Sequence record: MH051917
DNA length: 64,000 nt
Strand: one strand, 5' to 3'
Source of the DNA: Enterobacteria phage vB_EcoM_IME341
In this document: positions 1-64,000 of the stretch, one piece after another
Position numbering within the stretch: the stretch's first letter is position 1
Layout: each line of letters begins with the position of its first letter
Notes under the pieces: generated by a model
The model's database searches: none
What the model saw: only the letters and a program-made list of their open reading frames with translations
Told to the model about the DNA's origin: nothing
Made by a program: the position numbers and the translations under genes

Positions 1-204
1 ATGACAAACTTTAAAGTGAATATTGATTTGTTCGATAAAGCAGTCCATAAAGAATTCCGGCTAATCCAGCGTTTTTTTGATATCAATGCAGCTGAGGATT
101 TTAAAGAACGCTTTAAAGAAATCAGATATAAAATACTCAACGACATCGCTACTAAGGACGAGCTCCTTGAAGTGGCAGATATTTTTAAACGTAACCTGAA
201 TTGA
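1..204 (+). CDS. small protein at rIIA.1 position (may be truncated at window start)
   Basis: ORF ending 8 nt upstream of rIIA; synteny only. Confidence 0.3.
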   Translation: MTNFKVNIDLFDKAVHKEFRLIQRFFDINAAEDFKERFKEIRYKILNDIATKDELLEVADIFKRNLN

Positions 205-211
205 GAAAAAT

Positions 212-2422
212 ATGATTATTGAAACCGAAAAAGAACAAATCATTGGTAATGGCGCTAAGTCCACAGGCTTTACTATCCAGGCATCGCCTAAGGTCTTTAA
301 AATTCTGTCATCAGACCTTTATAGTAATAAAGTACGTGCTGTAGTACGTGAACTAATTACTAACATGATTGATGCCCACATGCTGAATGGTAATACCGAA
401 CGCTGGAAAGTACAGGTTCCTGGTAAACTGGACCCACGTTTCGTATGCCGTGATTTCGGACCGGGTATGAGTGATTTCCAGATTCGTGGTAATGATGAAG
501 AACCGGGTCTGTATAATTCTTATTTTGCTTCTTCTAAAACCTCTTCTAACGATTTCATCGGTGGATTTGGACTTGGTTCAAAATCTCCATTCAGTTATAC
601 GGAAACGTTTAATATCACGTCATGGCATAACGGTGAAGTTCGTGGTTATGTAGCTTATATGGACGGTGATGGCCCGCAGATTAAACCTACATTTGTAGAG
701 CCTATGGGCCCTGATGATAAAACAGGCATTGAAATCACAGTTCCTGTAGATGAGTCAGATTTCCGTAAGTTTGAAACCGAAATTCGTTATATCATGCGCC
801 CATTTGTTGGTCTTGGCGATGTTGACGGTGTTGAAGTTGATTATTTCCCTGAATTCGAAGACTACTACCCGGTAACTGATACAGGTTACGGCGATTTCGA
901 ACGTTCAGGTCTTTATGCTGTTTATGGTGGCATCGTCTATCCATTAGATTCAGCTTATAATAAAGGCACATGGATGCGTACTCGTCACGACGTAGTTTAT
1001 ATTAAGTTCCCTATGGGTTCACTGGATATTGCTCCGTCTCGTGAAGTGCTGTCTCTTGATAAACGCACGATGGAAAATATTGCAACCCGTATCGAAGCAC
1101 TGGATTCTGTAGTCTTTAAAAATGATACGAAGGAATGGGTTGAATCCGATAATCCACGTCATGTTTATCGTGACCTCTCTAACCTTGGTTATAGCGCTCG
1201 TGATTATCTTTCTAAAAGAGGCGTTACTAAACAGTTCACAACTGAAAAATTAACATACGAGAAATTATACCAGCGTTATACACTTCAAAACGACCTTCTT
1301 AATTTAGGTGTGGTTTACGAAGTTTGTATGGACCCGCGTTTGAAACGAATTAAGTCAAGTGGTAATACTTCTTCAGTAGCAGGACTTAGTAGTTTATTAG
1401 GCATTAATAAGAAAGAAATCCATGTTGTTTATGATGATGAAAAGGGTCGTGTGCCATTAGTTCGAGGACTTTGGGCGCTGGCAATGGACAACAGTGCTTC
1501 AGCCAAGAATATTGTTAAAGAGCACAATATTCCTAAATACGGAACAGACCTTATTTTTGTCAACCCTAATTCAATGTTGCAAATGCAGCAGCTTGAAAAG
1601 GTTAAAGAACTTTTTAAAGGTGACACAATTCATTTTTATAAAGTCTCTGAACTGAATAAAATTGTTAAGCCATGGATTCCGGTTACTGTTCGTTCATCAG
1701 AACCTCGTCCTAAAACACCAAGTGCTTATCGTTGGTTCATTAAAGATGGGCGTTGGCAAACAGAGACCATGTATTTGACCGCCGCAGAAGCAGAAGAAAT
1801 TACAGGTTATGTGCTGTTTGGCAGTCGTTCTGATATTATGGGAATGGACGAAGCTTATGGTATCTTTGACATCAATACCACTACCATGTGTCGTATGGCT
1901 AATTTGATTGGTGCAACAGAATTCCATATCATTCGCCCTCAGATTGCCAAAAAGATTAAAAAGTTAGGCCAGTGTGAATGCTTGATGGAAGCTACATTAG
2001 AAGCCTATGCCGAAGCCCTAGATGCGGTAGATGTTGATGATTACCTTGGTAGTAATACCCGTGCTCGTTATTACCTTGAAATCATTGCCAAGTTCCCTGA
2101 GCTCGGTTTCATGACCAAGTATTTTAGCGATAAGCCAGTGACTGAAGCATATACTCGTCTGAGTAATTTCTATGATATATTCCGTTATATGAATTTCCAT
2201 GGTTATATCACTGATGACAAGCTTTCCGTTATCAAGAAAATTTGTAACACCACGTTTAATACGTTAACCAATAATGCTTCAAGCAACAATGATAAAATGA
2301 CTGTACAGTTTGAATCTGATTACCATTTAGTTTCGGACTACATGTATCGTCGTGGAACATCCATTACCGAGGCTTCTGTAGCTCAAATCGTTAAATTCAT
2401 GAAAGCCGTGGAAGCGGCTTAA
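212..2422 (+). CDS. rIIA: rIIA membrane-associated protein (lysis inhibition / rex exclusion target)
   Basis: 736 aa; N-terminal GHKL-like ATPase region; size and position match T4 rIIA immediately upstream of rIIB. Confidence 0.9.
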   Translation: MIIETEKEQIIGNGAKSTGFTIQASPKVFKILSSDLYSNKVRAVVRELITNMIDAHMLNGNTERWKVQVPGKLDPRFVCRDFGPGMSDFQIRGNDEEPGLYNSYFASSKTSSNDFIGGFGLGSKSPFSYTETFNITSWHNGEVRGYVAYMDGDGPQIKPTFVEPMGPDDKTGIEITVPVDESDFRKFETEIRYIMRPFVGLGDVDGVEVDYFPEFEDYYPVTDTGYGDFERSGLYAVYGGIVYPLDSAYNKGTWMRTRHDVVYIKFPMGSLDIAPSREVLSLDKRTMENIATRIEALDSVVFKNDTKEWVESDNPRHVYRDLSNLGYSARDYLSKRGVTKQFTTEKLTYEKLYQRYTLQNDLLNLGVVYEVCMDPRLKRIKSSGNTSSVAGLSSLLGINKKEIHVVYDDEKGRVPLVRGLWALAMDNSASAKNIVKEHNIPKYGTDLIFVNPNSMLQMQQLEKVKELFKGDTIHFYKVSELNKIVKPWIPVTVRSSEPRPKTPSAYRWFIKDGRWQTETMYLTAAEAEEITGYVLFGSRSDIMGMDEAYGIFDINTTTMCRMANLIGATEFHIIRPQIAKKIKKLGQCECLMEATLEAYAEALDAVDVDDYLGSNTRARYYLEIIAKFPELGFMTKYFSDKPVTEAYTRLSNFYDIFRYMNFHGYITDDKLSVIKKICNTTFNTLTNNASSNNDKMTVQFESDYHLVSDYMYRRGTSITEASVAQIVKFMKAVEAA

Positions 2423-2436
2423 TCTAAGGAAATATT

Positions 2437-3402
2437 ATGTACAATATTAAGTGTCTGGCTAAATCTGAACAAGAGAAAGTAGTTTCCCTCTATAAATCTG
2501 GTAACTATACTCAGCAAGAATTAGCTGACTGGTATAGTGTTTCGGTTGATACCATTCGTAAAGTCCTGAAAAATGCTAATGGAGCTGGACAGGCCCAGGT
2601 AGTTATTACCGGAAATATCAAAGTAACAGTTCCTAACGAGCCTCGTGTAGTTCCTGTTGATGTTACTATCGGTGGTTCTCGTCCAGAAATTATCTGGAAC
2701 GCTAGTTCTAAATTCGTGTCCATCACCGAAGGTCGTACAGTATGGAACACCACTAATAAGAACAAACATTTTGATGCCATCGTACAGGCTCTTAAAGAAT
2801 CTCGTTTTGACGACGCGATTAAACTGATTTCTATTAAAGAAGCTGTTAAGGCCTTCGTCAAAGGCAACGTTCGTATTGAAGGTGGACGTCTGGTTTACCA
2901 AGGCGTTGAATTGCGTTCAGGGTTGATTGACCGTATTATTGCTTCAATGGAAAATGGCGAAGACTTCGAATTCTACCTGCCTTTCCTTGAAAACCTGTTA
3001 GAAAACCCAAGCGAAAAAGCTGTACAACGTTTGTTCGACTTCCTGGTTGCAAACGATATCAAAATTACTGAAGATGGTCACTTTATTACGTGGAAGGTGG
3101 TTAACTCTGATTACACCGACTGCCGTACCGGCACGTTTGATAACTCACCAGGCAAGCCGGTTAAAATGCCTCGTTCACGTGTAAATGACGACGACACAGT
3201 AACTTGTTCAAGCGGTCTGCATGTTTGCTCTCGTAGCTATATCGGCGCATTTGGTAACTCAAACAACCGTGTAGTTTCATGTAAAGTTAACCCACGTGAT
3301 GTTGTTAGTATTCCTGTTGATTATGGTGATGCTAAAATGCGCGTATGTTATTATGAAGTTCTGGAAGACGTTACCGAACAGTTTAAATCAGATTTACGTT
3401 AA
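2437..3402 (+). CDS. rIIB: rIIB protein
   Basis: 321 aa; N-terminus MYNIKCL..SGNYTQQELADW..VSVDTIRKVLKNA matches recalled T4 rIIB. Confidence 0.9.
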   Translation: MYNIKCLAKSEQEKVVSLYKSGNYTQQELADWYSVSVDTIRKVLKNANGAGQAQVVITGNIKVTVPNEPRVVPVDVTIGGSRPEIIWNASSKFVSITEGRTVWNTTNKNKHFDAIVQALKESRFDDAIKLISIKEAVKAFVKGNVRIEGGRLVYQGVELRSGLIDRIIASMENGEDFEFYLPFLENLLENPSEKAVQRLFDFLVANDIKITEDGHFITWKVVNSDYTDCRTGTFDNSPGKPVKMPRSRVNDDDTVTCSSGLHVCSRSYIGAFGNSNNRVVSCKVNPRDVVSIPVDYGDAKMRVCYYEVLEDVTEQFKSDLR

Positions 3403-3410
3403 AACTAAAC

Positions 3411-3426
3411 GGAGGCTTCGGCCTCC
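3411..3426 (+). other. UUCG-tetraloop hairpin GGAGGC-TTCG-GCCTCC immediately 5' of Shine-Dalgarno (no T-run)
   Basis: perfect 6-bp GC-rich stem, ttcg loop, followed by taagaggaaattATG. Confidence 0.6.
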
Positions 3427-3438
3427 TAAGAGGAAATT

Positions 3439-3636
3439 ATGTTAGGTTACCAAGCACGTGTAGTTGAAGAATATGACCAATTGGTTCTTAAAATTAATGC
3501 ACTAGAAACCTTTATTAAAGGCGGTGTTTTTGAAACTCTTGATATCCGTCAACAAGGGTTACTGATTGCCCAACTGGACGCGATGGGTGCATACGCTCAT
3601 TGTTTAGAGGTTCGTATTTCTTATTTCGGTGAGTAA
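3439..3636 (+). CDS. hypothetical protein
   Basis: 65-aa ORF with strong SD (gaggaaattATG). Confidence 0.4.
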   Translation: MLGYQARVVEEYDQLVLKINALETFIKGGVFETLDIRQQGLLIAQLDAMGAYAHCLEVRISYFGE

Positions 3637-3637
3637 A

Positions 3638-3937
3638 ATGATTAATTACCTGAATGTCGGTGAACGTGATATCAAGATTTCTAATTTGCGTGGGTTCCAT
3701 AAAGCGGGTACTGTTTATTGTGCTAAGCTCGTTAAGCATCCTGGCGATGTTCATTACGCTTTTTTAGAATGCGATGAGGTGGTCGAAGGTGAATTTCCTT
3801 TAGCGGATTCTGATACTTTAGAACCCGACGACCGAATTTATTACGGTGAACTTCATATTCGAGGCATTTATGGTGAAGACGAACCCGGGACTACTCCGAT
3901 TGGCAGCGATGCCGACATTTACCCTGAAGACATCTGA
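3638..3937 (+). CDS. hypothetical protein
   Basis: ATG at 3638 right after previous stop; track ORF starts at GTG 3629. Confidence 0.4.
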   Translation: MINYLNVGERDIKISNLRGFHKAGTVYCAKLVKHPGDVHYAFLECDEVVEGEFPLADSDTLEPDDRIYYGELHIRGIYGEDEPGTTPIGSDADIYPEDI

Positions 3938-3950
3938 TTTAACAGGTGAA

Positions 3951-4427
3951 ATGAAGGTCAAGATTAAGGATACCGTATTGTATTCCTTAAGCCAAGACCC
4001 GTCCCAAGATAAGAAAGAAGTATTAACTCGGTGTGTCATTGCAACGTATGCCGAGTACATGGTTGCTGATTGGTTGAAAGGATACGTTAACAGTGGTCTG
4101 GAAGACCATGACGACCCTTATACCTATGCATGGGATGTTTTAGCTCATCCTATGTATTGTGGACTACGTGTAGAGGTCAAGACCCATCAGTCGGATTCTA
4201 AGTGGATTTCCTGTACTACAGGATACTCTGGTGACTTCCCTTATGGAACAGGGATTAACCTGGGTCCGCTCTTGAATCATAAAGTTGCAGACTGTATAAT
4301 CATATTCGACACTTCAGTAAATGGGGCAGGCGACGTCCTGTTCACTCCTAAGTTCTCTGGCGACAGAGAAGCCATCAAAAAGCTGGTCCGTAAGAGCAAT
4401 TACAACGGCTGGTATCTCGCCTTATAA
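3951..4427 (+). CDS. hypothetical protein (occupies denB region of T4 map but no nuclease motif recognised)
   Basis: ATG 3951 with SD aggtga; alternative in-frame ATG at 3909. Confidence 0.4.
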   Translation: MKVKIKDTVLYSLSQDPSQDKKEVLTRCVIATYAEYMVADWLKGYVNSGLEDHDDPYTYAWDVLAHPMYCGLRVEVKTHQSDSKWISCTTGYSGDFPYGTGINLGPLLNHKVADCIIIFDTSVNGAGDVLFTPKFSGDREAIKKLVRKSNYNGWYLAL

Positions 4428-4439
4428 TTTAAAATAAGT

Positions 4440-4469
4440 GTTTACATACACCATGGATGGTGTTACTAT
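4440..4469 (+). promoter_or_regulatory. T4-type early promoter (GTTTAC -35, TACTAT -10)
   Basis: GTTTAC 4440-4445, TACTAT 4464-4469, spacer 18. Confidence 0.55.
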
Positions 4470-4497
4470 CTTCCTATCAACTAATGAGGAGAACAAA

Positions 4498-4764
4498 ATG
4501 GATATCAAATTGTATTACGCTAAACACAAAGTTACAGGTATGGTTGTTGCCGCTATGTATGATGCATCGGGTGAAGGTGATGATGTTACTACAGAGTTAT
4601 CTCTTTCTGAATGTAAATTTCTCCGTCCTTTGGTTGCATCAAAGGAAGATTTACAAAAACTTATCGACGGTAAACTAGATAATGTTGACGGCATAGATAT
4701 TCTTTATGACCTCCGCACTGCATTGTACAGGGGATTGATTGAGATAAAAGAGGTGGTGTTTTGA
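4498..4764 (+). CDS. hypothetical protein
   Basis: ATG 4498 after SD aatgaggag; 88 aa. Confidence 0.45.
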   Translation: MDIKLYYAKHKVTGMVVAAMYDASGEGDDVTTELSLSECKFLRPLVASKEDLQKLIDGKLDNVDGIDILYDLRTALYRGLIEIKEVVF

Positions 4765-4854
4765 GTAGCAAAACGTGGTGCCTTATTTGGATGGCCTGTA
4801 TCCCAGTGATTTGCGTATGTTTTAGTTTATTGTTGTGGAAATTGGCATAAATCA

Positions 4855-4906
4855 GTATACATCTCCATTAGACATGATATTATAGACCTATCAACTAATG
4901 GAGATG
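4855..4906 (+). promoter_or_regulatory. early promoter embedded in stem-loop (PeSL-type)
   Basis: GTATAC 4855-4860, TATTAT 4878-4883; perfect 11-bp inverted repeat catctccatta (4860-4870) / taatggagatg (4896-4906). Confidence 0.55.
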
Positions 4907-4909
4907 ATT

Positions 4910-5020
4910 ATGAAAAATTTACTTAAAGCAATTTGGAACATGTTTGTGTTGTTAATGGTATTGAGCATTTTCCCAATCGTTTTTATGATTGACCATGTAC
5001 GTGTATTCTTTAACTTCTGA
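4910..5020 (+). CDS. small hydrophobic peptide (36 aa)
   Basis: short ORF MKNLLKAIWNMFVLLMVLSIFPIVFMIDHVRVFFNF downstream of promoter; below track length cutoff. Confidence 0.25.
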   Translation: MKNLLKAIWNMFVLLMVLSIFPIVFMIDHVRVFFNF

Positions 5021-5030
5021 GGAAAATATT

Positions 5031-5243
5031 ATGAAACTTTTTAAAGATGTTGCAGTTGGTGAGAGCTTTGTATTACATAATGGTCAACAACTGATTCGCA
5101 TTTCTCCTTTGCAAGTCGGGACCGAATTACAACCTGTTAATGCTACAGACCTTTACGATTCAACTAAGCGCTTTTGTGTAGGCCCCAGTGTACAGTGCCT
5201 TACCGTTGATGAACTGATGGCTATTTCTGTTGACGCTGAATAA
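5031..5243 (+). CDS. hypothetical protein
   Basis: ATG 5031 after SD tgaggaaaa; track ORF begins at TTG 4989. Confidence 0.4.
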   Translation: MKLFKDVAVGESFVLHNGQQLIRISPLQVGTELQPVNATDLYDSTKRFCVGPSVQCLTVDELMAISVDAE

Positions 5244-5253
5244 GGAAATTATC

Positions 5254-5598
5254 ATGTCTAAAATCTTTTTTGGTAATGCTAAGGTAATGTTCTTTAAACA
5301 ACTCAGCCTTCAGGATGCATCGGTGGCATTCAATCAAAGTATGATTCCTGGCGTAGATTCAAAAATTATGACGAGTGCTGATTTCGTTTTTGTTCAAGAC
5401 CCGGAAACGGGCTTTTATCGGTTCATTAAATTTCGTATGAGTATGGACCCGTATTATCATAGCGGCTATTATGTGAGTTATGAAAATGTTATCAAAGAAC
5501 TACATGATACTTACGGACAGGCTTTGAACCCACTGAACAAGGTTTATAATGCTACCTTTTATACAAGCGGATTTATTTTAGAACAGCTACAAAAATAG
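5254..5598 (+). CDS. hypothetical protein
   Basis: ATG 5254 after SD aaggaaa; 114 aa. Confidence 0.45.
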   Translation: MSKIFFGNAKVMFFKQLSLQDASVAFNQSMIPGVDSKIMTSADFVFVQDPETGFYRFIKFRMSMDPYYHSGYYVSYENVIKELHDTYGQALNPLNKVYNATFYTSGFILEQLQK

Positions 5599-5634
5599 TT
5601 TACAACCTCGAGAATCATGTTATAATGGTTCTCG
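5598..5634 (+). promoter_or_regulatory. early promoter with -10 inside short hairpin
   Basis: GTTTAC 5598-5603, TATAAT 5621-5626, spacer 17; stem cgagaa (5609-5614) / ttctcg (5629-5634). Confidence 0.6.
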
Positions 5635-5675
5635 TTGACTGGATAACAAAACATTAATCTACTGAGGAAATTGAT

Positions 5676-6125
5676 ATGAATACTTATATGACTCGCCGTA
5701 ACGTTCTGTCTGCTGGTGCTACTACTGTTGCTTATGTTAAGAATGGTGAATACCAAAATGGTAAACCTTCTAAAGAAATCTCTGCTCAGCCAGGCTTCTA
5801 CTTCTTTGTTAAAGGTGGAGCTGATTCTCGTGTCGTAGCGGCTCGTTTTTATGTCGGTAATCAACGTTCTGCTCAAGGTCTTGATGGAATCGTGGCTAAC
5901 ATTCGTAAGAAACGTTCTCAATCAGCTCGCACTATGGCAGTGAACGGTGTGGTGTATGAAGTTCTTTATGTACCGGCTTCTAAAATGAAACCTCTGACTA
6001 CCGGTTTTGGTAAGGGTCAAATTGCAATGGCTTTCACTCGCAATCATAGTTCCGATCTCCAGACACTGGAAGAAATGAACCGCATGTTGGCTGATAACTT
6101 TAAATTCATTCTGCAGGCTTACTAA
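5676..6125 (+). CDS. ndd: Ndd nucleoid disruption protein
   Basis: 149 aa; [45 protein letters not shown] matches recalled T4 Ndd. Confidence 0.85.
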
Positions 6126-6298
6126 TGAAAGCTCTATTTGTAATGGGTTACCTATTAGTTTTAGCCTTATTCACAGTGACCGGAGCCTTTATGGCTTTAG
6201 GTCTACCTCTTAATGATAATGTGGCTGTCGTTATGTGTGTAGGTGGTGGATTTATTTGTTTTGAACGTTTATGCAAAATGTGTGGTGTGTATGAGTAA
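6125..6298 (+). CDS. small membrane protein (57 aa)
   Basis: hydrophobic ORF, ATG overlaps ndd stop (TAATG); below track cutoff. Confidence 0.35.
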
Positions 6299-6368
6299 TT
6301 TCCATAATGAACATGTGATGCAGTTCTATCGTAACAATCTTAAAACCAAAGGCGTCTTCGGACGCTAA
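6291..6368 (+). CDS. stp: Stp peptide (activator of host PrrC anticodon nuclease / anti-restriction peptide)
   Basis: 25-codon ORF translating [25 protein letters not shown], matching recalled T4 Stp. Confidence 0.7.
6352..6365 (+). other. UUCG hairpin GCGTC-TTCG-GACGC overlapping stp 3' end, immediately 5' of next SD
   Basis: 5-bp stem, ttcg loop, followed by taatgaggaaaatATG. Confidence 0.5.
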
Positions 6369-6378
6369 TGAGGAAAAT

Positions 6379-6540
6379 ATGATTATCCTAGTTTTTATTG
6401 AACTTATTATGGCTATTGTCTGTTCAGTTTGCTTCTTTTTAGGCGTGTGGACCCCTGGTCCGATATTCTTAAGTTTTCTGTTTATTGGCTGGATTCTTTC
6501 TACTTCTGTCGGTTTACTTAAGATGATTAAAAATGATTAA
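6379..6540 (+). CDS. small membrane protein (53 aa; ac-like position)
   Basis: hydrophobic ORF with SD aatgaggaaaa; T4 ac maps between stp and 52. Confidence 0.35.
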   Translation: MIILVFIELIMAIVCSVCFFLGVWTPGPIFLSFLFIGWILSTSVGLLKMIKND

Positions 6541-6673
6541 GAAAATCTTGGGCTACTTGTTAGCCCTTGCTGCTTTATTAGTAGCACTGTATTATGGAGT
6601 AATGTTCGGACTTATCCAAGTTGTGCTTTTTATTTCCGATGTTATTATGGCTATTCATTCACTAGTATGGTAA
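6533..6673 (+). CDS. small membrane protein (46 aa)
   Basis: hydrophobic ORF overlapping previous stop. Confidence 0.3.
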   Translation: MIKKILGYLLALAALLVALYYGVMFGLIQVVLFISDVIMAIHSLVW

Positions 6674-6677
6674 AATT

Positions 6678-8006
6678 ATGGAATTAACATCTCGTGGTTT
6701 AAAAAGTATTATCGACAACGAAGCATTGGCTTATGCAATGTATACTGTCGAAAACCGAGCCATTCCAAATATGATTGATGGCTTTAAACCTGTACAACGT
6801 TTTGTAGTTGCTCGTTGTCTTGATATGGCTCGTGGTAATAAAGAAAAATTCCACAAACTGGCTTCTATTGCTGGTGGCGTGGCCGACCTTGGATATCACC
6901 ACGGTGAAGGTTCTGCTCAGGAAGCAGGGGCTTTGATGGCTAACACATGGAACAACAACTATCCATTGTTAGACGGTCAAGGTAACTTCGGTTCTCGATT
7001 GGTTCAAAAGGCTGCAGCCTCTCGTTATATCTTTGCACGTATTGGAAGTAACTTTGCAAAAGTTTATAAGGACACAGAATATGCTCCGGTTCATGCGGAT
7101 GTCGAACATAAGCCACCGGCTTTTTATCTGCCTATTATTCCTACTGTTCTTCTTAATGGCGTTTCCGGTATTGCAACTGGTTATGCAACTAATATTCTTC
7201 CTCATAGTTTTGATTCTGTTAAGAAAGCTGTATTGCAAGTTCTTCAGGAAAAACGCGTAACCAAACCCAAAGTGGCTTATCCTGAATTCCGCGGTGAAGT
7301 TGTTGAAATTGAACCAGGTAGTTATGAGATTCGTGGAACGTATAAGTTCACATCCCGAACCCAAATGCATATCACGGAAATTCCTTATAAGTACGACCGT
7401 GAAACGTATGTGGCTAAGATATTGGACCCTCTGGAAGACAAAGGGTATATCACATATGACGATGACTGTGACGAGAACGGTTTCGGCTTCAAGGTTAAGA
7501 TTCGTAAAGAATACGAATTGCCTACTGATGAAGATAAGAAACACGAAAAACTCATGAAGGACTTCGGGTTAATCGAACGTCGTTCACAAAACCTGACTGT
7601 CATTAATGAGAAAGGTAAACTTAAGGTTTACGAAGATGCAGTTGAACTGATTCGTGATTTCGTTGAGGTCCGTAAGACCTTTGTACAGAAACGTATTGAT
7701 GGTAAAATCATCGAAACTGAAGAAGCTTTCAAACTGGCATTGGCTAAAGCCACATTTATCAAAGATGTTATTGATGGTGTAGTGGTTATCCAAGGTAAGA
7801 CTCGCAAGGTTTTAACCGAAGAATTGGCTAGTAATAAAGTCTATGGCGAATACGCTGATAAACTAGTGGCCATGAACATTTTCCATATCACATCCGATGA
7901 AGCCAAGAAACTGGCCCTCGAAGCCAAAGCTAAGAAAGAAGAGCACCAATACTGGAAAACCACTGATGTGGTAACTGAGTATGTTAAAGATTTGGAGGCT
8001 CTATGA
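6678..8006 (+). CDS. 52: DNA topoisomerase II medium subunit gp52 (GyrA-like)
   Basis: 442 aa, same length as T4 gp52; N-terminal GyrA-like motifs (AYAMYTVENRAIPNMIDGFKPVQRF). Confidence 0.9.
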   Translation: MELTSRGLKSIIDNEALAYAMYTVENRAIPNMIDGFKPVQRFVVARCLDMARGNKEKFHKLASIAGGVADLGYHHGEGSAQEAGALMANTWNNNYPLLDGQGNFGSRLVQKAAASRYIFARIGSNFAKVYKDTEYAPVHADVEHKPPAFYLPIIPTVLLNGVSGIATGYATNILPHSFDSVKKAVLQVLQEKRVTKPKVAYPEFRGEVVEIEPGSYEIRGTYKFTSRTQMHITEIPYKYDRETYVAKILDPLEDKGYITYDDDCDENGFGFKVKIRKEYELPTDEDKKHEKLMKDFGLIERRSQNLTVINEKGKLKVYEDAVELIRDFVEVRKTFVQKRIDGKIIETEEAFKLALAKATFIKDVIDGVVVIQGKTRKVLTEELASNKVYGEYADKLVAMNIFHITSDEAKKLALEAKAKKEEHQYWKTTDVVTEYVKDLEAL

Positions 8007-8107
8007 GCCTTGGAGTCGAGTTCTTGTTACTCTGTATCTTTGCTGTTATTCTAGGCCTGGCAACAGGCTTAGCTATAGGTTTAATAGCAGCCCACTTTAA
8101 AAAGTAA
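8003..8107 (+). CDS. small membrane peptide (34 aa)
   Basis: MSLGVEFLLLCIFAVILGLATGLAIGLIAAHFKK; ATG overlaps gp52 stop. Confidence 0.3.
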   Translation: MSLGVEFLLLCIFAVILGLATGLAIGLIAAHFKK

Positions 8108-8129
8108 GGAACCTTCGGGTTCCTTTTTT
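8108..8129 (+). terminator. rho-independent terminator
   Basis: ggaacc-ttcg-ggttcc hairpin followed by T6. Confidence 0.7.
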
Positions 8130-8147
8130 GGGTTTAGTGAAAAAAGT

Positions 8148-8176
8148 GTTTACTTCTGCTTTAAACATGATACTAT
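8148..8176 (+). promoter_or_regulatory. T4-type early promoter
   Basis: GTTTAC 8148-8153, TACTAT 8171-8176, spacer 17; followed by conserved tatagacctatcaa. Confidence 0.6.
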
Positions 8177-8214
8177 AGACCTATCAAAACAACAGAGTGA
8201 AATGGAGATACAAA

Positions 8215-8436
8215 ATGAAAACCTTAAATATTAATTCTTTTTTCTACAATGCTAATACCGATCATGCAATGTTCTTTGATTGTGATTTAGATACTTATAT
8301 CCATGTATGGGGTGTTAAGTCAGATAAAGTGGTTGTTAAGAAAAATTTAAAAACCGGTAATGGTCGTGGTCAAGCTAAAATTTCTTCCAAGAAAGTTGTT
8401 GAAGCTTATGTTGATTATGTTAAAAGCGCAATTTAA
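8215..8436 (+). CDS. hypothetical protein
   Basis: ATG 8215 after SD ggagata; track ORF starts at GTG 8197. Confidence 0.4.
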   Translation: MKTLNINSFFYNANTDHAMFFDCDLDTYIHVWGVKSDKVVVKKNLKTGNGRGQAKISSKKVVEAYVDYVKSAI

Positions 8437-8447
8437 TTAAAAAATTA

Positions 8448-8482
8448 TATACAAAGGTCTATGATAATGTTATTATAGACCT
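8448..8482 (+). promoter_or_regulatory. early promoter in stem-loop (weak -35)
   Basis: TATTAT -10 at 8471-8476; inverted repeat aggtctat (8455-8462) / atagacct (8475-8482). Confidence 0.45.
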
Positions 8483-8511
8483 ATCAAATAAATGGTTATC
8501 GGAGATACAAA

Positions 8512-9144
8512 ATGTCTAAAATTACTTATATCATCAAAGCTTCTGAAGACGTCCTGAATGAAAAAACTGCTTCGATCTTAGTACATATCATCAAGCATAA
8601 CTTCATCACTTCAGGCGAAGTCCGTGAAGCCCTGAGTGAGCATTTTAGTGCTGCGGTAGTTAACTCTAACATCGGTGTATTGATTAAGAAAGGGTTCATC
8701 GAAAAATCTGGTGATGGTTTAGTGGCTACAGGTGAAGCAATGGACTTGGTTCAAAAAGCTGCTGACCTGTTCGCTTCTGAAAATGCTCCAGAGATGTTGG
8801 AAAAACGTAAAACACGCAGTTCACGTGGTGTTACTCCTGAAATGGTAACACTGGCTGATGAAGTTAAAGCTTTATTAGAAGACCGCATCGAGATTCGTGA
8901 AATTGCTGAAAACCGTAGCAACCTTGAAGTTCGATTCGCCAAACGTACCAATGGTATTCGTCAAATTGAAGTCCGTCGTGATGGCATGATGCGCATCTTC
9001 GGTTATAATATGACTGATAAAGAAAAACAAGTGTTTACTTCCTTGAATCTTGATGTTAAGATTAAGACTGGTGGTAAGAATACTTATATCGACTTCCAAA
9101 ACGTATCATCTGAAGTTATCAAAACCGTAACCAATGCAATTTAA
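8512..9144 (+). CDS. motA: MotA middle-transcription activator
   Basis: 210 aa; MSKITYIIKAS.DVLNEKTA..VVNSNIGVLIKKG..EKSGDGL matches recalled T4 MotA. Confidence 0.85.
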   Translation: MSKITYIIKASEDVLNEKTASILVHIIKHNFITSGEVREALSEHFSAAVVNSNIGVLIKKGFIEKSGDGLVATGEAMDLVQKAADLFASENAPEMLEKRKTRSSRGVTPEMVTLADEVKALLEDRIEIREIAENRSNLEVRFAKRTNGIRQIEVRRDGMMRIFGYNMTDKEKQVFTSLNLDVKIKTGGKNTYIDFQNVSSEVIKTVTNAI

Positions 9145-9162
9145 CTGACTGAGGAAATTATT

Positions 9163-9492
9163 ATGAACAAGCTGAATATTGTTAATGAACTTCGTCGTTG
9201 TGCAGAACCTACTCAAGAAGGTTGGGACATTTGGTACCACGGTGCTTATCTCGGCACTATTGTTAAGATTAAAGCAGGTAAATACTTAATCATCCGTGGT
9301 GGTTCTGAAGCTTCTATGGGAATCCGCAAGAACTTTATGGCAGCAATCAGCACCTTTGTTCCAGCCGCTTATGAAGTCTATAAAGCCGACTATAAAGAAT
9401 ACCAGGAATCACAACCAGTTATTCGTTCGATTGGTGTTAATAAAGCTCAACAGAAAACTTTATGGCAGCGTGTTAAAGGATGGTTCAAATGA
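9163..9492 (+). CDS. hypothetical protein
   Basis: 109-aa ORF with SD gaggaaatt. Confidence 0.45.
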   Translation: MNKLNIVNELRRCAEPTQEGWDIWYHGAYLGTIVKIKAGKYLIIRGGSEASMGIRKNFMAAISTFVPAAYEVYKADYKEYQESQPVIRSIGVNKAQQKTLWQRVKGWFK

Positions 9493-9827
9493 TTCCTATG
9501 GAACTTAACTGGGACGGCGAAGGCCATTCTCTTAAATTGATTGAAGAACAACGTAATGATTGGGATGAACGCGTAGCTCTGGTAAATGGTATTAAGAAAA
9601 TTTATCAACTTAATCTCCAGATTGATAACGTTCATCTTGAATTTGGTATGCAGTTATTGCGATTTCTTGAGATTATTTTTATAGAAAAAGTAAATATAAC
9701 TTCGTATGGCGAAGGCCAAACAGTTTATATTAAATTATCGTCCTATTATAAAGGTGATTTAATTGAAACCACCACTAAAATTCAAGAATTTGCTAAAGAT
9801 AACGGTCATAAGGTGATTTTCAAATGA
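9489..9827 (+). CDS. hypothetical protein
   Basis: ATG 9489 overlapping previous stop (ATGA). Confidence 0.4.
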
Positions 9828-10312
9828 ATCCATTAAAAGGTAAAGAATTATCCTTTAAAGACCGAATGGCTTTATTAGATAAAGCTCTTTCTCGTGAGAC
9901 GCCCGAAAGTCTAGCGGCTAAATTACAGGCCTATGGCGATTACACTGAATATACGGAAGAGGATGTTTTAGAAGAGGTTCCTGAAATCTGTTGGCAGATT
10001 GCTCATTGGAACAATAATGAAAAATATCAACGTCGAATTGTGTGTGCAGCCAACCGCTTTAAGTTAAAAGATGGTGGGACTCTGGTTATTCCTGGCGCTC
10101 GTCATTATTCTAAAGATATGGCAGAAGTTCTTGACCAGGTAAGTGATAAACTTGTGTCAGACCATGTTTGTGGTGATGACCAAGGATTTATTGACCAATA
10201 TTCAAACTATTGGACTCGCGAAGAAGCAATGATTATTGCGACTTATGCTGGACAAGTTCGTATTGAACGTGGTGGTAGTGAAAAAGAACTTTACTCTGAG
10301 GACCTTTACTAA
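9824..10312 (+). CDS. hypothetical protein
   Basis: 162-aa ORF, SD aaggtga. Confidence 0.45.
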
Positions 10313-10593
10313 TGAATCTTAAACAACTCCAGATTGATGCAATCGAAGCCCATATCAACCATATTAAACGTCTGAACGTTATGCTGGAAGACAACTGGGG
10401 AACTTATGTCAACCAACCCGCGTGGGATGCATTGGACCATGAATATATAAAGAATATTAGTTCTAAGACAATCCATGGGAATATGGAAGGGTTGAAGCCA
10501 TTCCTACGTGATATGTATATCGCAACTAATAAAGAAATTATTAGCTCTCTTGAATATCAATTAAGGAAATTACGTGAACAATCTGGTAGCTAA
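10312..10593 (+). CDS. hypothetical protein
   Basis: 93-aa ORF overlapping previous stop. Confidence 0.45.
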   Translation: MNLKQLQIDAIEAHINHIKRLNVMLEDNWGTYVNQPAWDALDHEYIKNISSKTIHGNMEGLKPFLRDMYIATNKEIISSLEYQLRKLREQSGS

Positions 10594-10682
10594 GCACGAT
10601 TTCAATAAGGCGGCTGTCCATAAGGATAAGAAGAAAAACTTTAAAGAATCTAATCGCAAACAGAAACATAAGGGTAAAGGCT

Positions 10683-10964
10683 ATGATTACTAAACTCCAA
10701 ACATGCGAAGCAACTGAACTGGTTATTCTCATTGACGAGCTTTTTAAAATTCATGCTGCTGTTGGTGACGAAATCTATGCAGAAATTCTTTGTGATTTGG
10801 ATAGCTGTTTTGGTTATATCCAACCGGAATATACAATTCGATTCTCTTGTGAACGCCCAGGTTATGCCAAGGTAGTTTTTGGCTCCGGCCTAGATGAAGA
10901 ACAAGTATTAAGAGAAATCCAAGAAGAAATTGATGATTTCGGTTTAGAAGATTATATTGATTGA
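10683..10964 (+). CDS. acidic protein, possibly Arn-like DNA mimic (anti-McrBC)
   Basis: 93 aa with strongly acidic C-terminus; position between motA and asiA where T4 arn lies; no sequence-level confirmation. Confidence 0.3.
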   Translation: MITKLQTCEATELVILIDELFKIHAAVGDEIYAEILCDLDSCFGYIQPEYTIRFSCERPGYAKVVFGSGLDEEQVLREIQEEIDDFGLEDYID

Positions 10965-10974
10965 GGAGCAATCT

Positions 10975-11133
10975 ATGAGTCATAACTTAGAGAATACCGT
11001 AACAGGCATGCGTACGCGTGAGCAGGAGTGCTTTGAGGAATTCCTGGGAGCTGATTTTAAGTTCCAGGAACCAATAGAAGAGATGTATCAGGAATATGTT
11101 AAAAAGAACGAAGGACATGTTTACAATCCCTAA
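10975..11133 (+). CDS. small hypothetical protein (52 aa)
   Basis: ATG 10975 after SD gaggagc; below track cutoff. Confidence 0.25.
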   Translation: MSHNLENTVTGMRTREQECFEEFLGADFKFQEPIEEMYQEYVKKNEGHVYNP

Positions 11134-11147
11134 GGATATGTTAGTAT
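11119..11147 (+). promoter_or_regulatory. T4-type early promoter upstream of asiA
   Basis: GTTTAC 11119-11124, TAGTAT 11142-11147, spacer 17. Confidence 0.55.
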
Positions 11148-11188
11148 AGCCTTATCAGATAATGACGTACTGAATTGAAGAGAATATT

Positions 11189-11464
11189 ATGACTAAAATT
11201 GAAATCGTTTCCGAAATTGCCACTATTGTTTCCATTTTGATTAAAACGGATTGTGAAGACATCATGCAACGTCGTGATGAGTTTATTGCCTTTTTGAATG
11301 AGTTGGGTATTCGTAATGAACATGGAAAGGAACTTAATGGACTATCTTTTAATAAACTCTTTAAGTCTTTAACTGAAGATGAACGTGATACTCTTATCGA
11401 GCAATTTAATGAAGGGTATGAAGATATACACCGTTACCTAATGATGTATACCTCCAATTTTTAA
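11189..11464 (+). CDS. asiA: AsiA anti-sigma70 factor
   Basis: 91 aa; IVSEIATIVSILIK..FIAFLNE..LTEDERDTLIEQFNEGYEDIHRYLMMYT matches recalled T4 AsiA. Confidence 0.85.
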   Translation: MTKIEIVSEIATIVSILIKTDCEDIMQRRDEFIAFLNELGIRNEHGKELNGLSFNKLFKSLTEDERDTLIEQFNEGYEDIHRYLMMYTSNF

Positions 11465-12114
11465 CGAGTTCGACCTAATGTCCTTCCGGCTTGACCGCAC
11501 ATAGACGAAAGTCTAGGAAATCCTAAATCCGGTTTGATATCATACCAGTACAACGATATCGAGCCGGCATAGATGTTATCCAAATTAAAAAACGGGCATG
11601 AAAACATATACGTGAATTGTGTTTTCTTCTTTGTAGGAAGGAATACAGTTTCGGTACTTGATTCAAAATAGTTCCCGTTAACTCCCGCCATATATTCTAC
11701 TGACGTTTTGTCAATTGGAAACCCTCCCGTATTTTTTGCGTCTACCGTTTCCGGTAATTTACCCTCGTAAGCCACCATATCCACAAAATAATTCATGTTG
11801 GTTGGTCTAAAAGAATATATTGCTGTGAAGTCTGCGCCTGAAGAAGAATGCACTATTCGGAGCTGCTCGATAGCCGCAATTTTAAATCTATTGTCCTGGT
11901 CTTGTCTAATCATTTCAGTATAAGAGGCATAAGTTGTCTCTTTGTAAAAGTTTAGAATATACTCGCCTTTATACCAAACCAGTGCCATAAAGAACAATAA
12001 TACCACGACTAGGACCCGGGAAAAAACTACTTTCCCGGAAGAAGTATCTTTAAAAATTCTATCAAGAAGTCCAAAAAGTAGGTCTGATAATGAAAATCCT
12101 ACTTTTGGTTCCAT
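11461..12114 (-). CDS. t: holin T
   Basis: 217 aa; LFGLLDRIFKD..GKV..SRV..VVLLFFMA..W and C-terminal NLDNIYAG..LYWY match recalled T4 holin. Confidence 0.9.
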   Translation of the reverse strand: MEPKVGFSLSDLLFGLLDRIFKDTSSGKVVFSRVLVVVLLFFMALVWYKGEYILNFYKETTYASYTEMIRQDQDNRFKIAAIEQLRIVHSSSGADFTAIYSFRPTNMNYFVDMVAYEGKLPETVDAKNTGGFPIDKTSVEYMAGVNGNYFESSTETVFLPTKKKTQFTYMFSCPFFNLDNIYAGSISLYWYDIKPDLGFPRLSSMCGQAGRTLGRTR

Positions 12115-12132
12115 ACTTTTCTCCTTTAAAGA

Positions 12133-12140
12133 TATTTATA
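12133..12140 (-). promoter_or_regulatory. late promoter TATAAATA upstream of t
   Basis: plus-strand tatttata = TATAAATA on minus strand, about 20 nt upstream of holin ATG. Confidence 0.6.
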
Positions 12141-12151
12141 ATACAGAAGTA

Positions 12152-12940
12152 TTACACACGGCTTCCGTAGATGGTTCCTACGTTCTGCCAAGAAGGAGCA
12201 TTGCCTGTAACGGCTGCACCAGCTGAACCGCCTGCAGAGGTATAAACGTTTTTGCCCCATCCTCGTCCACCGCCAGCACCAACATTACCGCCGTTACCTG
12301 CGCCGTATTGGACCGTGGTACCACCTGAGCCAGCGGCAGTTAGAGATGCGTTTGCACCGGACAATATGGCATCAGACCCTATTTTCCCACCGACGCCGAA
12401 TGGTCTACCACCACCGCCGCCACAGGTACCGTTAGTCGGATAGCTGTTCTGTAACGATACAGCACCGCCACCGCCGCCACCGCCAGCGATAGCACCATTG
12501 TTTCGAATACGCAATTTGGTTCCAGCGGCGTTATGGATTGCTGTACCACCTGCTTGGCCTGCAGAACCATTAGTAGAACCATTACCTCCTCGACCATAAA
12601 CAGTTACGCCACTATTAATGGTAAGTTGAATATACGCATTAGGAAGATTACTAGGAAATTCCAGACACGGGTTTCCGCGGCTATTTGATACTATGTTGCC
12701 GGTAATTGTGATAACGACAGGCGCACTGCCTTGGGCTCTCATCCAATTAATTAGCGTATTTCTGTCATAAGAGTTATTAGCCCCTATAGATAAGTAAATT
12801 TCTTTTGATTGGTTAGCCATCGAACCCATCCAACCCGGAACAGCTACACGAACATCTCGCATTGCTGCATCCATCCAACGTTGACCTGTTTCGTCAACTG
12901 CAGATTGTCCGACCCAACCAGGTAATCCTACGATTGCCAT
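12152..12940 (-). CDS. 38: gp38 tail-fibre adhesin (T2-type, glycine-rich motifs)
   Basis: 262 aa; N-terminus MAIVGLPGWVG; multiple poly-Gly runs (GGGGGGG, GGGGG) alternating with variable segments. Confidence 0.8.
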   Translation of the reverse strand: MAIVGLPGWVGQSAVDETGQRWMDAAMRDVRVAVPGWMGSMANQSKEIYLSIGANNSYDRNTLINWMRAQGSAPVVITITGNIVSNSRGNPCLEFPSNLPNAYIQLTINSGVTVYGRGGNGSTNGSAGQAGGTAIHNAAGTKLRIRNNGAIAGGGGGGGAVSLQNSYPTNGTCGGGGGRPFGVGGKIGSDAILSGANASLTAAGSGGTTVQYGAGNGGNVGAGGGRGWGKNVYTSAGGSAGAAVTGNAPSWQNVGTIYGSRV

Positions 12941-12952
12941 AATAAATCCTTA

Positions 12953-12966
12953 GGGCCCGAAGGCCC
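12953..12966 (-). other. UUCG hairpin between gp37 stop and gp38 SD
   Basis: minus-strand gggcc-ttcg-ggccc followed by taaggatttattATG of gp38. Confidence 0.5.
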
Positions 12967-12971
12967 TTTTC

Positions 12972-15900
12972 TTAATTTAATTTAGCTTCAAGTTCTCTAA
13001 CTTTAGCCGACAGGGTTTTAACCGCTTCAATTAACAGAGCAACTTGTGCCTGAGTCGAAACTGTTAGAACCGTATTTTCCTGTGAATCTAAAGACTCATG
13101 CACCGCTTCAGGTAATACTTCTTTAAGATTCTGAGCAATAACACCTGCTTCAGTTTGAACCGCTTCACCACCGATATATTCAGCTTTATCATAGATTAAA
13201 CCATCGAGTTGTTCAACCTTTTCAAGAGCATTTTCAATAGGCTTGAAGTTAGATTTTAAACGAATATCAGAACGAATATAAACGTTAGGAGCATTTATAT
13301 TTTTATATGAATACAAATCACCGTTTTGGAAACGGAAAGTCTGTACGCCATTCGCATATATGTCTAATAATCCATCGCCATTTTGCTTAATACCGGTATC
13401 ACTATCGCCAAATGTTATACTACTTCCACCGAGTGAGTTAGTTGTATTAACACCAAAGGCACTTGTTTGTGGCATCTGTACTTTACCAGGGCAATCTAAA
13501 AGACCGTCCATTGTAAAGCGCCATCTTGCTTGTTGGCCGGTAGCGTTGTCGCCACGTATACGAATAATGCCATCGCGCCAACCAGCTGTGGTACCAGTGC
13601 CGACCCATCCAAATTCAAAGGTTTGACGATAACCCGCTGAACCATAGTTACTCCACGCACCGACAATAGGATAATAACTACCCGAATTGGATAAATCACC
13701 ATGGTCTGCCATAAAGGTGATTTTAGATTTCGTGGAATCTGAGTTATCAGCCCAACCGCCCGGCGCGCGTGCAGATGAAACCACTCGCGAAGTAATATTG
13801 CCAAGGTTAGTATTACCACCGGTAACGTTTAATCCGCCACCAGTAATATTTAACCCGTGGTTCATGCCAACACGGCCATCGGCCATGTTGATAGAGAAAG
13901 GTCTTAAGCCATTCCACAGCCCGTCAGTTGCATTTGGGTTTTCTGCCGTGTTTTTATCTGTAACTAAAATATAAAAACTTCCACCGTCGTTTCTAATCAA
14001 AGCAGCATTAGAACCTATATCATTACCACTGGATTTGATACGCATACCTTTTTGATTATTGGTAACGTATTCACCACGTGTAACAATATCCGATTCGCCA
14101 GCAGCAAACATTCCGTCAATGTTGTTCAGCATTCTTACAGATTTACCTACAACATGACCTTCAGGTAATGTTTCTACCAAAGGCTGGACATCGCTATTAA
14201 TACCCACTACGGTTACTTTACTATTGCTACTGCATGCATATTCTACTACCAAAGAATTAGAATACCCACCTAAGTAAACGTAAATATCATAGATATCATC
14301 GCTTGTGTTAACCGAAGCAATCTGGGAAATAGCTTCAGAAGTTCTATTCCACAACGTAGCATTAAGGCCTTTAGGATTATTATTGCCGGTTCTAAGGACT
14401 ATTTCGGCTATTGAAGCCTGACCATAACTTTTAAAATTAAATCCAGACCCACCTGATATTTTAAAGGATGCTGTACCCGCACCTTGTGGAATTTCTACAG
14501 TAGCAAATTTATACCAACCTGTAGCAGCGCCGCCTTGCCAACCGCCTGTGTTAACTTTACGGTCTAACGTTGTGTTCAGGTTTTTAAAGTTTTCTAATGC
14601 AGTGCTGCCTGTAATATTACCGTCAGGACCAATACGAACATCGGAACCAATTTTAAGTGCCTTGGTTATATCAACAGTATCAGAGTTTAATGCAATACCA
14701 TGGGAGTATGTATAGTTATGTAAACGAACAACGTTACCACCATCGCCAATACCTAAATACCATTTTGTAACATCGGCTTTACGTCCTTGGATAAAGTTAG
14801 ATGCCGCCTGGGATGAAGCATTTACCACAATGGCGTCGGAATCCATATTAACACGCAGTCTACAGTCGGTCTGAACAAATTTACTTACGTTGTCTACTGT
14901 AAAAAGTGGACCACCTGTAGAAGTTTTATTACCCATTATAACCGTGCCATTAGCCAAATTAATGGAAAGCGGGCGAAGGTCGCTTATTCCACCGTTTTCA
15001 CCAGCGTTCTGGAGAGTAGGAATAAGATGGAATGAAGCAGAAGAACCTGTTTCTGAACGACGGAAAATCATACCGTATTCGGCATTCCAAATTCTTAATG
15101 CGTCAGCGGTACCGCCCATTTTAACTTGCCCGTTAATTGAAGCACCACCTTGGACAAACAGGCCATTAGTCATGGTAACATTGCCACCAAAAGAACCTGT
15201 ACCAGAGGCACTTATATTACCAAGGCCTATGATATGGCCTGTTTCAACAGTTCCGTTAAACTTAAAATTAACAGGTCCCACACCACCAGCAACAGCTGGA
15301 TTGGTTCGTTGGGCATAAAAATAATAACCTTGTGAATCTGAAACTTCCCAAACAGTTTCTCTATTACCTTTTTCAGCATTAAATGAGTTACCCCATGCTT
15401 TAAGTATAACAGTGTTTTTGTTCTGACCTGCGCGAGTACCTGAATCCCAATTAAGGGTTTTTGTCCCGTCAACGGCTGTAGGAGCAGTGAAAGCTAAGGC
15501 TGAAGTGTTATTATTAGAATTAAGAACAAGGCCATTATTAATTTGCAGACGTTGGGTCGAGGAAACTGTGCCATCGGCTCTAAGATTCAGTTCATTAACC
15601 CCGGTTTTAATATTCAAAATACCTGGTTCAATAATCATGCCTTCTGCCATAGAAATGGCTACACGACCTGTACCACGGAAATAATGATAAAGTTTACCAT
15701 TAGAATTATAACCTAAATGGGTTTGACCATCCCCAGAGTTATTACCGTCTATTTCGGTTCTAATAGAAACCATAGAAGAGTTCTGGCCAGGCAGAAGCCA
15801 AGTAAGACCTTGGTCATTACTACGGCCAAATATGGTTTTACTAGTCCCACGGAAGCCGTCGGAAGTAACAGAAGCGACAGAATAACCTCCACCTACTAAA

Positions 15901-16841
15901 TCAAAATTACCTTGTTTAATATATTTCAGACCAGTTACAGTGTCACCTAGAACAAGATACTTATCGCCCATTACACCGACGTTACCATAATCACTAGACG
16001 GGAAATCTGTAGTGAATGTACCTAATGCAAGGCTATTACGGCCTGCCATTCGTCCGTCATTACGAATGCCATATTGTTTAGATGACGGAGTATTACCTGT
16101 CCACCAAGACAGTTCATCAGCTTGACCTAATTGGGCGGTGCAAAGCTCGTGCCACATTGTGCCGCCGGATTTAGCACGAACTTTACGAAGATAGTTTACA
16201 CCATTCGTTTCACCGGTGCCTGGATAAACATACTGAACTAATGATTGTGAATCGTATTGTCCAAAGGCTTTAGAATCATGATTAATTAAATTAACACTAA
16301 TAGTTGGTGTACTAATAGAAGTTAAAGCAGTTAATTTGCGTGCCTGGAAGATGCCGCCATCTGTAGAAATAAAATGAAACTCTGAGTTCTGTGCGCCGGC
16401 AGCAGTACCTTGACGAACTCGCATTGTTGCTACGCCTTCATTTTCAGATTGGGGCTTAGCATATAATACAGCGCGTTCAGAACCGTTGGTATTTTCAAAC
16501 CACAAATGAGCATTAGAAGTATCATTAGATGCTCTAGCATAAAATGAACCATTACGAGCTCGGAAAACTGGGGCAGTAATACTACCTTCAGTTCTCATAC
16601 CCGCGGTACTAGTTTGAACAAGTTCGCCATCTAAAGTCAAACGGCCGTTAATAGTTACATCACCATCAACCTGACCGCCCTTTGCAAAACCTAAATCAAT
16701 AATCTGTCCCTGGTCTGACTTAGTAAAAATAGTGCGGTCACGCAAGTTAATAGCCAGTTCACCTTCATCTAACTGGGCTGCAGTAGGCTTGGCTCCTGCT
16801 ATTTTACTTCTTTTAAATTGTATCGATTTTAAAGTAGCCAT
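12972..16841 (-). CDS. 37: gp37 distal long tail fibre subunit with C-terminal intramolecular chaperone domain
   Basis: 1289 aa; N-terminus MATLKSIQFKRSKIAG matches T4 gp37; C-terminal ~100 aa carry SDIRLK motif and coiled coil; position between 36 and 38. Confidence 0.8.
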   Translation of the reverse strand: MATLKSIQFKRSKIAGAKPTAAQLDEGELAINLRDRTIFTKSDQGQIIDLGFAKGGQVDGDVTINGRLTLDGELVQTSTAGMRTEGSITAPVFRARNGSFYARASNDTSNAHLWFENTNGSERAVLYAKPQSENEGVATMRVRQGTAAGAQNSEFHFISTDGGIFQARKLTALTSISTPTISVNLINHDSKAFGQYDSQSLVQYVYPGTGETNGVNYLRKVRAKSGGTMWHELCTAQLGQADELSWWTGNTPSSKQYGIRNDGRMAGRNSLALGTFTTDFPSSDYGNVGVMGDKYLVLGDTVTGLKYIKQGNFDLVGGGYSVASVTSDGFRGTSKTIFGRSNDQGLTWLLPGQNSSMVSIRTEIDGNNSGDGQTHLGYNSNGKLYHYFRGTGRVAISMAEGMIIEPGILNIKTGVNELNLRADGTVSSTQRLQINNGLVLNSNNNTSALAFTAPTAVDGTKTLNWDSGTRAGQNKNTVILKAWGNSFNAEKGNRETVWEVSDSQGYYFYAQRTNPAVAGGVGPVNFKFNGTVETGHIIGLGNISASGTGSFGGNVTMTNGLFVQGGASINGQVKMGGTADALRIWNAEYGMIFRRSETGSSASFHLIPTLQNAGENGGISDLRPLSINLANGTVIMGNKTSTGGPLFTVDNVSKFVQTDCRLRVNMDSDAIVVNASSQAASNFIQGRKADVTKWYLGIGDGGNVVRLHNYTYSHGIALNSDTVDITKALKIGSDVRIGPDGNITGSTALENFKNLNTTLDRKVNTGGWQGGAATGWYKFATVEIPQGAGTASFKISGGSGFNFKSYGQASIAEIVLRTGNNNPKGLNATLWNRTSEAISQIASVNTSDDIYDIYVYLGGYSNSLVVEYACSSNSKVTVVGINSDVQPLVETLPEGHVVGKSVRMLNNIDGMFAAGESDIVTRGEYVTNNQKGMRIKSSGNDIGSNAALIRNDGGSFYILVTDKNTAENPNATDGLWNGLRPFSINMADGRVGMNHGLNITGGGLNVTGGNTNLGNITSRVVSSARAPGGWADNSDSTKSKITFMADHGDLSNSGSYYPIVGAWSNYGSAGYRQTFEFGWVGTGTTAGWRDGIIRIRGDNATGQQARWRFTMDGLLDCPGKVQMPQTSAFGVNTTNSLGGSSITFGDSDTGIKQNGDGLLDIYANGVQTFRFQNGDLYSYKNINAPNVYIRSDIRLKSNFKPIENALEKVEQLDGLIYDKAEYIGGEAVQTEAGVIAQNLKEVLPEAVHESLDSQENTVLTVSTQAQVALLIEAVKTLSAKVRELEAKLN

Positions 16842-16849
16842 AATGCCTC

Positions 16850-17497
16850 TTAATAATATCCAAAATCTTCAGATGTACCTCTAAGAACAACCTGGTCAAT
16901 ACGAGGAACGTGTTCGTTCAATGTTCCTGGGTTCCTAGATATGAAATTCGGGGCTGAAAGAACACCAGCCATAGATTGTATGTTACTATTATTTATTTGG
17001 ACCTGTTTTGCGTTATCTACATCACTTAATCCAACTTGGGCTTTTGTCGGAGTATTCCCTGGAGAAAACACTCTTCCGGATTCGTCTTTAATTTGACGAC
17101 CTAGGATATCACCCATTACAGTAAGACGGTTAGCTCCTACTGTAGTGGTAGGGTCAAAGATTATAAACGGGGTTCCTGTTTCAGTTTCAAGGCCAAAAGA
17201 CCCTTTAATCTTAAATGAAGCGGTAAAAGGTTGTCCACCTTCTCTGGAGCCCAATTTAATAGCATACCCAGCAGAATCATTAAAAGTTATACCTTTTTCA
17301 AAATTAACAATACCTTTATATGTGCCTCCAGCGGCTTTAGAAACAAAGTCGTTATCTGCGGCTTGAGGCTTATTAAATTCAGTATAGATTTTGTAGGTCT
17401 TATATAAAATATCATTTGATACCGGCGTCAGCGGAAAATTGCCTTGGTGCCATATAACGGAACCTCCAGCGGTTGAGCCTAATTTTAAATCAGCCAT
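16850..17497 (-). CDS. 36: gp36 tail fibre hinge connector
   Basis: 215 aa between 35 and 37 (T4 gp36 about 221 aa); synteny. Confidence 0.7.
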   Translation of the reverse strand: MADLKLGSTAGGSVIWHQGNFPLTPVSNDILYKTYKIYTEFNKPQAADNDFVSKAAGGTYKGIVNFEKGITFNDSAGYAIKLGSREGGQPFTASFKIKGSFGLETETGTPFIIFDPTTTVGANRLTVMGDILGRQIKDESGRVFSPGNTPTKAQVGLSDVDNAKQVQINNSNIQSMAGVLSAPNFISRNPGTLNEHVPRIDQVVLRGTSEDFGYY

Positions 17498-17522
17498 AGT
17501 TATTCCTCTTTATTAGATAGTG

Positions 17523-17530
17523 TATTTATA
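17523..17530 (-). promoter_or_regulatory. late promoter TATAAATA upstream of gene 36
   Basis: plus tatttata at 17523-17530. Confidence 0.55.
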
Positions 17531-17553
17531 GCAAAAAGGGACCATAAGGTCCC
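17531..17553 (-). terminator. rho-independent terminator after gene 35
   Basis: minus-strand gggacc-ttat-ggtccc hairpin followed by T5, directly after gp35 stop. Confidence 0.6.
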
Positions 17554-18678
17554 TTAATATTTTTCTTTAAATTCTTGAACAAATACTTTACCTGCATTAC
17601 CAGATGATTTGTCATTCAATTGTGCAATAACATTACCCATTGAACGGGTTTCAGTACCATAGCTCATACGAATACCATTAACACCAATTTCAGCGGATTT
17701 AGGAGTATCTTCAGGTCTAGCTATTTCACCAAACATAACATTCCTAACACCTCCTACTCCGCCTGAGACAGTTTTTCTACAATATAATGTAAAACCAATA
17801 GCATTCGGCGGAACTTCTATTACGCGCTCAAAAGACATCCATGCACCTGCCGGTGGAGAGCCCGCTCCTACAGGAATATTGATATCAGTGGACTGAATCA
17901 TTTCCTGGCCATTAAAAAATCGTATGGACATCTGGGTCGTTCCTAAATCTTTTAAAGCCTGGTCGTAGGTCATTTGAAATTTGAGATAAAAGAAATCTCC
18001 AGGAACCATATTATAACCGGCACAAGGAGTTATAGTGGATTCGGTAGGAAACCTTTTAATTTCTTGAGTAGCTCCACTATAGTAAGTGTTTTCATCTTCA
18101 ATGACTCTAACAGGGAACCCAGTTCCTCCTACATCATTAAAGTTGTCATAAACGACTTCTAATGGGGTGGAAACGTCTTCTACCAAAACGCCGTCGTTAT
18201 AAAGCACGTGTTCCATTACTATAGCATTCCTTCCTGAAACATAAAAAGCTGAATAAGAAGTATCCACTTTATCAATGAGCCACTTATCCGGGAACGCTGT
18301 AGAACCAGAAGCTCTAAACCAATCAATTAATACCTGTGAGGCGTTTAATTTGCCGGAAGAAATAAAGCAAACAATTCTCCCGGCAGGTATAGAAGAAATA
18401 TAAGTTATAAACGCTTGGGAAATAACATCATGGTCTTTGGTAAAGGCATATGATTTTGAAGACACTATTGTGTTATTGGTCGGGTCTATTTCAACCAAAT
18501 TTAGACCAGATTGGAAATTCTGAGGACCGAAGTCCTCATCTTGAAATTTGATATAAGCCTTTTTAGTGGACTTAGTACAGCTCCCTGCTATACTAAGTTT
18601 ATAACTAACGGCATTATTTTCAGATAGTACAGGAATTTGAACGTAATCTTGTCCAAATTCGGCCATAAATCTTTCCAT
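17554..18678 (-). CDS. 35: gp35 tail fibre hinge protein
   Basis: 374 aa between 34 and 36 (T4 gp35 about 372 aa); synteny. Confidence 0.7.
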   Translation of the reverse strand: MERFMAEFGQDYVQIPVLSENNAVSYKLSIAGSCTKSTKKAYIKFQDEDFGPQNFQSGLNLVEIDPTNNTIVSSKSYAFTKDHDVISQAFITYISSIPAGRIVCFISSGKLNASQVLIDWFRASGSTAFPDKWLIDKVDTSYSAFYVSGRNAIVMEHVLYNDGVLVEDVSTPLEVVYDNFNDVGGTGFPVRVIEDENTYYSGATQEIKRFPTESTITPCAGYNMVPGDFFYLKFQMTYDQALKDLGTTQMSIRFFNGQEMIQSTDINIPVGAGSPPAGAWMSFERVIEVPPNAIGFTLYCRKTVSGGVGGVRNVMFGEIARPEDTPKSAEIGVNGIRMSYGTETRSMGNVIAQLNDKSSGNAGKVFVQEFKEKY

Positions 18679-18686
18679 ATTACCTC

Positions 18687-21600
18687 TTATGGTGTATCAA
18701 TCCATTCGAATTTAACAGAACGAGTTACCGGGTCAGGAACTATACGAACGTTACCAATACGTAACCAGTCACGAATGGTCAAGTTACTCATTGAAGCGTT
18801 GTCTGAAGGCAGAGCACCGATATCAGACGGTTGTGGTGGGTTACCGCCATCAAATACCTGAACAAATCCAGACCAAGCATTTTTATTTTGCTGCCAAGTA
18901 CGAGTCCAACGAGTAGTGCTTCCGTCTGCAGTATTTGGATAGGTAATCCAATCTTGGTAAAGTGAGTTCAGAGTATTACCAAACTGAGTTAACGTACCAG
19001 GCGATTTAACTTCTTCACCGCGGACCAGATACGGCAGTCCGGTTACTTCGTTGGTCTTTTCAACCATTTTAAAATAACCTGGGAACTGATTATATGTGGC
19101 TGAATCATTAACGTCAACAGACCAGAAGCCTGTATTATCTGCATCAGGTTTTCTCGAATAAAGGTCAGCAGGTTTAGTACCCTGTGAACGAATTCTAGAA
19201 TTAACAGTTAAACCACCTGAGTTTATAGTAGCACCTTTAGCAATAACAAGCCCTTCGGCAATTGTAACCTGGCCGGATGTATTATTAATAGCTAAAGGAC
19301 GCAATCCACTAAATCCGCCAGTCTGGCCTCCTGGATGGGTTAGCAAAAAATAGGTATTAGTGCCATCATTGCGAATAAGGAATCCGTAATCACCACTAAT
19401 TGCTCTAAATGCATTTGCAGACTTGCTAATGAATTCACCATTGGCTGTAACTGAACTACCAAATGTTGCAACGCCGTTAGCGTTCAAAGAACCTGAAGCG
19501 TTAACATTTATCGGCATCACAGTACCATTGATACTAAACGTTATATTCCCAGCTTTATTACGTTGAGAATAAAAGTGATTAGACGTTTCATCACCAACTT
19601 CAAATACAGTAGAACGTGTTGTATCTGAACCGCCACCATACTGGTTACCCCATACACGGATGCTCATTGACTGTGCTGGGTTAGTTCCTGTTTGAGGACC
19701 CTTTTCAAATACTATACGAGTAGCCACCCCTGTATTACGGAGGGTAAATGTACTATTAGCAGCTAAAGAACCGCCAAATTCACCGGTACCGCCTGTAGCC
19801 AACTGGCCATCCACTCTGATGTTTTTACGAAGGGTTAATGTTCCTTCAACTATTTGGTCGATATCTCTCCTGACGAACTGAGAGCTATCCAGGTTGTCCA
19901 ATTTATCGGAATCAAAAGCCTTACCTTTAATAGGAAGATAATGAGTTAACGCGGTGTTCATTTGAAGAGGAGAAATGGCAAAGCCAGCATCTTCAAAATT
20001 ATCCAGGTTAGCAACAGAACCGCTAGTATCATCACCTTCCCAAGTGGCTGTACCTGTGGTTAATTTAACATATCCTCTACGAGCAGAAGTAGCTTCCCAG
20101 GATTTTTCCTGTTGGACGATATATTTGTAATGCTTAGGACTAAACGCTTTATTACTTATCGTACCATCAATAACTTCGGCCTGAGTAGCGAGTTGGATAA
20201 TGCCTTCAGCGTTTTCGGTAGCCTTTTTAGCTTGAAGCTTAAGTGGGGTGATGATTGTTTTGTCATCGGTGCCAGTATTAACTTCAGTTTGGGTAGCCAA
20301 ACGAGCCGTACCACGTTGAGTATTACTTGCTTCTCGGATATCTAGTGTATAATGGTTCCATAAGGTTCCTGATTCAACCAAACCGCTGGCTGCTGAGACA
20401 GAAGTTCTAGCAGTATTATTAAAACGTGTTTTAATTTTCAACGGAGTTGAAATAACATTATCTAATACACCTGCATCAAATTCTACTTGAGTACCAATAC
20501 GAGCAATACCAGTTAAAGTCTCTGTAGCCTTTCTATCATTTAACGTCTTAGGCGTTACCGCACGAGTATAATCAGTTCCAGTATTAGTCTCTACTTGCGT
20601 AGCAATTTCAATTAAACCGTGATTAGTATCAGTAGCACGACGAGCACCTAATGTTTCAGGTGTGACAACCGAGTTACTAAAACCTTGGTTAGTAGCACCA
20701 GCATCAACTTCGGCTTGCGTAGCAAGATATACAGTGCCTTGGTTATTTTGGTCAGCTTTATATTGGTCCAAAGCTTTAGGAGAAATAACTAAAGTAGTTG
20801 TGTTCTTATTATAAACGTTGGTACCTACAGTTGCTCTGGAGTCCGCAGGAGTGGTTCCTGTGGTGGATACATATTTTACTATACCGGACAGGGTTTCAGT
20901 TCCCTGGCGCGTCTGTAGCTTCTTAGGAGTAATAATGGTTGTATCATCAACACCTGCATCAGTTTCCTGTTGCGTAGCAATTTCAGCTACACCACGACGA
21001 GTTTCGGTAGCAGTACGTTCGTTTAATTTCTTAGGAGAAATAATCAAATCGTCCTGGAATGCAAATCCAGTATTCTGGTTTACCTGAGCAGTTGTAGCAA
21101 TACGAGCAATACCACGACGTGATTCAGTCGCTACACGATTAGCTAAAGTCTGTGGAGTAATAGCCAGTTCTTTTTCAGGATTATTTTCATGGTCTACGTT
21201 TGCTTGGGTCTGTGACGCCAGAGCAATAACACCGAGACGAGCACGGGTTAAATCGTCCTTAGAATCCACACGTTCTACAGTAGGAACGTTCTGGGCAACA
21301 ACCCAATATTTAGCATCTGTAGCAGTGTCTTCTATATAACTCAGTTCAATAACCGGGGTATAACTCAAGTTACCATTGAAGGTCAGCACATCATTCAGAA
21401 CCCATTCAGTATCTGGTGGATATTCAGAACGTTTAGGGAACTGGAGCAATTGAACCGAAGAAGCTATTTTATCTCCTACAGCGGCCTTAATATTTACTGT
21501 CTGGGCTTTACGAAGATAGTTCAACGCTATTTTAATTGTATCGCCCTGCGCTACGTTAGTAGGTAAAGTGATATTAATAGTTTGTGGAGTCGTGTTATTA

Positions 21601-22586
21601 GGGCCAAAAACAATAACGCTTTCGTTAGCTAAGAGCTCAACATCGTCACGAATTACACGTAAACGAGTTTGACGGTCCCCGTCCCAAACATACCATAATT
21701 TTTCAACAGAGTTATAAACAAAGAATCCATCACCAGAGGTACGGAATTCCATGCTATGCTGGCCAGGCTTACCTAATGAAGACGAGGCATCAAACGTTTC
21801 GACGATTAAATGGAACTTACTTCCTAAACCATCGATATCAACGGTTTTAATCATATCACCCTGGTTTGCATACTTAGGAAGAGTAAATTTAATTACTGCA
21901 CCTGAAGTATAACGACGTAAAACATTATCGCCTGCTTGTGATTGGAACTGGGCCATGTTCGGTTCTACACGGATACCACGTTCTTCATTACCCGCTTCCC
22001 AGAAATGCCAAAGACGGTTAGCAAAGATAAGCATGTTATAAGAAAAAGGCTTAGTTATCAGGGTTTCAGAGAACTGATTACCAAAACGAACAATTTTCTG
22101 GTTACCACCGCCAGGAGCAGAACTAGATTGGACCTTGATTTCATTATAACCTACTCGTCCGCCGATATCCTTGATTACGATGGTATCACCATCAGTAGGG
22201 TTTGGAGGCAGGGTAAATGTAGTAAAGCTAGCAGCGGAATCCACCGCAATATATTCACCGGAAGCCAGCTGGCGTGTAGGAGACGCTACAGTAATCCATT
22301 TAGGGTCAGTACGGGTAGCAGTCCAATAGCCAGGAGTAAAAGTTCCTGCAGGAGCATCGATATCACGTTGAGCAACCCAGATACGTTGGTCATGGATTAC
22401 TGCAAACCCTTTCTTATATCCGCGCGTCTCGTCGTACGCCTGGATGGTGTTCTCATCTATAAAGAATTCAACGTTGACGCCATCATCTAATACATTGTAA
22501 TCGGCTTTGGCAACATTGATAACTTTCTCGCCCGCAGCATCGAGTCCGGATGTAGCACGGAATGCAGGTTTTAAAATATCAGCCAT
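18687..22586 (-). CDS. 34: gp34 proximal long tail fibre subunit
   Basis: 1299 aa; N-terminus and repeat region (RRGIARIATTAQVNQNT, RRGVAEIATQQET) and C-terminus ALPSDNA.M.NLTIRD..RIGNVRIVPDPV match recalled T4 gp34. Confidence 0.9.
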   Translation of the reverse strand: MADILKPAFRATSGLDAAGEKVINVAKADYNVLDDGVNVEFFIDENTIQAYDETRGYKKGFAVIHDQRIWVAQRDIDAPAGTFTPGYWTATRTDPKWITVASPTRQLASGEYIAVDSAASFTTFTLPPNPTDGDTIVIKDIGGRVGYNEIKVQSSSAPGGGNQKIVRFGNQFSETLITKPFSYNMLIFANRLWHFWEAGNEERGIRVEPNMAQFQSQAGDNVLRRYTSGAVIKFTLPKYANQGDMIKTVDIDGLGSKFHLIVETFDASSSLGKPGQHSMEFRTSGDGFFVYNSVEKLWYVWDGDRQTRLRVIRDDVELLANESVIVFGPNNTTPQTINITLPTNVAQGDTIKIALNYLRKAQTVNIKAAVGDKIASSVQLLQFPKRSEYPPDTEWVLNDVLTFNGNLSYTPVIELSYIEDTATDAKYWVVAQNVPTVERVDSKDDLTRARLGVIALASQTQANVDHENNPEKELAITPQTLANRVATESRRGIARIATTAQVNQNTGFAFQDDLIISPKKLNERTATETRRGVAEIATQQETDAGVDDTTIITPKKLQTRQGTETLSGIVKYVSTTGTTPADSRATVGTNVYNKNTTTLVISPKALDQYKADQNNQGTVYLATQAEVDAGATNQGFSNSVVTPETLGARRATDTNHGLIEIATQVETNTGTDYTRAVTPKTLNDRKATETLTGIARIGTQVEFDAGVLDNVISTPLKIKTRFNNTARTSVSAASGLVESGTLWNHYTLDIREASNTQRGTARLATQTEVNTGTDDKTIITPLKLQAKKATENAEGIIQLATQAEVIDGTISNKAFSPKHYKYIVQQEKSWEATSARRGYVKLTTGTATWEGDDTSGSVANLDNFEDAGFAISPLQMNTALTHYLPIKGKAFDSDKLDNLDSSQFVRRDIDQIVEGTLTLRKNIRVDGQLATGGTGEFGGSLAANSTFTLRNTGVATRIVFEKGPQTGTNPAQSMSIRVWGNQYGGGSDTTRSTVFEVGDETSNHFYSQRNKAGNITFSINGTVMPINVNASGSLNANGVATFGSSVTANGEFISKSANAFRAISGDYGFLIRNDGTNTYFLLTHPGGQTGGFSGLRPLAINNTSGQVTIAEGLVIAKGATINSGGLTVNSRIRSQGTKPADLYSRKPDADNTGFWSVDVNDSATYNQFPGYFKMVEKTNEVTGLPYLVRGEEVKSPGTLTQFGNTLNSLYQDWITYPNTADGSTTRWTRTWQQNKNAWSGFVQVFDGGNPPQPSDIGALPSDNASMSNLTIRDWLRIGNVRIVPDPVTRSVKFEWIDTP

Positions 22587-22618
22587 TTTATTTCCTTTTC
22601 GTTTTCAGGGTATAGAAC

Positions 22619-22626
22619 TATTTATA
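22619..22626 (-). promoter_or_regulatory. late promoter TATAAATA upstream of gene 34
   Basis: plus tatttata 22619-22626, about 33 nt upstream of gp34 ATG. Confidence 0.6.
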
Positions 22627-22633
22627 GCAAAGT

Positions 22634-22691
22634 GTTTACTTCTTCTAGGGTCATGATATAATGAACCTCTACACTAATTGGACAGAGGTTC
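22634..22691 (+). promoter_or_regulatory. early promoter plus 5' UTR hairpin upstream of rnh
   Basis: GTTTAC 22634-22639, TATAAT 22657-22662, spacer 17; stem gaacctct (22663-22670) / agaggttc (22684-22691). Confidence 0.6.
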
Positions 22692-22693
22692 AT

Positions 22694-23641
22694 ATGAACG
22701 ATTTAGATTTTTTACTTCCTGAAGAAGAACGTCAAAAAGATGGATTCTTGTTGTTAGACTTTAGCCAAATCATTATGGCTGCGGCATTCCAAGAATTTGG
22801 TGAAAATGCTGGATTTCCTAAAGTAACTACAGCAATGCTTCGACACCTCGTGTTGAATTCAATTAAGAAAAACATTAAAGACTTTAAAAAACAAGGTTAC
22901 AACCAACTGGTTATTTGTGTTGACAACTCTAAATCAGGTTATTGGCGACGTCGCTATTCACCTTATTATAAGAAAAACCGTGCCAAGGCTCGTGAAGAAT
23001 CATTATTTGATTGGGAAGGTTTATTTACGGCAATGCATTTGATTATTGATGAGCTTGAACATAACATGCCTTATATTGTTATGAACATCGATACTGTCGA
23101 GGCCGATGACCATATTGCTGTTTTGACTCGTATCCTTACGGCTTTAGGCCATCCGGTAATGATTGGTTCTTCGGACGGTGACTTTACTCAACTCCATAAA
23201 TTCCCTGGCGTTAAGCAATGGTCTCCAATGCAGAAAAAATTCGTTAAAACAAAAACCGGTGACTCATTACTGGATTGTGTAACTAAAGTGGTTAAAGGTG
23301 ACCGTAAAGATAACGTCGCGAGTATTAAAGTTCGTGGTGATTACTGGTTAACAATGGTTGAAGGCGAACGTACTCCTAGCACTCGTGCCAAGGAACTTGA
23401 AGCAATTGCTCTTAATTATTATGACCATGATATAATTAAAACACTTCTTACTGAAGAACAATATGAACGTTTCTGTGAAAACCAAATCTTAATTGATATG
23501 GACTTTATTCCAGATGATATTGTTGCTTTAATTACTGAAAGATATAATAACTACGTCAAACCTTCGAAATCTAAAGTTTATCCTTATTTCGTTAAATCAG
23601 GTTTGTCTAAATTAACCGCTACAGTAGCTGATTTCTATTAA
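22694..23641 (+). CDS. rnh: RNase H (FEN-1 family 5'-3' exonuclease)
   Basis: LLDFSQI..RHLVLNSIK..VICVDN.KSGYWRR..YYKKNR.KAREES.WDWEG match recalled T4 RNase H; start moved to ATG 22694 because track start lies in the promoter -10. Confidence 0.9.
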   Translation: MNDLDFLLPEEERQKDGFLLLDFSQIIMAAAFQEFGENAGFPKVTTAMLRHLVLNSIKKNIKDFKKQGYNQLVICVDNSKSGYWRRRYSPYYKKNRAKAREESLFDWEGLFTAMHLIIDELEHNMPYIVMNIDTVEADDHIAVLTRILTALGHPVMIGSSDGDFTQLHKFPGVKQWSPMQKKFVKTKTGDSLLDCVTKVVKGDRKDNVASIKVRGDYWLTMVEGERTPSTRAKELEAIALNYYDHDIIKTLLTEEQYERFCENQILIDMDFIPDDIVALITERYNNYVKPSKSKVYPYFVKSGLSKLTATVADFY

Positions 23642-23651
23642 GGTGAATATA

Positions 23652-23921
23652 ATGGCTAAAGAAAAAGTGAAAGTTGAATTCAATCAAGAAGAACATGGCA
23701 ATACCCTTGCTCAGTTGATTAAAACCGCTTCCGATACTAAATTGAAAATGGAAGCTTATGGCGACGAAATTAAAGATATCAAAGATCGTGCTAAGACTGA
23801 ACTTGGTGTAGACGGTAAAATGTTTAACCAACTGTTCTCCCTGTATCATAAAGGCACTCGTGAACGTTTCGAAGACGAAAAAACTGAAGTGGTAGAACTG
23901 TATGACACAATCTTTGAATGA
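23652..23921 (+). CDS. dsbA: DsbA dsDNA-binding late transcription enhancer
   Basis: 89 aa (same as T4 DsbA) between rnh and 33; SD aggtga. Confidence 0.55.
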   Translation: MAKEKVKVEFNQEEHGNTLAQLIKTASDTKLKMEAYGDEIKDIKDRAKTELGVDGKMFNQLFSLYHKGTRERFEDEKTEVVELYDTIFE

Positions 23922-24204
23922 TTTTGATGGAGCGGTTAATACCGCTTCCGAACCTGTCCATGTATTGGTAAACAAACAACAGAATGGCCTTGATATTGAG
24001 GCCTTTGTTGAGGCTGAAGGTTGTAGTTACCTCGAAGCGGCTACCGCATGGTTGGAAGAGAACAGCATCCCTGAAGGTAACTTTGCTCGTTATTTGCCTG
24101 CAGGAATTATTGATAAAATTATGAACGAAGCTATTGATGATAACTTGCTTCGACCTTCAATGGCTCGAACGCAAAAGACTAATACCCTGGATTTCTTGTT
24201 ATGA
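23902..24204 (+). CDS. 33: gp33 late transcription co-activator
   Basis: C-terminal SYLEA..A.LEENSIPE..FA...P.GII.KI..EAID.NLLRPS..R..KTNTLDFLL matches recalled T4 gp33. Confidence 0.85.
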   Translation: MTQSLNDFDGAVNTASEPVHVLVNKQQNGLDIEAFVEAEGCSYLEAATAWLEENSIPEGNFARYLPAGIIDKIMNEAIDDNLLRPSMARTQKTNTLDFLL

Positions 24205-24854
24205 TTAAGATTCGCATGCCACCAAACAATAACCGTATGGTGAATGGTAAGAGCGTATATTCACTATACTTAATGCTCAAACATCACTTCAATGCCAAAT
24301 ACGACGTTATAAAATATAACTGGGTCATGCGAATCTCTGATACGGCTTATCAAAAACGTCGTGACAAATATTTCTTTGAGAAATTGAGTGATAAATACAC
24401 TTTGAAAGAGCTTGCTCTTATCTTCATGAGTAACTTGGTGGCTAACCAAGACGCATGGATTGGCGACATCAGTGATGCTGACGCCTTAGTCTTTTACCGA
24501 GAATATATCGGTAGACTTAAAAGAATAAAACAAGTTTTTGAGGATGATATCAAAAACATTTATTATTTTAGTAAGAAAGTGGAAGTTCAAGCGCTTTCTG
24601 AAATTTTTGATTATAATAAAAAAGTTAACTCGAGCTATATTTTTAAGCTCCTTCAATCGAATGTGATTTCATTCGAAACGTTTATTTTGCTTGATTCATT
24701 TATGGACATAATAAATAAACATGATGAACAGACCAATGATTTAGTGTGGTCTAAGTATTCGACTAAATTAAATGCTTATAAGAAAATTCTTATAATCGAT
24801 AATTTAGAAGCTCGTAAATTGTTCATTGAAACTATCAAATCTTGTAAGTTTTAA
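24201..24854 (+). CDS. 59: gp59 helicase loader
   Basis: 217 aa; GKSVY.LYLM.K.H.N.KYDVIKYNW.MR.SD.AYQKRRDKYFF matches recalled T4 gp59. Confidence 0.9.
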   Translation: MIKIRMPPNNNRMVNGKSVYSLYLMLKHHFNAKYDVIKYNWVMRISDTAYQKRRDKYFFEKLSDKYTLKELALIFMSNLVANQDAWIGDISDADALVFYREYIGRLKRIKQVFEDDIKNIYYFSKKVEVQALSEIFDYNKKVNSSYIFKLLQSNVISFETFILLDSFMDIINKHDEQTNDLVWSKYSTKLNAYKKILIIDNLEARKLFIETIKSCKF

Positions 24855-24879
24855 TGCTTCAAACCAACTGTGTTAATAT
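24853..24879 (+). promoter_or_regulatory. MotA-dependent middle promoter for gene 32
   Basis: MotA box aaTGCTTcA (24853-24861), 12-nt gap, -10 TAATAT (24874-24879). Confidence 0.5.
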
Positions 24880-24943
24880 ACTAACTCAATCTGTTAAAAA
24901 CTGTTAATAAAATACAACTGCTAAATCTGCTAAGGTAAATAAA
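24880..24943 (+). promoter_or_regulatory. gene 32 translational operator (autoregulatory leader)
   Basis: A/U-rich leader with repeated ctgttaa / ctgctaa elements upstream of gp32 ATG, as in the T4 gp32 leader. Confidence 0.5.
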
Positions 24944-25849
24944 ATGTTTAAACGTAAAGACCCTTCCCAACTGGCTGCTCAACTGTCTGCAATGAAAGGT
25001 GGTTCTTCTTTCTCTTCCGATGATAAAGCTGAATGGAAATTGAAAGATGACAACGGTGTCGGTACTGCGGTAATTCGTTTCCTACCTTCGAAAAACGAAG
25101 AAAATCCATCTCCATTCATTAAGCTCGTTAACCACGGCTTCAAGAAAAATGGTCAATGGTACATTGAGAACTGTACGTCTACTCACGGTGATTTCGATTC
25201 ATGTCCTGTATGTAAATACATGAACCAGAATGATACCTTTAATACTAATAATGCCGAATACAAACTGATGAAACGTAAAACTTCCTTCTGGGCTAACATC
25301 CTTGTTATTAAGGATAGTGCAGTGCCTGCTAACGAAGGTAAAGTGTTTAAATTCCGTTTCGGTCAGAAAATTATGGATAAAATCAACCAGATGGTTGAAG
25401 TTGATACCGATATTGGTGAAGTGCCAGTTGACGTAACATGTCCGTTTGATGGTGCGAACTTCGTACTGAAATCTAAGAAAGTTGGCGACTTCAAGAACTA
25501 CGACGATTCCAAATTCATGGGTCAGTCTGAAATTCCTAACATCAATGATGAAGCTTACCAAGCTAAATTGATGGAAGAAATGCACGACCTTTCTAAACTG
25601 CTCGATTTCAAATCATTCGAAACTAACGAAGCTAAGTTTAAGAAAGTTGTTGGTACAGCTGCTCTTGGTGGTGCTGCCGCTAAAGCTTCTGCAGCCGCTG
25701 ATAAGATTGGTGATGACCTGGACGCATTCAGTGCAGACCTTGATGCATATGATTCCAAACCGTCTACACCAACTCGTTCCACTACTCCTGAGCCGTCAGT
25801 AAGTCCTTCTGATGACGATGGTTTGGACGACCTGTTAGCTGGTCTATAA
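24944..25849 (+). CDS. 32: gp32 single-stranded DNA-binding protein
   Basis: 301 aa as in T4; [38 protein letters not shown] zinc-binding core and acidic C-terminus. Confidence 0.95.
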
Positions 25850-25865
25850 GTTATTGATTTATAAT

Positions 25866-25891
25866 GGGAAGACTTCGGTCTTCCCTTTTTG
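25866..25891 (+). terminator. rho-independent terminator after gene 32
   Basis: gggaagac-ttcg-gtcttccc hairpin followed by T5. Confidence 0.75.
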
Positions 25892-25901
25892 GCATTTAAT
25901 G

Positions 25902-25930
25902 GTTTACAACTCCTTTAAACATGATACTAT
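25902..25930 (+). promoter_or_regulatory. T4-type early promoter
   Basis: GTTTAC 25902-25907, TACTAT 25925-25930, spacer 17. Confidence 0.6.
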
Positions 25931-25959
25931 AGACCTATCAACTACATGAGGAAATAAAA

Positions 25960-26340
25960 ATGGAAATCGGTAAAAAATACGAACTTCGCCCTGAGCGTAT
26001 CAAAGCTTTTATTAATATTAGCCCTATCAATAATAACGATATGGTGGACATTATCCAAAACAATGGCGGTTGGTTTGAAGTGAAGGATACGATGACCTCG
26101 GATGGGGATAAATTTGTAACTAAAATCAAATGTGCAAATGGCGAGATTTTTAGTGATGATGGGTTACTAGAGAAATATTTTGAATTGCACGAAGATGAGT
26201 TCTATTGCTTCCGTGAATATTCTGAACAAGACGAAGTTGAACCTGTTACTAAGGCGGGCGTGACTCAAATCCATTGCATTGTCACCGAACAGAACGTTGA
26301 TCAAATCATTGAACTTTTGCAAAAAACTTTTAAGGCCTAA
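25960..26340 (+). CDS. hypothetical protein (paralog A of 26951..27325)
   Basis: 126 aa; shares EYFEL.E.EF..F.E and C-terminal pattern with the ORF at 26951. Confidence 0.5.
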   Translation: MEIGKKYELRPERIKAFINISPINNNDMVDIIQNNGGWFEVKDTMTSDGDKFVTKIKCANGEIFSDDGLLEKYFELHEDEFYCFREYSEQDEVEPVTKAGVTQIHCIVTEQNVDQIIELLQKTFKA

Positions 26341-26341
26341 T

Positions 26342-26602
26342 ATGACTAAAGATGATTTCCTGGATGCAGTAGAAAAAGCCAGTGAGAAATTTGAAGTGAT
26401 GGGTGTACGAGTTCATAAAGATAGAAATTATGGGCTTGATGTCCAAACGTATTCGTTATGGCTTGTAGGTGAACATAGTCTTGTAACCACTTTAGTTATG
26501 GGTGTTGATGCACAACCTTTACTAGTTAAATTCAGAAGTATGGAAAAAGCTACCAAAGAAATGATTAAACTTGGTAAATGGCTTGATAAAATTAAAAAAT
26601 AG
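26342..26602 (+). CDS. hypothetical protein
   Basis: ATG 26342 right after previous stop. Confidence 0.4.
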   Translation: MTKDDFLDAVEKASEKFEVMGVRVHKDRNYGLDVQTYSLWLVGEHSLVTTLVMGVDAQPLLVKFRSMEKATKEMIKLGKWLDKIKK

Positions 26603-26603
26603 T

Positions 26604-26638
26604 GTTTACAAGGTCTGTAGATATGATACTATAGACCT
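26604..26638 (+). promoter_or_regulatory. early promoter in stem-loop
   Basis: GTTTAC 26604-26609, TACTAT 26627-26632; stem aggtct (26611-26616) / agacct (26633-26638). Confidence 0.6.
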
Positions 26639-26664
26639 ATCAACTAATGAGTGAGGAAAATAAA

Positions 26665-26892
26665 ATGGCTAAGGTTAATATTGATATCGTTGATTTTGAA
26701 TACACTTATGAAGTTATCCGTAACCGTTATCCTTCTTTGAGTATGGCTTACATTAAAGATACTCAATTCTTTAGTATTCAAATTGAAGTCCAGGGTCCTC
26801 TTGAAGACCTTACCCGCTTTATGGCTGATGAGTATTGTGACGGTATGCATGCTGAAGACGCTGAATTTTATATGGGCTTAATTCGAGCGTAG
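26665..26892 (+). CDS. hypothetical protein
   Basis: ATG 26665 after SD gagtgaggaaaa. Confidence 0.4.
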
Positions 26893-26927
26893 TATACAAA
26901 CCAACGGGAACATGATAATATGTTCCC
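26892..26927 (+). promoter_or_regulatory. early promoter with -10 in hairpin loop
   Basis: GTATAC 26892-26897; perfect 8-bp stem gggaacat (26906-26913) / atgttccc (26920-26927) around a 6-nt loop gataat (26914-26919). Confidence 0.5.
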
Positions 26928-26950
26928 TCAACAAAAATGAGGAAATTAAA

Positions 26951-27325
26951 ATGGAAACTGGTAAATTTTACGTATTAGACCCTGCTGCTAAAAAACAATT
27001 CATAGCTGGTAGTCCTGATGATAATTATAATTCATGCATGGTCAAGTTGATGGAACAACACGGCAATTCCTTCAAAGTCCTGGATATGAGTTATATTGAA
27101 GGTGATTATTTTGTTGAAAAAGTTGAAATGAAAGATGGCACTATCCTGAATAGTATGGGTGGGCCTGATGAGTACTTTGAACTCGCTGAATGGGAATTCT
27201 GTCACTTCCTGGAAGTTGATGGCGATGCCCCTGATATTGATACCCAAACCATTCATGTACAAGTCAATCACAAAAATGCCGCTGAAGTCATTGCCCTGAT
27301 TAAAGCAACTTTTGATATTCAGTAA
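26951..27325 (+). CDS. hypothetical protein (paralog B of 25960..26340)
   Basis: ATG 26951 after SD aatgaggaaatt; 124 aa. Confidence 0.5.
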   Translation: METGKFYVLDPAAKKQFIAGSPDDNYNSCMVKLMEQHGNSFKVLDMSYIEGDYFVEKVEMKDGTILNSMGGPDEYFELAEWEFCHFLEVDGDAPDIDTQTIHVQVNHKNAAEVIALIKATFDIQ

Positions 27326-27331
27326 AAAGTA

Positions 27332-27361
27332 GTGTACACCCAAATGGGGCTATGATATAAT
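27332..27361 (+). promoter_or_regulatory. T4-type early promoter
   Basis: GTGTAC 27332-27337, TATAAT 27356-27361, spacer 18. Confidence 0.55.
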
Positions 27362-27403
27362 GGTCCCATACTGAGTTAACAACTAAAACAAGCGGAGAAT
27401 AAA

Positions 27404-27652
27404 ATGAAATTACAACGTGAATCAATCAAAGATTCTGAAGTTAAAGGCAAATGGTACTTCACAATCCAAGGTAACAATCCGGAAGCTCTGGAAAAAGCTG
27501 AACAAGCTTTGTGTGAAATGGGTTGGAAAGATGAGTGTGACGGTTGTCCTCTTTATGAAGATGGTAGCTCATCTGGTTTCTGGATTCACCACTCTGATGT
27601 TGACCAATTTAAAGCTGACTGGAAAGTCGTTAAGGCAAATAAAAATGCATGA
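27404..27652 (+). CDS. hypothetical protein
   Basis: 82-aa ORF, SD gcggagaat. Confidence 0.45.
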   Translation: MKLQRESIKDSEVKGKWYFTIQGNNPEALEKAEQALCEMGWKDECDGCPLYEDGSSSGFWIHHSDVDQFKADWKVVKANKNA

Positions 27653-27835
27653 TTTATTTTTCCGCTTTTTAAGAACATGTCTTTCTGAAACAGAAAAGGA
27701 ACAGTATTCATTCCTTTCCTCTGGATGTTCCGCGGTGCGTTTGAATGAGTGTCCTAAACGTCAGATTTGGGTAATTGATTCCAAAATGTTTGAATTTCAA
27801 TATTATATGGTTAAAAAATATTTGAGGAAAATATA

Positions 27836-27836
<1 letters not shown>
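27645..27836 (+). CDS. hypothetical protein
   Basis: ATG 27645 overlapping previous stop; 63 aa. Confidence 0.3.
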
Positions 27837-28945
<1,109 letters not shown>

Positions 28946-28958
<13 letters not shown>

Positions 28959-29818
28959 TGAAACAATACCAAAATTTGATTAAAGATATCCTGGAAAATG
29001 GCTACGAAACTGACGACCGTACCGGCACCGGTACAATTGCACTGTTCGGTACTAAATTACGTTTTGATTTAACTAAAGGCTTCCCAGCGGTAACAACTAA
29101 AAAATTAGCATGGAAAGCCTGTATTGCTGAGCTCCTTTGGTTCTTGTCAGGTTCGACTAATGTTAATGACCTCAGAGAACGTACTCATGGCTCGCGTACT
29201 GAAGGTAAAACTATTTGGGACGAAAACTATGAAAATCAGGCAATTTCTCTGGGATATTCTGATGGCGAACTGGGTCCTGTGTACGGGAAACAATGGCGAG
29301 ATTTTGGTGGTGTCGACCAGGTTGTAGAAATTATTGACCGTATTAAAAAGATGCCTAATGACCGTCGTCAAATCGTATCAGCATGGAACCCGGCCGAAAT
29401 CGACCAGATGGCTCTTCCACCGTGCCACTGTTTTTACCAGTTCAACGTTCGTAATGGTCATTTAGACCTCCAATGGTATCAGCGTTCTGTTGACGTGTTC
29501 TTAGGATTGCCATTTAATATCGCCTCTTACGCCGCTCTTGTGCATATCGTAGCTAAGATGTGTAATCTTATTCCAGGTGATTTAGTGTTCTCAGGCGGCA
29601 ATACGCACATCTATTCTAACCATGTTGAACAATGCCAGGAAGTTCTTCGTCGCGAACCTAAAGAACTGTGTGAACTGGAAATTAATTGGCCTGAAGGATT
29701 CGCAAACTGGTCTACCACGTTACAACTTTATTGGGTTACAGAACGAATGAGCCACGAAGATTTTAAACTCATTGGTTACGAATCACACCCTACTATTAAG
29801 GCTAAAATGGCTGTATGA
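28946..29818 (+). CDS. td: thymidylate synthase (uninterrupted, no intron)
   Basis: 290 aa continuous ORF with conserved TS motifs (DRTGTGT, active-site region ALPPCH). Confidence 0.95.
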
Positions 29819-29859
29819 AAATTCAAATAATCTGTACTCTGTTTTTGGTTATTATGGTC

Positions 29860-29916
29860 GGACTGAATTTCATTCTATAAATATCAGTCCATGCTTAACA
29901 GGTTCTATGATAGAAT
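29860..29916 (+). promoter_or_regulatory. promoter region upstream of nrdA: hairpin with TATAAATA in loop plus MotA-box-like middle promoter
   Basis: stem ggactga (29860-29866) / tcagtcc (29884-29890); TATAAATA 29876-29883; TGCTTaA box 29892-29898, 12-nt gap, TAGAAT 29911-29916. Confidence 0.35.
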
Positions 29917-29946
29917 AATTGTAGAACCTAACATATTGAGGAAATT

Positions 29947-32202
29947 ATGCAAGTACAAAAAAGTAGCGGTGTATCCCAAGATTTTGACGCACAAAAAATT
30001 ATTAAAGTTCTGACTTGGGGCTGTGAAGGAACCCAAATCGACCCCTATGAATTATACGAAGAAATCAAATCTCATCTTCGTGATGGTATGACTACCAAAG
30101 ATATCCAGAATCTGACTGTTAAGGTCGCAGCCAACCTTATTTCGGTTGAAGAGCCTGATTACCAATATGTTGCTGCAAAGCAATTGATGTTTGCACTGCG
30201 TAAAGAAGTTTATGGCCAATTCGAACCACGTAGTTTTATCGACCATATTTCCTATTGTGTTAACGAAGGTAAATATGACCCTGAATTGCTGTCTCGATAT
30301 TCTGCAGAAGAAATTACTTTCTTAGAATCTCATATCAAGCATGAACGTGACTTTGAATTGACCTATGCCGGCGCAATGCAGCTTAAAGAGAAATATCTGG
30401 TTAAAGATAAAACAACCGGTAAAATCTACGAGACCCCTCAGTTCGCTATCATGTGTATTGGTATGGCCTTACACCAAGAAGAGCCAGGTAATCGTTTAGC
30501 ACATATTATTCGTTTTTATGATGCTGTAAGTACTCGTCAGGTTTCGTTGCCTACCCCTATTATGGCTGGAGCGCGTACACCGACTCGCCAATTTAGTTCT
30601 TGTGTGGTTATTGAAGCAGGCGACTCGCTGAAATCTATTAACAAAACTGCTAACTCGATAATTGAATACATTTCTAAACGTGCAGGTATTGGTATCAACG
30701 TTGGTATGATTCGTGCTGAAGGTTCTCGTATTGGCATGGGTGAAGTCAAACATACTGGTGTTATTCCATTCTGGAAACATTTCCAGACTGCTGTTAAATC
30801 ATGTTCACAAGGTGGAATCCGTGGCGGCGCTGCTACTGCTTATTATCCTATTTGGCATTTGGAAGTTGAAAATCTGCTCGTTCTGAAAAACAACAAGGGT
30901 GTCGATGAGAACCGTATTCGACATATGGACTACGGAATCCAGTTGAACGACCTGATGATGGAACGTTTCGGTAAGAATGATTACATTACCCTGTTTAGTC
31001 CTCATGAAATGAGTGGTGAGCTTTACCATTCTTATTTCGAAGACCAAGACCGTTTCCGTGAATTGTATGAAGCGGCTGAAAAAGACCCTAGTATTCGTAA
31101 GAAACGTATTAAAGCACGTGACCTTTTTGAATTGTTCATGACTGAACGTTCGGGAACTGCACGAATTTATCCACAGTTCGTTGACAACACTAACAACTTC
31201 ACACCATTTATTCGTGAGAAAGCTCCTATTCGTCAGAGTAACTTGTGTTGTGAAATTGCTATCCCAACTACTGATGTGAATAGTCCGGATGCCGAAATTG
31301 GCTTGTGTACGTTGTCTGCATTTGTGCTGGATAACTTTGATTGGCAAGACCAAGACAAAATCAACGAGCTGGCTGAAGTACAAGTACGTGCACTAGATAA
31401 CCTGTTGGACTACCAAGATTATCCTGTTCCTGAAGCTCTTAAGGCTAAGAAACGTCGTAACCTCGGTGTGGGTGTTACGAACTACGCCGCTTGGTTGGCA
31501 AGCAACTTTGCTTCTTATGAAGACGCTAACGATTTAACTCACGAACTGTTTGAGAGATTACAATATGGACTTATCCGAGCATCAATCAAGTTGGCCGAAG
31601 AAAAAGGACCTTGCGAGTATTATTCAGACACTAAATGGTCTCGAGGCGAATTACCTATCGACTGGTACAATAAAAAGATTGACCAAATCGCAGCTCCAAA
31701 ATACGTTTGTGACTGGACGTCGTTGCGGGAAGACTTGGCTAAACATGGCATCCGTAATAGCACATTATCAGCACTTATGCCATGCGAATCAAGCAGCCAG
31801 GTTTCCAACTCTACAAACGGTATCGAACCTCCGCGCGGCCCAGTAAGTATTAAAGAATCTAAAGAAGGTAACTTCCGTCAGGTAGTTCCTAATGTAGAAC
31901 ATAACCAAGGGCTCTACGATTACGCTTGGACCCTCGCTAAGAAAGGTAATAAACCTTATCTTACCCAAGTGGCGATTATGTTGAAATGGGTATGCCAATC
32001 TGCATCAGCTAACACGTATTATGACCCACAGATTTTTCCAAAAGGAAAAGTTCCGATGTCTGTAATGCTTGATGACCTGCTATATTTCTGGTATTATGGC
32101 GGAAAAAATCTCTATTATCACAATACCCGTGATGGTTCTGGTACTGACGATTACGAAATCGAAACTCCTAAAGCCGACGATTGTGCAGCATGTAAGCTTT
32201 AA
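29947..32202 (+). CDS. nrdA: ribonucleotide reductase large subunit
   Basis: 751 aa; class Ia RNR alpha motifs including C-terminal CxxC. Confidence 0.95.
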   Translation: MQVQKSSGVSQDFDAQKIIKVLTWGCEGTQIDPYELYEEIKSHLRDGMTTKDIQNLTVKVAANLISVEEPDYQYVAAKQLMFALRKEVYGQFEPRSFIDHISYCVNEGKYDPELLSRYSAEEITFLESHIKHERDFELTYAGAMQLKEKYLVKDKTTGKIYETPQFAIMCIGMALHQEEPGNRLAHIIRFYDAVSTRQVSLPTPIMAGARTPTRQFSSCVVIEAGDSLKSINKTANSIIEYISKRAGIGINVGMIRAEGSRIGMGEVKHTGVIPFWKHFQTAVKSCSQGGIRGGAATAYYPIWHLEVENLLVLKNNKGVDENRIRHMDYGIQLNDLMMERFGKNDYITLFSPHEMSGELYHSYFEDQDRFRELYEAAEKDPSIRKKRIKARDLFELFMTERSGTARIYPQFVDNTNNFTPFIREKAPIRQSNLCCEIAIPTTDVNSPDAEIGLCTLSAFVLDNFDWQDQDKINELAEVQVRALDNLLDYQDYPVPEALKAKKRRNLGVGVTNYAAWLASNFASYEDANDLTHELFERLQYGLIRASIKLAEEKGPCEYYSDTKWSRGELPIDWYNKKIDQIAAPKYVCDWTSLREDLAKHGIRNSTLSALMPCESSSQVSNSTNGIEPPRGPVSIKESKEGNFRQVVPNVEHNQGLYDYAWTLAKKGNKPYLTQVAIMLKWVCQSASANTYYDPQIFPKGKVPMSVMLDDLLYFWYYGGKNLYYHNTRDGSGTDDYEIETPKADDCAACKL

Positions 32203-32237
32203 TAAAATCTGATTATAATTGACTCATGGATGAGTCA
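32193..32237 (+). promoter_or_regulatory. putative middle promoter plus 18-bp palindrome upstream of nrdB
   Basis: aGCTTtA box 32195-32201, 12-nt gap, TATAAT 32214-32219; palindrome tgactcat-gg-atgagtca 32220-32237. Confidence 0.35.
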
Positions 32238-32255
32238 CTAACAAATGAGAATAAT

Positions 32256-33395
32256 ATGTCTACAGTTTTTAATACCACCCCAGTTGATGTTTTAGTCGAA
32301 CCGATGTTCTTTGGTTCAGGATTGGGTATTGCTCGTTATGATATCCAACGTCATAAAGTATTCGAAGAGCTTTGTGAAAAGCAGTTGAGTTTTTTCTGGC
32401 GTCCAGAAGAAGTCAACTTGATGATGGATGCTGCTCAATTTAATAAGCTTCCACAGTTCCAACAAAATATTTTTACAAATAACCTGAAGTATCAATCACT
32501 TCTGGATAGTATCCAAGGACGTGCTCCTTCTGCTGCACTCCAAGCCTTGATTTCAGACCCTAGCCTTGATACTTGGGTGGCAACATGGACCTTTAGTGAA
32601 ACCATTCACTCTCGTTCATATACCCATATCATGCGTAACCTCTATACAGACCCATCTAAGGTATTTGATGAAATTCTGTTAGATGACGCTATCATGAAAC
32701 GGGCTGAATCTATTGGTCGTTATTATGATGATGTCATTGAGAAAACTCGCCTTTATCAGAATGCTTTAGAAGAATATCATGAGTTTAGCGAAGGCGTAAA
32801 ACAGGCCAAATACGAACTAATGCGTTCTCTTTATCTTTGCCTGCATGTAATCAACGCCCTAGAAGCTATTCGTTTTTATGTATCTTTTGCATGTACCTTT
32901 AACTTCCATAAAAACATGGAAATCATGGAAGGTAATGCTAAGATTATGAAGTTCATTGCACGTGATGAACAGCTCCACCTTAAAGGCACCCAGTACATTA
33001 TTCGTCAGCTTCAACTTGGTACTGATGGCGACGAATGGGTTAAAATTGCTCAAGAGTGTGAACAGGAAGCGGTTGATATTTTCATGGAAGTTAACCGTCA
33101 AGAAAAAGAATGGGCCGCCCACCTGTTCAAAGATGGTACTTGCCCTGGATTAAATACTCAGAACATGGGTGCTTTTGTCGATTACCTGACAGTTTCTCGT
33201 ATGAAGCAATGTGGCTTACCGTGTCCTATTACTGATGCTCCTACTCGCCATCCTTATCCTTGGATTCGCGAATACCTGAACTCTGATGCTGTACAGGCTG
33301 CTCCTCAGGAAGTGGAAATCAGTTCTTACCTTGTAGCACAAATTGATAACGATGTTGATGAAAAAGTAATGGCATCGTACAAGAAATATTTTTAA
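32256..33395 (+). CDS. nrdB: ribonucleotide reductase small subunit (uninterrupted, no intron)
   Basis: MSTVFNT start as in T4 NrdB; continuous ORF; track start 32226 lies inside the palindrome. Confidence 0.9.
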   Translation: MSTVFNTTPVDVLVEPMFFGSGLGIARYDIQRHKVFEELCEKQLSFFWRPEEVNLMMDAAQFNKLPQFQQNIFTNNLKYQSLLDSIQGRAPSAALQALISDPSLDTWVATWTFSETIHSRSYTHIMRNLYTDPSKVFDEILLDDAIMKRAESIGRYYDDVIEKTRLYQNALEEYHEFSEGVKQAKYELMRSLYLCLHVINALEAIRFYVSFACTFNFHKNMEIMEGNAKIMKFIARDEQLHLKGTQYIIRQLQLGTDGDEWVKIAQECEQEAVDIFMEVNRQEKEWAAHLFKDGTCPGLNTQNMGAFVDYLTVSRMKQCGLPCPITDAPTRHPYPWIREYLNSDAVQAAPQEVEISSYLVAQIDNDVDEKVMASYKKYF

Positions 33396-33400
33396 GGAAT

Positions 33401-33414
33401 GGGGCTTCGGCCCC
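33401..33414 (+). other. UUCG hairpin GGGGC-TTCG-GCCCC immediately upstream of denA
   Basis: 5-bp GC stem with ttcg loop between nrdB stop and denA ATG. Confidence 0.5.
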
Positions 33415-33422
33415 TTATTGCT

Positions 33423-33836
33423 ATGAAAGAAATCGCAGACGAATTTAGCTTTATCAAGTACGTCACCCTAGAACTCCAAGATGACGCCACCATAGCTCCA
33501 CTCACAGTACCAAATAAACAAAATGTCATATATGCTATAGCGGTTGATGATATACTAGTCTACATCGGGAAGACTAAAAATCTTCGTAAGCGCATCAACT
33601 ACTACCGAACCGCTATTAATCGTAAGGACCAAACGTCAGATTCGACTAAGTCCATTCTGATTCATGAAGCATTAATGGCAGGTAAAAAGGTAGAGTTCTA
33701 TGCACGGCAGTGCTTTAATCTGTCGATGACTAACGAACTTGGAACTATGTCAGTTGAGACCATGTCTCTTGAAGAGCCAATGTTCATAAAGAAATTTAAT
33801 CCACCTTGGAATACCCAACATAGGATAAAGCAATGA
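33423..33836 (+). CDS. denA: endonuclease II (GIY-YIG family)
   Basis: MKEIADEFSFIKY..NVIYAIAVDDILVYIGKTKNLRKRINYYRTAINRKD closely matches recalled T4 EndoII. Confidence 0.85.
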   Translation: MKEIADEFSFIKYVTLELQDDATIAPLTVPNKQNVIYAIAVDDILVYIGKTKNLRKRINYYRTAINRKDQTSDSTKSILIHEALMAGKKVEFYARQCFNLSMTNELGTMSVETMSLEEPMFIKKFNPPWNTQHRIKQ

Positions 33837-34981
33837 TTGAATTATATGATAACTTGATGGCCCTGGTTAAAAACTCGACTAAATCTAAGTTCTTCTTTAA
33901 AGACTTTCAGAGTGCGCTAGGAGTCAACTATCGCATCTTTAGTTATAACTATGCATCGTACAGTGATTGGTTGGAAGACGGCGCCCTAGAGTGTCGAGGC
34001 ATTATGTTTGAAATGGACGAGAATGGTCCGGTACGTATTGCTGCTCGTCCTATGCAAAAGTTCTTTAACCTCGACGAAAACCCTATGACTATCGGTCTGG
34101 ACTTGTCGCCAGAAAATATCGACCTCGTAATGGCTAAGGAAGATGGTTCTCTGATTTCTACATTCATGGACCGACAGTATCTTTCTGTTAAATCTAAAGG
34201 CTCTATCCATTCGTCAATGGTGCACGATTCTTTACGTTTCCTTCGTCTCCCTGAGAACGAGGCTTTTGCCGCACGTCTAGAAGAAATCACCAAAGCCGGG
34301 TATACCTGCAACCTTGAATATGTCGCACCTACCAACCGTATCGTGCTGGCTTACCAAGAAACGAACCTCATCCTGTTAAACGTTCGTAATAATGAAACAG
34401 GTGAGTATATTCCATATGCTGAACTGTTTAAGGACGGCGCGCTGCGTAAGCATTTGGTTGAAAGTTATGACCTCACCGAAGGTGATTTCGTAGAAAACAT
34501 CCGTAAACAAGAGGGTATTGAAGGTTTTATCTTTGTACTGAAAGATGGTACGTTCTTTAAACTCAAAACTGCATGGTACAGTGCACTGCATCATACCAAA
34601 GATTCCATTAACAATAACGAACGTTTGTTTGAAGTTGTAGTGGCGGGTGGAACTGATGACCTTCGTGGTCTGTTCAGTACAGATTCGTTTGCTATCGAGA
34701 AAATCGATGCCTTCGAACGTATCCATTTAGATTACTTAGAACAATCATTGGCTTTGTTGGAAGCAGCTTACTCTCAACTCAAGGGCCGCGACCGTAAAGA
34801 CTACGCTGTTACTGGACAGCTAATCCTTAAGGACTTCCCAGGGTTGTTCTCTATTCTTATGCAGGCGTACGTAGGCGGTATTAATTATGATACGGTTGTA
34901 GACCAGATTAACTCTGTGTTCTTGAAAAACCATAAAGCCCAAATCCCTGAAAAATATTTGAAAGAAATTGCGGTAGAGTAG
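33833..34981 (+). CDS. rnlA: RNA ligase 1
   Basis: 382 aa; YRIFSYNYASYSDW..ECRGIMFEMD..KEDGSL (adenylation lysine motif) match recalled T4 Rnl1. Confidence 0.9.
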   Translation: MIELYDNLMALVKNSTKSKFFFKDFQSALGVNYRIFSYNYASYSDWLEDGALECRGIMFEMDENGPVRIAARPMQKFFNLDENPMTIGLDLSPENIDLVMAKEDGSLISTFMDRQYLSVKSKGSIHSSMVHDSLRFLRLPENEAFAARLEEITKAGYTCNLEYVAPTNRIVLAYQETNLILLNVRNNETGEYIPYAELFKDGALRKHLVESYDLTEGDFVENIRKQEGIEGFIFVLKDGTFFKLKTAWYSALHHTKDSINNNERLFEVVVAGGTDDLRGLFSTDSFAIEKIDAFERIHLDYLEQSLALLEAAYSQLKGRDRKDYAVTGQLILKDFPGLFSILMQAYVGGINYDTVVDQINSVFLKNHKAQIPEKYLKEIAVE

Positions 34982-35032
34982 TTTACATCTCCTCATGATG
35001 TGTTAGTATAGACTTACCAACTAATGAGGAGA
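34981..35032 (+). promoter_or_regulatory. early promoter in stem-loop (PeSL-type)
   Basis: GTTTAC 34981-34986, TAGTAT 35004-35009, spacer 17; 9-bp stem tctcctcat (34988-34996) / atgaggaga (35024-35032). Confidence 0.6.
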
Positions 35033-35039
35033 AAACAAA

Positions 35040-35540
35040 ATGAATATGCAAATGATTACTAACGAAATGGTTGTTAAGGCTTTTGGTGACTCTACTGACG
35101 GTATCCAAGTTTTTAAAGGTTCTCGTGCAGTAGGTTACCTGACCGATCTTCGTGTTACTTTAGCTAAAAATGCTAAAAAGAAAATCAAGCAAAAAGAATA
35201 CTCTACCCGTTATGCAGAAGAAAAGCGTGAAGCCATGCCTGAAGCTGTTAACTCTATGGTTGAGTTTCTCCAAAACAACCTTTCCAAGTACGATGCCGAG
35301 GTATTCATTAATATTAGCCAACCTAATGTTAAAATCTCAGGCATCACTTTCTATTTGATTTGTGACCCATTAAGCGACAAGTTTAATCGCCTTGGCATTT
35401 CAAGTCCTTACCATACCGCTGAAGAATTATGTTTTATGTTCGAAACGTACAAAATTCAGTGCGAAAATCCTAAAACGGTTCTTATTAATTCCCTGTCACG
35501 TGATGACATCATCGAGATTATTACCAAATGTCTAAATTAA
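35040..35540 (+). CDS. hypothetical protein at alc (unf) position
   Basis: 166 aa between rnlA and the spanins, where T4 alc (167 aa) maps; synteny and size only. Confidence 0.4.
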   Translation: MNMQMITNEMVVKAFGDSTDGIQVFKGSRAVGYLTDLRVTLAKNAKKKIKQKEYSTRYAEEKREAMPEAVNSMVEFLQNNLSKYDAEVFINISQPNVKISGITFYLICDPLSDKFNRLGISSPYHTAEELCFMFETYKIQCENPKTVLINSLSRDDIIEIITKCLN

Positions 35541-35881
35541 GTATTTACCTTTTAGCTGGAGCCATTGCAGTAGGTGCTTACGGTTTTATTTCGTATCAAT
35601 CAAGTCGTATTGATACCCTTACTGAAGAACTGAAAACTACCCAGCAAACGGCCAAACAGAATGCCGAAGCCGTGGATGACCTACGTGGCCAATACTCGGA
35701 TATTGAATTCCGCACTACTGAAATGAATGCCCGATTGGATAAAATTAAGGTAGAAAATGAAAAGCTCCGTAAAGATTCGAAGAAGGCGCACGTGGTGGCA
35801 AGTAAGCCAGGACTGGTCGAAAAACAAATCAACAAGTCCTTCGATTCCTTTACAGAAGACTTCAGGAGCATTACAGAATGA
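35528..35881 (+). CDS. i-spanin (Rz-like)
   Basis: 117 aa; N-terminal TM helix followed by coiled coil; paired with downstream lipoprotein ORF. Confidence 0.7.
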   Translation: MSKLSIYLLAGAIAVGAYGFISYQSSRIDTLTEELKTTQQTAKQNAEAVDDLRGQYSDIEFRTTEMNARLDKIKVENEKLRKDSKKAHVVASKPGLVEKQINKSFDSFTEDFRSITE

Positions 35882-36168
35882 TTAAATTATCTGTAGTAGT
35901 ATTATCTATTGGCATGTTAGTTGGATGTGCCCAGGACATCCCTGTAGTGCCTAAGCAACAACTGCATCCTTCATGGCCACAACCTATTGCCGAACATAAT
36001 GTTAAGTGGCAGGTTAAGGTAATCGACGGTAAGGCCTGGGTTGGAATGCCGTTTGAAGATTCCCAAGAACATCGTATTTGGTTGAATGACGTAAAAAGAT
36101 ATGTACAAGACCAGAAATCTATGTTATGTTATTATCGTTCCGGGTTAAAAGAGGAGAAGTGCAAATGA
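35878..36168 (+). CDS. o-spanin (Rz1-like outer-membrane lipoprotein)
   Basis: 96 aa; signal peptide with lipobox LVGC; overlaps i-spanin stop. Confidence 0.7.
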   Translation: MIKLSVVVLSIGMLVGCAQDIPVVPKQQLHPSWPQPIAEHNVKWQVKVIDGKAWVGMPFEDSQEHRIWLNDVKRYVQDQKSMLCYYRSGLKEEKCK

Positions 36169-36269
36169 TTGAGTGTAGTCTTGGTTGGGATGCCGTTAGA
36201 TTAGCTATCGCATTCTTTTGCTTCGGGATTGCGTTCAGTATGTGTATTGATGGTCTTTTTGGAAAGTAG
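36165..36269 (+). CDS. small membrane peptide (34 aa)
   Basis: MIECSLGWDAVRLAIAFFCFGIAFSMCIDGLFGK; ATG overlaps o-spanin stop. Confidence 0.25.
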   Translation: MIECSLGWDAVRLAIAFFCFGIAFSMCIDGLFGK

Positions 36270-36303
36270 TTTACAAACTCTTGGGAGCAGAGTATAATGC
36301 TCC
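36269..36303 (+). promoter_or_regulatory. early promoter with -10 in hairpin
   Basis: GTTTAC 36269-36274, TATAAT 36293-36298; stem ggagca (36284-36289) / tgctcc (36298-36303). Confidence 0.55.
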
Positions 36304-36333
36304 TACGGATTATAAAAAATTGAGGAAATTATT

Positions 36334-36812
36334 ATGACTTTACGTGATAACAGTTTTGTGGCTAAGCCTGAATACATTTCAGGTGTTAAATCTCCTGCAT
36401 TACAAAAGCTCCTTAAGCTAGGGTCCTGTGCAAGTACACCACTTGAAAAGAAGGCAACTTTCGATTTTGCTTGGGCTATGGTAGACGGTATTGATGTAGT
36501 AAGACAGGTAACTTTTTATGCTCCAGGGTCTATTGAGCCTTCGCAGATTATTAATTTGGATGGAAGTAATTATATTACCATCCAACAATGGTATCGTATG
36601 ATGCGCCCGGTTTGGGAATACCCTGAATTCGTTGAAGAATATAATGAAAAAGAACGTATTCGTGAATTGGTGAAAAGTTTTGAATATGCGGCTAAACGCC
36701 ATGGTCAAATGCAATCCGCAGTAACCCTTGGCGATGTTCCTGAAAGTGTTGCTTACGAATCAGGTAAAACCCTTAAAACTTGCCGTGAAGAACTTTATAA
36801 GGAACTTGGCGT

Positions 36813-36816
<4 letters not shown>
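36334..36816 (+). CDS. hypothetical protein
   Basis: 160-aa ORF, SD tgaggaaatt. Confidence 0.45.
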
Positions 36817-38016
<1,200 letters not shown>

Positions 38017-38017
<1 letters not shown>

Positions 38018-38214
38018 TGAATAATATCGAAAAGATTTTTCGTACAATCGAAGAAATTGAAAAACGTAAATGCTTTTTCTTCGGCGTATGGCCTTTAACT
38101 GATGGACGTATTGGCCTGGATGTTATGGACTATAAAGATGAAGACAAGGTCGATGGTGGTATTTTTAAATCCGCTCCTGAACTCCTTGCCTTCTTGGAAG
38201 AACATTATGTATAA
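38017..38214 (+). CDS. hypothetical protein
   Basis: ATG 38017 overlapping pseT stop (TAATG). Confidence 0.35.
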
Positions 38215-38422
38215 CAAACACCATGAAGTTGAAGAAGAAGCTTATAAAGAGCTTCAGAAACTGGTAGGTCAGAATATGTCTCCTACCCTCATTAACTCAC
38301 TAGCGGCCCTTCGTAATGACCTCAACGAACGTTACAAAGGCGAGTACTATGTTGAGTTTGTTCCTCTGACTGAAGTCGTTGACCGGTTTATTGTTAACGT
38401 GAAGGTCCATACAGTACACTGA
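38207..38422 (+). CDS. hypothetical protein
   Basis: ATG 38207 overlapping previous stop. Confidence 0.35.
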   Translation: MYNKHHEVEEEAYKELQKLVGQNMSPTLINSLAALRNDLNERYKGEYYVEFVPLTEVVDRFIVNVKVHTVH

Positions 38423-38429
38423 GGTAATT

Positions 38430-38708
38430 ATGTTCCCCACTTATTCTCAAATTGTTAAAACCGTTTTTAGTCAGATTGTATCTGATTATCTATACGAAAC
38501 CGTCGACGTGTCGACTGAACTAAAAGTGCACGGACGTTTGTCTGCTATTCTGGAAATCATGTTCCCAGATGCAGTTGATGCAATCACTGTTCAACTCACG
38601 CCTGGTGCAGCATTTGCAATTGTTCCATTTAAAATTGATAACCACATTTTGGCTATTTCATGCAAAATGGACTTCCAGAAACAAACGGTAGTTGTCGAAG
38701 CAATTTAA
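38430..38708 (+). CDS. hypothetical protein
   Basis: 92-aa ORF, SD tgaggtaatt. Confidence 0.4.
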   Translation: MFPTYSQIVKTVFSQIVSDYLYETVDVSTELKVHGRLSAILEIMFPDAVDAITVQLTPGAAFAIVPFKIDNHILAISCKMDFQKQTVVVEAI

Positions 38709-38710
38709 GT

Positions 38711-38740
38711 GTTTACTTTCACCAAGGACGGTGATATGAT
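38711..38740 (+). promoter_or_regulatory. T4-type early promoter
   Basis: GTTTAC 38711-38716, TATGAT 38735-38740, spacer 18. Confidence 0.5.
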
Positions 38741-38770
38741 GACCTTACCGAAACAAATGAGGAAATCGAA

Positions 38771-39325
38771 ATGAGTAAGTTCTTTGAAGAGCGTAAGTTT
38801 TACAAGTTCGTTGGTGAATACACTAAAAACAAATTCACTAATAACGGTGCTTATGGCCTCAATACAGCTTTTGCTAAGTATGTGGGTATGAATCCGTTTG
38901 AAGTTGAAATTGATTACCATAATGGGCGTGAACGTGTAAGCCGAATTCGCGTATATGACGAGATGATGTTTGTCGACCCGAGCAAAATGACAGGTAATCC
39001 TGACGATGCAAATAGTGTTCTTTTTAATTCAGCGGGCTTTTTTAGCCATGAATTCGAATACTTTATCGAAGTGGTAGACCCTAAAGAAGTGCAGTTAGTT
39101 TTCCAGAACCCTGAAATCAAACCTATTAAAACTCCAGCCGATTGGAAAGTGCTTATTGTTAAAAATGGTAAGATTGAAGTTCATTCTCGCCATAACACAA
39201 AGGAACAAGCCGATCGTCAGGCTGAAGAGCTTTTGACCAGTTCGTTCCAACAAGTGTGTTATATTGTTAAAGGCGATGTTACCCAAGCTACCACTACCAA
39301 ACAACTTAAGTTGGAGACAATCTAA
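38771..39325 (+). CDS. hypothetical protein
   Basis: 184-aa ORF, SD aatgaggaaa. Confidence 0.5.
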   Translation: MSKFFEERKFYKFVGEYTKNKFTNNGAYGLNTAFAKYVGMNPFEVEIDYHNGRERVSRIRVYDEMMFVDPSKMTGNPDDANSVLFNSAGFFSHEFEYFIEVVDPKEVQLVFQNPEIKPIKTPADWKVLIVKNGKIEVHSRHNTKEQADRQAEELLTSSFQQVCYIVKGDVTQATTTKQLKLETI

Positions 39326-39561
39326 TGCTGAGCGAAAACCCTATTACTGTAGAGCAGTTCCACGTTAAAGTTAAAGAATTTGCTCAGGCCCTGATTAATA
39401 AGGTTTCTGTACGTTTTCCTGATGCAACTCTGCGAGTAATTCAGGAATCACCGCGTGCGGTATTGGTTATCGTTAATCCTAAAGACGGCGACCAGATTAC
39501 CCAATTGAAACTTGGTTCTGATGGTCTGGTCGAAGCACAGCGGGTTTATATTGATGCTTAA
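39325..39561 (+). CDS. hypothetical protein
   Basis: 78-aa ORF, ATG overlaps previous stop. Confidence 0.4.
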   Translation: MLSENPITVEQFHVKVKEFAQALINKVSVRFPDATLRVIQESPRAVLVIVNPKDGDQITQLKLGSDGLVEAQRVYIDA

Positions 39562-39892
39562 TTTAAAACTAGCAGTTAATGCCACCTTACAATCTGACGA
39601 AGACGGAGACCATCGAGGTCTCTCTGAAAAGGCTACTCAGTACATCAAAGACCTTTTTAAACTGAGTGAAGATTTCCAAAGCATCCATACTTCAACATAT
39701 GATGCTGTGCTGGCTACTGTTCTTCCGGTTGAAATTGGTGATCGAATTCCGGCGGCGGTATTTTTCGATAAACAAAAACGCTTCCCAGACGGTTATGGTA
39801 TATTAACCTCACGTGTGAAATCTATCACTAAACTTCGTACCGATTTATATCGTGTCGAAACCAATAATACAGCTTATCTAGTGGTGATGTAA
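39554..39892 (+). CDS. hypothetical protein
   Basis: ATG 39554 overlapping previous stop (ATGCTTAA). Confidence 0.4.
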   Translation: MLNLKLAVNATLQSDEDGDHRGLSEKATQYIKDLFKLSEDFQSIHTSTYDAVLATVLPVEIGDRIPAAVFFDKQKRFPDGYGILTSRVKSITKLRTDLYRVETNNTAYLVVM

Positions 39893-40437
39893 TGAAAGCA
39901 AGCACATACCTTCAGATTGCATATCTGATTTCTCAAGAATCAAAATGTTGTTCATGGAAAGTGGGTGCGGTTATCGAAAAGAATGGTCGCATTATCTCTA
40001 CAGGCTATAACGGTTCACCGTCTGGTGGTGTTAACTGTTGTGACCACGCTGTAGAACAGGACTGGACTCGTGTTGTGTATGACCCAGCTCGAATGTCGCA
40101 TAAATCCGTTCTTCTTAAAGAACACCGTATGGCTCACGCTGCATGGTCATCTAAAAATGAAATCCATGCTGAACTGAATGCTATTTTGTTTGCAGCTCGT
40201 ACCGGAAGTTCTATTGATGGCGCTACGATGTACGTGACGTTATCTCCGTGCGCTGATTGTGCTAAGTCTATTGCGCAGTCTGGAATTAAAACATTGGTTT
40301 ATGCTGAGCTCTATGACCGAAATCCTGAAGGTTGGGACGATATCCTCCGTGAATCAGGCATCGAAGTTATCCAGTATAATCGTACAGGGCTCCGTTCTTT
40401 GAACTGGGAATCAATTCAAAACTATTGTGGTGAATAA
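39892..40437 (+). CDS. cd: dCMP deaminase
   Basis: 181 aa; CSWKVGAVIEKNGRIISTGYNG, HAE and SPCxDC zinc-binding motifs match recalled T4 Cd. Confidence 0.9.
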   Translation: MKASTYLQIAYLISQESKCCSWKVGAVIEKNGRIISTGYNGSPSGGVNCCDHAVEQDWTRVVYDPARMSHKSVLLKEHRMAHAAWSSKNEIHAELNAILFAARTGSSIDGATMYVTLSPCADCAKSIAQSGIKTLVYAELYDRNPEGWDDILRESGIEVIQYNRTGLRSLNWESIQNYCGE

Positions 40438-40670
40438 TGAAATTTCGTCTAGTTAAGTTTTCAGGTCTGAACTCAAAAGGTGAAAACCTGGTAGCCTATT
40501 CAGTAGAATACAAAAAGTACTTTTTCTCTCGATGGAAATCGTACTATAAATCCGAGTGGGTTTATGCCAACATGAATTACAAAACAGTACCTATTCTTGA
40601 AAATTGCCATAGTCTATTAAGAGCTCTAAAAGAGCGTAATGCAACCACTATTAAAACTATTCTGGAATAA
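40437..40670 (+). CDS. hypothetical protein
   Basis: 77-aa ORF overlapping cd stop. Confidence 0.4.
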   Translation: MKFRLVKFSGLNSKGENLVAYSVEYKKYFFSRWKSYYKSEWVYANMNYKTVPILENCHSLLRALKERNATTIKTILE

Positions 40671-40672
40671 TT

Positions 40673-40972
40673 ATGATTTTAACTGAACAAGAAACAATTC
40701 GTCTCCGTGAAAAAGTCAAGACTATTTTGTCTGTTGGTTTTCACGAAGTCCTGTTTGAAAAAGCCGATGGTAGTGCCCGTCGTATGACTTGCACACGTGA
40801 CTTAGACCTGCTGCCGTATAAAGAAGTCCAGGCCCCTGGGCCAGAAGCCAATAAAGAACCTGTTAATTATATCAGAGTATTTGATACCAAGGCCAATGAT
40901 TGGCGCTCATTCCGTTTCGATAAGCTGATTTCTGTTAACGGCCTTCAGTCCGAAACTCTGCTTGTCCTGTAA
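40673..40972 (+). CDS. hypothetical protein
   Basis: 99-aa ORF. Confidence 0.4.
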   Translation: MILTEQETIRLREKVKTILSVGFHEVLFEKADGSARRMTCTRDLDLLPYKEVQAPGPEANKEPVNYIRVFDTKANDWRSFRFDKLISVNGLQSETLLVL

Positions 40973-40999
40973 TATGCTTTAAGAATAGCGTGTTATTAT
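40973..40999 (+). promoter_or_regulatory. MotA-dependent middle promoter for gene 31
   Basis: perfect MotA box taTGCTTtA (40973-40981), 12-nt gap, TATTAT (40994-40999). Confidence 0.5.
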
Positions 41000-41030
41000 T
41001 AATCTATCAACAAAACAATATGGATTAAAT

Positions 41031-41354
41031 ATGGAACTTCCTATTAAAGCGGTCGGAGAATATGTTATTCTCGTTTCCGAACCAAAACAAGCTGGTGATG
41101 AAGAAACTACTGCATCTGGTATCGTTATTGGTAAACTTCACCAAGGTGAAATCCCTGAACTTTGTGAAATTTATTCTGTAGGACCTGATGTCCCTGAAGG
41201 TTTTTGTGAAGTAGGCGATTTGACTCCACTTCCTGTTGGTAAGATTGCTAACGTGCCTCATCCGTTGGTTGCATTGGGTATTAAGCAGCCTAAAGAAATT
41301 AAACAGAAATTCGTTACCTGCCACTATAAAGCAATTCCTTGCTTGTATAAATAA
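41031..41354 (+). CDS. 31: gp31 co-chaperonin (GroES analogue)
   Basis: 107 aa; [21 protein letters not shown] and C-terminal [23 protein letters not shown] match recalled T4 gp31. Confidence 0.9.
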
Positions 41355-41492
41355 AATTACGAAGAGGTTGATGTCATACAGAACTTCGGTTGGTGTATGG
41401 GGTTAGCCTCTTCCATACGGCGAGATACAACTCAGCTGGAAATACTGAGACGAACGTGCTCGCCAATCTTTATCTCGAATTGAGAAGCTAAA

Positions 41493-41741
41493 ATGAACAA
41501 ACAACTGAATCACGCTCTTGAACTGCAACGCAACGCTTGGAACAACGGTCACGAAAACTACGGCGCATCTATTGATGTTGAAGCCGAAGCACTGGAAATC
41601 CTGCGTTATTTCAAACATCTGAATCCGGCTCAGGCTGCTTTGGCTGCTGAACTGGAAGCTAAAGATGAACTGAAATTTGCTAAGCCTTTGGCTTCAGCAG
41701 CTCGTAAAGCAGTACGTCATTTTATTATTACCCTGAAGTAA
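41493..41741 (+). CDS. rIII: rIII lysis inhibition accessory protein
   Basis: 82 aa (same as T4 rIII) immediately downstream of gene 31. Confidence 0.6.
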   Translation: MNKQLNHALELQRNAWNNGHENYGASIDVEAEALEILRYFKHLNPAQAALAAELEAKDELKFAKPLASAARKAVRHFIITLK

Positions 41742-41751
41742 AATCGAGGAG

Positions 41752-41821
41752 CCGTCGAATTGTCTGATTATCGATTTACGAATCGGTATGTTTTAGAAGT
41801 ACCGCCCCGACAATTTTACGG
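41752..41821 (+). other. long-range imperfect stem-loop immediately 3' of rIII
   Basis: ccgtcgaattgtc (41752-41764) pairs with gacaattttacgg (41809-41821), about 12 of 13 positions paired including one GU; encloses an inner cgatt/aatcg hairpin. Confidence 0.35.
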
Positions 41822-41849
41822 TGTACCTCTTGAATGTATTTTGTACTAT
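41821..41849 (+). promoter_or_regulatory. T4-type early promoter driving a ~155-nt leader
   Basis: GTGTAC 41821-41826, TACTAT 41844-41849, spacer 17. Confidence 0.45.
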
Positions 41850-42004
41850 CACGCGTCAGAAAAAGGTTATCTGTCTAAGCCGTGGTTGGTATGATGACGA
41901 GGTTTATGGTTATCCTGTCGTTAAATATCCGAAACCTATGTTCCCCTTGAGGGCTTGCGCAGGCAACGCCAATAAGTCCTGCATTCTAATTTAAGAGATT
42001 TAAA

Positions 42005-42166
42005 ATGGCTAAGAAAGAAGTTAAAGTAGTTGACGGTACCTCTAAACGCGCTGGTTACAAGCGTGCGTCCAACAAGCGTATCGATCAGGTAGTTGATAAG
42101 CTTCAAGCTCGTGCTCGTGCGGTATTGCGTGCAGATGCTGCTTGCTTTGGTAAGCCTCAGGCATAA
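42005..42166 (+). CDS. small basic protein (53 aa)
   Basis: MAKKEVKVVDGTSKRAGYKRASNKRIDQVVDKLQARARAVLRADAACFGKPQA; lysine/arginine-rich; followed by strong terminator; below track cutoff. Confidence 0.35.
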   Translation: MAKKEVKVVDGTSKRAGYKRASNKRIDQVVDKLQARARAVLRADAACFGKPQA

Positions 42167-42171
42167 GTTAT

Positions 42172-42196
42172 GGGACTCTTCGGAGTCCCATTTTTG
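42172..42196 (+). terminator. rho-independent terminator
   Basis: gggactc-ttcg-gagtccc hairpin followed by T5. Confidence 0.75.
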
Positions 42197-42217
42197 TTTC
42201 TAAATCTTTAAAAAAGG

Positions 42218-42246
42218 GTGTACATCTCCGGTAGGCATGATACTAT
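42218..42246 (+). promoter_or_regulatory. T4-type early promoter (cassette copy 1)
   Basis: GTGTAC 42218-42223, TACTAT 42241-42246, spacer 17. Confidence 0.6.
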
Positions 42247-42292
42247 AGACCTGTACCAAATAATACGAAAACAAACTGGAGAATAAAATGAA
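42244..42292 (+). repeat. 49-nt direct repeat copy 1 (promoter -10 through start codon)
   Basis: tatagacctgtaccaaataatacgaaaacaaactggagaataaaatgaa identical to 42687-42735. Confidence 0.85.
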
Positions 42293-42656
42293 AATCAATC
42301 TTAACTCATATATCAAATGTAAAGACCACGACGGTTACAAAGCAATCGAAACTAAAGAAATGCAATGGCGCTTGTACAAAGAACAATTTGAATTTGTAGG
42401 TTGCATGACTCCGGAAGGTCCTTCTGATGACTTCTCTTGGAAAATTATGGTAACAAACTTTTTTACCGGTGATACCTACGAACTGAAAACTATCGTAATC
42501 GGTAAGATTCGTTGTAAGACCTATGAAGATGAAGAAACCGGTTATTCTGAAGATGTTACATGGTACCAAAACGGTCGCACCACTGCTGATGATTTGATTG
42601 AAAAAATGAAAGCCAAAGGTGAATTAAATTTAGATAATTGGATTAAAGTTGCATAA
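42288..42656 (+). CDS. hypothetical protein
   Basis: 122 aa; contains CMTP motif shared with the next ORF. Confidence 0.5.
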   Translation: MKINLNSYIKCKDHDGYKAIETKEMQWRLYKEQFEFVGCMTPEGPSDDFSWKIMVTNFFTGDTYELKTIVIGKIRCKTYEDEETGYSEDVTWYQNGRTTADDLIEKMKAKGELNLDNWIKVA

Positions 42657-42660
42657 AACA

Positions 42661-42700
42661 GTTTACTTTGGTACAGGTTGTGTTATTATAGACCTGTACC
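42661..42700 (+). promoter_or_regulatory. early promoter in perfect stem-loop (cassette copy 2)
   Basis: GTTTAC 42661-42666, TATTAT 42684-42689, spacer 17; 9-bp stem ggtacaggt (42670-42678) / acctgtacc (42692-42700). Confidence 0.65.
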
Positions 42701-42735
42701 AAATAATACGAAAACAAACTGGAGAATAAAATGAA
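42687..42735 (+). repeat. 49-nt direct repeat copy 2
   Basis: identical to 42244-42292. Confidence 0.85.
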
Positions 42736-43096
42736 CTACAACAACTTCGAACGTAAATATGTTTCTAACGGTATCCCAGGTTCTTCTGAAGTTATTTGCC
42801 TGTGGAAACACAACAACGGCACGGTGTGCGAAATCGAACAGTGCATGACTCCTAACTACGTTTATATGCGCTTTGAAAATGGTATTACGGTTTCAATCAC
42901 AATGGAAGGTTCTACTTTTAAAATCGCTTTAGATGACGATTTCCGTCAACGTGATTTAGGTACCCATCCTTGCTGGAACGGTGTTAATCGTAAGCTTCTG
43001 GTTAAAACCTGGATTCGTCACATCCTGAGCAACCGAGCTAAACCTGAACACCTAGAAGCAATCTTTGATGTAGTTCTGAACGAATTCGATATCTAA
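42731..43096 (+). CDS. hypothetical protein
   Basis: 121 aa; CMTP motif; possible distant paralog of previous ORF. Confidence 0.5.
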   Translation: MNYNNFERKYVSNGIPGSSEVICLWKHNNGTVCEIEQCMTPNYVYMRFENGITVSITMEGSTFKIALDDDFRQRDLGTHPCWNGVNRKLLVKTWIRHILSNRAKPEHLEAIFDVVLNEFDI

Positions 43097-43106
43097 TCTT
43101 AAAAAT

Positions 43107-43122
43107 GGAGGCTTCGGCCTCC
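43107..43122 (+). other. UUCG hairpin GGAGGC-TTCG-GCCTCC, identical to the one at 3411-3426
   Basis: same 16-nt sequence, again immediately 5' of SD tttgaggaaaat. Confidence 0.6.
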
Positions 43123-43137
43123 TTTGAGGAAAATATT

Positions 43138-43425
43138 ATGTTTATGACCACTTATTTTGATACTCGTAAAAATTTCTGTGAAGTTGTTTTCTCTAAAGCA
43201 GGTAAAGATGTTCCTGCCGACAAACAACCTACTCGTGAATCTATTAAGGCTTATGCCGATGTTGTATGCCCGGTAGAATTCCGTACTGTTAATGGTCGTG
43301 ATACCCTAGCAATCACTAAGCTCAACCGTGATATCAATATCGACCCAAGTGTCGCCCGTGAAGTCAATACCTCTGACATCTATGGCGGTAATGTTAAATC
43401 GCACGGCTTTCAGATGAGGTTCTAA
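43138..43425 (+). CDS. hypothetical protein
   Basis: ATG 43138 after the hairpin and SD; track start 43105 lies upstream of the hairpin. Confidence 0.4.
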   Translation: MFMTTYFDTRKNFCEVVFSKAGKDVPADKQPTRESIKAYADVVCPVEFRTVNGRDTLAITKLNRDINIDPSVAREVNTSDIYGGNVKSHGFQMRF

Positions 43426-43619
43426 TGCAATTATTCTTATCACAAACTGTTCAGCTAAAAGGAGTGGGTATTCCTGGAATGATTTCTAAGGTTTTGCCTG
43501 CTTTTAAATTCGGTGGTATTGTAATTAAAGAAGCCTATATGGTCCTATGGGTCGATGGAACTGAAGACGTTCGCATGGGCGGTGAACTGTCTGTAATCAA
43601 ATGTTTAAAGCGAGGATAA
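43425..43619 (+). CDS. hypothetical protein
   Basis: 64-aa ORF overlapping previous stop. Confidence 0.35.
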   Translation: MQLFLSQTVQLKGVGIPGMISKVLPAFKFGGIVIKEAYMVLWVDGTEDVRMGGELSVIKCLKRG

Positions 43620-43620
43620 T

Positions 43621-43836
43621 ATGTTTAAGAAATTGATTCAGAAATTATTAGGTACGGAAATGGTCGAAGTGACTTATCGTGTGACTGATGTTTCTCCTCA
43701 TACGGCAGACCATTTAGAACCTTATATCACGACAATTAAAATGCCGAAATATGACGGTGGGTTATCCATTGAAGACCGTCTGCCGGGTTACGGGCACTGG
43801 GCTGATGTCGAAATTATAAGTGTCAAAGATGTCTGA
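43621..43836 (+). CDS. hypothetical protein
   Basis: 71-aa ORF. Confidence 0.4.
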   Translation: MFKKLIQKLLGTEMVEVTYRVTDVSPHTADHLEPYITTIKMPKYDGGLSIEDRLPGYGHWADVEIISVKDV

Positions 43837-44287
43837 GTTAGAAATCAGAAGTAATTTCCCGTGGCCATCATGCGCATTAAGTAACTTTGCTAAATGGCCT
43901 TTCGTTATGGATGGTATCCAATTTGGTGGACTCGAAGGATTCCTCCAAGGATGTAAGGTGAAAAATCATGAACAGCAAAAACGTATATTCAGAATGTCAG
44001 GCCTGGACGCACAAAAAGCTGGACGAACTTATGCTAGAGCTCAGGACCGTGGGACGCTGTTCTGGCTTGGAACTCCCATTTCAAGATACTCTACAGCATG
44101 GAAAGAGTTGTACGAAAATGCTTATTTTGAAGCAGCGATCCAAAACCCAGGATTTCGCGATGCGTTACAATCCACAAAAGGTAGGGTTTTAAAGCATTCG
44201 ATGGCAAGCCACCTTACAGAATGTGATACAATACTAACTGAAAAAGAGTTTATCGACATCCTAAACAAATTGAGAGATTTATTATGA
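43829..44287 (+). CDS. NADAR-like (YbiA-family) protein, putative ADP-ribose / N-glycoside hydrolase
   Basis: SNFAKWPF..DG..F...EGFLQGCK resembles the YbiA/NADAR signature (FSNFA.WP..DG.....EH.FQA.K); assignment from recalled motif only. Confidence 0.45.
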   Translation: MSELEIRSNFPWPSCALSNFAKWPFVMDGIQFGGLEGFLQGCKVKNHEQQKRIFRMSGLDAQKAGRTYARAQDRGTLFWLGTPISRYSTAWKELYENAYFEAAIQNPGFRDALQSTKGRVLKHSMASHLTECDTILTEKEFIDILNKLRDLL

Positions 44288-44922
44288 AACCAGTTATCTT
44301 AACAGATATCGATGGAGTATGTTTAAGTTGGCAGTCTGGCTTGCCTTATTTCGCACAGAAATATAATTTGCCTTTAGAACATATTTTGAATATGATTCAG
44401 GACGAACGTTTCTTATCTCCTGGTGAGCTGTTTAATTGTGATAATGAATTAGGCGCTCGTTTAATCGAGAAATATAATCAGTCGGATTTTATTCGTTATC
44501 TGTCTCCTTACATGGACGCATTAAAACATATCAACAAGCTCAAAAAAGACTTCGATTTTGTAGCCGTGACTGCGCTAGGCGACTCAATTGATGCACTGCT
44601 GAATAGACAATTCAATTTGAATGCTTTGTTCCCTGGCGCATTCAAGGAGATTCTGATGTGTGGTCATTCAGAATCAAAAGAAGACCTCTTCATAAGAGCT
44701 AAAAATACGTACGGTAAACGTATTAAGTTTTATGTTGATGATTTGGCTCACCACTGTGATGCCGCATCTAATGTTCTCATGGATATCCAAGTTTATTGGT
44801 TAGCTCGTGGTGAACGTGATTTTAAACCTAATTTAGCCGTAAAGGTTAATTCATGGGACGATATCGCAGCAATCGAATCCCTTCGTAATAATGCCGCAGT
44901 TGAATGGATTGCTCGAGGTTAA
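44284..44922 (+). CDS. HAD-superfamily hydrolase (putative nucleotidase/phosphatase)
   Basis: motif I ILTDIDGV (DxDG) near N-terminus and later FYVDDLAHH (motif IV DD). Confidence 0.5.
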   Translation: MKPVILTDIDGVCLSWQSGLPYFAQKYNLPLEHILNMIQDERFLSPGELFNCDNELGARLIEKYNQSDFIRYLSPYMDALKHINKLKKDFDFVAVTALGDSIDALLNRQFNLNALFPGAFKEILMCGHSESKEDLFIRAKNTYGKRIKFYVDDLAHHCDAASNVLMDIQVYWLARGERDFKPNLAVKVNSWDDIAAIESLRNNAAVEWIARG

Positions 44923-44923
44923 T

Positions 44924-45202
44924 ATGTTTGTAGTTCATACAATTTCAGACTATGGTCCTACCACTACAATGGATTATGGTCATGTAAACCAGTTTATTCG
45001 TCATGTGAATCATGATTACTCATTTGATGTAAATCCGGCTAAAGACCATCCTGTTTGGCGCGAATGCGTCGAACAGGGATTCATTTATGTCCATTTTATG
45101 TCCAAGTTCAAATCTGATGGGCGAATGAGATTTGTGTTCTCTTATCATAAGCGATTAGACTTGCTTTTGGCTGATGTGGCTTATAATAGAATCCATGACT
45201 AA
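44924..45202 (+). CDS. hypothetical protein
   Basis: ATG 44924 right after HAD stop; 92 aa. Confidence 0.4.
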   Translation: MFVVHTISDYGPTTTMDYGHVNQFIRHVNHDYSFDVNPAKDHPVWRECVEQGFIYVHFMSKFKSDGRMRFVFSYHKRLDLLLADVAYNRIHD

Positions 45203-45212
45203 TGAGGTGATT

Positions 45213-46718
45213 ATGATTTTAGATATCTTAAACGAAATTGCTGCTATTGATTCTACTAAAGCTAAAGAAGCCATTATTGCTCGTGAAAAGGACAATGAGC
45301 TTCTGAAACGTGTTTATCGTATGGCTTATACCCGTCGTTTGAACTATGGTATTAAAAAGTGGCCAGAACCTGGATTTACGTCTCAATCCTTTGGTATGAT
45401 TACTCTTGAAGACCTTCTTGATTTCGCAGAGTTCACATTAGCCACTCGTAAGATTACGGGTAATGCGGCTATTGAAGAACTGGCTCAAATCATTGCTGAT
45501 GCTAAGGCCCCGGATGCCGAGGTATTACGTCGTGTAATGATGCGTGACCTTGAATGCGGTGCATCGATTTCTATTGCTAACAAGGTTTGGAAAGGTTTAA
45601 TCCCTGAACAACCTCAAATGTTAGCTAGTTCTTATGATGAAGATTTGATTAAGAAAAATATTAAATGGCCAGCATTTGCTCAATTAAAAGCTGACGGTGC
45701 TCGTTGTTTTGCCGAAGTTCGTAACGATGGTGTGACATTCCTTACTCGTGGTGGTAATGAATATCAAGGGCTTAATCTTTTGGCTGCTGAATTAATGGCC
45801 ATGACCGAAGAAGCTCGACAACGCCATCCTAATGGTGTTATGATTGACGGCGAATTAGTTTACCACACTCCTAAAGTAGAACCTAAAGCATCTAATGATT
45901 TGTTTAGTATGTTTGATGAGGAACTTCCTGAATTAAGTAAGGCTAAGGAATTCCAAACTGTCGCCGATCGTTCCACGTCAAACGGCTTGGCTAACAAGGC
46001 TCTTCAAGGGACTATTACTCCAGCCGAAGCCGATGGTATGGTATTACAGGCATGGGACTTTGTTCCACTGGATGAAGTTTATTCTGAAGGCAAAATTAAA
46101 GGCCAAAAATACGATGTTCGTTTAGCGGCATTAGTACAAATGGCTGAAGGCTTTACACGTGTCGAGCCTATCGAAACGCAATGGGTTAATAATCTTGAAG
46201 AAGCTAAAGTCGTTTATAAAAAATATGTCGACCAAGGTCTGGAAGGCATTATCCTTAAGAACATGGACTCCTACTGGGAAAACCGCCGTTCTAAGAATCT
46301 TATCAAGTTCAAAGAAGTAATCGATATCGCTTTAGAAGTGGTAGGTTATTATGAACACTCGAAGGACCCTAACAAACTAGGCGGTGTCGAGTTGGTATCA
46401 CGTTGTCGTCGAATTACAAGTGACTGTGGTTCAGGCTTTAAAGATACTACCCATAAGAAAGATAAATCAGGTAAAAAGGTATTGATTCCATTGGAAGACC
46501 GCCCTGATTTAGACCGTGAACTTCTTATGAAGCAAGCTCGTGAAGGTAAGTTGATTGGACGTATTGCTGACTGTGAATGTAATGGTTGGGTTCATTCTAA
46601 AGGACGTACAGATACTGTAGGTATTTTCCTTCCAATCATTAAAGGTTGGCGTTTCGATAAAACAGAAGCTGATACATTTGAAGATGTATTCGGTGATTGG
46701 TCTCAAACTGGACTATAA
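45213..46718 (+). CDS. 30: ATP-dependent DNA ligase
   Basis: MILDILNEIA start; KADGAR adenylation motif; long collinear identity with recalled T4 ligase; track start 45174 is upstream of the SD. Confidence 0.95.
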   Translation: MILDILNEIAAIDSTKAKEAIIAREKDNELLKRVYRMAYTRRLNYGIKKWPEPGFTSQSFGMITLEDLLDFAEFTLATRKITGNAAIEELAQIIADAKAPDAEVLRRVMMRDLECGASISIANKVWKGLIPEQPQMLASSYDEDLIKKNIKWPAFAQLKADGARCFAEVRNDGVTFLTRGGNEYQGLNLLAAELMAMTEEARQRHPNGVMIDGELVYHTPKVEPKASNDLFSMFDEELPELSKAKEFQTVADRSTSNGLANKALQGTITPAEADGMVLQAWDFVPLDEVYSEGKIKGQKYDVRLAALVQMAEGFTRVEPIETQWVNNLEEAKVVYKKYVDQGLEGIILKNMDSYWENRRSKNLIKFKEVIDIALEVVGYYEHSKDPNKLGGVELVSRCRRITSDCGSGFKDTTHKKDKSGKKVLIPLEDRPDLDRELLMKQAREGKLIGRIADCECNGWVHSKGRTDTVGIFLPIIKGWRFDKTEADTFEDVFGDWSQTGL

Positions 46719-46719
46719 T

Positions 46720-46893
46720 ATGAAAGCTTATTTAGAAACAATTGTAATATCACATACTACGGCTGCCCCAGCCGTTTCTCAAACCATTTTAGAATTCATA
46801 GATGAAGCCGCATATAATAAATTTATTGAGGTCTTTGATGGCTATGAAAAAGGCCCGACATTCGAAGTATACCGTACGTTGCTACCACTTTAA
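46720..46893 (+). CDS. small hypothetical protein (57 aa)
   Basis: ATG overlaps ligase stop; followed by terminator. Confidence 0.35.
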   Translation: MKAYLETIVISHTTAAPAVSQTILEFIDEAAYNKFIEVFDGYEKGPTFEVYRTLLPL

Positions 46894-46909
46894 GGCCTTC
46901 GGGCCTTTT
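46893..46909 (+). terminator. rho-independent terminator
   Basis: aggcc-ttcg-ggcct hairpin followed by TTT. Confidence 0.6.
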
Positions 46910-46913
46910 CTGG

Positions 46914-46921
46914 CATAAATA
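46914..46921 (+). promoter_or_regulatory. near-consensus late promoter CATAAATA upstream of alt
   Basis: cataaata about 22 nt upstream of alt ATG; one mismatch to TATAAATA. Confidence 0.35.
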
Positions 46922-46943
46922 AGGTTATTAAAGAGGAATTATT

Positions 46944-49028
46944 ATGACCGAACAATTAAATGAAGTGTTTGAGTCCGAAGGCACACTGCCTACAGTAAAC
47001 TTGAACCCTAAACTTAAAGTACCACAGATTTGGAAGATTGGAGACGTAGAGTCTCAATTAGTGGCGCGTATTGTGTCCTACGCTTCTGAAGGCGATGCCA
47101 TTAAACAAGTTAAATTGGGTGACAAATATGCCCACGTTATCCTTATGAGCCTTTCGGCTAAAGGTTCTCCTGCTGAACTTAAAGGCGGCTTAGGCCCTAC
47201 TCCTATTGATGCCATTAATACCATTTTCGACGTAGTATTCGAACAAGTTAAAAAGCTTCGTATGGATGCCGTGATGTTCCGTTTCCCTACCAAGAAAATG
47301 AAAGGACAAGGCCCTATTGTCCAGAGAATTATCCAACGTTTAGTAACTCAAAAAACCGGCGGGCGTTTCAAAGTAGTTCCAGCTATGTACCAATTTACGG
47401 GCAAGCATACTTATATCTTAGTAGTTCGTAAACAAGCTGATATCGAAGATATCAAAGGTATGCCAGGAATTAATGCCGAATTATATACTAAGGTAGATTC
47501 TGATGTCGGTGAAGTTTATATTTCTAAAAAAGAAGGCGTGCAGGTTACTAAAGAAACTGCTATTGCCGGCAGTATTGCTAAAGTTGAAGAACGTCGCACT
47601 GATAAAATGGTTATAACTAAGACTAAGATTTCTCGTCGTGCCATTGCAGCAAGTCAATCGTTAGAATCTTATCGTAATGAAAGTGAACTGTTTAAGAAAT
47701 ATGAAGCAAATGCTGTAGATTTTAATAAACCGGCGACAGCTCCATTAATCCCTGAGGCCCAGGAAATGGTCACTAATAACAATTCTCCTGCGGCTAAAAA
47801 TAAGGTTGCTAATATAGTAGCTGAAGGTACTGCCGAAGAGTTGCATTATGATTATAAAATGTTTCCTCTTCACGGTATAGGTGAAATCCAAGAGAAAATT
47901 AAAGAGAAAATCCTGTCAGCCATCAAAAACGAACCTTTGACATCTGTTAAAGCTCTAGAAAAATACGCCTCTGTTATTAATACCGTTTTCGAAGAATACA
48001 AAGGCGAATGGTTGGCCCAGCATAACAAAACTCGTAAAGGCCAACCTGACGACCTCTGGAATGAATTGACCGAGTCCAAGTGGAAAGCAGCCAAGACCAA
48101 ATTCATTAAAAAACGCGTATATAGTTTTGCTGGTGTAGGTGGCGGTATTATGGTCGATATTACTATTGCTCGTGAGGGCTCTAAATATACCCCATCACAA
48201 AAGCGCGGCATCAGAGAATATTGCGGTTCAGGATATACAGATATCAATAATCTTCTTTTAGGACGCTATAATCCTCATAACTATGATGTAATGAACGAAA
48301 AATCTATTGAATCTGCAGTTAATAATTTGGATTCTGCTTTTGAAAATGGTGACCGTATACCGGAAGGCATTACAGTTTATCGTGCACAGAGTATGACTGC
48401 TCCTATATACGAAGCACTAGTTAAAAATAAAGTGTTCTATTTTAGAAATTTTGTATCTACTTCTTTAACTCCTATCATTTTTGGACGATTTGGTGTTACA
48501 CACGCCGGTATCGGTCTTTTAGAACCGGAAGTTCGCGATGAATTGACGGTCGATAAAAATGAAGAAGGAATAACTATTAACCCTAATGAAATAAGAGCGT
48601 ATAAAGAAAATCCTGATTACGTTAAAGTTCAAATAGGATGGGCGATTGACGGTGCTCATAAAGTTAATGTGGTATATCCAGGAAGTCTCGGAATAGCAAC
48701 TGAAGCTGAAGTCATTTTACCTCGTGGGTTAATGGTCAAAGTTAATAAAATAACAGATGCTTCTAATAATGACGGAACAACATCTAATAATACAAAACTC
48801 ATCCAAGCCGAAGTTATGACGACAGATGAGCTTCAAGAATCTGTGGTGTATGATGGTGACGTACTAATGGAAACCGGCGAGTTGGTCGTATATCAAGATG
48901 ATTTCGATACTTCCGAAAGCCCTGTATCTTTTGATTCATTTGTTAAATCTACACGGTTTGATGTACTGCCTCTTTTGGCTTCATGCATAGACCTCTATGA
49001 CATCCCAGAAAAATTCATCCAAGGGTAA
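46944..49028 (+). CDS. alt: Alt ADP-ribosyltransferase (head-packaged, modifies host RNA polymerase), copy 1
   Basis: 694 aa; N-terminal and mid regions (ISRRAIA.SQSLES) match recalled T4 Alt; R-S-E motifs YRAQ, FVSTSLT, EAEVILPRG. Confidence 0.85.
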   Translation: MTEQLNEVFESEGTLPTVNLNPKLKVPQIWKIGDVESQLVARIVSYASEGDAIKQVKLGDKYAHVILMSLSAKGSPAELKGGLGPTPIDAINTIFDVVFEQVKKLRMDAVMFRFPTKKMKGQGPIVQRIIQRLVTQKTGGRFKVVPAMYQFTGKHTYILVVRKQADIEDIKGMPGINAELYTKVDSDVGEVYISKKEGVQVTKETAIAGSIAKVEERRTDKMVITKTKISRRAIAASQSLESYRNESELFKKYEANAVDFNKPATAPLIPEAQEMVTNNNSPAAKNKVANIVAEGTAEELHYDYKMFPLHGIGEIQEKIKEKILSAIKNEPLTSVKALEKYASVINTVFEEYKGEWLAQHNKTRKGQPDDLWNELTESKWKAAKTKFIKKRVYSFAGVGGGIMVDITIAREGSKYTPSQKRGIREYCGSGYTDINNLLLGRYNPHNYDVMNEKSIESAVNNLDSAFENGDRIPEGITVYRAQSMTAPIYEALVKNKVFYFRNFVSTSLTPIIFGRFGVTHAGIGLLEPEVRDELTVDKNEEGITINPNEIRAYKENPDYVKVQIGWAIDGAHKVNVVYPGSLGIATEAEVILPRGLMVKVNKITDASNNDGTTSNNTKLIQAEVMTTDELQESVVYDGDVLMETGELVVYQDDFDTSESPVSFDSFVKSTRFDVLPLLASCIDLYDIPEKFIQG

Positions 49029-49031
49029 ATA

Positions 49032-51155
49032 ATGGAAAATTTAAACGAGGTTTTTGATAGTGATTCCGCTAAAAACTATCCAGTAACAAATCTTAAACCG
49101 GGTTCCGGTATCCCACAGATTTTCTCTATCCATGCACCAGGTAATGATAACCTGGTGGCTCGTATGGTATCTTATGCGTCTCAAGGAGACGCTATTAAAA
49201 TGGTTAAGCCAGGCGACAAATACATTCATGTTATTCTAATGAGTTTGTCAAGCAAGGGTGCTCCGGCTGAACTTAAGGGTGGCCTTGGTTCTGACCCACT
49301 TGGTACACTGAATACCATTTTCGATACTGTATACGAACAAGTAAACAAACTTAAAATGGATGCAGTTTTATTCCGTTTCCCTACCAAGAAAATGAAAGGT
49401 AAGGGTCCTACTGTTCAGCGCGTATTGGCACGTTTGGCGATGGCTCGTACCGGTGGTAAGTTTAAAGTTGTTGACAACATGTTCCAATTCAGTGGAAAAC
49501 ATACCTACGTTCTTTTAGTACGTCGTGGTTCTAATATCGAAGATATCAAAGGCATGCCTGAAATTGATGCTGACCTTTATACCAAAGTCGATTCTAAAGT
49601 CGGCGAAGTGTATGTTTCTAAGAAAACCGGCCAGGCCGTAAGTAAGGTCGAAGCCGTAGCGGCATCTATTGCACAGGTTGAAGAGAAACGTACCGATAAG
49701 GCTGTCATTACTCGTACTAAGATTTCACGACGTATGGCCGCAGCCGCGCAGTATTCTACTGCTGAGCCTGAAACTTTGCCCCCTAAAGAATTGCAGGTTT
49801 ATAACGAATTTGAAGCTTCTGTACCGGTTCACACTGCCGAAGGCCCTGAGAACGAAGGTATTGAACAGATTAGTCAGAACTTTAAAAAAGGTGCTATTAC
49901 CAAAATGCGCCAGGCTTCTCAGTTTAAATCTAAGAGCGAGGACCTTGCCAACTTTAGATACACCATTGCTCTCACACATGCTTTAATGACTGATAGTAAA
50001 TTTAAACTAAATTATGCTAATAGAGATAAACAAGGGTTTGAAATTTACTCTAAAAATATGGCATTTTTTAATACAGAAGTCGATAGACTTTTAAGCGGCC
50101 TTTCGCAAATCAATACAACTAATAGTCTGGATATTATTAAGAGAATTGTTAATAACCTGAGTGCCCGTTTTAATGGTTCCCCTTCAGAGAAAGCATCTCG
50201 AATTGCTTTCGCTATGGAAGCCGTTTATAAACTGATTAACGATTCTATTGGTGATGCATATGCTTATTCAGGCGAACTCATTAAACCTAAGGACCTAACC
50301 AAAGACGAAAGCAATGCTATTATTGAATATTGCGCAGCTGAATATGCTCCTATGAACTTATTCCTTTTAGGTAAACCTGAATCCGAAAACAATACAACGG
50401 CTATTAGATTGATTAAGGATTTAGACTCGGCATTTACTAAGGGTATTAAACTTCCTAAGGGTACTATTTTGTATCGTGGTCAGGATTTGCCATACAAAAT
50501 TCTGCGTCATAATATCGATAACAAAACATTTTACTTTAAGAACTTTGTGTCCGCCTCACTAAAGCCTAACATCTTTGGTGAATTCGGTAAAAATTATATG
50601 GCCCTCGACAACCAAGCCGTTTTTGTTGGTGGTGAAGGTTCTTTATCCTCCGCTGATGAGTTGTTTAAATTGGCTAGTGGTAGTTCATCTGATGTGGGTG
50701 AAGTCGATGACGAAGAGGTAGAATGGGAAGAAGACGAGTTTGGTAATCCAATTGCCCCTGAAGGTCCTGCGGATAGAATTGCTGAAATAGGCATGGTTAT
50801 TCGAGGTGCTGAAGCAGTTAAAGTTATCGCTCCTGGTGACCTTACAGAATACGCTGAAGAAGCAGAAATCATCCTTCCGCGAGGATTATTGATGAAGGTT
50901 GATAAAGTAGCGGCTTTTGCTATGAATGATAGGGTATCTCACAAATATCTTATGGAAGCTACTGTGATGTCTCCTTCAGAGCTCAGTGAATCTGTTTACG
51001 ATGGTGACCATCTAATGGAAACCGGTGAAGTTCGTCCGATGGATGGCTTTAAACAGTTCTTGGTTAGTGAATCTGTTTCTGAAAGCAACGAGGCTATGGA
51101 AATCTTAGCAGCATCTTTGGATATCTCTTCTCTACCAAATAAATTCAAAATGTAG
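49032..51155 (+). CDS. Alt-like ADP-ribosyltransferase paralog, copy 2
   Basis: 707 aa; N-terminal ~230 aa similar to copy 1; YRGQ, FVSASLK (SAS instead of STS), EAEIILPRG; acidic insert before the ExE. Confidence 0.8.
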   Translation: MENLNEVFDSDSAKNYPVTNLKPGSGIPQIFSIHAPGNDNLVARMVSYASQGDAIKMVKPGDKYIHVILMSLSSKGAPAELKGGLGSDPLGTLNTIFDTVYEQVNKLKMDAVLFRFPTKKMKGKGPTVQRVLARLAMARTGGKFKVVDNMFQFSGKHTYVLLVRRGSNIEDIKGMPEIDADLYTKVDSKVGEVYVSKKTGQAVSKVEAVAASIAQVEEKRTDKAVITRTKISRRMAAAAQYSTAEPETLPPKELQVYNEFEASVPVHTAEGPENEGIEQISQNFKKGAITKMRQASQFKSKSEDLANFRYTIALTHALMTDSKFKLNYANRDKQGFEIYSKNMAFFNTEVDRLLSGLSQINTTNSLDIIKRIVNNLSARFNGSPSEKASRIAFAMEAVYKLINDSIGDAYAYSGELIKPKDLTKDESNAIIEYCAAEYAPMNLFLLGKPESENNTTAIRLIKDLDSAFTKGIKLPKGTILYRGQDLPYKILRHNIDNKTFYFKNFVSASLKPNIFGEFGKNYMALDNQAVFVGGEGSLSSADELFKLASGSSSDVGEVDDEEVEWEEDEFGNPIAPEGPADRIAEIGMVIRGAEAVKVIAPGDLTEYAEEAEIILPRGLLMKVDKVAAFAMNDRVSHKYLMEATVMSPSELSESVYDGDHLMETGEVRPMDGFKQFLVSESVSESNEAMEILAASLDISSLPNKFKM

Positions 51156-51184
51156 TTTACAACACCACAAGGATGTGGTACTAT
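51155..51184 (+). promoter_or_regulatory. T4-type early promoter
   Basis: GTTTAC 51155-51160 (starts on last base of alt-2 stop), TACTAT 51179-51184. Confidence 0.5.
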
Positions 51185-51212
51185 TACCTTACACAAACAT
51201 GAGGAGAACATT

Positions 51213-51503
51213 ATGAAATCTGCATTCCGTTTTAATGGTCAAGAACTGGTAGTTGAAAACGTTATTCCTGCTTCCGAAGAGTTTGACAGTGCCATTGGTA
51301 ATGAATTGCGTCGAGTTTTCGGTGAAGATAAGCAATTTGATATCCGTCCTGTTGAGAACTTTTCTCAGCCGGAACAAACTGAAAATATCTTTAATGGTGT
51401 AGTGACTGGTCAGCTTGAATCCGAAGCTCCTATTTCAGTTACGGTATTTGTTAAAAAGCAACCATTAACGACGGCGGCAGGTTTCATTTCGTTCCGTAAG
51501 TAA
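51213..51503 (+). CDS. hypothetical protein
   Basis: 96-aa ORF, SD catgaggaga. Confidence 0.45.
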   Translation: MKSAFRFNGQELVVENVIPASEEFDSAIGNELRRVFGEDKQFDIRPVENFSQPEQTENIFNGVVTGQLESEAPISVTVFVKKQPLTTAAGFISFRK

Positions 51504-51512
51504 ACCCCTAAA

Positions 51513-51536
51513 GGAGAGCGTATGCTCTCCTTTTTT
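51513..51536. terminator. rho-independent terminator between convergent genes
   Basis: ggagagc-gtat-gctctcc hairpin followed by T6 on plus; sits between the 51213 ORF and gp54 (minus). Confidence 0.7.
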
Positions 51537-51537
51537 G

Positions 51538-52491
51538 TTATAACAACCTCGATATTCCATTATTAATAGTACGCCCACCAAATGTATTAACCAATCCGGT
51601 CAATCCACTAGAAGCTCCTGAAAGTCGGCTTAATTTAGCTACTGAAGAACTCAGTGAATTACTCTCACTTAGGCCCGCCACTCCTTTAAGGACTTTATCT
51701 TCCAGCCATTCATAAGCAGCCTGTTTACCGACTGCACCCGTCTGCACACTTCTATAAGCAAATGTAACATCAAACGAAGCAATTTGGTTATCACCGTCAT
51801 AAGATAATTCGGGCGATGAAACACTCACAGGAACACACCCATTAAGCATTACTACTGTATGAGGTAATCCATTACGAGAATGAAGGTTGACTTGAATATC
51901 AGCTTCAACATCCTCAGGTAATGCTCTTAATTGTGTAATAGGGTCTTGAACACTATTGACCCAATCATTAAAAGCACGGTAGTTAGCAGCTTCAGAATCC
52001 ATACGGAAGCTTAATACCAATGGAGAATATTCTCTTCCGGTAATTTTGATATTAGGCGAGTTGTGGTTCAAATCCATTTCATAGTTCAAAGTATTATCCG
52101 GGATTTTAACGGCATGGACTAAAAGACCTGCCGTAGGATAAGCCATATTGAAAAAATCCATTAGATACGTGCCTACTTCAAACTCTCCTAGTAAGCTCTG
52201 CACAACCCTGGATGACATAGCTCCAATCAGATATTTACTTACGCCTGACTTACGAATGAGCTTCTGAGTGCCCGCTGTCACTAATGTCGTAACACCTTGG
52301 GTCAACTCTCCTTGTGTAATACCAAACAAATCGCTATTCAATGGGATATTGTTAAATAAAGCTCCACCGAACTGGTCGAGGAGCGCTTGGGATTTAGAAG
52401 AAGGAACTGTAGCAAATACTACACTAAACAGATTATTCCTCTGTAGGTCAATATTAATTGCCTGGTTCTGAAATTCTTGTAAAGTATACAT
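51538..52491 (-). CDS. 54: gp54 baseplate tail-tube initiator
   Basis: 317 aa (T4 320); position after 48 on minus strand. Confidence 0.8.
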   Translation of the reverse strand: MYTLQEFQNQAINIDLQRNNLFSVVFATVPSSKSQALLDQFGGALFNNIPLNSDLFGITQGELTQGVTTLVTAGTQKLIRKSGVSKYLIGAMSSRVVQSLLGEFEVGTYLMDFFNMAYPTAGLLVHAVKIPDNTLNYEMDLNHNSPNIKITGREYSPLVLSFRMDSEAANYRAFNDWVNSVQDPITQLRALPEDVEADIQVNLHSRNGLPHTVVMLNGCVPVSVSSPELSYDGDNQIASFDVTFAYRSVQTGAVGKQAAYEWLEDKVLKGVAGLSESNSLSSSVAKLSRLSGASSGLTGLVNTFGGRTINNGISRLL

Positions 52492-53579
52492 TAGAATCCT
52501 TCCGTATAAAGTGAGCCACGGTTCAGAGTAATGATTTCACGGAAAGTAACTTCTAAACTAAACGTAGATGGTAAGTTAGGAGCAATAGCCAATCCGTTAA
52601 AATGGCCATCCGGAGTTTTATCAAATCGTATACTCTGGATTTGGCATGGACCAAAAATATCTTCACGACCATCATATGAACTGCTATCGCCAAAGTTTCT
52701 GATATACCAAATGGTCGGGTTACTTACCACAATAACATTAGAAAGGAAGCTTGTAATACTTTCCCCTAATAGCTTACCGTCAAACTTGTCAATAGCTTCT
52801 TTTTTAAACGTAGAACGATACCAGGTATCAATCTTCTCTTTTAATTCACCAGCGAAGGCTGAGTTGCCGGTTTCACCATAAGAATAGTAATTAAAGATTT
52901 CGTATATTTTAATAATCTGGATAAGGTCTTGGGCGTTTCGTGGGGTCATTTCCCAAGTAAATACCTTAGTACGGTTATCCGGACCTGCGTACATACTACG
53001 GGCGGTAGTGTATATCTGCTCACCTGAATCGGCCATTACGCCATTAGTCACGGATTCCAACGCACCAAATACAGCAGTACTGGCAACGTTACTTAAAATA
53101 CCCGTAGCAGTACCACCACCTTTAGTAATTAATGATTCACCGACATCATTAAATTTATGGGTGACCGAATCTACGTCAGATTTAGAACGTGGGAGTAAAA
53201 TATTTGCCAAAGCTTGGTTGTCAAATTTAACTCCCTTGGAGTTATTACTAAACAAGTTTTTAACTGCACTGAATCCTCCGGTATTACCGGTAAGTTTACC
53301 AGTAGCCTTTGAAAACTTTTTAGTCATTTGACTTGAACGGTCGTTACGCAAATCAGGTGATACACGAGAGCTAAAATTATATGCCGTAAAAAGTAAGCCA
53401 TTTTTATATAAATCGCTTAACACCATATCTGTAGAGGTGTCATTACCGGAGGCCCTTTCTGCCGGGTATTGGGCCGTTACTGTAGTTTGTATCGGTTTAG
53501 CTTTAGACTGGCCGGCGGAGGTCTTTGAACCTCCTTTAAACAAGGAGGCTACATCAAAGTCAAGTTCTTTTACTTTCAT
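52491..53579 (-). CDS. 48: gp48 baseplate tail-tube cap
   Basis: 362 aa (T4 364); synteny 29-48-54. Confidence 0.8.
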   Translation of the reverse strand: MKVKELDFDVASLFKGGSKTSAGQSKAKPIQTTVTAQYPAERASGNDTSTDMVLSDLYKNGLLFTAYNFSSRVSPDLRNDRSSQMTKKFSKATGKLTGNTGGFSAVKNLFSNNSKGVKFDNQALANILLPRSKSDVDSVTHKFNDVGESLITKGGGTATGILSNVASTAVFGALESVTNGVMADSGEQIYTTARSMYAGPDNRTKVFTWEMTPRNAQDLIQIIKIYEIFNYYSYGETGNSAFAGELKEKIDTWYRSTFKKEAIDKFDGKLLGESITSFLSNVIVVSNPTIWYIRNFGDSSSYDGREDIFGPCQIQSIRFDKTPDGHFNGLAIAPNLPSTFSLEVTFREIITLNRGSLYTEGF

Positions 53580-53587
53580 TATTAATC

Positions 53588-55324
53588 CTAATTAACTTTA
53601 GTAGCTTGACGCATACCAGGAGCCGGAGTAGAGGACTGTGGAGGTAAATTATAACTGGTCTTACTCGTTTTCTTGATATTCGTTTGCTGATTTATTTGAG
53701 TTGGAGCTTGCTGACTATATTTAGCATTTTCCTTTGCTCTCATTTGTTCGTCAACCTTTTTAACCTGAGTATTTTCAGGGGATTCCGCTACAGAGGCAGG
53801 TTTAGGCTTTTCGGCTTCGTTAAATTTCTCTAAAGATTTATTCATCTTATCAAGTAATTGCTGGATATTAAGGTCCTTCGGTGCTCCACCTTTAGCCATA
53901 ATAGGGTCAGCCAATTGTTTCTCGATATCAGCTTTATATGCTTTAGCATTTTCGATATCTTTAGAATCAGGCTTCATTATATTATCAGCAGTTTGAGTCA
54001 AACGAATAATATCGGCCTGGGCTTTATCACGTTTCTTGAAATACTCCAAACGTTCTTCTTCAGGGAGGTCACGGAAGCTTGTGTCAATTCCACCTGCGCG
54101 TAATTGGTCAGCTTGTTCTTTAGTAAGATTACCGTATTTCTCTGCCTGGTTTATAAGCTCAGGTTTATTCTTATACTTCTTATTCATTTTCTCGGCTGTT
54201 TCTAAAGCCTCAGCAGAACGTCTATCATGGTACTTGGCTACTTTAGTTTGGTCTTCGTCATCTAAAGTGGCTCCAGTATTTTGCTGATATGACATTAAAG
54301 CGGAAGCCTCTACGTTTTCAGCCAACTCACCCATACCAGGTATTTTGCTTAAAATAGCAGAAATCAACTTAGAAATACCGACCATTAAAAGCTGAGCCAT
54401 ATTTTTAGTAAGATTAACCATACCGCGAATAATAGCTTCGGCCAGGCCTAACCAGTTCCCTTCACTAAACATAGCCTCGGCATTCTTGGCCCATGTCATT
54501 AGCCCTTCAAGTAACGGGCCCCACTCTTTAAACTTATCGTTAAATTCTTTCCACCCTGCCTCAAATTGGTCCATGAAATATTGGAAGTAAACACGAATAG
54601 CATCTATACCAAATATTAAAAGAACTAAACCTGCAGCGAGTTTAGCAGCTTCAGCGGCGGCAGTAATGGTATACTTAAAAAGCATACCTGAAATTCTATC
54701 AGCAACGCCTACAGAAGCTTTAAATCCCTTTTCAGTTATTTTAGTAAGGGCTTCAATTTTCTCGGAAAGAGGAGACTTAGCGCCTTCTTTACCTTCATCT
54801 GAATTTTTAGGAGGCTCGGGAACAAATTCAGCGTCAGGTTTATTGTCTTCCGGTGGAAGAATATCTTCAACAACAGCAGGAACTTTAGGAGTTTCGGCCT
54901 TAGGTTCTTCCGGAATAGAGTCTTCAATAACCTTTAATGAGCTCCCTTCAGGTGGAATAGAAATACCAGAAAATTTAGCCTCCAACATATTAGAAAGCTT
55001 ATTAATCTTTTCGTTTAATGCGTCCGAAAGAGCTTTAGATTGTTGGGTTTGTTCTGATATAGCTTCAGCTGTTAATTCTGTTCCAGCGACAACATCTTGG
55101 ACGCTTTTATCTACTCGGTCTACAGAACTAATAATCTGATTAGACTTTGTCTCAACCACTTCAGAGAGCAATTCAGACGCCGCCTGGGAATCGGATAAAA
55201 CATCTGATATATTTCCTAATTCGTCGTTCTGAGTTTGGGCTAGCGCCTCAGCACGACGCTGAGGAGCCATTTCTTCAATCAGTTTATTGCGACGAAAACT
55301 ATTCTGATTAGATTCGTTCTTCAT
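53588..55324 (-). CDS. 29: gp29 baseplate hub / tail length determinator
   Basis: 578 aa (T4 590); long coiled-coil-rich protein; synteny. Confidence 0.8.
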   Translation of the reverse strand: MKNESNQNSFRRNKLIEEMAPQRRAEALAQTQNDELGNISDVLSDSQAASELLSEVVETKSNQIISSVDRVDKSVQDVVAGTELTAEAISEQTQQSKALSDALNEKINKLSNMLEAKFSGISIPPEGSSLKVIEDSIPEEPKAETPKVPAVVEDILPPEDNKPDAEFVPEPPKNSDEGKEGAKSPLSEKIEALTKITEKGFKASVGVADRISGMLFKYTITAAAEAAKLAAGLVLLIFGIDAIRVYFQYFMDQFEAGWKEFNDKFKEWGPLLEGLMTWAKNAEAMFSEGNWLGLAEAIIRGMVNLTKNMAQLLMVGISKLISAILSKIPGMGELAENVEASALMSYQQNTGATLDDEDQTKVAKYHDRRSAEALETAEKMNKKYKNKPELINQAEKYGNLTKEQADQLRAGGIDTSFRDLPEEERLEYFKKRDKAQADIIRLTQTADNIMKPDSKDIENAKAYKADIEKQLADPIMAKGGAPKDLNIQQLLDKMNKSLEKFNEAEKPKPASVAESPENTQVKKVDEQMRAKENAKYSQQAPTQINQQTNIKKTSKTSYNLPPQSSTPAPGMRQATKVN

Positions 55325-55835
55325 TTAAGATATCCATGATTTTAAGCAATCCTTTGATAGGACCATTAGGACCAGGGATAGCTACAGTAGAAGTTATATC
55401 GTCGGCCCATGTAGCAACAAAGGCAGGCATATCCAGAAAATCTGGTACATCATCACCAAGGTAAAGAGATTGTAATACACTATCAACAGGACCAAATGTT
55501 TGGAATGGTTCGTGTGATTTAAATTTAAACGTTTTACCTTGGAACTGGAATTCAAGTCGCTGGCAGATATAAAGGTCATTTAAGTTATAAGTAAATCCGT
55601 CTTTAGTTACTTTACTTTTTAATCTTCCATTGAATTCTAAAAGGTGGAGAGCGGCAAAATCGGTCTCTGCCGCAGATAAACCTTTATAAATGGAATTCAT
55701 TAATATGTGAAGAGCCTTGTAAGGGTCCTTTTCATCTTTAACCAATTTCTGGTGTTTAAGACCCAATTTAGGAATAGAAATCTCTTTATCACCCAGCGTT
55801 ATTTTCTTGATCGGGAGTATCAGTTTTAAGTTCAT
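55308..55835 (-). CDS. 28: gp28 baseplate hub distal subunit
   Basis: start set at internal ATG ([17 protein letters not shown]) giving 175 aa, close to T4 gp28 (177 aa); synteny. Confidence 0.6.
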
Positions 55836-56958
55836 TTTTAACCTTCGGTGGTTCTTCAATCTTAATAGGCTTACCATTAGTAAACATATAAAGGTTTGTA
55901 ATTGATGTATTGTTACTCACTTCGTGAATAACTTCGTCTACATAAAAATCGTATTGGAACTGGTTTTTAGGGTCATAGAAATTAATCTTATCACCTGGGG
56001 TTAATTCAAAGTTCCCATATACTTTGCAATGAGCATAACCATCGTATTGGGCCATAGTAACCAATCTATCAGCTTCTTCAAATCCGTTTCGGTAGGTATA
56101 ATCAGAATATCCACCTGAACGAGAAACTAATATACTGTTTTGCCCATCACCAAAAGTAATTCGTGTGGCGTTTTTATCCAAGAAGGAATGGGCATATACT
56201 GTAGCATTTTCGTACGGCTTTCTGGTATGCTGGTTAGCTTTAGTTAGCCATTCAAAATCAAATGCGATAGGAGTGTCCATATCTTGGACATATTGGCCTA
56301 TTAAACGAGGCTCACCGACCACAAAATTAATTGGCTCTTGATTAACCATAAATTCGTAGTCCATGATAGAAATACCATCTATATCTTCCCAGACAAATAC
56401 AAATTTATCAGATTCAACGGCCATACCTACTTCTCGTACAAATTCCATATAACGGTCCATTGAATCACACCAAGGAACATTAGGAACGTAAACGTTTATT
56501 CCGTTCAACGGAGGTGCAAGAAGTGGACGGTCTTGGTAAATAACACCAATCATTTCTGTTAATGTTTCTTGAACACTAGGGAAGAACATACGTCCGAATT
56601 TAAGATTTTCTAAAAAGTGGATAGGGGCGAGTTGTATTGTTATGATATTGTCGCCCTTCGAATCCACTCCTACGGCAAAGTGTTTACTTCCATAAATTCT
56701 TGATTGGGTACGTTCTGAGTTAGCGTTCTTAACGGAAACTTGGATAATCTGCTCGCCATCCATTTTAGTATGAAGGTTTTTTGCATCATAAAACTGGAGT
56801 AATCCTTCATTACTACCGTAAAGTCCATCCCTCATTGTTAGGGTAGTAAATGTTGCACCTAGTTCAACAAAACGATGCTCTAACCAGGCGTCATAATCTT
56901 CGTAAAGGCGTATACTAATATTAGGAAAGCCTTCACGCTGCATAGTTTTTGAACTCAT
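55789..56958 (-). CDS. 27: gp27 baseplate hub subunit
   Basis: 389 aa (T4 391); N-terminus similar to recalled T4 gp27. Confidence 0.85.
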
Positions 56959-57707
56959 TTCTTAAGGTCCTTTTCAACCAAAGACAAAGCAATACCGCGT
57001 TCGATTGGAATCATCTGCATAATGCTTTCTAATGAATAATTGTTCTTTACCAGTAAATGGTTTATTTGGTAAAATAAAAATATCTCATCCGGATTGACTA
57101 TAAGCTTAAACACCTCTAAAATATCGGTATACGTAATTGTTCTACGATTACAGCACCCATATTTAAGCTCAAAGTGGATAGGGCTGGTTTGTTTGACTAT
57201 ATCCTCTAAAGTGGATAAGTCTATAGCATCTATTACCGCTAATTGGTCTTCTTCAGAAAGGTCAGTCCAATTATATTTCCCGTTTTCATCTTCTACGGTT
57301 TGGAGGGTGTTCAAAATCAATTCAGATTTGTCGAGATATTCTATTTCCGGAAATTTGAATGTTAGTTTCAAGCCGGCCACTTCAATTGTAGGGTTATCCA
57401 ACTTGGTCTGTTTCAAATTAAATAAAACTTGTCTATCTTTTTCGCACTTACTGCAAGTGTATCGGATAGGAATTTTAGTCTTGCCGAGTGATGACGTATA
57501 CAATTCAATAAACATGTATGGACGCCATGACATAGGGTACTCGCCGAAGTATTCTTCCAGTAACTCATCTAAAATTTGTTTTTGCTCTTCAGGCGATTTA
57601 TTATTCATGTCATTTCGAATCAAAATAAAATCACGATAATCAGCTACTGTAAAAGGTTTAAATCGGTGGACTCCATCGGGCATTTCACAACGTACTATAT
57701 TAGCCAT
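56955..57707 (-). CDS. 51: gp51 baseplate hub assembly catalyst
   Basis: 250 aa (T4 249); synteny 51-27-28-29. Confidence 0.75.
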
Positions 57708-57728
57708 AAGGGTATCCTCTTATTGATG

Positions 57729-57736
57729 TATTTATA
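57729..57736 (-). promoter_or_regulatory. late promoter TATAAATA for the 51-27-28-29-48-54 operon
   Basis: plus tatttata 57729-57736, about 22 nt upstream of gp51 ATG. Confidence 0.6.
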
Positions 57737-57740
57737 AATA
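57733..57740 (+). promoter_or_regulatory. late promoter TATAAATA for genes 26-25 (overlaps the divergent one)
   Basis: tataaata 57733-57740, about 19 nt upstream of gp26 ATG. Confidence 0.6.
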
Positions 57741-57758
57741 AGCTTAAAGGAGAAGACA

Positions 57759-58382
57759 ATGAATTATACTTTTGACGTAAAAATTAAAAACAAAACCATA
57801 AAATGCAGAGCATTTACCCTCAGAGAGTATAAGGACTTGCTCCAAGCTAAATTAGAAGGCAGAATAGAGTCCTTTATCAATGAACTCATTTCGAATTGCA
57901 CAGATGCTCGTGATTTAAACAAGCAAGAATCTGAGCTCCTGGTGATAAACCTGTGGGCCCATTCATTAGCTGAAGTGAATATAGAACGTGAGTGGGTTTG
58001 TAGTTGTGGGCGCTCACAGGTTGTCCCTATGACACTAACTCGCGCAACATTAGGTAAAGAGCCTGATGTTATTAAAGACTTTGGCAACTTTAAAATTGTT
58101 TTCAGATACCCTAAACTCTTTGAAGATAAAAATAGGGCTATGATGGTCGCAGGATGTATCGATTATATTTTAACTTCTACAGGCGAAAAGCTTTTTCTTT
58201 CAGATTTAAGCGATGCGGAACTTGATGACCTTTATTCTGTGATAACAGAAAAAGATATAAAAGAAGTTTATGATGCACTAGTTGCCCCTAAGCCTATTTT
58301 GGCCATACCTATTTCTTGTGAATGTGGTGAACATACTGTCCACGTTATTGAGGGACTTAAAGAGTTCTTTAAGGTGATGTAA
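57759..58382 (+). CDS. 26: gp26 baseplate hub subunit
   Basis: 207 aa (T4 208); synteny. Confidence 0.75.
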   Translation: MNYTFDVKIKNKTIKCRAFTLREYKDLLQAKLEGRIESFINELISNCTDARDLNKQESELLVINLWAHSLAEVNIEREWVCSCGRSQVVPMTLTRATLGKEPDVIKDFGNFKIVFRYPKLFEDKNRAMMVAGCIDYILTSTGEKLFLSDLSDAELDDLYSVITEKDIKEVYDALVAPKPILAIPISCECGEHTVHVIEGLKEFFKVM

Positions 58383-58771
58383 TGAATATCAATAAAATGT
58401 ATTCGGATTTAGACCCTGAAATGAGGACGTCTTGGAATAGAGACGTTGCTAAAGCTATAGGGGCCCGTGCAGTAAAAAATAGCTTGTTAGGCATTATTAC
58501 TACTCGCAAAGGTTCACGCCCTTTTATGCCTGAATTTGGTTGTGACATCAGCAACCAATTGTTTGAGAATATTACTCCATTAATCACAGACACCATTAAG
58601 CGTAATATAGTTTCCGCTGTGCGGAACTTCGAACCCAGAATTTCTGCCCTGGCTGTAGGCGTTACACCTGTGTATGATGACAACTCTATTATAGTGACGG
58701 TCCAGTTTAGTATCGTTGATGACCCGGATACATTAGAGCAAATTAGAATTCAGCTCTCCCAGAGTGGTTAA
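58382..58771 (+). CDS. 25: gp25 baseplate wedge subunit
   Basis: 129 aa (T4 132); synteny. Confidence 0.75.
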   Translation: MNINKMYSDLDPEMRTSWNRDVAKAIGARAVKNSLLGIITTRKGSRPFMPEFGCDISNQLFENITPLITDTIKRNIVSAVRNFEPRISALAVGVTPVYDDNSIIVTVQFSIVDDPDTLEQIRIQLSQSG

Positions 58772-58798
58772 TTGCTGTTCAAATGAATAGTGTATAAT
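58771..58798 (+). promoter_or_regulatory. promoter upstream of uvsY (MotA-box-like plus TATAAT)
   Basis: aTTGCTgTT box 58771-58779, 13-nt gap, TATAAT 58793-58798; box has two mismatches. Confidence 0.35.
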
Positions 58799-58829
58799 GG
58801 TCCTATGGTTATTACACAGGAAACATGCG

Positions 58830-59267
58830 ATGAGTAAAGAGATTGAATATAAATTAGAGTCATTCCAAGATGCTTTGGATGAAGATTTGAAGATTGATGG
58901 GACTCGTTTACAGTATGAAGTACAGAACAACGTTTTGCTGCACAGCAAATGGCTAAGACTGTATACGAATTGTAAGAAAGAAATAATGAGATTAGAAATC
59001 CAGAAAAAGACCTCACTTAAGAAGCGATTAGATTTCTACACGGGACGTGGAGAGCCTGGTGATGAGGTTTGTATGGACCAATATGAGAAGTCTGAATTAA
59101 AGACCGTAATGGCTGCAGATTCTAGTGTAATTAAAATCGATACGTCAATCCAGTATTGGGCTTTATTACAGGACTTCTGTAGTTCGGCTTTAGACGCAGT
59201 CAAAGCCAGAGGTTTCTCATTAAAGAATATGTTGGAGCTCAGGAAATTTGAAGCAGGTGAAAAATAA
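58830..59267 (+). CDS. uvsY: UvsY recombination mediator
   Basis: LQYE..NNV.L.SKWL; RLD.Y.GRG; M..YEKSE.KTV..AD..V.K.DTS.QYW..L.DFCS.ALDA.K.RGF match recalled T4 UvsY; start moved to ATG 58830. Confidence 0.85.
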   Translation: MSKEIEYKLESFQDALDEDLKIDGTRLQYEVQNNVLLHSKWLRLYTNCKKEIMRLEIQKKTSLKKRLDFYTGRGEPGDEVCMDQYEKSELKTVMAADSSVIKIDTSIQYWALLQDFCSSALDAVKARGFSLKNMLELRKFEAGEK

Positions 59268-59946
59268 AAAGTACCATATGTGCTACCAAACTTTAGTATA
59301 CTCGCCTAACGGAACTAGGCGATATTTTGGTAAGCATTCTTCTGATAAAATATCTGACAAGTATGTAGGGTCTGGTAATTACATCTATTATGCAAAAAGA
59401 TTAAAATACCGAATTGAAATAGTCGATAGGACTTTTTTCGATACCGAACAACTTGCTTATGAATTCGAAGAGCTTTTGATAGAAGAGGCTTGGGATAAGT
59501 TTGGTAAAGGTATTCGCTGTATGAATATGAAACCTGGTGGTGAAGGAGGTAGTTGTACTACTCGTTCTCCTGAATCTATTGAAAAGAGTGCGTCGAAAAT
59601 ACGAGGTATTCCAAGGTCTGAATCCACCAAACAAGCCATAAGTGCGGGTCATAAAAGAAATCCATATTCTCATACAGAAGAAGCTAAAAAAGCTATGTCA
59701 TTAGCCAAATTAGGTAAGAAACGTACCAAAGAGGCTAATGAGGCCCATATAGGTAAACATTCACAGCCTAAGCTTTCTATGAGAAGTAAATTATGGGAAT
59801 TTGAAAAGGAAATCCGTGAACTTTGGATAAAGGAAGGAATGCCTAAAAGAAGGAAATTTCAACGCATAATAGTTGAGAATGGATTTCCTGATTTAGATGT
59901 AGGTTATATGGTTAAAACATTTGAAAAGAATTTGGCTAATAAATAG
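59268..59946 (+). mobile_element. free-standing homing-endonuclease gene inserted between uvsY and uvsW
   Basis: Seg-like ORF in an intergenic slot that carries no such gene in the T4 order as recalled. Confidence 0.4.
59278..59946 (+). CDS. Seg-like GIY-YIG homing endonuclease with NUMOD3-type DNA-binding repeats
   Basis: N-terminal CYQTLVYSPNGTRRYFGKH..KYVGSG (GIY-YIG-like); repeated RSESTKQAIS / HTEEAKKAMS elements; start uncertain (track starts at TTG 59248). Confidence 0.5.
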   Translation: MCYQTLVYSPNGTRRYFGKHSSDKISDKYVGSGNYIYYAKRLKYRIEIVDRTFFDTEQLAYEFEELLIEEAWDKFGKGIRCMNMKPGGEGGSCTTRSPESIEKSASKIRGIPRSESTKQAISAGHKRNPYSHTEEAKKAMSLAKLGKKRTKEANEAHIGKHSQPKLSMRSKLWEFEKEIRELWIKEGMPKRRKFQRIIVENGFPDLDVGYMVKTFEKNLANK

Positions 59947-59974
59947 ATATGTAAGTTAAACTAAGGAGACAATC

Positions 59975-60142
59975 ATGTCAGATAAGATTTGCGTTGTCTG
60001 TAAAACTCCAATCGATGCTGCATTGGTTGTTGAAACAGAAAAAGGTCCGGTTCACCCGGGTCCATGCTATAATTACGTTCAAAGCTTGCCGGTTACGGAA
60101 AACACTGAAGAACAGCTGAACGAAACCCAATTATTAATTTAG
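59975..60142 (+). CDS. small Cys-containing protein (55 aa)
   Basis: strong SD taaggagac; CVVCK...GPCYNY suggests a zinc-ribbon-like pair; below track cutoff. Confidence 0.35.
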   Translation: MSDKICVVCKTPIDAALVVETEKGPVHPGPCYNYVQSLPVTENTEEQLNETQLLI

Positions 60143-60172
60143 TCTAGTGTGTATAGCCATTTTATGGTTATT

Positions 60173-60200
60173 GGCCCTTCCGAAAGGTTGGGCCTTTTTT
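60173..60200 (+). terminator. rho-independent terminator between convergent genes
   Basis: ggccc...gggcc hairpin with GAAA inner loop followed by T6. Confidence 0.65.
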
Positions 60201-60202
60201 GT

Positions 60203-60430
60203 TTAGAAATCTTCCTCTTCCTCGTCGTCCATCGACTCCAATTCAGCTCTCTTACCAGCCAATGCATCGCGTACGCTGATATCATCCGAATCACGAAGTT
60301 CGGCTTCCTTACTACGAGTTTTGTAATACTTCTCTAATTCCTCCAGACCTTCCATGGTCTGACACGAACTAATTTTAGACATGAAGCTTTCAATAGATGC
60401 TTCCTGAATAACTTCTTTAAAGGTTTTCAT
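60203..60430 (-). CDS. uvsW.1: UvsW.1 (C-terminal accessory protein of UvsW helicase)
   Basis: 75 aa acidic protein immediately downstream of uvsW (T4 UvsW.1 about 76 aa). Confidence 0.7.
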   Translation of the reverse strand: MKTFKEVIQEASIESFMSKISSCQTMEGLEELEKYYKTRSKEAELRDSDDISVRDALAGKRAELESMDDEEEEDF

Positions 60431-61923
60431 AAATCCACCTGTTTCATTACGTAATTAAATTTCTCATCAGCATAACGTTGAATACGTTCTAAAGCGTGTT
60501 TGAGGGCGTAGTTCAAATGAACATATTTCTTTTTAGCCGTAGCTGATTTAGGCTTAACACCCATGTCGTCGATGATATCCCATACTTGTGCTGTTGATTT
60601 AGAAGCATGTTTACGGAGCACACGACCGATTGTCTGGAGTACAATGATTTTGGATTTTACTGGGTGAGCAAATACAACGTGGTGAAGGTTCTTAACGGAA
60701 ATACCAGTAGAGAACACACCATAACTTGCCACAACAATAATACCCTTACCATTTTCCGCCATTACTTTCAGAGCATTACGCGTTTCGGTATTAACTTCAC
60801 CTGATACGTAATAAACTTCTTTATGTTGCTCTTTAACCATTTCAAAAAGAGTTTTACCGTGTTCGATGTTTTTAAACATCAGGAATACGTTCTCTTCTTT
60901 CTTAGCGAGTTTAACAGCTAAATTAGCAACCCATTTATTACGACGAGTAGCCTTAGTAATGACTTTAATTTCTGATTGGTAATCTTTACCTTTCATCTTA
61001 ACAGTGAATTCGTCTGGGTATCGAAGGAAAATACTGTTGATTTTAAGGTCTGTAACCTGTCCTTCTTCCATTAACTGTGAGGTGGATACCGGCTTAAACA
61101 CATCACCAAACAAACCCATATATTGCATTAAATTAGCTTTACCATCTTTTAAAGAACCAGACAAACCAAATTTAAACATACAGTTGGTTAGGCCTTCGAT
61201 GATAGTAGAAATTGATTTACCTGTAGCCAAATGGCATTCATCGTTCATAAACATACCAAACTGAGCAAACCATTCTTTAGGTTGCTTGATAGCTGTTTGG
61301 TAAGTTGAAACATAAATCATTGCATCCGAATCACGGGCAGTACCTGAACGAATTCCAAGCATTGCGGCTTTAGGGAACAACCGATAATCGATGAAGTCAT
61401 TAATCATCTGGTCAACGAGTGCAGTAGTAGGAACTAAGATAAGAATTTTACCTTCATAGTTCTCAACGTAATATCGACTCAGGAGCGCCTGGATTAATGA
61501 TTTACCTGCGGATGTAGGTAAATTCAGAATTGCGCGACGTTTTGTCAGACCGTTGTATACGGCTTCATTCTGATACCAATGGGGCTCAATCTTGGTAGAC
61601 CCTGAATAAATTTCTTGAGAAGCCACCCATGAATCAAAATCTTCACGTGAAATATCTTCCTGTTCAAGAATACGTGGGTCAATCCACAGAGAGTATTCAA
61701 ATTGTTCAGCGAATTTTTTAATCTGCGGAACCAATCCATAAGGAAGTTTACGGTTATAATCCAGAAGACGAATACGACCATCCCATTGCCCATAACGAAA
61801 TTTAGGGTTGAATTTATATCCATCAGCTTCAAAGCTAAAATAGTCTCTGAGTTCGTAGAATGTGGATTCATCACACTCAATACGAACATGACTAAAATTA
61901 TCGAAATGTACTTGAATTTGCAT
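60427..61923 (-). CDS. uvsW: UvsW DNA/RNA helicase
   Basis: 498 aa; VHF..FSHVRI.C.ESTF.ELRD.FSFEADGY.FNP.FRYG.WDGRIRLLDYNR and helicase motifs (NLPTSAGKS, DECH) match recalled T4 UvsW. Confidence 0.95.
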   Translation of the reverse strand: MQIQVHFDNFSHVRIECDESTFYELRDYFSFEADGYKFNPKFRYGQWDGRIRLLDYNRKLPYGLVPQIKKFAEQFEYSLWIDPRILEQEDISREDFDSWVASQEIYSGSTKIEPHWYQNEAVYNGLTKRRAILNLPTSAGKSLIQALLSRYYVENYEGKILILVPTTALVDQMINDFIDYRLFPKAAMLGIRSGTARDSDAMIYVSTYQTAIKQPKEWFAQFGMFMNDECHLATGKSISTIIEGLTNCMFKFGLSGSLKDGKANLMQYMGLFGDVFKPVSTSQLMEEGQVTDLKINSIFLRYPDEFTVKMKGKDYQSEIKVITKATRRNKWVANLAVKLAKKEENVFLMFKNIEHGKTLFEMVKEQHKEVYYVSGEVNTETRNALKVMAENGKGIIVVASYGVFSTGISVKNLHHVVFAHPVKSKIIVLQTIGRVLRKHASKSTAQVWDIIDDMGVKPKSATAKKKYVHLNYALKHALERIQRYADEKFNYVMKQVDL

Positions 61924-61937
61924 AAGTAATTCTCAGT

Positions 61938-61945
61938 TATAAATA
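61938..61945 (+). promoter_or_regulatory. late promoter TATAAATA upstream of inh
   Basis: tataaata 61938-61945, about 29 nt upstream of ATG 61974. Confidence 0.55.
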
Positions 61946-61951
61946 TAGTTA

Positions 61952-61959
61952 TATTTATA
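61952..61959 (-). promoter_or_regulatory. late promoter TATAAATA upstream of uvsW
   Basis: plus tatttata 61952-61959, about 29 nt upstream of uvsW ATG. Confidence 0.55.
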
Positions 61960-61973
61960 CACTAGAAAAGAGA

Positions 61974-62651
61974 ATGATTATGGACCACCAATATATTGAA
62001 GAGCTTCGTGCACTCGAAGATAAAAAAGAAGCTAAAGCTAAGTTAATCGAATACGGCGAACAGTTCGGTTTAAAACTTAAGAAAACCCGTTCGTTTGATA
62101 ATTTGATTATCGATATCACTGAAGGTCTTAAAGCCCTGGCCGACGAACCACTTCCAGAAACCGAAGGTTTGTCCATTTCTGATTTGATTGATGCTGCTGA
62201 CGAACTTACAGGTTCTAATGAATTTATTGATGGAGCCGAACCTGCTAAAGAAGAAGCAACCCTGTTGTTCGATGCCCCTGAGGCTGTAGTTGAAGTCGTT
62301 GAGGTAGTCGAACTTCCTAAGGTAGAGGTTATTGAAGAGGATGTTCCGTTTGACGAAGAGAAATTCAAAGAGGCTGTAGACAAGGTTGTTGAATTGGAAA
62401 AACCTGTATTCTCTTTACCTGAAAACTTCAGCCCTAATCTTTTGCTTATTGGTAAAAACCCTGGTTACTGTACTGTTCCTTGGTGGATTTATCAATGGAT
62501 TTCTGAGACTCCGGATTGGAAAGAACGTCCGACTGCTTTCCAACATCCTACTGCACACCAAACACTATTCAGCTTGATTTATTACATCAATCGTAATGGG
62601 TCTGTTCTAATACGAGAAACTCGTAACTCATCTTTTGTCACTTTAAAATAA
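61974..62651 (+). CDS. inh: putative Inh (inhibitor of prohead protease)
   Basis: 225 aa between uvsW and hoc, as T4 inh (226 aa); synteny and size only. Confidence 0.45.
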   Translation: MIMDHQYIEELRALEDKKEAKAKLIEYGEQFGLKLKKTRSFDNLIIDITEGLKALADEPLPETEGLSISDLIDAADELTGSNEFIDGAEPAKEEATLLFDAPEAVVEVVEVVELPKVEVIEEDVPFDEEKFKEAVDKVVELEKPVFSLPENFSPNLLLIGKNPGYCTVPWWIYQWISETPDWKERPTAFQHPTAHQTLFSLIYYINRNGSVLIRETRNSSFVTLK

Positions 62652-62660
62652 GGGTTTATT

Positions 62661-64000
62661 ATGGCTTATACCGTAGCTATTGCTCCTTTGGCGGCTACGG
62701 CCGTTATTGGAGCAACAACCAATTTCACTGCAACCGGCTCTGGCGCTGCAGCTGAAGGTGTTGAATCATTTGTATGGACTGTTGATGGCGTTCCACAATC
62801 TTCTGTGACTGCAGCAATGGCTTATGTCGCTGTTGGTCCGGCAGGCAGTAAGACTATTAAAGTTGTTGCAACCACCACTCCGGCAGACGGTGAACCGGAA
62901 ACTGCTGAGGCTGAGACAACTTTAACTGTCCAGAATAAACCAATGCCTGCTATTACATTGACTTTGGACCCTACTTCGGTTTCTAAAGAAGTTGGCCAAT
63001 CTCAAGTTGTTACTGCTAACGTGACGGGCGCGCCTGCCGGTGCAACAATTGCTTATGTTTGGAAACGTAACACTAGTGTAATCTCTGGACAAACTGGTAA
63101 AACTATTACCGTAACCGAAGCGGCAGCAGCAAATTACACTTTAAACTGTGAAGTCACCGTTACTGCACCTGATTATACTTCAGCTACCGCTACTAAAGGT
63201 GCTGCGGTAACTTTTGTTAAGAAAACTATATCAGGTGTTTCTGTTACTTTAACGCCCGCCTCAATTAGTACAGAGAAAGACTCACCTGCACAGTTTAAAG
63301 CGGATGTAGTCGGCGCCCCTTCCGGTGTAAATGCAACTTATTCTTGGAAGAAAAACGGTTCTATTATTCCAGGCGAAAGCAGTAATATTCTTGCTGTTGA
63401 TACGTCTACAATAGGTTCTTACTCTATTGAAGTTTCGGTAGTCCTAACAGGTACGGATTATAATGATTTAACTGTTACCAAAACAGGAAGTGTAACAATT
63501 ACTAAAAAGACTATGGCGGGTGTTTCCGTTAATTTAACGCCTGCTTCTATTACTGTCTCTGAAGGAACCCCAGCTTCTTTTAAAGCCACAGTAGCCGGTG
63601 CGCCTAGTGGTGCTACTTTTGCCTATTCTTGGAAGAAAGACGGTTCACCTGTTGTGGGTACTACAGATACATTAGTAATTGACACAAGCGCCGAAGGTTC
63701 ACAGGTTATTGAAGTTTCTGCTGTTGTTTCGGCGACCGATTATAATCCAGTGACAGTCAAAAAAACAGGTAATGTAACAATTACGGCTAAAGTAGCTCCT
63801 GAACCAGAGGGCGAACTACCTTACGTTCATCCGCTACCAGTTCGTAATTCAGCTTATATTTGGTGTGGTTGGTGGGTTATGGATGAAATCCAGAAAATGA
63901 CTCTTGAAGGCAAAGACTGGAAAACTGACGAACCTGATAGTGAATATTATCTCCATCGTTATACCCTTCAAAAAATGGTAGCCGATTATCCTGAGGTTGA
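62661..64000 (+). CDS. hoc: Hoc outer capsid decoration protein with tandem Ig-like domains (3' end outside window)
   Basis: repeated ~90-aa Ig-like modules (GAPSG.TF.YSWKK.GS...G); capsid-binding region KVAPEPEGELPYVHPLP..SAYIWCGWWVMDEIQKMT.EGKDWKTD matches recalled T4 Hoc; no stop codon before window end. Confidence 0.9.
   Translation, partial: MAYTVAIAPLAATAVIGATTNFTATGSGAAAEGVESFVWTVDGVPQSSVTAAMAYVAVGPAGSKTIKVVATTTPADGEPETAEAETTLTVQNKPMPAITLTLDPTSVSKEVGQSQVVTANVTGAPAGATIAYVWKRNTSVISGQTGKTITVTEAAAANYTLNCEVTVTAPDYTSATATKGAAVTFVKKTISGVSVTLTPASISTEKDSPAQFKADVVGAPSGVNATYSWKKNGSIIPGESSNILAVDTSTIGSYSIEVSVVLTGTDYNDLTVTKTGSVTITKKTMAGVSVNLTPASITVSEGTPASFKATVAGAPSGATFAYSWKKDGSPVVGTTDTLVIDTSAEGSQVIEVSAVVSATDYNPVTVKKTGNVTITAKVAPEPEGELPYVHPLPVRNSAYIWCGWWVMDEIQKMTLEGKDWKTDEPDSEYYLHRYTLQKMVADYPEV

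Follow-up and report, generated by a model that had tools for sequence, protein, structure and literature searches.

A modular block of conserved structured RNA between rIII and gene 30.9 of a T-even phage

In T-even phages, the mRNA leader of gene 32 folds into a pseudoknot that serves as an autogenous translational operator. T4-type phages also reportedly carry PeSLs, mobile regulatory cassettes in which an early promoter and a stem-loop are placed before early genes. From the Pectobacterium phage phiTE a pseudo-ToxI has been described, an RNA mimic of the type III antitoxin ToxI (PMC3475682). Among the antitoxins of this type, TenpI has a repeat length of 39-57 nt (PMC3401426) and forms an H-type pseudoknot that includes a run of As (PMC12283969). 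Here we describe the rIII-30.9 locus in a stretch of 64,000 nucleotides (the window) from a Dhakavirus, an IME08-like T-even phage, which shares some features with each of these systems. The corresponding region of T4 (NC_000866 130364-131033) has the same genes in the same order and the same terminator, and none of the RNA modules reported below is annotated in the T4 records.

The product of the upstream gene belongs to phrog_1457, lysis inhibition accessory protein (E = 4e-43), and 263 nt separate the end of rIII (41741) from the start of the next conserved ORF (42005). A sequence-only reading had described this gap as unusually long. The length was borne out, as were the positions given there for every sequence feature, but the gap is long in all enterobacterial T-evens (244 nt in T4, about 295 nt in ATK47, 327 nt in IME08 and 120-416 nt in others) and is therefore not unusual for the group. 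It is composed of independently folding RNA modules, M2, M3, M4, M5 and M6, and of a weak hairpin that occludes the Shine-Dalgarno sequence (Table 1). M2, M4, M5 and M6 are shared with T4 at 92-98% nucleotide identity (98% in M4, 96% from M4 to the ATG), compared with 87% for rIII and 77% for 30.9. M3 is missing from the T4 gap, which instead contains a degenerate ToxI-like module, M1, that is absent from the window. Covariation backs M2, M3, both M4 helices, M6 and the Shine-Dalgarno hairpin, so that the earlier suggestion of an RNA-level regulatory element is strongly supported by structures conserved across relatives. Many conserved pairs are G-U, which would be C-A on the other strand; thus the RNA of the + strand is the folded species. 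In folding energy the gap as a whole is unremarkable (z = -0.36) and does no better than shuffled sequences on either strand. Energy alone would therefore have missed the structure, and the support for it, as drawn from the alignments, is comparative and not energetic.

Table 1. Features of the rIII-30.9 region, in positions of the window
Feature	Position	Strand	Basis and remarks
rIII, 82 aa, upstream gene of the unit	41493-41741	+	ORF list; annotated rIII in IME08, ATK47 and T4
M2, three-helix RNA element	41744-41833	+	Alignment of 13 relatives; 92% identical to T4
M2 helix P1	41744-41751 / 41826-41833	+	
M2 helix P2, long-range stem	41752-41764 / 41809-41821	+	
M2 hairpin P3, UACG loop	41769-41776 / 41781-41788	+	
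GTGTAC-N17-TACTAT, candidate early promoter	41821-41849	+	Pattern match; probably not a functional unit
M3, hairpin	41843-41892	+	Nine variants, one common fold
M4, H-type pseudoknot	41894-41939	+	Covariance model R1; covariation; 98% identical to T4
M4 helix H1	41894-41902 / 41914-41921	+	
M4 helix H2	41905-41911 / 41933-41939	+	
M5, short hairpin CCC-CUUGA-GGG	41943-41953	+	Inside conserved motif GUWCCCYUUGAGGGCUUG
M6, hairpin GCAGG / CCUGC	41959-41982	+	Conserved loop motif CAAUAAG
Weak hairpin UUCU / AGAG	41984-41997	+	Read from sequence
Gene 30.9 homolog, 53-aa basic protein, function unknown	42005-42166	+	Annotated 30.9 in IME08, T4, ATK47, S16 and PM2
Intrinsic terminator	42170-42201	+	Terminator scan; 9-bp stem, UUCG loop, T-run

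The 13-bp imperfect stem with an enclosed smaller hairpin that had been noticed in the sequence is helix P2 of M2 and is real rather than a chance pairing. It spans 13 positions with one C-U mismatch and wobbles, and it encloses a UACG-capped hairpin (41769-41788). Among the 13 relatives five pairs of M2 were changed on both sides, a number reached by none of 500 shuffles, and 92% of the alignment cells paired, compared with 32-62% when the partner was slid. The conserved G-U pairs of this module suit the + strand only. M3 consists of an outer stem, an asymmetric internal loop (UCUAAG), an inner helix CAGA/UCUG and a conserved 9-nt loop (AAAAGGUUA). Its outer stem ACUAUCACG/CGUGGUUGGU is swapped for GCUCUAUG/CUUAGAGC in the relative L150, and the inner helix is changed to CAGC/GCUG in L147 and L150.

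M4 is an H-type pseudoknot: its strands follow the order S1(5')-S2(5')-S1(3')-S2(3'), and both helices covary. Helix 1 has eight pairs, of which three were changed on both sides (86% paired), and Helix 2 has seven, four of them changed on both sides (78% paired). Altogether, 82% of the cells paired compared with 35-50% in slid controls, and the covariation score was 0.33 against 0.06-0.12, with 0 of 500 shuffles reaching it. The pairs 9-31, 10-30 and 20-51 were never unpaired and occur as two to three pair types each. Invariant nucleotides are found in the loops (GUU, CGU and the A-rich loop 3, UAAAUAUCCGA). Helix 2 of the window itself is weak, with only four Watson-Crick pairs. Covariance model R1 found exactly one M4 copy in each of the 37 sources searched, with 72.5 bits for the copy in the window; every relative with a long gap has a single copy, and L188 has M4 as well. 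No M4 was detected in the rest of the window or in unrelated viral contigs totalling about 0.9 Mb. A 14-mer scan of viral sequences returned mostly chance loci, and R1 found only known T4-like copies in 100 of them (L009-L108). A pattern scan of 185,579 GTDB species genomes yielded three hits, all of them due to chance.

The 3' end of the gap is formed by M5, M6 and the Shine-Dalgarno hairpin. M5 occurs once in the window and is conserved, with the stem variants CCUC/GAGG and GCC/GGC in relatives. The closing stem of M6, as determined by folding each sequence separately, was found in at least seven versions, always complementary, among them GAACUGG/CCAGUUC, GGGAGC/GCUCCC, GGGAAC/GUUCCC, GACCAG/CUGGUU, GGUGGA/UCCACU and GGCGA/UCGCC; the length of this module varies between relatives. 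Gene 30.9 has its Shine-Dalgarno sequence AAGAG (41993-41997) as the 3' arm of the last hairpin, whose counterparts in relatives are stronger (UCUCC-loop-GGAAGA; CACCUC/GAGGAU in L166). In 29 of 35 distinct leader ends this block adjoins the start of 30.9, and in the rest (L150, L153, L160, L144) M5 is found at the other, 5' end of the gap.

Could the gap be a decayed or unconventional coding sequence, or act at the DNA level, for instance as an origin, a recombination site or a packaging site? Two overlapping ORFs are present (41760-41894, 44 aa, TTG start; 41821-41994, 57 aa, GTG start), and some records annotate the gap with hypothetical proteins or with an 'ori type 2 repeat'. In T4 and other relatives, stops and frame-shifting indels interrupt these ORFs although the nucleotides are still 92-98% identical, and the substitutions are compensatory in pairs rather than at third positions. 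The strand-specific G-U pairs and the GNRA and UNCG loops are RNA signatures. We thus consider coding and DNA-level readings highly implausible. The small ORFs were rejected as coding because neither frame nor length is conserved, and the 'ori type 2 repeat' of ATK47 and ATK48 turned out to be a match to a 10-nt pattern. The sequence AUGAUGA...CUGA was tried as a C/D box or K-turn and discarded because the boxes belong to different modules that occur independently.

The basic 53-aa ORF downstream of the gap, first noticed from its letters, is a real conserved gene: a homology search of the peptide placed it in phrog_1427 (E = 5e-27), and it is homologous to T4 gp30.9 over its whole length. Among the homologs, which are confined to T4-like phages, the motif SKRAGYKR.SN.R is invariant; a Pfam search of gp30.9 gave no match. 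An AlphaFold2 model (pLDDT 70) predicts a single long helix (residues 14-48) with a basic tail; that gp30.9 binds nucleic acids, as the sequence-only reading had considered, is a guess. The gene is located directly downstream of rIII and is followed by an intrinsic terminator. The strong terminator noted behind the ORF was also found by a scan (42170-42191 plus the T-run); five of its nine stem pairs are GC, and the TTCG loop hairpin is followed by TTTTTGTTT. A hairpin with a T-run is present after 30.9 in every genus examined, including T4, ATK47, S16 and PM2. Just downstream of the locus, a PeSL-like 55-nt repeat occurs at 42238-42292 and 42681-42735.

The sequence-only reading had placed an early promoter within the gap and had proposed a separately regulated unit. 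Using an early-promoter pattern (-35 GT(T/G)TAC, -10 TA(C/T)(A/T)AT, spacer 16-18 nt), 12 matches were found on the + strand of the window and none on the - strand, with 0.5 expected. The hexamers and spacing at 41821-41849 fit this pattern of the phage, a match by chance in a given 263 nt has a probability of about 1e-3, and IME08, ATK47 and L133 keep the same junction sequence. Whether this is a promoter is nevertheless doubtful. Ten of the other 11 matches have a TGn extended -10, where this one has TTG; an upstream A-tract is clear in nine of the 11 and weak in one more, and is lacking here. The leader would be 155 nt long, compared with 25-50 nt for the others, and a generic sigma-70 promoter scan did not call the site. 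Among relatives that keep the flanking genes, the hexamer pair is not conserved: it is missing in T4, S16 and PM2, is interrupted by module X, an insertion of 140 nt, in dhaeg and SHFML-11, and has an N11 spacing in L158. Since T4 lacks M3, it also lacks the candidate -10 box. The -35 hexamer lies on and between the strands of M2, and the outer stem of M3 has the -10 hexamer as its 5' strand. A transcript starting at ~41856 could not form this stem, which is kept by compensatory changes, so that the RNA under selection would be read-through from rIII. A promoter at this site that starts a separate transcript and gives 30.9 its own regulation is compatible with such a read-through RNA, but on this evidence it is unlikely, and so is the separately regulated unit. 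Early, middle and late promoters all serve rIII (PMC9409239), and a late-promoter motif (TATAAATA) is found upstream of it in the window (41346-41353).

We tentatively favour the interpretation that the gap acts as RNA, being a structured leader reached by read-through and an RNA cassette locus. A single rIII-30.9 transcript would run to the terminator, with the gap as 3' UTR for rIII and as 5' leader for 30.9, and M2, M3, M4, M5, M6 and the Shine-Dalgarno hairpin would be autonomous domains under purifying selection as RNA. In enterobacterial T4-like phages the rIII-30.9 junction would be an RNA cassette locus with M4 as its universal core. Its constant 3' part (M4, M5, M6 and the Shine-Dalgarno hairpin) may act as a leader that binds protein and so controls the stability and the translation of 30.9, whereas the 5' part, which varies (in the window M2 and M3, in relatives M1 and X), may be cargo RNA expressed by read-through. 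The prime candidate for a ligand of the leader is the basic gp30.9 itself, by autogenous control comparable to that of the T4 gene 32 leader pseudoknot. M4 and the gene 32 structure are both H-type pseudoknots that precede a T-even gene in its 5' leader, and both genes, 30.9 putatively, encode a small protein of the nucleic-acid-binding type. The two pseudoknots are unrelated in sequence, and the distance of M4 to the start codon varies, with other domains in between. Such a variable distance and order is unusual for a translational operator, and the weak Helix 2 of the window and the ordinary folding energy of the gap also weigh against the favoured interpretation.

The position of M4 also bears on the possibility that it is a ligand-sensing aptamer with a fold of the preQ1, SAM-II or guanidine-III class, controlling 30.9 through the downstream hairpins. 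M4 is compact, with covarying stems and invariant loop nucleotides, and it is located in a 5' leader ahead of a hairpin that occludes the Shine-Dalgarno sequence. Yet the distance between M4 and this hairpin varies and other modules are often inserted, so that there is no fixed expression platform, and the downstream gene has no metabolic link. A covariance search against Rfam 15 gave no match to the gap at E <= 10, either in the window or in ATK47. Among eight relatives searched at E <= 1 nothing relevant was found; the matches in all these scans were at chance level only (miRNA and snoRNA families, and the S15 leader at E = 0.8), and ARAGORN detected neither tRNA nor tmRNA. A riboswitch is thus very improbable.

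Across genera, the modules of the gap are gained, lost and reordered as whole units, consistent with the cassette-locus interpretation. The distance of M4 from the start of 30.9 ranges from ~64 nt to ~300 nt, and sometimes M4 comes directly after the rIII stop. Relatives can carry two further modules that the window lacks, M1, a single ToxI-like unit, and X, a complex RNA of 140 nt. For X, a resemblance to motifs of the RNase P S-domain and of tmRNA PK1 was considered and dropped, as Rfam and ARAGORN lent it no support. In L202 and L205 a short 30.9 follows rIII directly, with no modules at all, while L188 has kept M5-M4-M1-M3' and has a truncated 30.9. RNA and protein are therefore separable, which again speaks against the favoured interpretation. 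As in the PeSL cassettes of T4-type phages, short intergenic cassettes are shuffled between genomes; unlike PeSLs, the modules at this locus are promoter-less RNA domains within one transcript.

This modularity leads to a further reading, in which the modules, M4 included, are trans-acting decoys that mimic host immune RNAs, with the pseudoknotted antitoxins of type III toxin-antitoxin abortive-infection systems as prime candidates. Expressed throughout infection from the rIII promoters, they would keep toxins silent after the shut-off of host transcription. In blastn searches, the M1 units at the same gap in sister phages matched ToxI arrays of small plasmids, located upstream of ToxN/AbiQ toxins, and the M1 variants correspond to four different plasmid ToxI classes (31-32/35, 30/36, 31/37 and 32/37 identities). 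The pseudo-ToxI of phiTE is a precedent. It, too, is a noncoding RNA located between genes of a phage, and as in its case a phage mimic need not have tandem repeats beside a toxin gene. The independence and variable order of the cassettes, and their retention in L188 without an intact 30.9, would also fit decoys. M4 shares with ToxI, CptI and TenpI, as far as these have been described in reports, the general architecture of an H-type pseudoknot of ~50 nt with an adenosine-rich stretch, and in this it agrees with the published descriptions of TenpI.

In contrast to phiTE, the window has no ToxI-like sequence, no repeats and no modules with a detectable bacterial counterpart. A pattern for the 36-nt ToxI unit had no match in the window, and an nhmmer search for ToxI gave a single match that is antisense within a CDS (5922-5944). 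No tandem repeats are present between 41300 and 42300, and the neighbours are rIII and 30.9, not ToxN, CptN or TenpN. Searched by blastn against 72,556 plasmids and against 5,426 E. coli genomes, the gap of the window had no match, and in a relative with six modules M1 alone matched E. coli. M4 differs from type III antitoxins in being single-copy, without an adjacent toxin gene and without sequence similarity, and in being conserved rather than diversified. The M4 pattern had just chance matches among the species genomes, and M4 is universal and nearly identical between T4 and the window, the opposite of the class-switching of M1. Finally, T4 is sensitive to ToxIN and requires the protein TifA (PMC9391042, PMC10853763). 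Taken together, a decoy function of the modules at large is unlikely. The broader proposal that the junction, that of T4 included, is an RNA anti-defence island, with exchangeable decoys expressed by read-through, of which M1 mimics ToxI classes and M2, M3, M4 and X other immune RNAs, and with gp30.9 as a partner, is slightly less probable; if it is true, the other RNAs mimicked would be TenpI-like antitoxins or the noncoding RNAs of other systems.

A conserved, covarying RNA block of 200-400 nt at rIII-30.9 is described neither in the T4 records nor in Rfam 15 or the literature searched, and its having been overlooked is of relevance because T4 and its relatives are the best-studied phages. 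M4 constitutes a pseudoknot family that is new, has a clear signature in comparisons and is accessible in T4 itself, and the RNA of the gap offers a first approach to what gene 30.9 does. The presence of M1 opens the idea of an RNA cassette locus to direct tests. Natural T4-like phages carry at this one locus putative ToxI antitoxin mimics of several specificity classes; with such mimicry, RNA-based counter-defence, demonstrated up to now for phiTE, would also occur in the Tevenvirinae.

A megablast search placed the region in a Dhakavirus, an IME08/C6/JS98-like T-even phage (97-98% identity across 1.7 kb), and the gap between rIII and the following 53-aa ORF is 100% identical to that of Escherichia phage C6. 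The gene order is gene 31, rIII, the 53-aa ORF, 30.8 and 30.7. The long-range stem, its inner hairpin, the promoter hexamers, the ORF and the terminator with its T-run lie where the sequence-only reading had put them; the ORF and the terminator are ordinary and already known. The ORF is homologous to T4 gene 30.9; homologs annotated as 30.9 were found in IME08, ATK47, S16 and PM2, and the peptide search led to a conserved family (phrog_1427, E = 5e-27) restricted to T4-like phages of enterobacteria. A Pfam search of the product detected no domain. The motif SKRAGYKR.SN.R is invariant among the aligned homologs, and an AlphaFold2 model of gp30.9 (pLDDT 70) predicts a basic tail followed by a single long helix (residues 14-48). 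The gap measures 263 nt; the length remarked on earlier is real but not special to this phage (T4 244 nt, ATK47 about 295, IME08 327), and the 44 distinct rIII-30.9 gaps extracted span 120-416 nt.

Judged by sequence comparison, the gap is a conserved noncoding RNA. Identity to T4 is 86.6% for rIII and 77.4% for 30.9, 92% for the RNA module M2, 98% for M4 and 95.6% from M4 to the ATG. The gap contains two ORFs (44 aa with TTG, 57 aa with GTG); in T4 and other phages stops and indels break them, with the nucleotides conserved. A coding sequence is an unlikely reading, as are a riboswitch and a DNA element. The folding energy of the gap is unremarkable (z = -0.36), and the structural case was therefore built on comparative evidence. 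On the opposite strand, the conserved G-U pairs found in M2 and M4 would read A-C; the folded species is therefore RNA of the + strand, which is sense for both rIII and 30.9.

Positions of genes and RNA modules (window coordinates unless a relative's locus is named; SD, Shine-Dalgarno of gene 30.9)
Feature	Sequence	Position	Strand	Description
Gene 31	window	41031-41354		
rIII	window	41493-41741		3' of gene 31
M2	window	41744-41833	+	outer helix P1, 13-position helix P2, UACG-capped hairpin P3
M2 helix P2	window	41752-41764 / 41809-41821		long-range stem of the sequence-only reading
M3	window	41843-41892	+	hairpin; conserved loop AAAAGGUUA
M4	window	41894-41939	+	H-type pseudoknot; L1 2 nt, L3 A-rich
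M4 helix H1	window	41894-41902 / 41914-41921		
M4 helix H2	window	41905-41911 / 41933-41939		
M5	window	41943-41953	+	short hairpin within conserved motif
M6	window	41959-41982	+	hairpin; closing stem variable yet complementary
SD hairpin	window	41984-41997	+	weak; contains SD AAGAG
53-aa ORF (30.9)	window	42005-42166		followed by 30.8 and 30.7
Terminator	window	42170-42191		plus T-run
M1	L002 (ATK47)	about 2183-2216		
M1	L003 (T4, NC_000866)	4745-4780	-	directly 3' of rIII
M1	L141, L133, L148, L137, L152, L153, L188			
Module X	L007 (phage dhaeg)	about 692-832		
Module X	L008, L129, L134, L136-L138, L140-L145, L148, L149, L152, L161-L166			

Covariation across related phages was looked for and found in M2, M3, M4, M6 and the SD hairpin. 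The long-range stem with its inner hairpin recurs as M2, in which 92% of cells are paired among 13 relatives; sliding the partner lowers this to 32-62%. Both sides change in five pairs, a number reached by 0 of 500 shuffles. One G-C pair becomes A-U with both intermediates present, and CUGUC/GACAG is UUGUC/GACAA in the window. All nine M3 variants adopt the same fold, with an outer stem of ACUAUCACG/CGUGGUUGGU in the window versus GCUCUAUG/CUUAGAGC in the relative L150 and an inner helix of CAGA/UCUG in the window and CAGC/GCUG in L147 and L150. A covariance model finds M4 as a single copy in 37 of 37 sources and once in the 64-kb window. In the model alignment, 82% of M4 cells are paired (slid controls, 35-50%), M4 has a covariation score of 0.33 versus 0.06-0.12, and several pairs occur as two or three pair types and are unpaired in no sequence. 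Among relatives, the closing stem of M6 takes at least seven different sequences, all complementary, and the SD hairpin is stronger in other genera (UCUCC/GGAAGA). These comparisons bear out the suspected RNA-level element: a structured + strand RNA under selection, composed of autonomous domains with a universal pseudoknot, sits between rIII and 30.9, 5' of the terminator. A covariance search with Rfam 15 (window, relatives, ATK47 gap) gave no match to it, no tRNA or tmRNA was detected in the window, and no tandem repeats were found around the gap. The block is unannotated in the T4 records examined, and no description was found in the searchable literature.

The hexamers GTGTAC-N17-TACTAT, proposed as an internal early promoter, are present at 41821-41849 and fit the phage's own pattern: GT(G/T)TAC-N16-18-TA(C/T)(A/T)AT has 12 matches on the + strand of the window, this site included, and none on the - strand (0.5 expected). 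A working promoter is nevertheless unlikely here. The site lacks the TGn extended -10 seen in 10 of the 11 others, the clear A-tract 5' of the -35 seen in nine, and the 25-50 nt leader common to all 11. Its -35 lies on and between the M2 helix strands and its -10 forms the 5' side of the M3 stem, whose covarying outer part would be impossible for a transcript begun near 41856. T4, S16 and PM2 lack the unit; in L158 its spacing is N11, and in dhaeg module X interrupts it. A promoter at 41821 is not the conserved function of the locus. The 11 well-formed T4-type early promoters of the + strand (4440, 5598, 8148, 22634, 25902, 26604, 27332, 36269, 42218, 42661 and 51155) each lie 25-50 nt 5' of an SD and ATG, most with TGn and A-tract, and the initial transcribed sequence AGACCTATCAAC is common to several. 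Genes 30.8 and 30.7 each have one copy of a 55-nt direct repeat (42238-42292 and 42681-42735, 96% identical) spanning the -10 box, 5' UTR, SD and start codon; it resembles PeSLs, the mobile regulatory cassettes known from T4-type phages.

The gap RNA is probably read through from the promoters of rIII. A late motif, TATAAATA, overlaps the gene 31 stop at 41346-41353, and rIII is reported to be served by early, middle and late promoters (PMC9409239). The gene 31-rIII gap (41355-41495) folds at -47.7 kcal/mol (z = -4.6, 0 of 200 shuffles as good), with a long UUCG-capped hairpin at 41361-41413 and a second hairpin at 41419-41464.

The 44 gaps are mosaics of common modules in varying order: M2-M3-M4-M5-M6 in the window, M1-M2-M4-M5-M6 in T4, M2-X-M4-M5-M6 in dhaeg and SHFML-11, M5-M4-M3 in L150, hairpin-M4-M1-X-M5-M6 in L141, X-hairpin-M4-M5-M6 in L166 and hairpin-M4-hairpin in PM2. 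Only M4 is universal, at about 64 to about 300 nt from the 30.9 start. In L198 and L201 rIII is present and both 30.9 and the modules are absent. L202 and L205 (about 1725-1870) carry a shorter 30.9 (MSARKGYKRKTNKRIN...) 9-10 nt past rIII and no RNA modules, and L188 (1747-1960) retains M5-M4-M1-M3' with 30.9 cut after about 14 codons and continuing into another frame. The ancestral arrangement is therefore an rIII-30.9 pair to which the modules, prone to insertion, were added; they are separable from the 30.9 protein.

Module X is an RNA of ~140 nt with several helices and GNRA loops, inserted at varying gap positions; 21 of its 44 pairs predicted by RNAalifold are compensatory, and a covarying loop-loop pairing, CGAUGG/CCAUCG, was seen by eye. 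It has no match in Rfam, tRNA or tmRNA searches and no E. coli homolog, and is absent from the window and T4. M1 is a single ToxI-like antitoxin unit directly 3' of rIII in many T4-like phages. A 44-nt M1 query from L141 has matches in 67 small plasmids, with 3-10 sites per plasmid; in pNMEC-O75B the matches are 5.6 copies of AGGTGATTTGCTACCTTTAAGTGCAGCTAGAAATTC immediately 5' of a ToxN/AbiQ toxin, and four further, more divergent ToxN loci have ToxI classes of their own. The best-matching class differs among phage variants: Lelliottia for ATK47 and L133 (31-32/35), E. coli pNMEC-O75B for L141 (30/36), E. hormaechei for L148 and L137 (31/37, 29/37) and E. coli pRHB27-C20_4 repeat 1 for L153 (32/37); that of T4 is degenerate (25-27/38). 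We found no mention of this unit in the accessible ToxIN and T4 literature. Pattern and nhmmer searches gave no M1 unit in the window. At 5922-5944 on the - strand, antisense within the 5676-6125 ORF, nhmmer gave a weak hit to the ToxI-like profile (13 bits, E = 0.007, CGTTCACTGCCATAGTGCGAGCTGA) that is most likely due to chance.

We rate the structured block as kin to two known kinds of phage RNA, structured leaders and RNA mimics. That every module, M4 included, is an anti-defence decoy like M1 is the main rival and has a modest probability: the modules co-occur with M1 and behave as cassettes, and the architecture of M4 is TenpI-like, but plasmid, E. coli and species-genome searches found no bacterial equivalent of the modules in the window, and M4 is universal and nearly invariant. 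We tentatively favor the reading that the constant 3' block (M4, M5, M6, SD hairpin) is a leader regulating 30.9. Binding of a protein, most likely gp30.9 itself, would set the stability and translation of 30.9, and the variable 5' modules may be carried as cargo RNAs.

Follow-up and report, generated by a model that had tools for sequence, protein, structure and literature searches.

The stretch of DNA analyzed here, referred to below as the window, comprises 64,000 nucleotides of Enterobacteria phage vB_EcoM_IME341 (MH051917), a T4-like myovirus of the genus Dhakavirus. The window matches Salmonella phage ABTNLsp5 best (97%); next come PSD9, dhaeg, IME08, MX01, and JS98. The genes are ordered gp31, rIII, 30.9, 30.8, 30.7, 30.6, onward to DNA ligase (gene 30). 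Within the rIII–gene 30 interval, home of the small early ORFs 30.9 to 30.3, a 49-nt sequence, TATAGACCTGTACCAAATAATACGAAAACAAACTGGAGAATAAAATGAA, occurs in two exact plus-strand copies at 42244–42292 and 42687–42735. These direct repeats lie 443 bp apart, and each overlaps by 5 nt the start of an ORF (42288–42656 and 42731–43096); the same two ORFs are annotated 30.8 and 30.7 in JS98, IME08, and VR7. Gene 30.8, the ORF enclosed by both repeat copies, is swapped or lost in relatives. Both gp30.8 and gp30.7 belong to families of unknown function without solved relatives. Antisense ORFs over the repeats (42200–42316 and 42686–42811, minus strand) were dismissed because their frames differ across the repeat. 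The features of the locus are as follows.

42170–42200, plus strand: intrinsic terminator after 30.9, from a terminator scan; 9-bp stem ATGGGACTC/GAGTCCCAT, UUCG loop, T-run
42219–42246, plus strand: predicted early promoter of 30.8; −35 TGTACA at 42219–42224, 16-nt spacer, −10 TACTAT at 42241–42246
42244–42292, plus strand: repeat copy 1; 3′ half of the −10, predicted start at ~42253, leader, Shine–Dalgarno (SD) GGAG at 42278–42281, ATG and 2 further nt of 30.8
42288–42656, plus strand: gene 30.8 homologue, 122 aa; PF06019 (Phage_30_8), E = 1e-44; PHROG 1507
42662–42689, plus strand: predicted early promoter of 30.7, from a promoter scan; −35 TTTACT at 42662–42667, 16-nt spacer, TG-extended −10 TATTAT at 42684–42689
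42667–42678 / 42692–42703, plus strand: perfect 12-bp inverted repeat, TTTGGTACAGGT/ACCTGTACCAAA; the 13-nt loop holds the −10
42687–42735, plus strand: repeat copy 2; 3′ half of the −10, predicted start at ~42696, leader, SD GGAG at 42721–42724, ATG and 2 further nt of 30.7
42731–43096, plus strand: gene 30.7 homologue, 121 aa; PF06919 (Phage_T4_Gp30_7), E = 7e-51; PHROG 1582

Anatomy of the repeat and its cassettes

The exact 49-nt duplication reported in a preliminary description of this DNA holds at both coordinates. It is the longest exact repeat of the window (the runner-up measures 29 nt), and the 49-mer had no match in any of 100 dinucleotide-preserving shuffles. Nor is it common genome-wide, as a simple shared promoter would be: a search of the whole 64-kb window at up to three mismatches returned no third copy. 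The ORFs behind the two copies, put at ~121 aa each, measure 122 and 121 aa, and leader, SD, and ATG are duplicated as described. Given the −35 elements and their 16-nt spacers, however, the repeat contains only the 3′ half of the −10 rather than the whole element, and of the first two codons thought to be included it holds ATG and 2 nt of the second (AAA Lys versus AAC Asn). The 49-mer thus begins halfway through the −10 hexamer and consists mainly of the transcribed leader and translation-initiation region.

The first ~11 nt of the 49-mer (AyTATAGACCT) are shared by 7 of the window's early promoters and are the only part of the repeat that belongs to a genome-wide promoter consensus. The SD–ATG 18-mer has one more near-copy, at 27391, and the central 24 nt are unique within the window to the 30.8/30.7 pair. 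In −35, −10, and spacing, the two promoters resemble T4 early promoters (extended consensus around GTTTAC...TAyTAT), and AyTATAGACCT is present in at least seven promoters of the window. Unlike that consensus, the 24-nt leader core is common to the 30.8/30.7 pair only; since it is restricted to one pair, a common promoter consensus is insufficient as an explanation of the repeat. In full-length IMG/VR Dhakavirus contigs, the leader 40-mer is confined to one stretch of each contig, where it is present once or twice. An assembly artefact was ruled out, as the two-cassette layout is found in dozens of independent genome records.

The predicted 30.8 promoter is a member of the window's eight-copy early-promoter repeat family (D1) and has one mismatch to the T4/PST consensus TTTACW-N17-TAYWAT (PMC4122927). 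It was not called by a generic promoter scan and matches the E. coli consensus at 8 of 12 positions. The stem-loop part of cassette 1 is the 30.9 terminator, whose hairpin (42170–42191) folds as RNA at −15.2 kcal/mol (z = −4.0) and which lies 5′ of the −35 with an AT-rich stretch between. In cassette 2, the stem-loop part is the 12-bp inverted repeat around the −10. For copy 2, read-through RNA is predicted to fold into a hairpin (z = −3.6, −21 kcal/mol); the corresponding stretch of copy 1, which lacks an intact 5′ palindrome arm, folds no better than shuffles (z = −0.15). Without a U-tract, the copy 2 hairpin is not a canonical intrinsic terminator. Its palindrome core, GGTACAGG/CCTGTACC, is invariant 5′ of 30.7 in four genera, and because the arms do not vary between genera, the hairpin gains no covariation support. 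The 30.7 promoter is conserved 5′ of 30.7 in T4, Mosigvirus, Gaprivervirus, and Dhakavirus. From the predicted starts, the 35-nt A-rich leaders are unstructured (copy 1 at −0.9 kcal/mol, no better than shuffles), and GGAG stands 6 nt 5′ of the ATG in both copies. An Rfam E-value scan of 41000–44000 returned no RNA family match, over the leaders or elsewhere in that segment.

The window contains at least eight promoters of this design. Further early-promoter cassettes (GTTTAC, ~17 nt, TAyTAT, AGACCT) are found at 4842–4912, 8135–8190, 8441–8491, 11106–11165, 22621–22676, 25889–25959, 26591–26661, 34968–35038, and 51162–51213. Several of them have a second leader type in common, ACCTATCAACTAATGAGGAG, and in some the −10 is enclosed by an inverted repeat, as at 8455–8482 (AGGTCTAT...ATAGACCT). 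The cassettes at 25889 and 26591 are 702 nt apart, share a 24-nt exact core, and could form another exchangeable ORF unit. A second kind of intergenic cassette, without a promoter, is the stem-loop and SD module GGAGGCTTCGGCCTCC ... TGAGGAAAATATTATG at 43103–43136, 3407–3440, and 6347–6380; its copy at the 30.7/30.6 junction is 88% identical to the 3407 site.

Repeats of other kinds lie elsewhere in the window. Direct repeats at 47061–47639 and 49155–49733 (70–81% identity, 2094 nt apart), 3′ of the DNA ligase gene, resemble a tandem pair of paralogous genes of ~2 kb each, which, guessing by position, we take to be possibly alt-like ADP-ribosyltransferases. Coding-region repeats at 63034–63784 (~285-nt period, 70–72% identity) suggest tandem ~95-aa domains, which we presume may be Ig-like as in Hoc. 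Six copies of a 30-nt motif at 20162–20980 (plus-strand coordinates), spaced by multiples of about 108 nt, suggest a repeat-containing coding region.

Genes 30.8 and 30.7 and their leaders across genera

The two proteins fall into different Pfam and PHROG families. BLASTP of gp30.8 against gp30.7 returned a 28-aa local match around the motif CMTP (E = 0.042), and profile–profile comparison with hhalign (29 sequences for gp30.8, 18 for gp30.7) gave a probability of 0.4%. The AlphaFold models differ in layout: gp30.8 (pLDDT 93) is built of eight strands, one helix, and two short strands, and gp30.7 (pLDDT 87) of seven strands and three helices. When each model was searched against BFVD with Foldseek, significant matches were limited to its own family, and the two sets of matches were disjoint. 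Only the 122-aa subtype of gp30.8 keeps CMTP, read in the preliminary description as a signature shared by the two ORFs, without variation; the T4/JS98 subtype lacks it, and across the gp30.7 family the motif is unconserved. Judged from these profiles and models, 30.8 and 30.7 are unrelated genes and not the divergent paralogs for which they had been taken. Unrelated folds combined with a 49-mer common throughout the genome had been named as the sign of a simple shared promoter; the folds are indeed unrelated in the models, and the second half of that combination fails on the uniqueness of the repeat.

In T4, Mosigvirus, and Gaprivervirus, 30.8 and 30.7 already exist as separate orthologues with less similar upstream regions, so the upstream identity must be younger than the genes. 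Leader 1 and leader 2 of the same genome are 98–100% identical in Dhakavirus, 82–84% in Mosigvirus, 73% in Gaprivervirus, and 58% in T4. Copy 1 of Dhakavirus is nearer to Dhakavirus copy 2 (98–100%) than to its positional orthologue in Mosigvirus (84%), and the copies within a genome are thus more alike than positional orthologues, as in concerted evolution. Because the within-genome identity is younger than the genes and is confined to one lineage, it points to copying between cassettes rather than to duplication and divergence. This indicates that the leaders were homogenized by recombination, specifically in the Dhakavirus lineage. Of the origins first put forward for the repeat, recent cassette transfer or gene conversion agrees both with leaders that are near-identical only in Dhakavirus and with breakpoints in relatives that fall inside the cassettes. 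Tandem duplication with fast protein divergence does not, as T4 has separate orthologues whose upstream regions are only 58% alike.

The donor copy is weakly indicated by leader identities: the Dhakavirus leader is closest to the 30.7 leader of VR7 and Gaprivervirus (90% identical), against 84% for the Mosigvirus 30.8 leader. The −35 and spacer of cassette 1 in Dhakavirus still resemble the Mosigvirus 30.8 promoter, and the sequence 5′ of 30.8 varies by genus. The perfect identity of the two copies is particular to IME341. Position 42251 is C in copy 1 of the window and A in copy 1 of all other Dhakavirus examined, so that the usual state of the genus is 48 of 49 identical bases with a 41-nt exact run; the C could be a point mutation instead of a fresh conversion.

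Leaders might also be kept identical without any copying, by purifying selection on a common cis-regulatory function such as binding of one trans-acting translational repressor, action of an RNase such as RegB at GGAG, or pairing with an sRNA. In keeping with such a function, the SD–start segment ACTGGAGAATAAAATGAA or a close variant lies 5′ of both genes in all genera examined, the near-copy at 27391 is a third instance of the SD–ATG segment, and the lack of structure in the leaders suits efficient initiation. However, the central ~24 nt vary freely between genera, which means that the exact leader sequence is not required, and outside Dhakavirus the leaders are only 58–84% alike. Independent convergence on 48–49 of 49 bases is implausible, and viable phages carry chimeric cassettes with different leaders. 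We therefore regard selection alone as an unlikely source of the identity and favor copying between the cassettes.

Breakpoints in related phages

The window is 97–100% identical to JS98 and MX01 outside about 42290–42665 and 35–65% identical inside. Read from the alignment, this difference is a swap of the 30.8 allele, with its edges at the end of copy 1 and at the −35 of cassette 2. The window allele encodes 122 aa and is 94% identical to that of VR7; the JS98/MX01 allele encodes 110 aa, is 78% identical to that of T4, and has 38% amino acid identity to the window allele. Both alleles are present among Dhakavirus genomes, as judged by locus length per record, and PSD9, though classified in the species wg01, carries a 30.8 allele other than that of WG01. 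In PSD9, similarity ends within leader 2, immediately 5′ of the SD, and 30.7 reaches only 87% identity. In phage C6, an extra ORF and terminator are inserted at 42196, right after the 30.9 terminator, and the right junction falls in the −35/spacer of promoter 1. The C6 ORF (832–1188 of the C6 sequence, between 30.9 and 30.8) encodes a proline-rich protein of 118 aa and unknown function (PHROG 17531); tblastn found no match to it in the window.

A single-piece arrangement that lacks 30.8 was found in at least eight records, four of which were read: the Mosigviruses JM10, AV109, and SQ17 and a fragment of TuIa. Here 30.9 and its terminator are followed by one chimeric cassette and then by 30.7. 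AV109 and TuIa keep the entire 30.8 leader, with the crossover at GGAGAATAAAATGAA; SQ17 crosses over at TATAGACTTGTACC, and JM10 at GTGTTA, just 5′ of the −10. The first 50 kb of JM10 contain no gp30.8 homologue. Although it is a Mosigvirus, JM10 carries the exact Dhakavirus 49-mer, a hint of cross-genus transfer, and its 30.7 is Dhakavirus-like over the first ~120 nt (120/122) before it returns to Mosigvirus sequence.

A BLAST search with chimeric junctions, in which the Mosigvirus deletions surfaced, returned no 30.8-less Dhakavirus among the 43 records with both flanks. Because all 43 keep 30.8, deletion between the perfect repeats appears to be rare or selected against in this genus, and 30.8 would be retained in Dhakavirus by selection.

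Klebsiella phage PWKp18 (Marfavirus) encodes at 1301–2239 a gp30.8 homologue (73% amino acid identity) preceded by ACTGGAGAATAAAATGAA; a different ORF of 176 aa replaces 30.7, and the sequence between holds a terminator and no promoter cassette. In the TuIa record (AJ621579, 78–106), the minus_10_signal (78–86) and minus_35_signal (101–106) are arranged, with respect to the gene, the opposite way round from what is expected, and the labels may have been swapped or shifted.

Recombination at PeSL-type cassettes

Promoter-early stem-loops (PeSLs) have been described in RB49/phi1, PST/T4, and nt-1/KVP40. They join an AT-rich region and an early promoter to a stem-loop of variable position (upstream of the −35, between the boxes, or overlapping the −10) and to an SD with start codon, and they are concentrated in hyperplastic regions (PMC2839356, PMC4122927). 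Where one phage has an ORF between two PeSLs, a relative can have a single chimeric PeSL in its place, with varying crossovers, and PeSL mini-circles have been detected experimentally (PMC2839356, PMC4122927).

Both cassettes of IME341 have, by consensus match, a sigma-70-like promoter with ~17-nt spacing, a stable stem-loop (upstream of the −35 in copy 1, enclosing the −10 in copy 2), and an SD and start codon at the 3′ end. They lie in a hyperplastic region (rIII–30), upstream of small ORFs of unknown function, and the indels and replacements at the locus have their junctions in the cassettes (the allele swap, C6, PSD9, and the three 30.8-loss crossovers). With all sequence-level defining features present, the two elements are, on that footing, PeSL-type cassettes. 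Their composite layout, hyperplastic location, chimeric single cassettes, and spread crossovers are those of published PeSLs (Arbiol et al. 2010; Comeau et al. 2014). Unlike in those elements, the longest identity is here in the transcribed leader (perfect over 49 nt) and not in the promoter or AT-rich part, and the stem of copy 2 is GGTACAGG/CCTGTACC instead of a poly-G/poly-C stem. The main texts of PMC2839356 and PMC4122927 mention neither the 30.8/30.7 locus nor Dhakavirus.

We consider it very probable that PeSL-type cassettes drive the unrelated genes 30.8 and 30.7, that leader identity arose by copying between these cassettes, and that recombination at them swaps, inserts, and deletes ORFs. 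Each cassette would give its small ORF its own early transcription, firing as an immediate-early promoter; the identical leaders would give 30.8 and 30.7 the same translation initiation, and the hairpin and terminator would damp read-through. The 49-bp direct repeats would serve as substrates of phage homologous recombination, for which T4 needs less than 50 bp of homology (Singer et al. 1982, as cited in PMC2839356). Leader identity may have come about by gene conversion or by Campbell-type excision and reinsertion of a 443-bp mini-circle carrying 30.8. Recombination between cassettes would swap 30.8 alleles, insert ORFs, and delete 30.8, leaving one chimeric cassette before 30.7.

The cassettes could instead be sites of a dedicated site-specific recombination that recognizes the palindrome GGTACAGG...CCTGTACC. 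Its arms do not differ among four genera, although the 5′ one falls within the promoter spacer, which is normally unconstrained, and the PeSL authors raised a site-specific option for their stem-loops (PMC2839356). The junctions of the deletions, swap, and insertion and of PSD9, however, lie at differing positions over about 70 nt of cassette, a spread of crossover points that favors general homologous recombination over a site-specific system. Copy 1 has no intact 5′ arm, no candidate recombinase was identified, and we give a dedicated system little credence. It is likewise highly improbable that the palindrome and common leader are the recognition site of a phage DNA-binding or recombination factor, with 30.8 an actively mobilized, integron-like cassette that moves as a mini-circle and crosses genera. 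By analogy only, the locus is like integron cassettes (attC/attI) in that single ORFs lie between repeated hairpin-forming sites and are excisable as circles and reinsertable; unlike integrons, it lacks an integrase, its crossover point is not fixed, and every cassette has a promoter of its own. Least credible of all is tandem duplication of a promoter-and-gene unit with fast protein divergence and a retained regulatory part: the ORFs are adjacent, on the same strand, near-equal in length (122 and 121 aa), and identical upstream, share the weak BLASTP match around CMTP (E = 0.042), and are both modeled as β-rich N-terminally and helical C-terminally, but they belong to separate Pfam and PHROG families with an hhalign probability of 0.4% and disjoint Foldseek matches, CMTP is unconserved in either family as a whole, and T4, Mosigvirus, and Gaprivervirus have distinct orthologues with upstream regions far less alike.

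Exchange of ORFs by homologous recombination between PeSL-type cassettes, the reading that we prefer, has a parallel in the T4 internal-protein (IP) locus, where, as cited in PMC4122927 (Repoila et al. 1994), small nonessential early genes are exchanged at conserved flanking regulatory sequences; unlike there, another locus and other genes are involved here. The present locus adds Dhakavirus and Mosigvirus to the range of the PeSL model and shows cassette exchange between genera. Its 49-bp perfect repeats, 443 bp apart, offer an easy experimental handle for cassette excision, and for annotation they warn against taking genes for paralogs because their upstream regions are identical. This one locus is found filled with either of two alleles, expanded, or emptied by three independent routes, and the junctions of every state lie inside a regulatory cassette of ~90 nt, which makes the locus a clean natural example of small accessory gene shuffling in T4-like phages.

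Follow-up and report, generated by a model that had tools for sequence, protein, structure and literature searches.

The protein gp30.3 of phage T4, named AdfN, is a guanine-specific DNA ADP-ribosylglycohydrolase that is required for escape from DarTG1 (Johannesman et al., Nat Commun 2025, PMC11825919; Toxins 2024; HIDEN-SEQ 2025). Deletion of adfN makes T2 and T4 about 4 logs more sensitive to DarTG1, RB69 is rescued by ectopic AdfN in a manner abolished by the E36A and K43A mutations, and the purified protein takes ADP-ribose off DarT1-modified DNA (PMC11825919). The RB69 allele itself, which is 15 aa shorter at its C-terminus, is inactive. In vitro, phage gp30.3 hydrolyzes guanosine-ADPr and not thymidine-ADPr, and AdfN counters DarTG1, not DarTG2. 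Phage NADARs are further distinguished by a His at a position that is Glu or Asp in other subfamilies (PMC11125620, PMC11543638). In a T4 Tn-seq study using a single DarTG1 carried on a plasmid in a K-12 host, insertions in 30.3 were strongly depleted under DarTG1 (log2FC -7.25, adj p < 1e-5), and adfN was non-essential without DarTG1. The authors of the AdfN work suspect that its full activity requires an additional T-even protein; a preprint idea that it depends on hydroxymethylated DNA was dropped on publication, and T4-GT7, which has unmodified DNA, is still protected.

Gene order of the Dhakavirus early block

The window analyzed here is a stretch of 64,000 nucleotides from Enterobacteria phage vB_EcoM_IME341 (MH051917); it belongs to Dhakavirus and has 95.6% nucleotide identity to phage IME08. 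Between 43621 and 51503 it contains a run of genes (Table 1) that is very probably the Dhakavirus (IME08/JS98-like T-even) version of the T4 early block 30.4-30.3-30.2-30.1-30(ligase)-alt.1-alt. The gene order is identical to that of T4, with synteny extending to IME08, and the profile matches of the ORFs, including those of the ligase and the Alt pair, are far above chance. All the ORFs named in a preliminary description of this region were recovered in place, among them the NADAR-like ORF with its 4-nt overlap with a HAD ORF bearing the DIDGV and DD motifs. That description had set these two genes immediately upstream of the ligase; their order stands, but gene 30.1 separates the HAD gene from the ligase, just as alt.1 separates the ligase from altA.

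Table 1. Features of the early block in the window
Feature	Position	Strand	Assignment
gene 30.4	43621..43836	+	71 aa; PHROG 2042, E 1.6e-35
adfN (gene 30.3)	43829..44287	+	PF08010; predicted phage-type NADAR guanine-DNA ADP-ribosylglycohydrolase, anti-DarTG1 counter-defence
30.3' ORF	43968..44192	+	74 aa; +1 frame within adfN; annotated in T4 and IME08
gene 30.2	44284..44922	+	212 aa; C1-capped HAD-superfamily phosphatase
gene 30.1	44924..45202	+	DUF3045; Pfam PF11243, E 5.9e-16
gene 30, ATP-dependent DNA ligase	45213..46718	+	most likely start; Pfam PF01068 (DNA_ligase_A_M), E 6e-23; PHROG 114, E 1.7e-160
alt.1	46720..46893	+	small conserved protein; Pfam PF24647 Phage_blade, E 4.4e-23
altA	46944..49028	+	694 aa; PF03496, E 7.4e-36; PHROG 802, E 1e-261
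altB	49032..51155	+	707 aa; PF03496, E 8.9e-18; PHROG 802, E 4e-251
alt.-3 orthologue	51213..51503	+	57% identity to T4 Alt.-3 over 96/96 aa; synteny with T4 and IME08

Two starts in the block deserve comment. In a longer ORF of gene 30.1 the PF11243 match begins at residue 12, and the start at 44924 is preceded by a GAGGT motif at -4. For the ligase the most likely start is 45213 rather than 45174, because GAGGT is found at -4 and the product begins MIL..., as in T4. The gp30.1 and Alt.1 proteins are respectively 43% and 62% identical to their T4 counterparts. The alt.-3 orthologue closes the block and is followed by the minus-strand late genes 54 and 48.

The adfN product and its predicted activity

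The translated adfN product contains the segment ALSNFAKWPFVMDGIQFGGLEGFLQGCK, quoted in the preliminary description, and matches PF08010 with 215.5 bits (cutoff 36; E 2.7e-64) over positions 2-138 of the 138-position model. It aligns with T4 AdfN without gaps over the full length of 152 aa, at 84% identity with 25 substitutions. In an alignment of 42-43 homologues E36 and H123 are invariant and K43 is at least 90% conserved. The seven-residue spacing of E36 and K43 is that of the catalytic Glu and Lys in PnNADAR (E43/K50) and E. coli C7 (E88/K95), and H123 is the phage-type His of the last strand, a position at which other NADAR subfamilies carry Glu or Asp. A structure predicted from an alignment that excluded the T4 sequence (pLDDT 94.1) models a NADAR fold with the C-terminal helix 138-151 in place.

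Direct sequence comparisons reach the NADAR superfamily less readily. An expected hit to the Pfam NADAR family PF08719 came out at 13.5 bits (E 0.09), below the gathering threshold of 35.1, and searches of the PDB reached YbiA only weakly (E 0.3 with the single sequence, E 0.009 with the family profile). A few homologues match both PF08010 and PF08719. As these direct tests are weak, the link to NADAR is based on the fold and the catalytic residues. The NCBIfam scan yielded no match for gp30.3, nor for gp30.2, gp30.1, Alt.1 or Alt.-3. Overall, the 152-aa protein belongs among the NADAR-fold enzymes and is the orthologue of T4 30.3.

From the 84% identity, the equal length, the retained catalytic residues and the shared fold, this protein would in all likelihood act as T4 AdfN does; the functional evidence comes from the T4 and T2 alleles, the phage panels tested having contained no Dhakavirus. 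The preliminary description had suggested that such a NADAR could be an anti-defence factor against DarT, which is exactly what T4 AdfN shows, and was mistaken in holding that the function of 30.3 had not been established experimentally: it rests on deletion and complementation, on mutants E36A and K43A, on de-ADP-ribosylation in vitro and on an independent Tn-seq screen. Host DarT1 of DarTG1 places ADP-ribose on guanines of the replicating phage DNA and blocks replication; in the proposed mechanism the stand-alone AdfN would then cleave the guanine-ADP-ribose bond by means of E36, K43 and the phage-type H123, releasing ADP-ribose and restoring the DNA, and the phage would escape. Of the two DNA adducts that had been put forward as substrates, ADPr-guanine is removed by AdfN and ADPr-thymine is not; with thymine adducts left untouched, DarTG2 would therefore not be countered.

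A different function was proposed for phage Macro and NADAR domains by Iyer et al. (2022), in which they would chiefly degrade small immune signals or toxins derived from ADP-ribose, and not DNA adducts. The argument is a bioinformatic one (PMC9503650), and most of the distant gp30.3-type NADARs do lie in unrelated contexts, which makes other roles possible in other phages. For the T-even enzyme this is very unlikely, given that DNA de-ADP-ribosylation and a DarTG1-specific phenotype have been demonstrated directly, and that among the T4 Tn-seq conditions examined 30.3 was depleted only under DarTG1.

An overlapping gene 30.3' within adfN was also considered and rejected. Identity to the T4 product is 51% in the 30.3' frame and 84% in the main frame, and of 61 divergent NADAR genes 14 keep the 30.3' frame open over 70 aa or more, compared with 9 for the control frame. 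It is probably not a real gene.

The neighbors of adfN

The 8-nt overlap of the gp30.4 stop with the adfN start, the ATGA shared by the 30.3 TGA (44285-44287) and the 30.2 ATG (44284-44286), and the presence of an AGGA ribosome-binding site before 30.4 and of none before 30.3 or 30.2 together indicate translational coupling along 30.4-30.3-30.2, the coupling of 30.2 to 30.3 being seen in both the window and T4. Such coupling points to co-expression, not to a common pathway.

The gene 30.2 product, 74% identical to T4 gp30.2 and its orthologue, carries the motifs DIDGV (D8, D10) and YVDDL (D152, D153). Among 41 homologues D8, D10, K132, D152 and D153 are invariant and T96 is at least 90% conserved, and the fold is a Rossmann-like HAD core with a cap; it is a genuine C1-capped HAD phosphatase. 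In a Pfam scan of the 41 members the Hydrolase, NT5C and HAD_2 matches all fall below threshold. Relative to the NT5C 5'(3')-deoxyribonucleotidases (2jao, 3bwv, 6g2n) and the generic C1-capped HADs, gp30.2 sits under every curated HAD family threshold. A deoxyribonucleotidase label was rejected as unproven: the PF06941 score of 13.4 bits falls short of the 24.8 cutoff, NT5C is touched by 5 of the 41 members (best E 0.0029), the profile reaches the deoxyribonucleotidase 2jao with E 0.13, and deoxyribonucleotidase structures are not among the top fold matches. A literature search for 'gp30.2' and 'gene 30.2' found no report.

It had been suggested that the HAD partner might dephosphorylate the product released by the NADAR, such that AdfN and gp30.2 would form a two-step pathway. 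The coupling of the two genes, their adjacency in 13/13 close T-even loci and the suspicion of an additional T-even protein are all consistent with this idea. It is largely refuted by T4 Tn-seq, in which 30.2 is neutral under DarTG1 (log2FC -0.12, p 0.61, 71 insertion sites) against -7.25 for 30.3, a result by which we also reject gp30.2 as the missing AdfN cofactor. In phylogenetically non-independent sets formed by the best 80 matches to each query, a NADAR within 6 kb is missing from 43 of the 79 gp30.2 loci, and gp30.2 from 60 of the 80 NADAR loci. In the gp30.2 set a ligase is nearby in 74 of the 79 loci and a NADAR in 36, hence gp30.2 tracks the ligase more than the NADAR, and in some genomes the gp30.2 and NADAR genes are both present about 60 kb apart. 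There is also a chemical objection: the NADAR product is free ADP-ribose, and as this contains no phosphomonoester it offers a HAD phosphomonoesterase no group to remove. The phosphates of ADP-ribose form a diester-linked pyrophosphate, which a HAD phosphomonoesterase could attack only after Nudix cleavage. We consider the two-step pathway highly improbable; gp30.2 may instead act on a small phospho-substrate, possibly a nucleotide, with the ligase as its conserved neighbor.

Besides 30.3, the T4 DarTG1 Tn-seq gives a significant result for 30.4 alone (log2FC -1.79, adj p 0.014), and this gene is neutral both under DarTG2 and in M9. The window gp30.4 is 47% identical to that of T4, all 34 clusters of its homologues come from T-even coliphages, which are close relatives, and 30.4 overlaps the adfN start in 13/13 close T-even loci. 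That gp30.4, and not the HAD enzyme, is the additional T-even protein suspected for full AdfN activity in vivo is unlikely. In favor of such a cofactor are the screen result, the neutrality under DarTG2 and in M9, the overlap with adfN and the restriction to the T-even clade, where AdfN activity is clade-specific. The depletion of 30.4 probably reflects polarity, with insertions lowering AdfN levels, as adfN lacks a ribosome-binding site and its translation is probably coupled to that of 30.4.

The two Alt-type transferases reported downstream of the ligase are both full length and both match ADPrib_exo_Tox and the Alt-like PHROG 802. AltA is the closest counterpart of T4 Alt (49% identity, with the YR-Q, STS and EAE motifs aligned), and AltB, 44% identical to AltA, retains the R, SAS and EAE; the R-S-E motifs read YRAQ/YRGQ, STS/SAS and EAE, against YRSQ, STS and EME in T4 Alt. 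The middle region of AltB is divergent, its transferase domain carries an acidic insert of about 40 aa, and its PF03496 match is split in two stretches. Like T4 Alt, the paralogues are full-length Alt-type R-S-E transferases at the same position. In T4 all that remains of a second Alt is a pair of short N-terminal fragments (alt.-1 and alt.-2), which match AltB residues 1-58 and 65-115, whereas the window has two intact copies. Host proteins, among them the alpha subunit of RNA polymerase, are the described targets of Alt, and AltA and AltB would likewise be protein ADP-ribosyltransferases acting on host proteins.

The presence of these writers about 2.7 kb from the NADAR in T-even phages, and the observation that T4-like NADARs are early genes encoded with ARTs (Iyer et al. 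2022, PMC9503650), might suggest that the NADAR reverses or regulates ADP-ribosylation by the phage's own Alt, as had been raised in the preliminary description, and that the block forms a writer-eraser toolkit. Against this, alt is neutral under DarTG1 (log2FC -0.01), adfN is dispensable when DarTG1 is absent, the sole reported activity of phage gp30.3 is on guanine-ADPr in DNA while Alt targets host proteins, and Alt is absent within 6 kb in 65 of the best 80 NADAR loci. We regard the proposal as extremely improbable; our literature search found no tests of AdfN on protein substrates, and it is unsupported rather than disproved.

The block as a whole was also examined as an ADP-ribosylation toolkit. 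Among the best 80 gp30.3-type NADAR matches, which are phylogenetically non-independent and were searched by a method able to detect only Alt-like transferases, gp30.2 lies within 6 kb in 20 loci and Alt in 15, and 60 have neither gp30.2, ligase nor Alt within that distance. Under DarTG1 the depletion in T4 Tn-seq is confined to 30.3 and, to a lesser degree, 30.4 just before it. Neither co-occurrence nor a shared phenotype thus marks the block as a module, and a toolkit is not supported, though gp30.2 or Alt might still make a redundant or condition-specific contribution. The phosphatase and the Alt enzymes reflect the usual T-even gene order and form no common machine with adfN.

Significance and comparison with known NADAR systems

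The finding is ordinary and already explained: the anti-DarT role of adfN is published, no new NADAR biology emerges, and the importance is modest and mainly one of annotation. The records of IME08, Bp7 and relatives label 30.3 as hypothetical, and the gene could be renamed AdfN, a DNA ADP-ribosylglycohydrolase countering DarTG1. An intact adfN allele predicts plating on DarTG1-carrying E. coli, unlike RB69, which is useful in choosing therapeutic T-even phages.

The window protein and T4 AdfN (PF08010, Phage_30_3) share E36, K43, H123, the intact C-terminal helix and the length of 152 aa, and both genes are flanked by 30.4 and 30.2, which they overlap by 8 nt and 4 nt, respectively. One comes from Dhakavirus and the other from Tequatrovirus, and the sequences give no sign of a different function. 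DarG1 of the BC4488 subfamily (E. coli C7, Geobacter lovleyi 8bat) has Asp as the third catalytic residue in contrast to the His of the phage clade, and is encoded beside darT and protects uninfected cells, whereas T4 AdfN is an orphan that, unlike DarG1, does not neutralize DarT1 in uninfected E. coli and is fully functional only in T-even infection. E. coli YbiA and the Phytophthora NADAR (PF08719) carry Glu in the last strand where phage gp30.3 has His, and YbiA also acts in the hydrolysis of N-glycosides of riboflavin intermediates.

Locus organization and gene starts

The window has the same gene order as T4 from gene 31 through alt.-3, and its DNA is 95.6% identical to that of Escherichia phage IME08 (Dhakavirus, Tevenvirinae). 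All ORF positions reported in the preliminary description were borne out by the ORFs of the window. The product of adfN (gene 30.3) contains the ALSNFAKWPF...DG...EGFLQGCK stretch quoted there; the adfN ATG lies 8 nt within the preceding small ORF, gene 30.4, and the adfN stop codon shares the sequence ATGA with the start codon of the gp30.2 gene. The gp30.2 protein carries DIDGV and YVDDL, and its gene is followed 3' by 30.1 (DUF3045), an ATP-dependent DNA ligase, the small alt.1 and two full-length Alt-type ADP-ribosyltransferases, altA and altB. The alt.1 product matches PF24647 (E 4.4e-23), a recent family in Pfam named 'Phage blade protein'.

Features of the locus in the window, with two features of the T4 locus (L001)
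Feature	Coordinates	Strand	Length	Remark
gene 30.4	43621-43836		71 aa	
adfN (30.3)	43829-44287	+	152 aa	
30.3' ORF	43968-44192	+	74 aa	other frame within adfN
adfN/gp30.2 overlap	44284-44287			
gp30.2	44284-44922		212 aa	
30.1, preferred start	44924			longest-ORF start 44891
ligase, preferred start	45213			longest-ORF start 45174 (IME08 annotation)
alt.1	46720-46893			
altA	46944-49028			
altB	49032-51155			
T4 gp30.2	L001:5475-6311		278 aa	
T4 alt.-1, alt.-2 fragments	L001:1066-1451			

The longest-ORF starts of the ligase and 30.1 are both probably too far upstream; the downstream starts are preferred because each is preceded by GAGGT at -4 and gives a T4-like N-terminus. The 30.3' ORF, annotated in T4 and IME08, is also open in the window. 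Its product shows only 51% identity to the T4 version, versus 84% for the main adfN frame, and divergent NADAR genes keep this frame open no more frequently than a control frame, so 30.3' is probably no real gene.

The anti-DarT protein AdfN

The preliminary description proposed that a phage NADAR could be an anti-defence factor against DarT toxins, and considered that no function had been established for 30.3. The former is right and the latter out of date: this main functional idea is already known rather than new, as T4 gp30.3 now bears the name AdfN, for anti-DarT factor NADAR (bioRxiv 2024, then Johannesman et al., Nat Commun 2025, PMC11825919). Deletion of adfN renders T2 and T4 about 10,000-fold sensitive to DarTG1, the host defence whose DarT1 toxin places ADP-ribose on guanine, and purified AdfN strips ADP-ribose from DarT1-modified DNA. 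RB69, which has a frameshifted adfN allele without the last 15 residues, is rescued by ectopic AdfN, and rescue is abolished by E36A and K43A (PMC11825919). An independent study found that phage gp30.3 hydrolyses guanosine-ADPr and not thymidine-ADPr, and that phage NADARs have a His at the position of a Glu or Asp in other subfamilies. The independent T4 transposon-sequencing screen HIDEN-SEQ likewise found 30.3 conditionally essential on DarTG1 hosts.

The window protein aligns with T4 gp30.3 over all 152 residues, gap-free and at 84% identity. It matches the Pfam family Phage_30_3 (PF08010; E 2.7e-64); the plain Pfam NADAR match that had been expected was not obtained, PF08719 reaching E 0.09, well below threshold. 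The fold and the active site nevertheless agree with a NADAR: an AlphaFold2 model built on the homologue alignment has a mean pLDDT of 94.1, and E36 and H123 never vary among 42-43 homologues, K43 hardly ever. As length, E36, K43 and H123 are all as in T4 AdfN, and the C-terminal helix (residues 138-151) is intact in the model, the window protein is predicted by every checkable feature to be an active-type allele.

Distribution and genetics of the proposed toolkit

The NADAR, HAD and Alt genes had been viewed as an ADP-ribosylation toolkit, in which the HAD partner might act on the released ADP-ribose product and the NADAR might process products of the phage's own Alt enzymes. The NADAR reaction, however, releases free ADP-ribose, a molecule that offers a HAD phosphatase no phosphomonoester to cleave.

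To assess co-occurrence, up to 80 best-matching viral loci per query were fetched around relatives of gp30.2 and of gp30.3, and 6 kb on each side was searched with gp30.2 and gp30.3 profiles and the window ligase and Alt sequences. Within these best-match sets, a ligase is nearby in 74 of the 79 gp30.2 loci and a gp30.3-type NADAR in only 36, 19 of them directly adjacent. Around the 80 NADAR loci, gp30.2 is found in only 20 (13 adjacent, all in close T-even relatives), a ligase in 20 and Alt in 15; 60 have none of the three. In several complete genomes the gp30.2 and NADAR genes lie about 60 kb apart. The NADAR/ART neighbourhood was described before: Iyer et al. (2022) noted that the NADARs of T4-like phages are early genes found alongside ARTs.

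The HIDEN-SEQ supplementary table lists exactly two significant T4 genes under DarTG1: 30.3 (log2FC -7.25, adjusted p < 1e-5) and 30.4 (-1.79, adjusted p 0.014), the latter being the sole second hit among non-essential genes. Gene 30.2, with 71 insertion sites, is neutral (-0.12, p 0.61). It is neutral in minimal medium and under DarTG2 too, and non-essential on K-12; alt (-0.01) and 30.1, alt.1, alt.-1, alt.-2 and alt.-3 (all about 0) are not significant. The toolkit is thus not supported as a functional module, given the poor co-occurrence and the neutrality of 30.2 and alt under DarTG1. Both the neutrality of 30.2 and the chemistry speak against action of the HAD partner on released ADP-ribose, and processing of Alt products finds no support in the neutrality of alt or the scarcity of Alt near NADAR loci. 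Taken together, distribution, transposon sequencing and chemistry indicate translationally coupled genes in an order inherited among T-even phages rather than a functional module; the locus is ordinary and well explained.

The depletion of 30.4 bears on a further property of AdfN, which does not neutralize DarT1 when no infection is under way and gives T5 or Bas25 hardly any help; DNA modification does not account for this T-even limitation, and some other T-even protein may be needed (PMC11825919). Homologues of gp30.4 occur in close T-even coliphages only, and its gene overlaps the adfN start in 13/13 close T-even loci, while none of the 67 more distant NADAR loci carries it. With DarTG2 or in M9, insertions in T4 30.4 are neutral. 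The simplest and likely reading of its depletion is translational polarity, because adfN has no recognizable ribosome-binding site in the window or T4 and 30.4 has one; that gp30.4 is the extra factor is improbable. Putative gp30.4-like ORFs were also detected by profile in three viral contigs fetched around gp30.2 (L019, L020, L029), which have no NADAR within 6 kb.

The HAD enzyme gp30.2 and the Alt pair

Conserved residues and the structural model show gp30.2 to be a genuine HAD enzyme: 41 homologues all share D8, D10, K132, D152 and D153, and nearly all share T96, and in the model (pLDDT 94.5) motif I is followed by an inserted helical C1 cap. As the HAD is capped, we would guess at a small-molecule substrate, possibly a nucleotide; the sole hints of a family are matches to 5'(3')-deoxyribonucleotidases that stay below threshold, and a literature search for gp30.2 found no paper. 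Among T4-like phages gp30.2 ranges from about 200 to about 340 aa, the variation being due to C-terminal tails that are not conserved; T4 gp30.2 has such a tail of roughly 85 residues, absent from the window protein, which is essentially a bare HAD domain.

Aligned with T4 Alt, both altA and altB retain the Arg, Ser-x-Ser and Glu-x-Glu motifs. Of the two, altA corresponds more closely to T4 Alt (49% identity); altB, 44% identical to altA, has a divergent central region and, between the S-x-S and E-x-E motifs of its transferase domain, an acidic stretch of about 40 inserted aa (roughly residues 545-590), possibly a sign of a different target range. In the T4 record, alt.-1 and alt.-2 are annotated as what is left of an ancient duplication of the alt start. 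These fragments match the N-terminus of the window Alts, slightly better for altB; the window therefore keeps an intact second copy lost in T4, having two intact paralogues where T4 retains just two short N-terminal pieces of the second.

Follow-up and report, generated by a model that had tools for sequence, protein, structure and literature searches.

Enterobacteria phage vB_EcoM_IME341 (sequence record MH051917), a T4-type coliphage of the genus Dhakavirus, carries two tandem Alt-family ADP-ribosyltransferase genes, altA and altB, which are likely two old, diverged and functional paralogues of T4 alt, both of whose products would be packaged, processed and enzymatically active. The pair itself is real but ordinary, being common among T4 relatives and already annotated in public genomes. 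The window analysed is a 64,000-nucleotide stretch of the phage sequence, to which all coordinates refer. In the searchable literature we found no experimental data on AltB or any second Alt copy, no function, target or packaging data for any AltB-type enzyme, and no virion proteomics showing two Alts or covering a Dhakavirus.

Organisation of the alt locus

The locus is bounded by gene 30/alt.1 and alt.-3/54, the same placement as in other T-even relatives, and contains the following features:

45174..46718, DNA ligase gene 30, its 3' end overlapped by the alt.1 homologue
46678..46893, + strand, small upstream ORF, alt.1 homologue (phrog_1976, E 2e-25; alt.1 in IME08 and JS10)
46893-46910, GC-rich hairpin preceding CATAAATA
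46914..46921, + strand, CATAAATA, element resembling a T4 late promoter, 22 nt ahead of the altA start codon
46944..49028, + strand, altA, ATG start, 694 aa, Alt-family ADP-ribosyltransferase
49032..51155, + strand, altB, ATG start, 707 aa, Alt-family ADP-ribosyltransferase
51156..51184, + strand, site resembling an early-type promoter, (G)TTTACA-N17-TACTAT, ahead of alt.-3
51213..51503, + strand, alt.-3 homologue, 96 aa (phrog_1739, E 6e-42; also annotated in relatives)
51510..51533, + strand, hairpin resembling an intrinsic terminator, between the convergent genes alt.-3 and 54

The ORF listing gave exactly two + strand ORFs, 3 nt apart, with the junction TAA-ATA-ATG and AAGGG as the likely Shine-Dalgarno sequence (SD) of altB. 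Both products match the phrog_802 profile 'Alt-like RNA polymerase ADP-ribosyltransferase' from end to end (AltA residues 1-693 on profile positions 1-674, E 1.1e-261; AltB residues 1-707 on positions 2-674, E 3.6e-251), which bears out an earlier note on this DNA that had described two tandem full-length Alt copies. The proteins are identical to YP_010094750.1 (AltA) and YP_010094751.1 (AltB) of phage vB_EcoM_IME341. Overall they share 39% identity (BLASTP, E 3e-143), distributed as 67% over the N-terminal ~232 residues, less than 20% across the middle region and 30-55% within the catalytic portion; the shared N-terminal ~230 residues and diverged middle region of the same note are thus recovered. 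Against Pfam PF03496 (ADPrib_exo_Tox), AltA scores 123.8 bits and AltB 64.8 bits in two stretches, the match being split by an insert, and both lie above the curated gathering threshold of 23.4 bits. The NCBIfam search gave no match for either protein.

Read from the sequence, CATAAATA matches the T4 late consensus at 7/8 positions, and the SD AAAGAGGAA lies downstream of it, ahead of altA. Upstream of altA there is no exact TATAAATA, only this 7/8 variant; the core ATAAATA is found 14 times in the window versus 24.7 expected. In T4, alt belongs to the late genes (PMC9697503), and CATAAATA may serve as a late promoter here. A sigma-70 promoter scan of the locus returned 10 sites, fewer than in shuffles (14.3), and we draw no claim from it except for the early-type site before alt.-3.

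Processing sites, catalytic domain and acidic loop

T4 Alt is expressed late, is present in about 40 copies in the head and is injected with the DNA, whereupon it ADP-ribosylates host proteins in an NAD+-dependent reaction, among them RNA polymerase alpha at Arg265. The corresponding elements of the two copies, with motif coordinates confirmed by translation, are:

46944..47639, + strand, AltA N-terminal Alt domain, aa 1-232, with KISRR at its end
46944..46964, + strand, AltA predicted N-terminal propeptide MTEQLNE (LNE-7), aligned with T4 Alt ITE-6; Glu invariant in 62 homologues
48381..48383, + strand, AltA catalytic Arg480
48456..48464, + strand, AltA S505-T-S507 motif (FVSTSLT)
48702..48710, + strand, AltA E587-A-E589 (ExE) motif
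48840..49025, + strand, AltA predicted C-terminal propeptide, 62 aa, pI 4.05, cleavage after LQE-632, homologous to T4 LTE-619
49032..49733, + strand, AltB N-terminal Alt domain, aa 1-234
49032..49049, + strand, AltB predicted N-terminal propeptide MENLNE (LNE-6); E6 invariant
49734..50291, + strand, AltB all-helical middle region, aa 235-420, less than 20% identical to the AltA middle
50475..50477, + strand, AltB catalytic Arg482; R in 61/62 homologues
50550..50558, + strand, AltB S507-A-S509 motif (FVSASLK); T at the middle position in 57/62 homologues
50583..50795, + strand, AltB, position of the hypervariable loop, aa 518-588, flanked by the PN-loop-like 'PNIFG' and by the strand ahead of the ARTT/ExE loop
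50682-50738, + strand, acidic core SSSDVGEVDDEEVEWEEDE inside the AltB loop
50859..50867, + strand, AltB E610-A-E612 (ExE) motif; both Glu invariant in 62/62 homologues
50991..51152, + strand, AltB predicted C-terminal propeptide, 54 aa, pI 4.3, after LSE-653; E653 invariant

Since the two sites at which the prohead protease (gp21) cleaves T4 Alt, ITE-6 and LTE-619 (PMC5694885), are retained in AltA and AltB, both are probably packaged and injected; cleavage, packaging and activity of AltB would follow by extrapolation from T4 Alt. E632 of AltA is likewise invariant in 62 homologues. The predicted mature masses are ~69.5 kDa for AltA and ~71.2 kDa for AltB, and the same calculation for T4 Alt (68.2 kDa) reproduces the published value. 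The earlier note had placed the T4 capsid-targeting region within the N-terminal ~230 residues. This stands for the short N-terminal propeptide, which is the targeting signal of T4 Alt, 6 residues being cut off at ITE-6 (PMC5694885), whereas a packaging role of the whole ~230-residue domain is only suggested by its genus-specific conservation. The AltA N-domain is 45-46% identical to those of T2 and T4. Among 1.84 billion representative proteins the Alt N-terminal domain has only 70 matches, in 69 of which it lies at the extreme N-terminus; almost all of these proteins are Alt-like and 600-712 aa long; a search for non-ART cargo on this domain yielded one candidate, P0174. Sequence comparison did not reveal a GNAT-like N-domain: an HMM search of PDB sequences, a Pfam search with E<=10 and an hhalign comparison with RimI were all negative.

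The residues of the R-S-E catalytic motifs, which the earlier note gives for both copies, were all located by alignment and translation, as were the STS-to-SAS change of copy 2 and its acidic run before the ExE, which corresponds to SSSDVGEVDDEEVEWEEDE. The middle T of S-T-S is 92% conserved within the Alt family. Its replacement in AltB does not indicate an inactive enzyme, since active T4 ModA, with which the R-S-ExE residues align as they do with T4 Alt, has S96-A97-S98; the alanine could nevertheless alter AltB kinetics. Mutation of the corresponding Glu inactivates T4 Alt and ModA, and E165A, at the residue aligned with AltB E612, abolishes ModA activity (PMC11404850). The AlphaFold2 (AF2) models of AltA and AltB reach pTM values of 0.70 and 0.72. 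For AltB the pLDDT is 75.0 overall and 80-96 in the ART core outside the loop, and Foldseek matches its model to Vis, C3, Certhrax and VIP2. A C3/VIP2-like NAD-binding fold is thus predicted to be present. There is no solved Alt structure in the PDB, where sequence matches are weak and confined to CDTa and iota toxins. Across 8 Dhakaviruses both genes show dN/dS values of 0.027-0.085, with 0.019 in AltB ART part 1, below the N-domain value.

The AltB loop comprises 71 residues with 18 D/E versus 3 K/R; no other member of the family has one as long (77 aa by alternative boundaries) or as acidic. It is predicted to be disordered (AF2 pLDDT <50 over most of residues 518-578); at the same time, it is the most constrained AltB segment (dN/dS 0.012 at dS 0.21, 8 Dhakaviruses). 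Its ~60 residues of predicted disorder beside the active site could occlude it. A bolder reading, which we regard as unlikely, takes AltB as an injected effector with its own target range, the loop as a functional element or auto-inhibitory lid, and the alt locus as a cassette array. As a functional element, the loop could for example be a nucleic-acid-mimicking bait that steers AltB to DNA- or RNA-binding host proteins; as a lid, it could silence the enzyme both inside the producing cell and within the capsid. The cassette array would consist of interchangeable ART warheads on a genus-specific head-packaging domain.

Distribution and history of the pair

Two Alt copies occur in 27 of the 60 Alt-bearing phage records of an even sample, and Nolan et al. 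2006 (PMC1524935) had already described alt duplications and paralogy. T2/AR1-type Tequatroviruses have the same combination of an AltA-type and an AltB-type gene, likewise in this order and at this position. In T4, alt.-1 and alt.-2 represent the 5' stump of an AltB-type gene after a 1.69-kb deletion. The earlier note was right that only one full-length alt is found here in T4, with this stump besides. Relative to T4 the duplication is not new, as the pair is also found in T2/AR1 and T4 retains the stump; the novelty that the note implied is overstated, as the genes were already annotated. T4 is the derived case, in which the second Alt was lost.

In their effector parts, AltA and its T2 counterpart (T2_1) are 77% identical and AltB and T2_2 54%, compared with 34% between AltA and AltB; N-terminal domains cluster by phage genus, effector parts by type. 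At least four effector types, arranged in arrays of 2-3, are present in the Dhakavirus pangenome. We weighed a recent horizontal acquisition of the AltA effector from T2-type phages and rejected it, since the nucleotide identity is only 76.6%; the 90-100% protein identity of the ART part therefore reflects strong constraint on an old orthologue rather than recency. The incongruent histories of N-domain and effector suggest a delivery module with exchangeable cargo, which bears on the engineering of T4-type heads to deliver proteins. As stated, the finding holds nothing new, the genes standing in RefSeq under the right name. Its modest significance lies in the suggested modularity, in the atypical position of T4, whose loss of the second Alt means that decades of Alt work cover a single one of the four or more effector types known at this locus, and in the presence of AltB-type enzymes in T2 and many therapy phages.

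Proposed function, rival readings and known systems

We propose the following scenario, in which (i) a single promoter immediately ahead of altA probably drives late transcription of altA and altB, which are probably translated as a tightly packed pair; (ii) both proteins would enter the prohead core via their common genus-specific N-domain and the short N-terminal propeptide; (iii) the prohead protease would trim both ends, at LNE-7 and LQE-632 in AltA and at LNE-6 and LSE-653 in AltB; (iv) AltA and AltB would be injected along with the DNA; and (v) each would mono-ADP-ribosylate arginines of host proteins with NAD+, as the R-S-ExE chemistry predicts. Distinct targets are most likely, because the middle regions, the ARTT-loop residues and the loop near the NAD pocket are almost unrelated, and it is plausible from these sequences that AltA and AltB modify different sets of host proteins. 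The suggestion of the earlier note that the duplication may widen the set of host targets agrees with this pattern of divergence.

Should AltB instead be a pseudo-enzyme, it would be a head-core or structural protein on an Alt scaffold that transfers no ADP-ribose. The alanine in S-A-S, the long disordered acidic insert adjoining the NAD pocket and the weaker, split Pfam score would fit such a role, and Alt has also been called a phage core protein (PMC11404850). However, R482, S507, S509, E610 and E612 are all intact, ModA is active with the same S-A-S, the confidently modelled ART core matches solved ARTs, and a dN/dS in ART part 1 below that of the N-domain is unexpected under a structural role only. 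On these grounds of motifs, ModA precedent, fold and dN/dS, we rejected this reading, which is very unlikely.

Redundancy, in which AltB would share the targets of AltA, such as RNA polymerase alpha, and be kept for dosage or robustness, is improbable in our judgement. The Arg-specific ExE signature and the fold are common to both proteins, which would arrive simultaneously; yet the low identity of effector parts and middles, the completely different ARTT-loop residues and adjacent loop, and the separate conservation of each type across two phage genera argue against it, and the range of effector types in Dhakavirus arrays points to diversification rather than dosage. We are still more doubtful of a changed chemistry or substrate, be it the attachment of NAD-capped RNA or a nucleic acid or small-molecule target. 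The related T4 ModB performs RNAylation (bioRxiv 10.1101/2021.06.04.446905), and the region around the NAD site of AltB is remodelled. Nevertheless, AltB keeps the Arg-specificity signature ExE, has no sequence feature specifically indicating nucleic-acid binding, and carries a loop whose strong acidity argues against binding of RNA or DNA. The reading of AltA and AltB as two active effectors with distinct targets is thus the one that we prefer.

Among known systems, the closest are the Dhakaviruses IME08 (97.4% nt identical, genes named alta and altb) and JS10 (92.5%, pair annotated alta/altb), whose locus is the same and differs in nothing of substance. The second Alt of T2/AR1/PP01/Shfl2-type Tequatroviruses (e.g. 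T2 BBC14817.1, AR1_201) represents the AltB orthologue type, with 48% identity overall; like AltB, it is the second of a pair, 3 nt after the first, ends in ...KFKM and has an acidic loop. It differs from AltB in its canonical S-T-S, a shorter loop without the DDEEVEWEEDE run and an N-domain of Tequatrovirus type, 44% identical to that of AltB. T4 Alt (gpAlt, 682 aa), a head-packaged NAD+:arginine ADP-ribosyltransferase, is 47% identical to AltA and 32% to AltB and shares with them the three-part architecture (an N-domain that closes with KISRR, a helical middle region and an R-S-ExE ART of C3/VIP2-like fold), the position between gene 30/alt.1 and alt.-3/54, and L/I-x-E protease motifs at homologous termini; it lacks the S-A-S and the 71-residue acidic loop of AltB. 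ModA of T4 (200 aa), which acts on RNA polymerase alpha, has S-A-S like AltB but is only 13-16% identical, lacks the N-terminal Alt domain, middle region and propeptides, and is expressed early and not packaged (PMC5512222). The C3 exoenzyme, VIP2, iota/CDTa and Vis toxins (PF03496) have the same catalytic fold and R-S-ExE/QxE arrangement at 13-22% identity. Unlike these toxins, which are delivered by a toxin translocon, the Alt proteins are delivered by the phage head and carry a 35-77-residue insertion from the PN-loop-like segment to the strand preceding the ARTT loop.

The alt pair and its setting

The 4.2-kb stretch studied here carries two tandem full-length alt genes in the T-even gene order, in which gene 30 (DNA ligase), alt.1, altA, altB and alt.-3 follow one another, with genes 54, 48 and 29 next on the opposite strand. 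The six-frame ORF list gives exactly the coordinates and lengths reported in the earlier note, and both products match phrog_802 ('Alt-like RNA polymerase ADP-ribosyltransferase') end to end.

46944–49028, + strand: altA, ORF of 694 aa
49032–51155, + strand: altB, ORF of 707 aa, 3 nt after altA
51213–51503: alt.-3 homologue, with an early-type promoter-like site of its own (TTTACA-N17-TACTAT) at 51156–51184
51510–51533: strong terminator hairpin at the alt.-3 homologue

In T4, Alt.-3 mutants with a C-terminal extension evade the CmdTAC defence system (PMC11618068).

The products are residue for residue YP_010094750.1 (AltA) and YP_010094751.1 (AltB) of Enterobacteria phage vB_EcoM_IME341, both named 'Alt-like RNA polymerase ADP-ribosyltransferase'. 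Identity over the stretch is 97.4% to Escherichia phage IME08, whose annotation calls the genes alta and altb, and 92.5% to JS10; 30 phage records match at least 80% of its length, and among the matches listed all are Dhakavirus-like. The Alt pair is ordinary among T-even relatives and already annotated.

AltA and AltB are 39% identical (BLASTP, E 3e-143). As the earlier note had described, they share the N-terminal ~230 residues and diverge in the middle: identity is 67% over the first ~232 residues, below 20% in the middle and 30–55% in the C-terminal catalytic part. Pfam assigns PF03496 (ADP-ribosyltransferase exoenzyme; cut-off 23.4 bits) to AltA with 123.8 bits and to AltB with 64.8 bits. 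Precomputed annotations of the homologous-protein matches list PF26846.1, presumably the Alt N-terminal domain, beside PF03496 on every Alt homologue; the Pfam search did not report it for AltA or AltB.

Catalytic residues and the acidic loop of AltB

Translation bears out FVSTSLT in AltA, FVSASLK in AltB, an ExE motif in each and the acidic run SSSDVGEVDDEEVEWEEDE in the second copy. In a family alignment of 62 proteins, the catalytic Arg is kept in 61, the first Ser of S-x-S in 62, the second in 57 and both Glu of ExE in 62. AltB keeps all five, and its sole deviation is the middle of S-T-S, where 57/62 have T. The same S-A-S is found in T4 ModA (S96-A97-S98), an active ADP-ribosyltransferase (ART) that is killed by E165A, just as Alt is by the corresponding mutation (PMC11404850; E577 in that numbering, E576 in our translation). 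Among eight Dhakaviruses, pairwise dN/dS of altB is 0.027–0.085; over the first half of the ART domain alone it is 0.019. A second copy that had lost its intact NAD-binding fold, which the earlier note had named among the findings that would speak against it, is therefore not what we observe, since the catalytic residues are intact, ModA shares S-A-S and altB dN/dS is low. Both the observation and the interpretation of the pair in that note are correct.

The acidic insert sits between the 'P-x-IFG' segment after S-x-S, which by analogy with C3 we take to be the PN loop, and the strand preceding the ExE loop. This position is hypervariable family-wide (34–77 residues), and the AltB version is the longest and most acidic; in T2-type AltB the acidic segment is shorter, and the poly-acidic run is missing from a metagenomic relative (72% identical). 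The loop brings the pI predicted for mature AltB down to 6.15; the AltA value is 8.8. In the structure model, pLDDT is below 50 across most of residues 518–578, and among the eight Dhakaviruses the 71 loop residues contain one variable G/D position despite a synonymous divergence of 0.21 (ratio 0.012). Given predicted disorder combined with such strong constraint, the loop is probably functional.

Expression, processing and packaging

T4 Alt is a late protein present in ~40 copies per head, and the prohead protease trims six residues from its N-terminus (ITE-6) and 63 from its C-terminus (LTE-619) to leave 68.2 kDa (PMC5694885; PMC9026906; PMC9697503). The mass computed for T4 Alt residues 7–619 is likewise 68.2 kDa, which validates the cleavage-site mapping. 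The aligned protease motifs are LNE-7 and LQE-632 in AltA and LNE-6 and LSE-653 in AltB, with the Glu of both motifs invariant across 62 homologues. The predicted C-terminal propeptides are:

48840–49025: AltA propeptide, acidic, pI 4.05
50991–51152: AltB propeptide, acidic, pI 4.3

They start with YDGDxLMETGE, which contains a second L-x-E (LME) and is kept in every Alt examined except the fourth type of phage WG01.

Upstream of altA lie, in order, a GC-rich hairpin, CATAAATA and a strong Shine-Dalgarno sequence; the core ATAAATA is scarce in the window (14 observed, 24.7 expected). The altA–altB junction reads TAA-ATA-ATG, with AAGGG upstream. By analogy with T4, the upstream elements, the tight junction and the aligned protease motifs make it likely that AltA and AltB would be co-expressed late and co-packaged.

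Copy number, module history and the second Alt of T4

A tblastn search with the N-domain found 1,745 places in 1,200 phage records, and in an even sample of matching records 27/60 carried two Alt copies, which are thus not unusual. T2 and AR1 have an equivalent pair at the equivalent place, likewise 3 nt apart, and some Dhakaviruses carry three copies.

T2 locus (L003), 4501–6558: second alt of T2
WG01 locus (L012), 4663–6558, − strand: ORF201, fourth Alt type, 631 aa, upstream of altA
AnYang locus (L002), 5089–7134: ORF139, further Alt type, between altA and altB

The extra types of WG01 and AnYang occupy different array positions, and their effector parts share only 31–39% identity with those of AltA and AltB.

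Proteins were cut after the conserved KISRR motif and the halves compared separately. N-domains cluster by genus (63–91% identity within Dhakavirus, 67–99% within Tequatrovirus, 42–46% between), whereas effector parts cluster by type (AltA and T2 copy 1 77%, AltB and T2 copy 2 54%); other effector pairs share 31–39%, except T4 Alt, which is 51–57% identical to AltA and T2 copy 1. Because effector parts group by type across genera, the AltA/AltB pair is older than the genus split. Either the N-domains inside each genome have been homogenised or effector parts have passed from one genome to another. Within Tequatrovirus such exchange certainly takes place: up to residue 220, T4 Alt and T2 copy 1 are ~100% identical, and beyond it 15–70%. 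The ART domains of AltA and T2 are 90–100% identical in amino acids; a recent transfer between them is ruled out, as nucleotide identity is only 76.6%.

In three rare proteins the Alt N-domain is arranged differently: no ART is detectable in P0174 (541 aa), P0172 (1142 aa) has a long additional C-terminal extension, and P0179 (919 aa) has five repeats of sub-segment 168–232. They may represent alternative cargoes on an Alt delivery module.

T4 has a single full-length alt, as the earlier note had stated, whose product reportedly modifies MazF; its second gene is reduced to alt.-1 and alt.-2 (6553–6938 of the T4 locus, L004), which are 96% identical to residues 1–56 and 62–116 of the second Alt of T2. 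Nolan et al. (2006) described alt.-1/alt.-2 as paralogous to alt, and phage 44RR as having a full-length duplicate (PMC1524935). DNA alignment with T2 gives a clean ~1.69 kb deletion in T4. The remaining interest lies in the AltB-type enzymes, which are apparently uncharacterised and of which T4 has none; the model phage is the exception, having lost an effector retained by many of its relatives.
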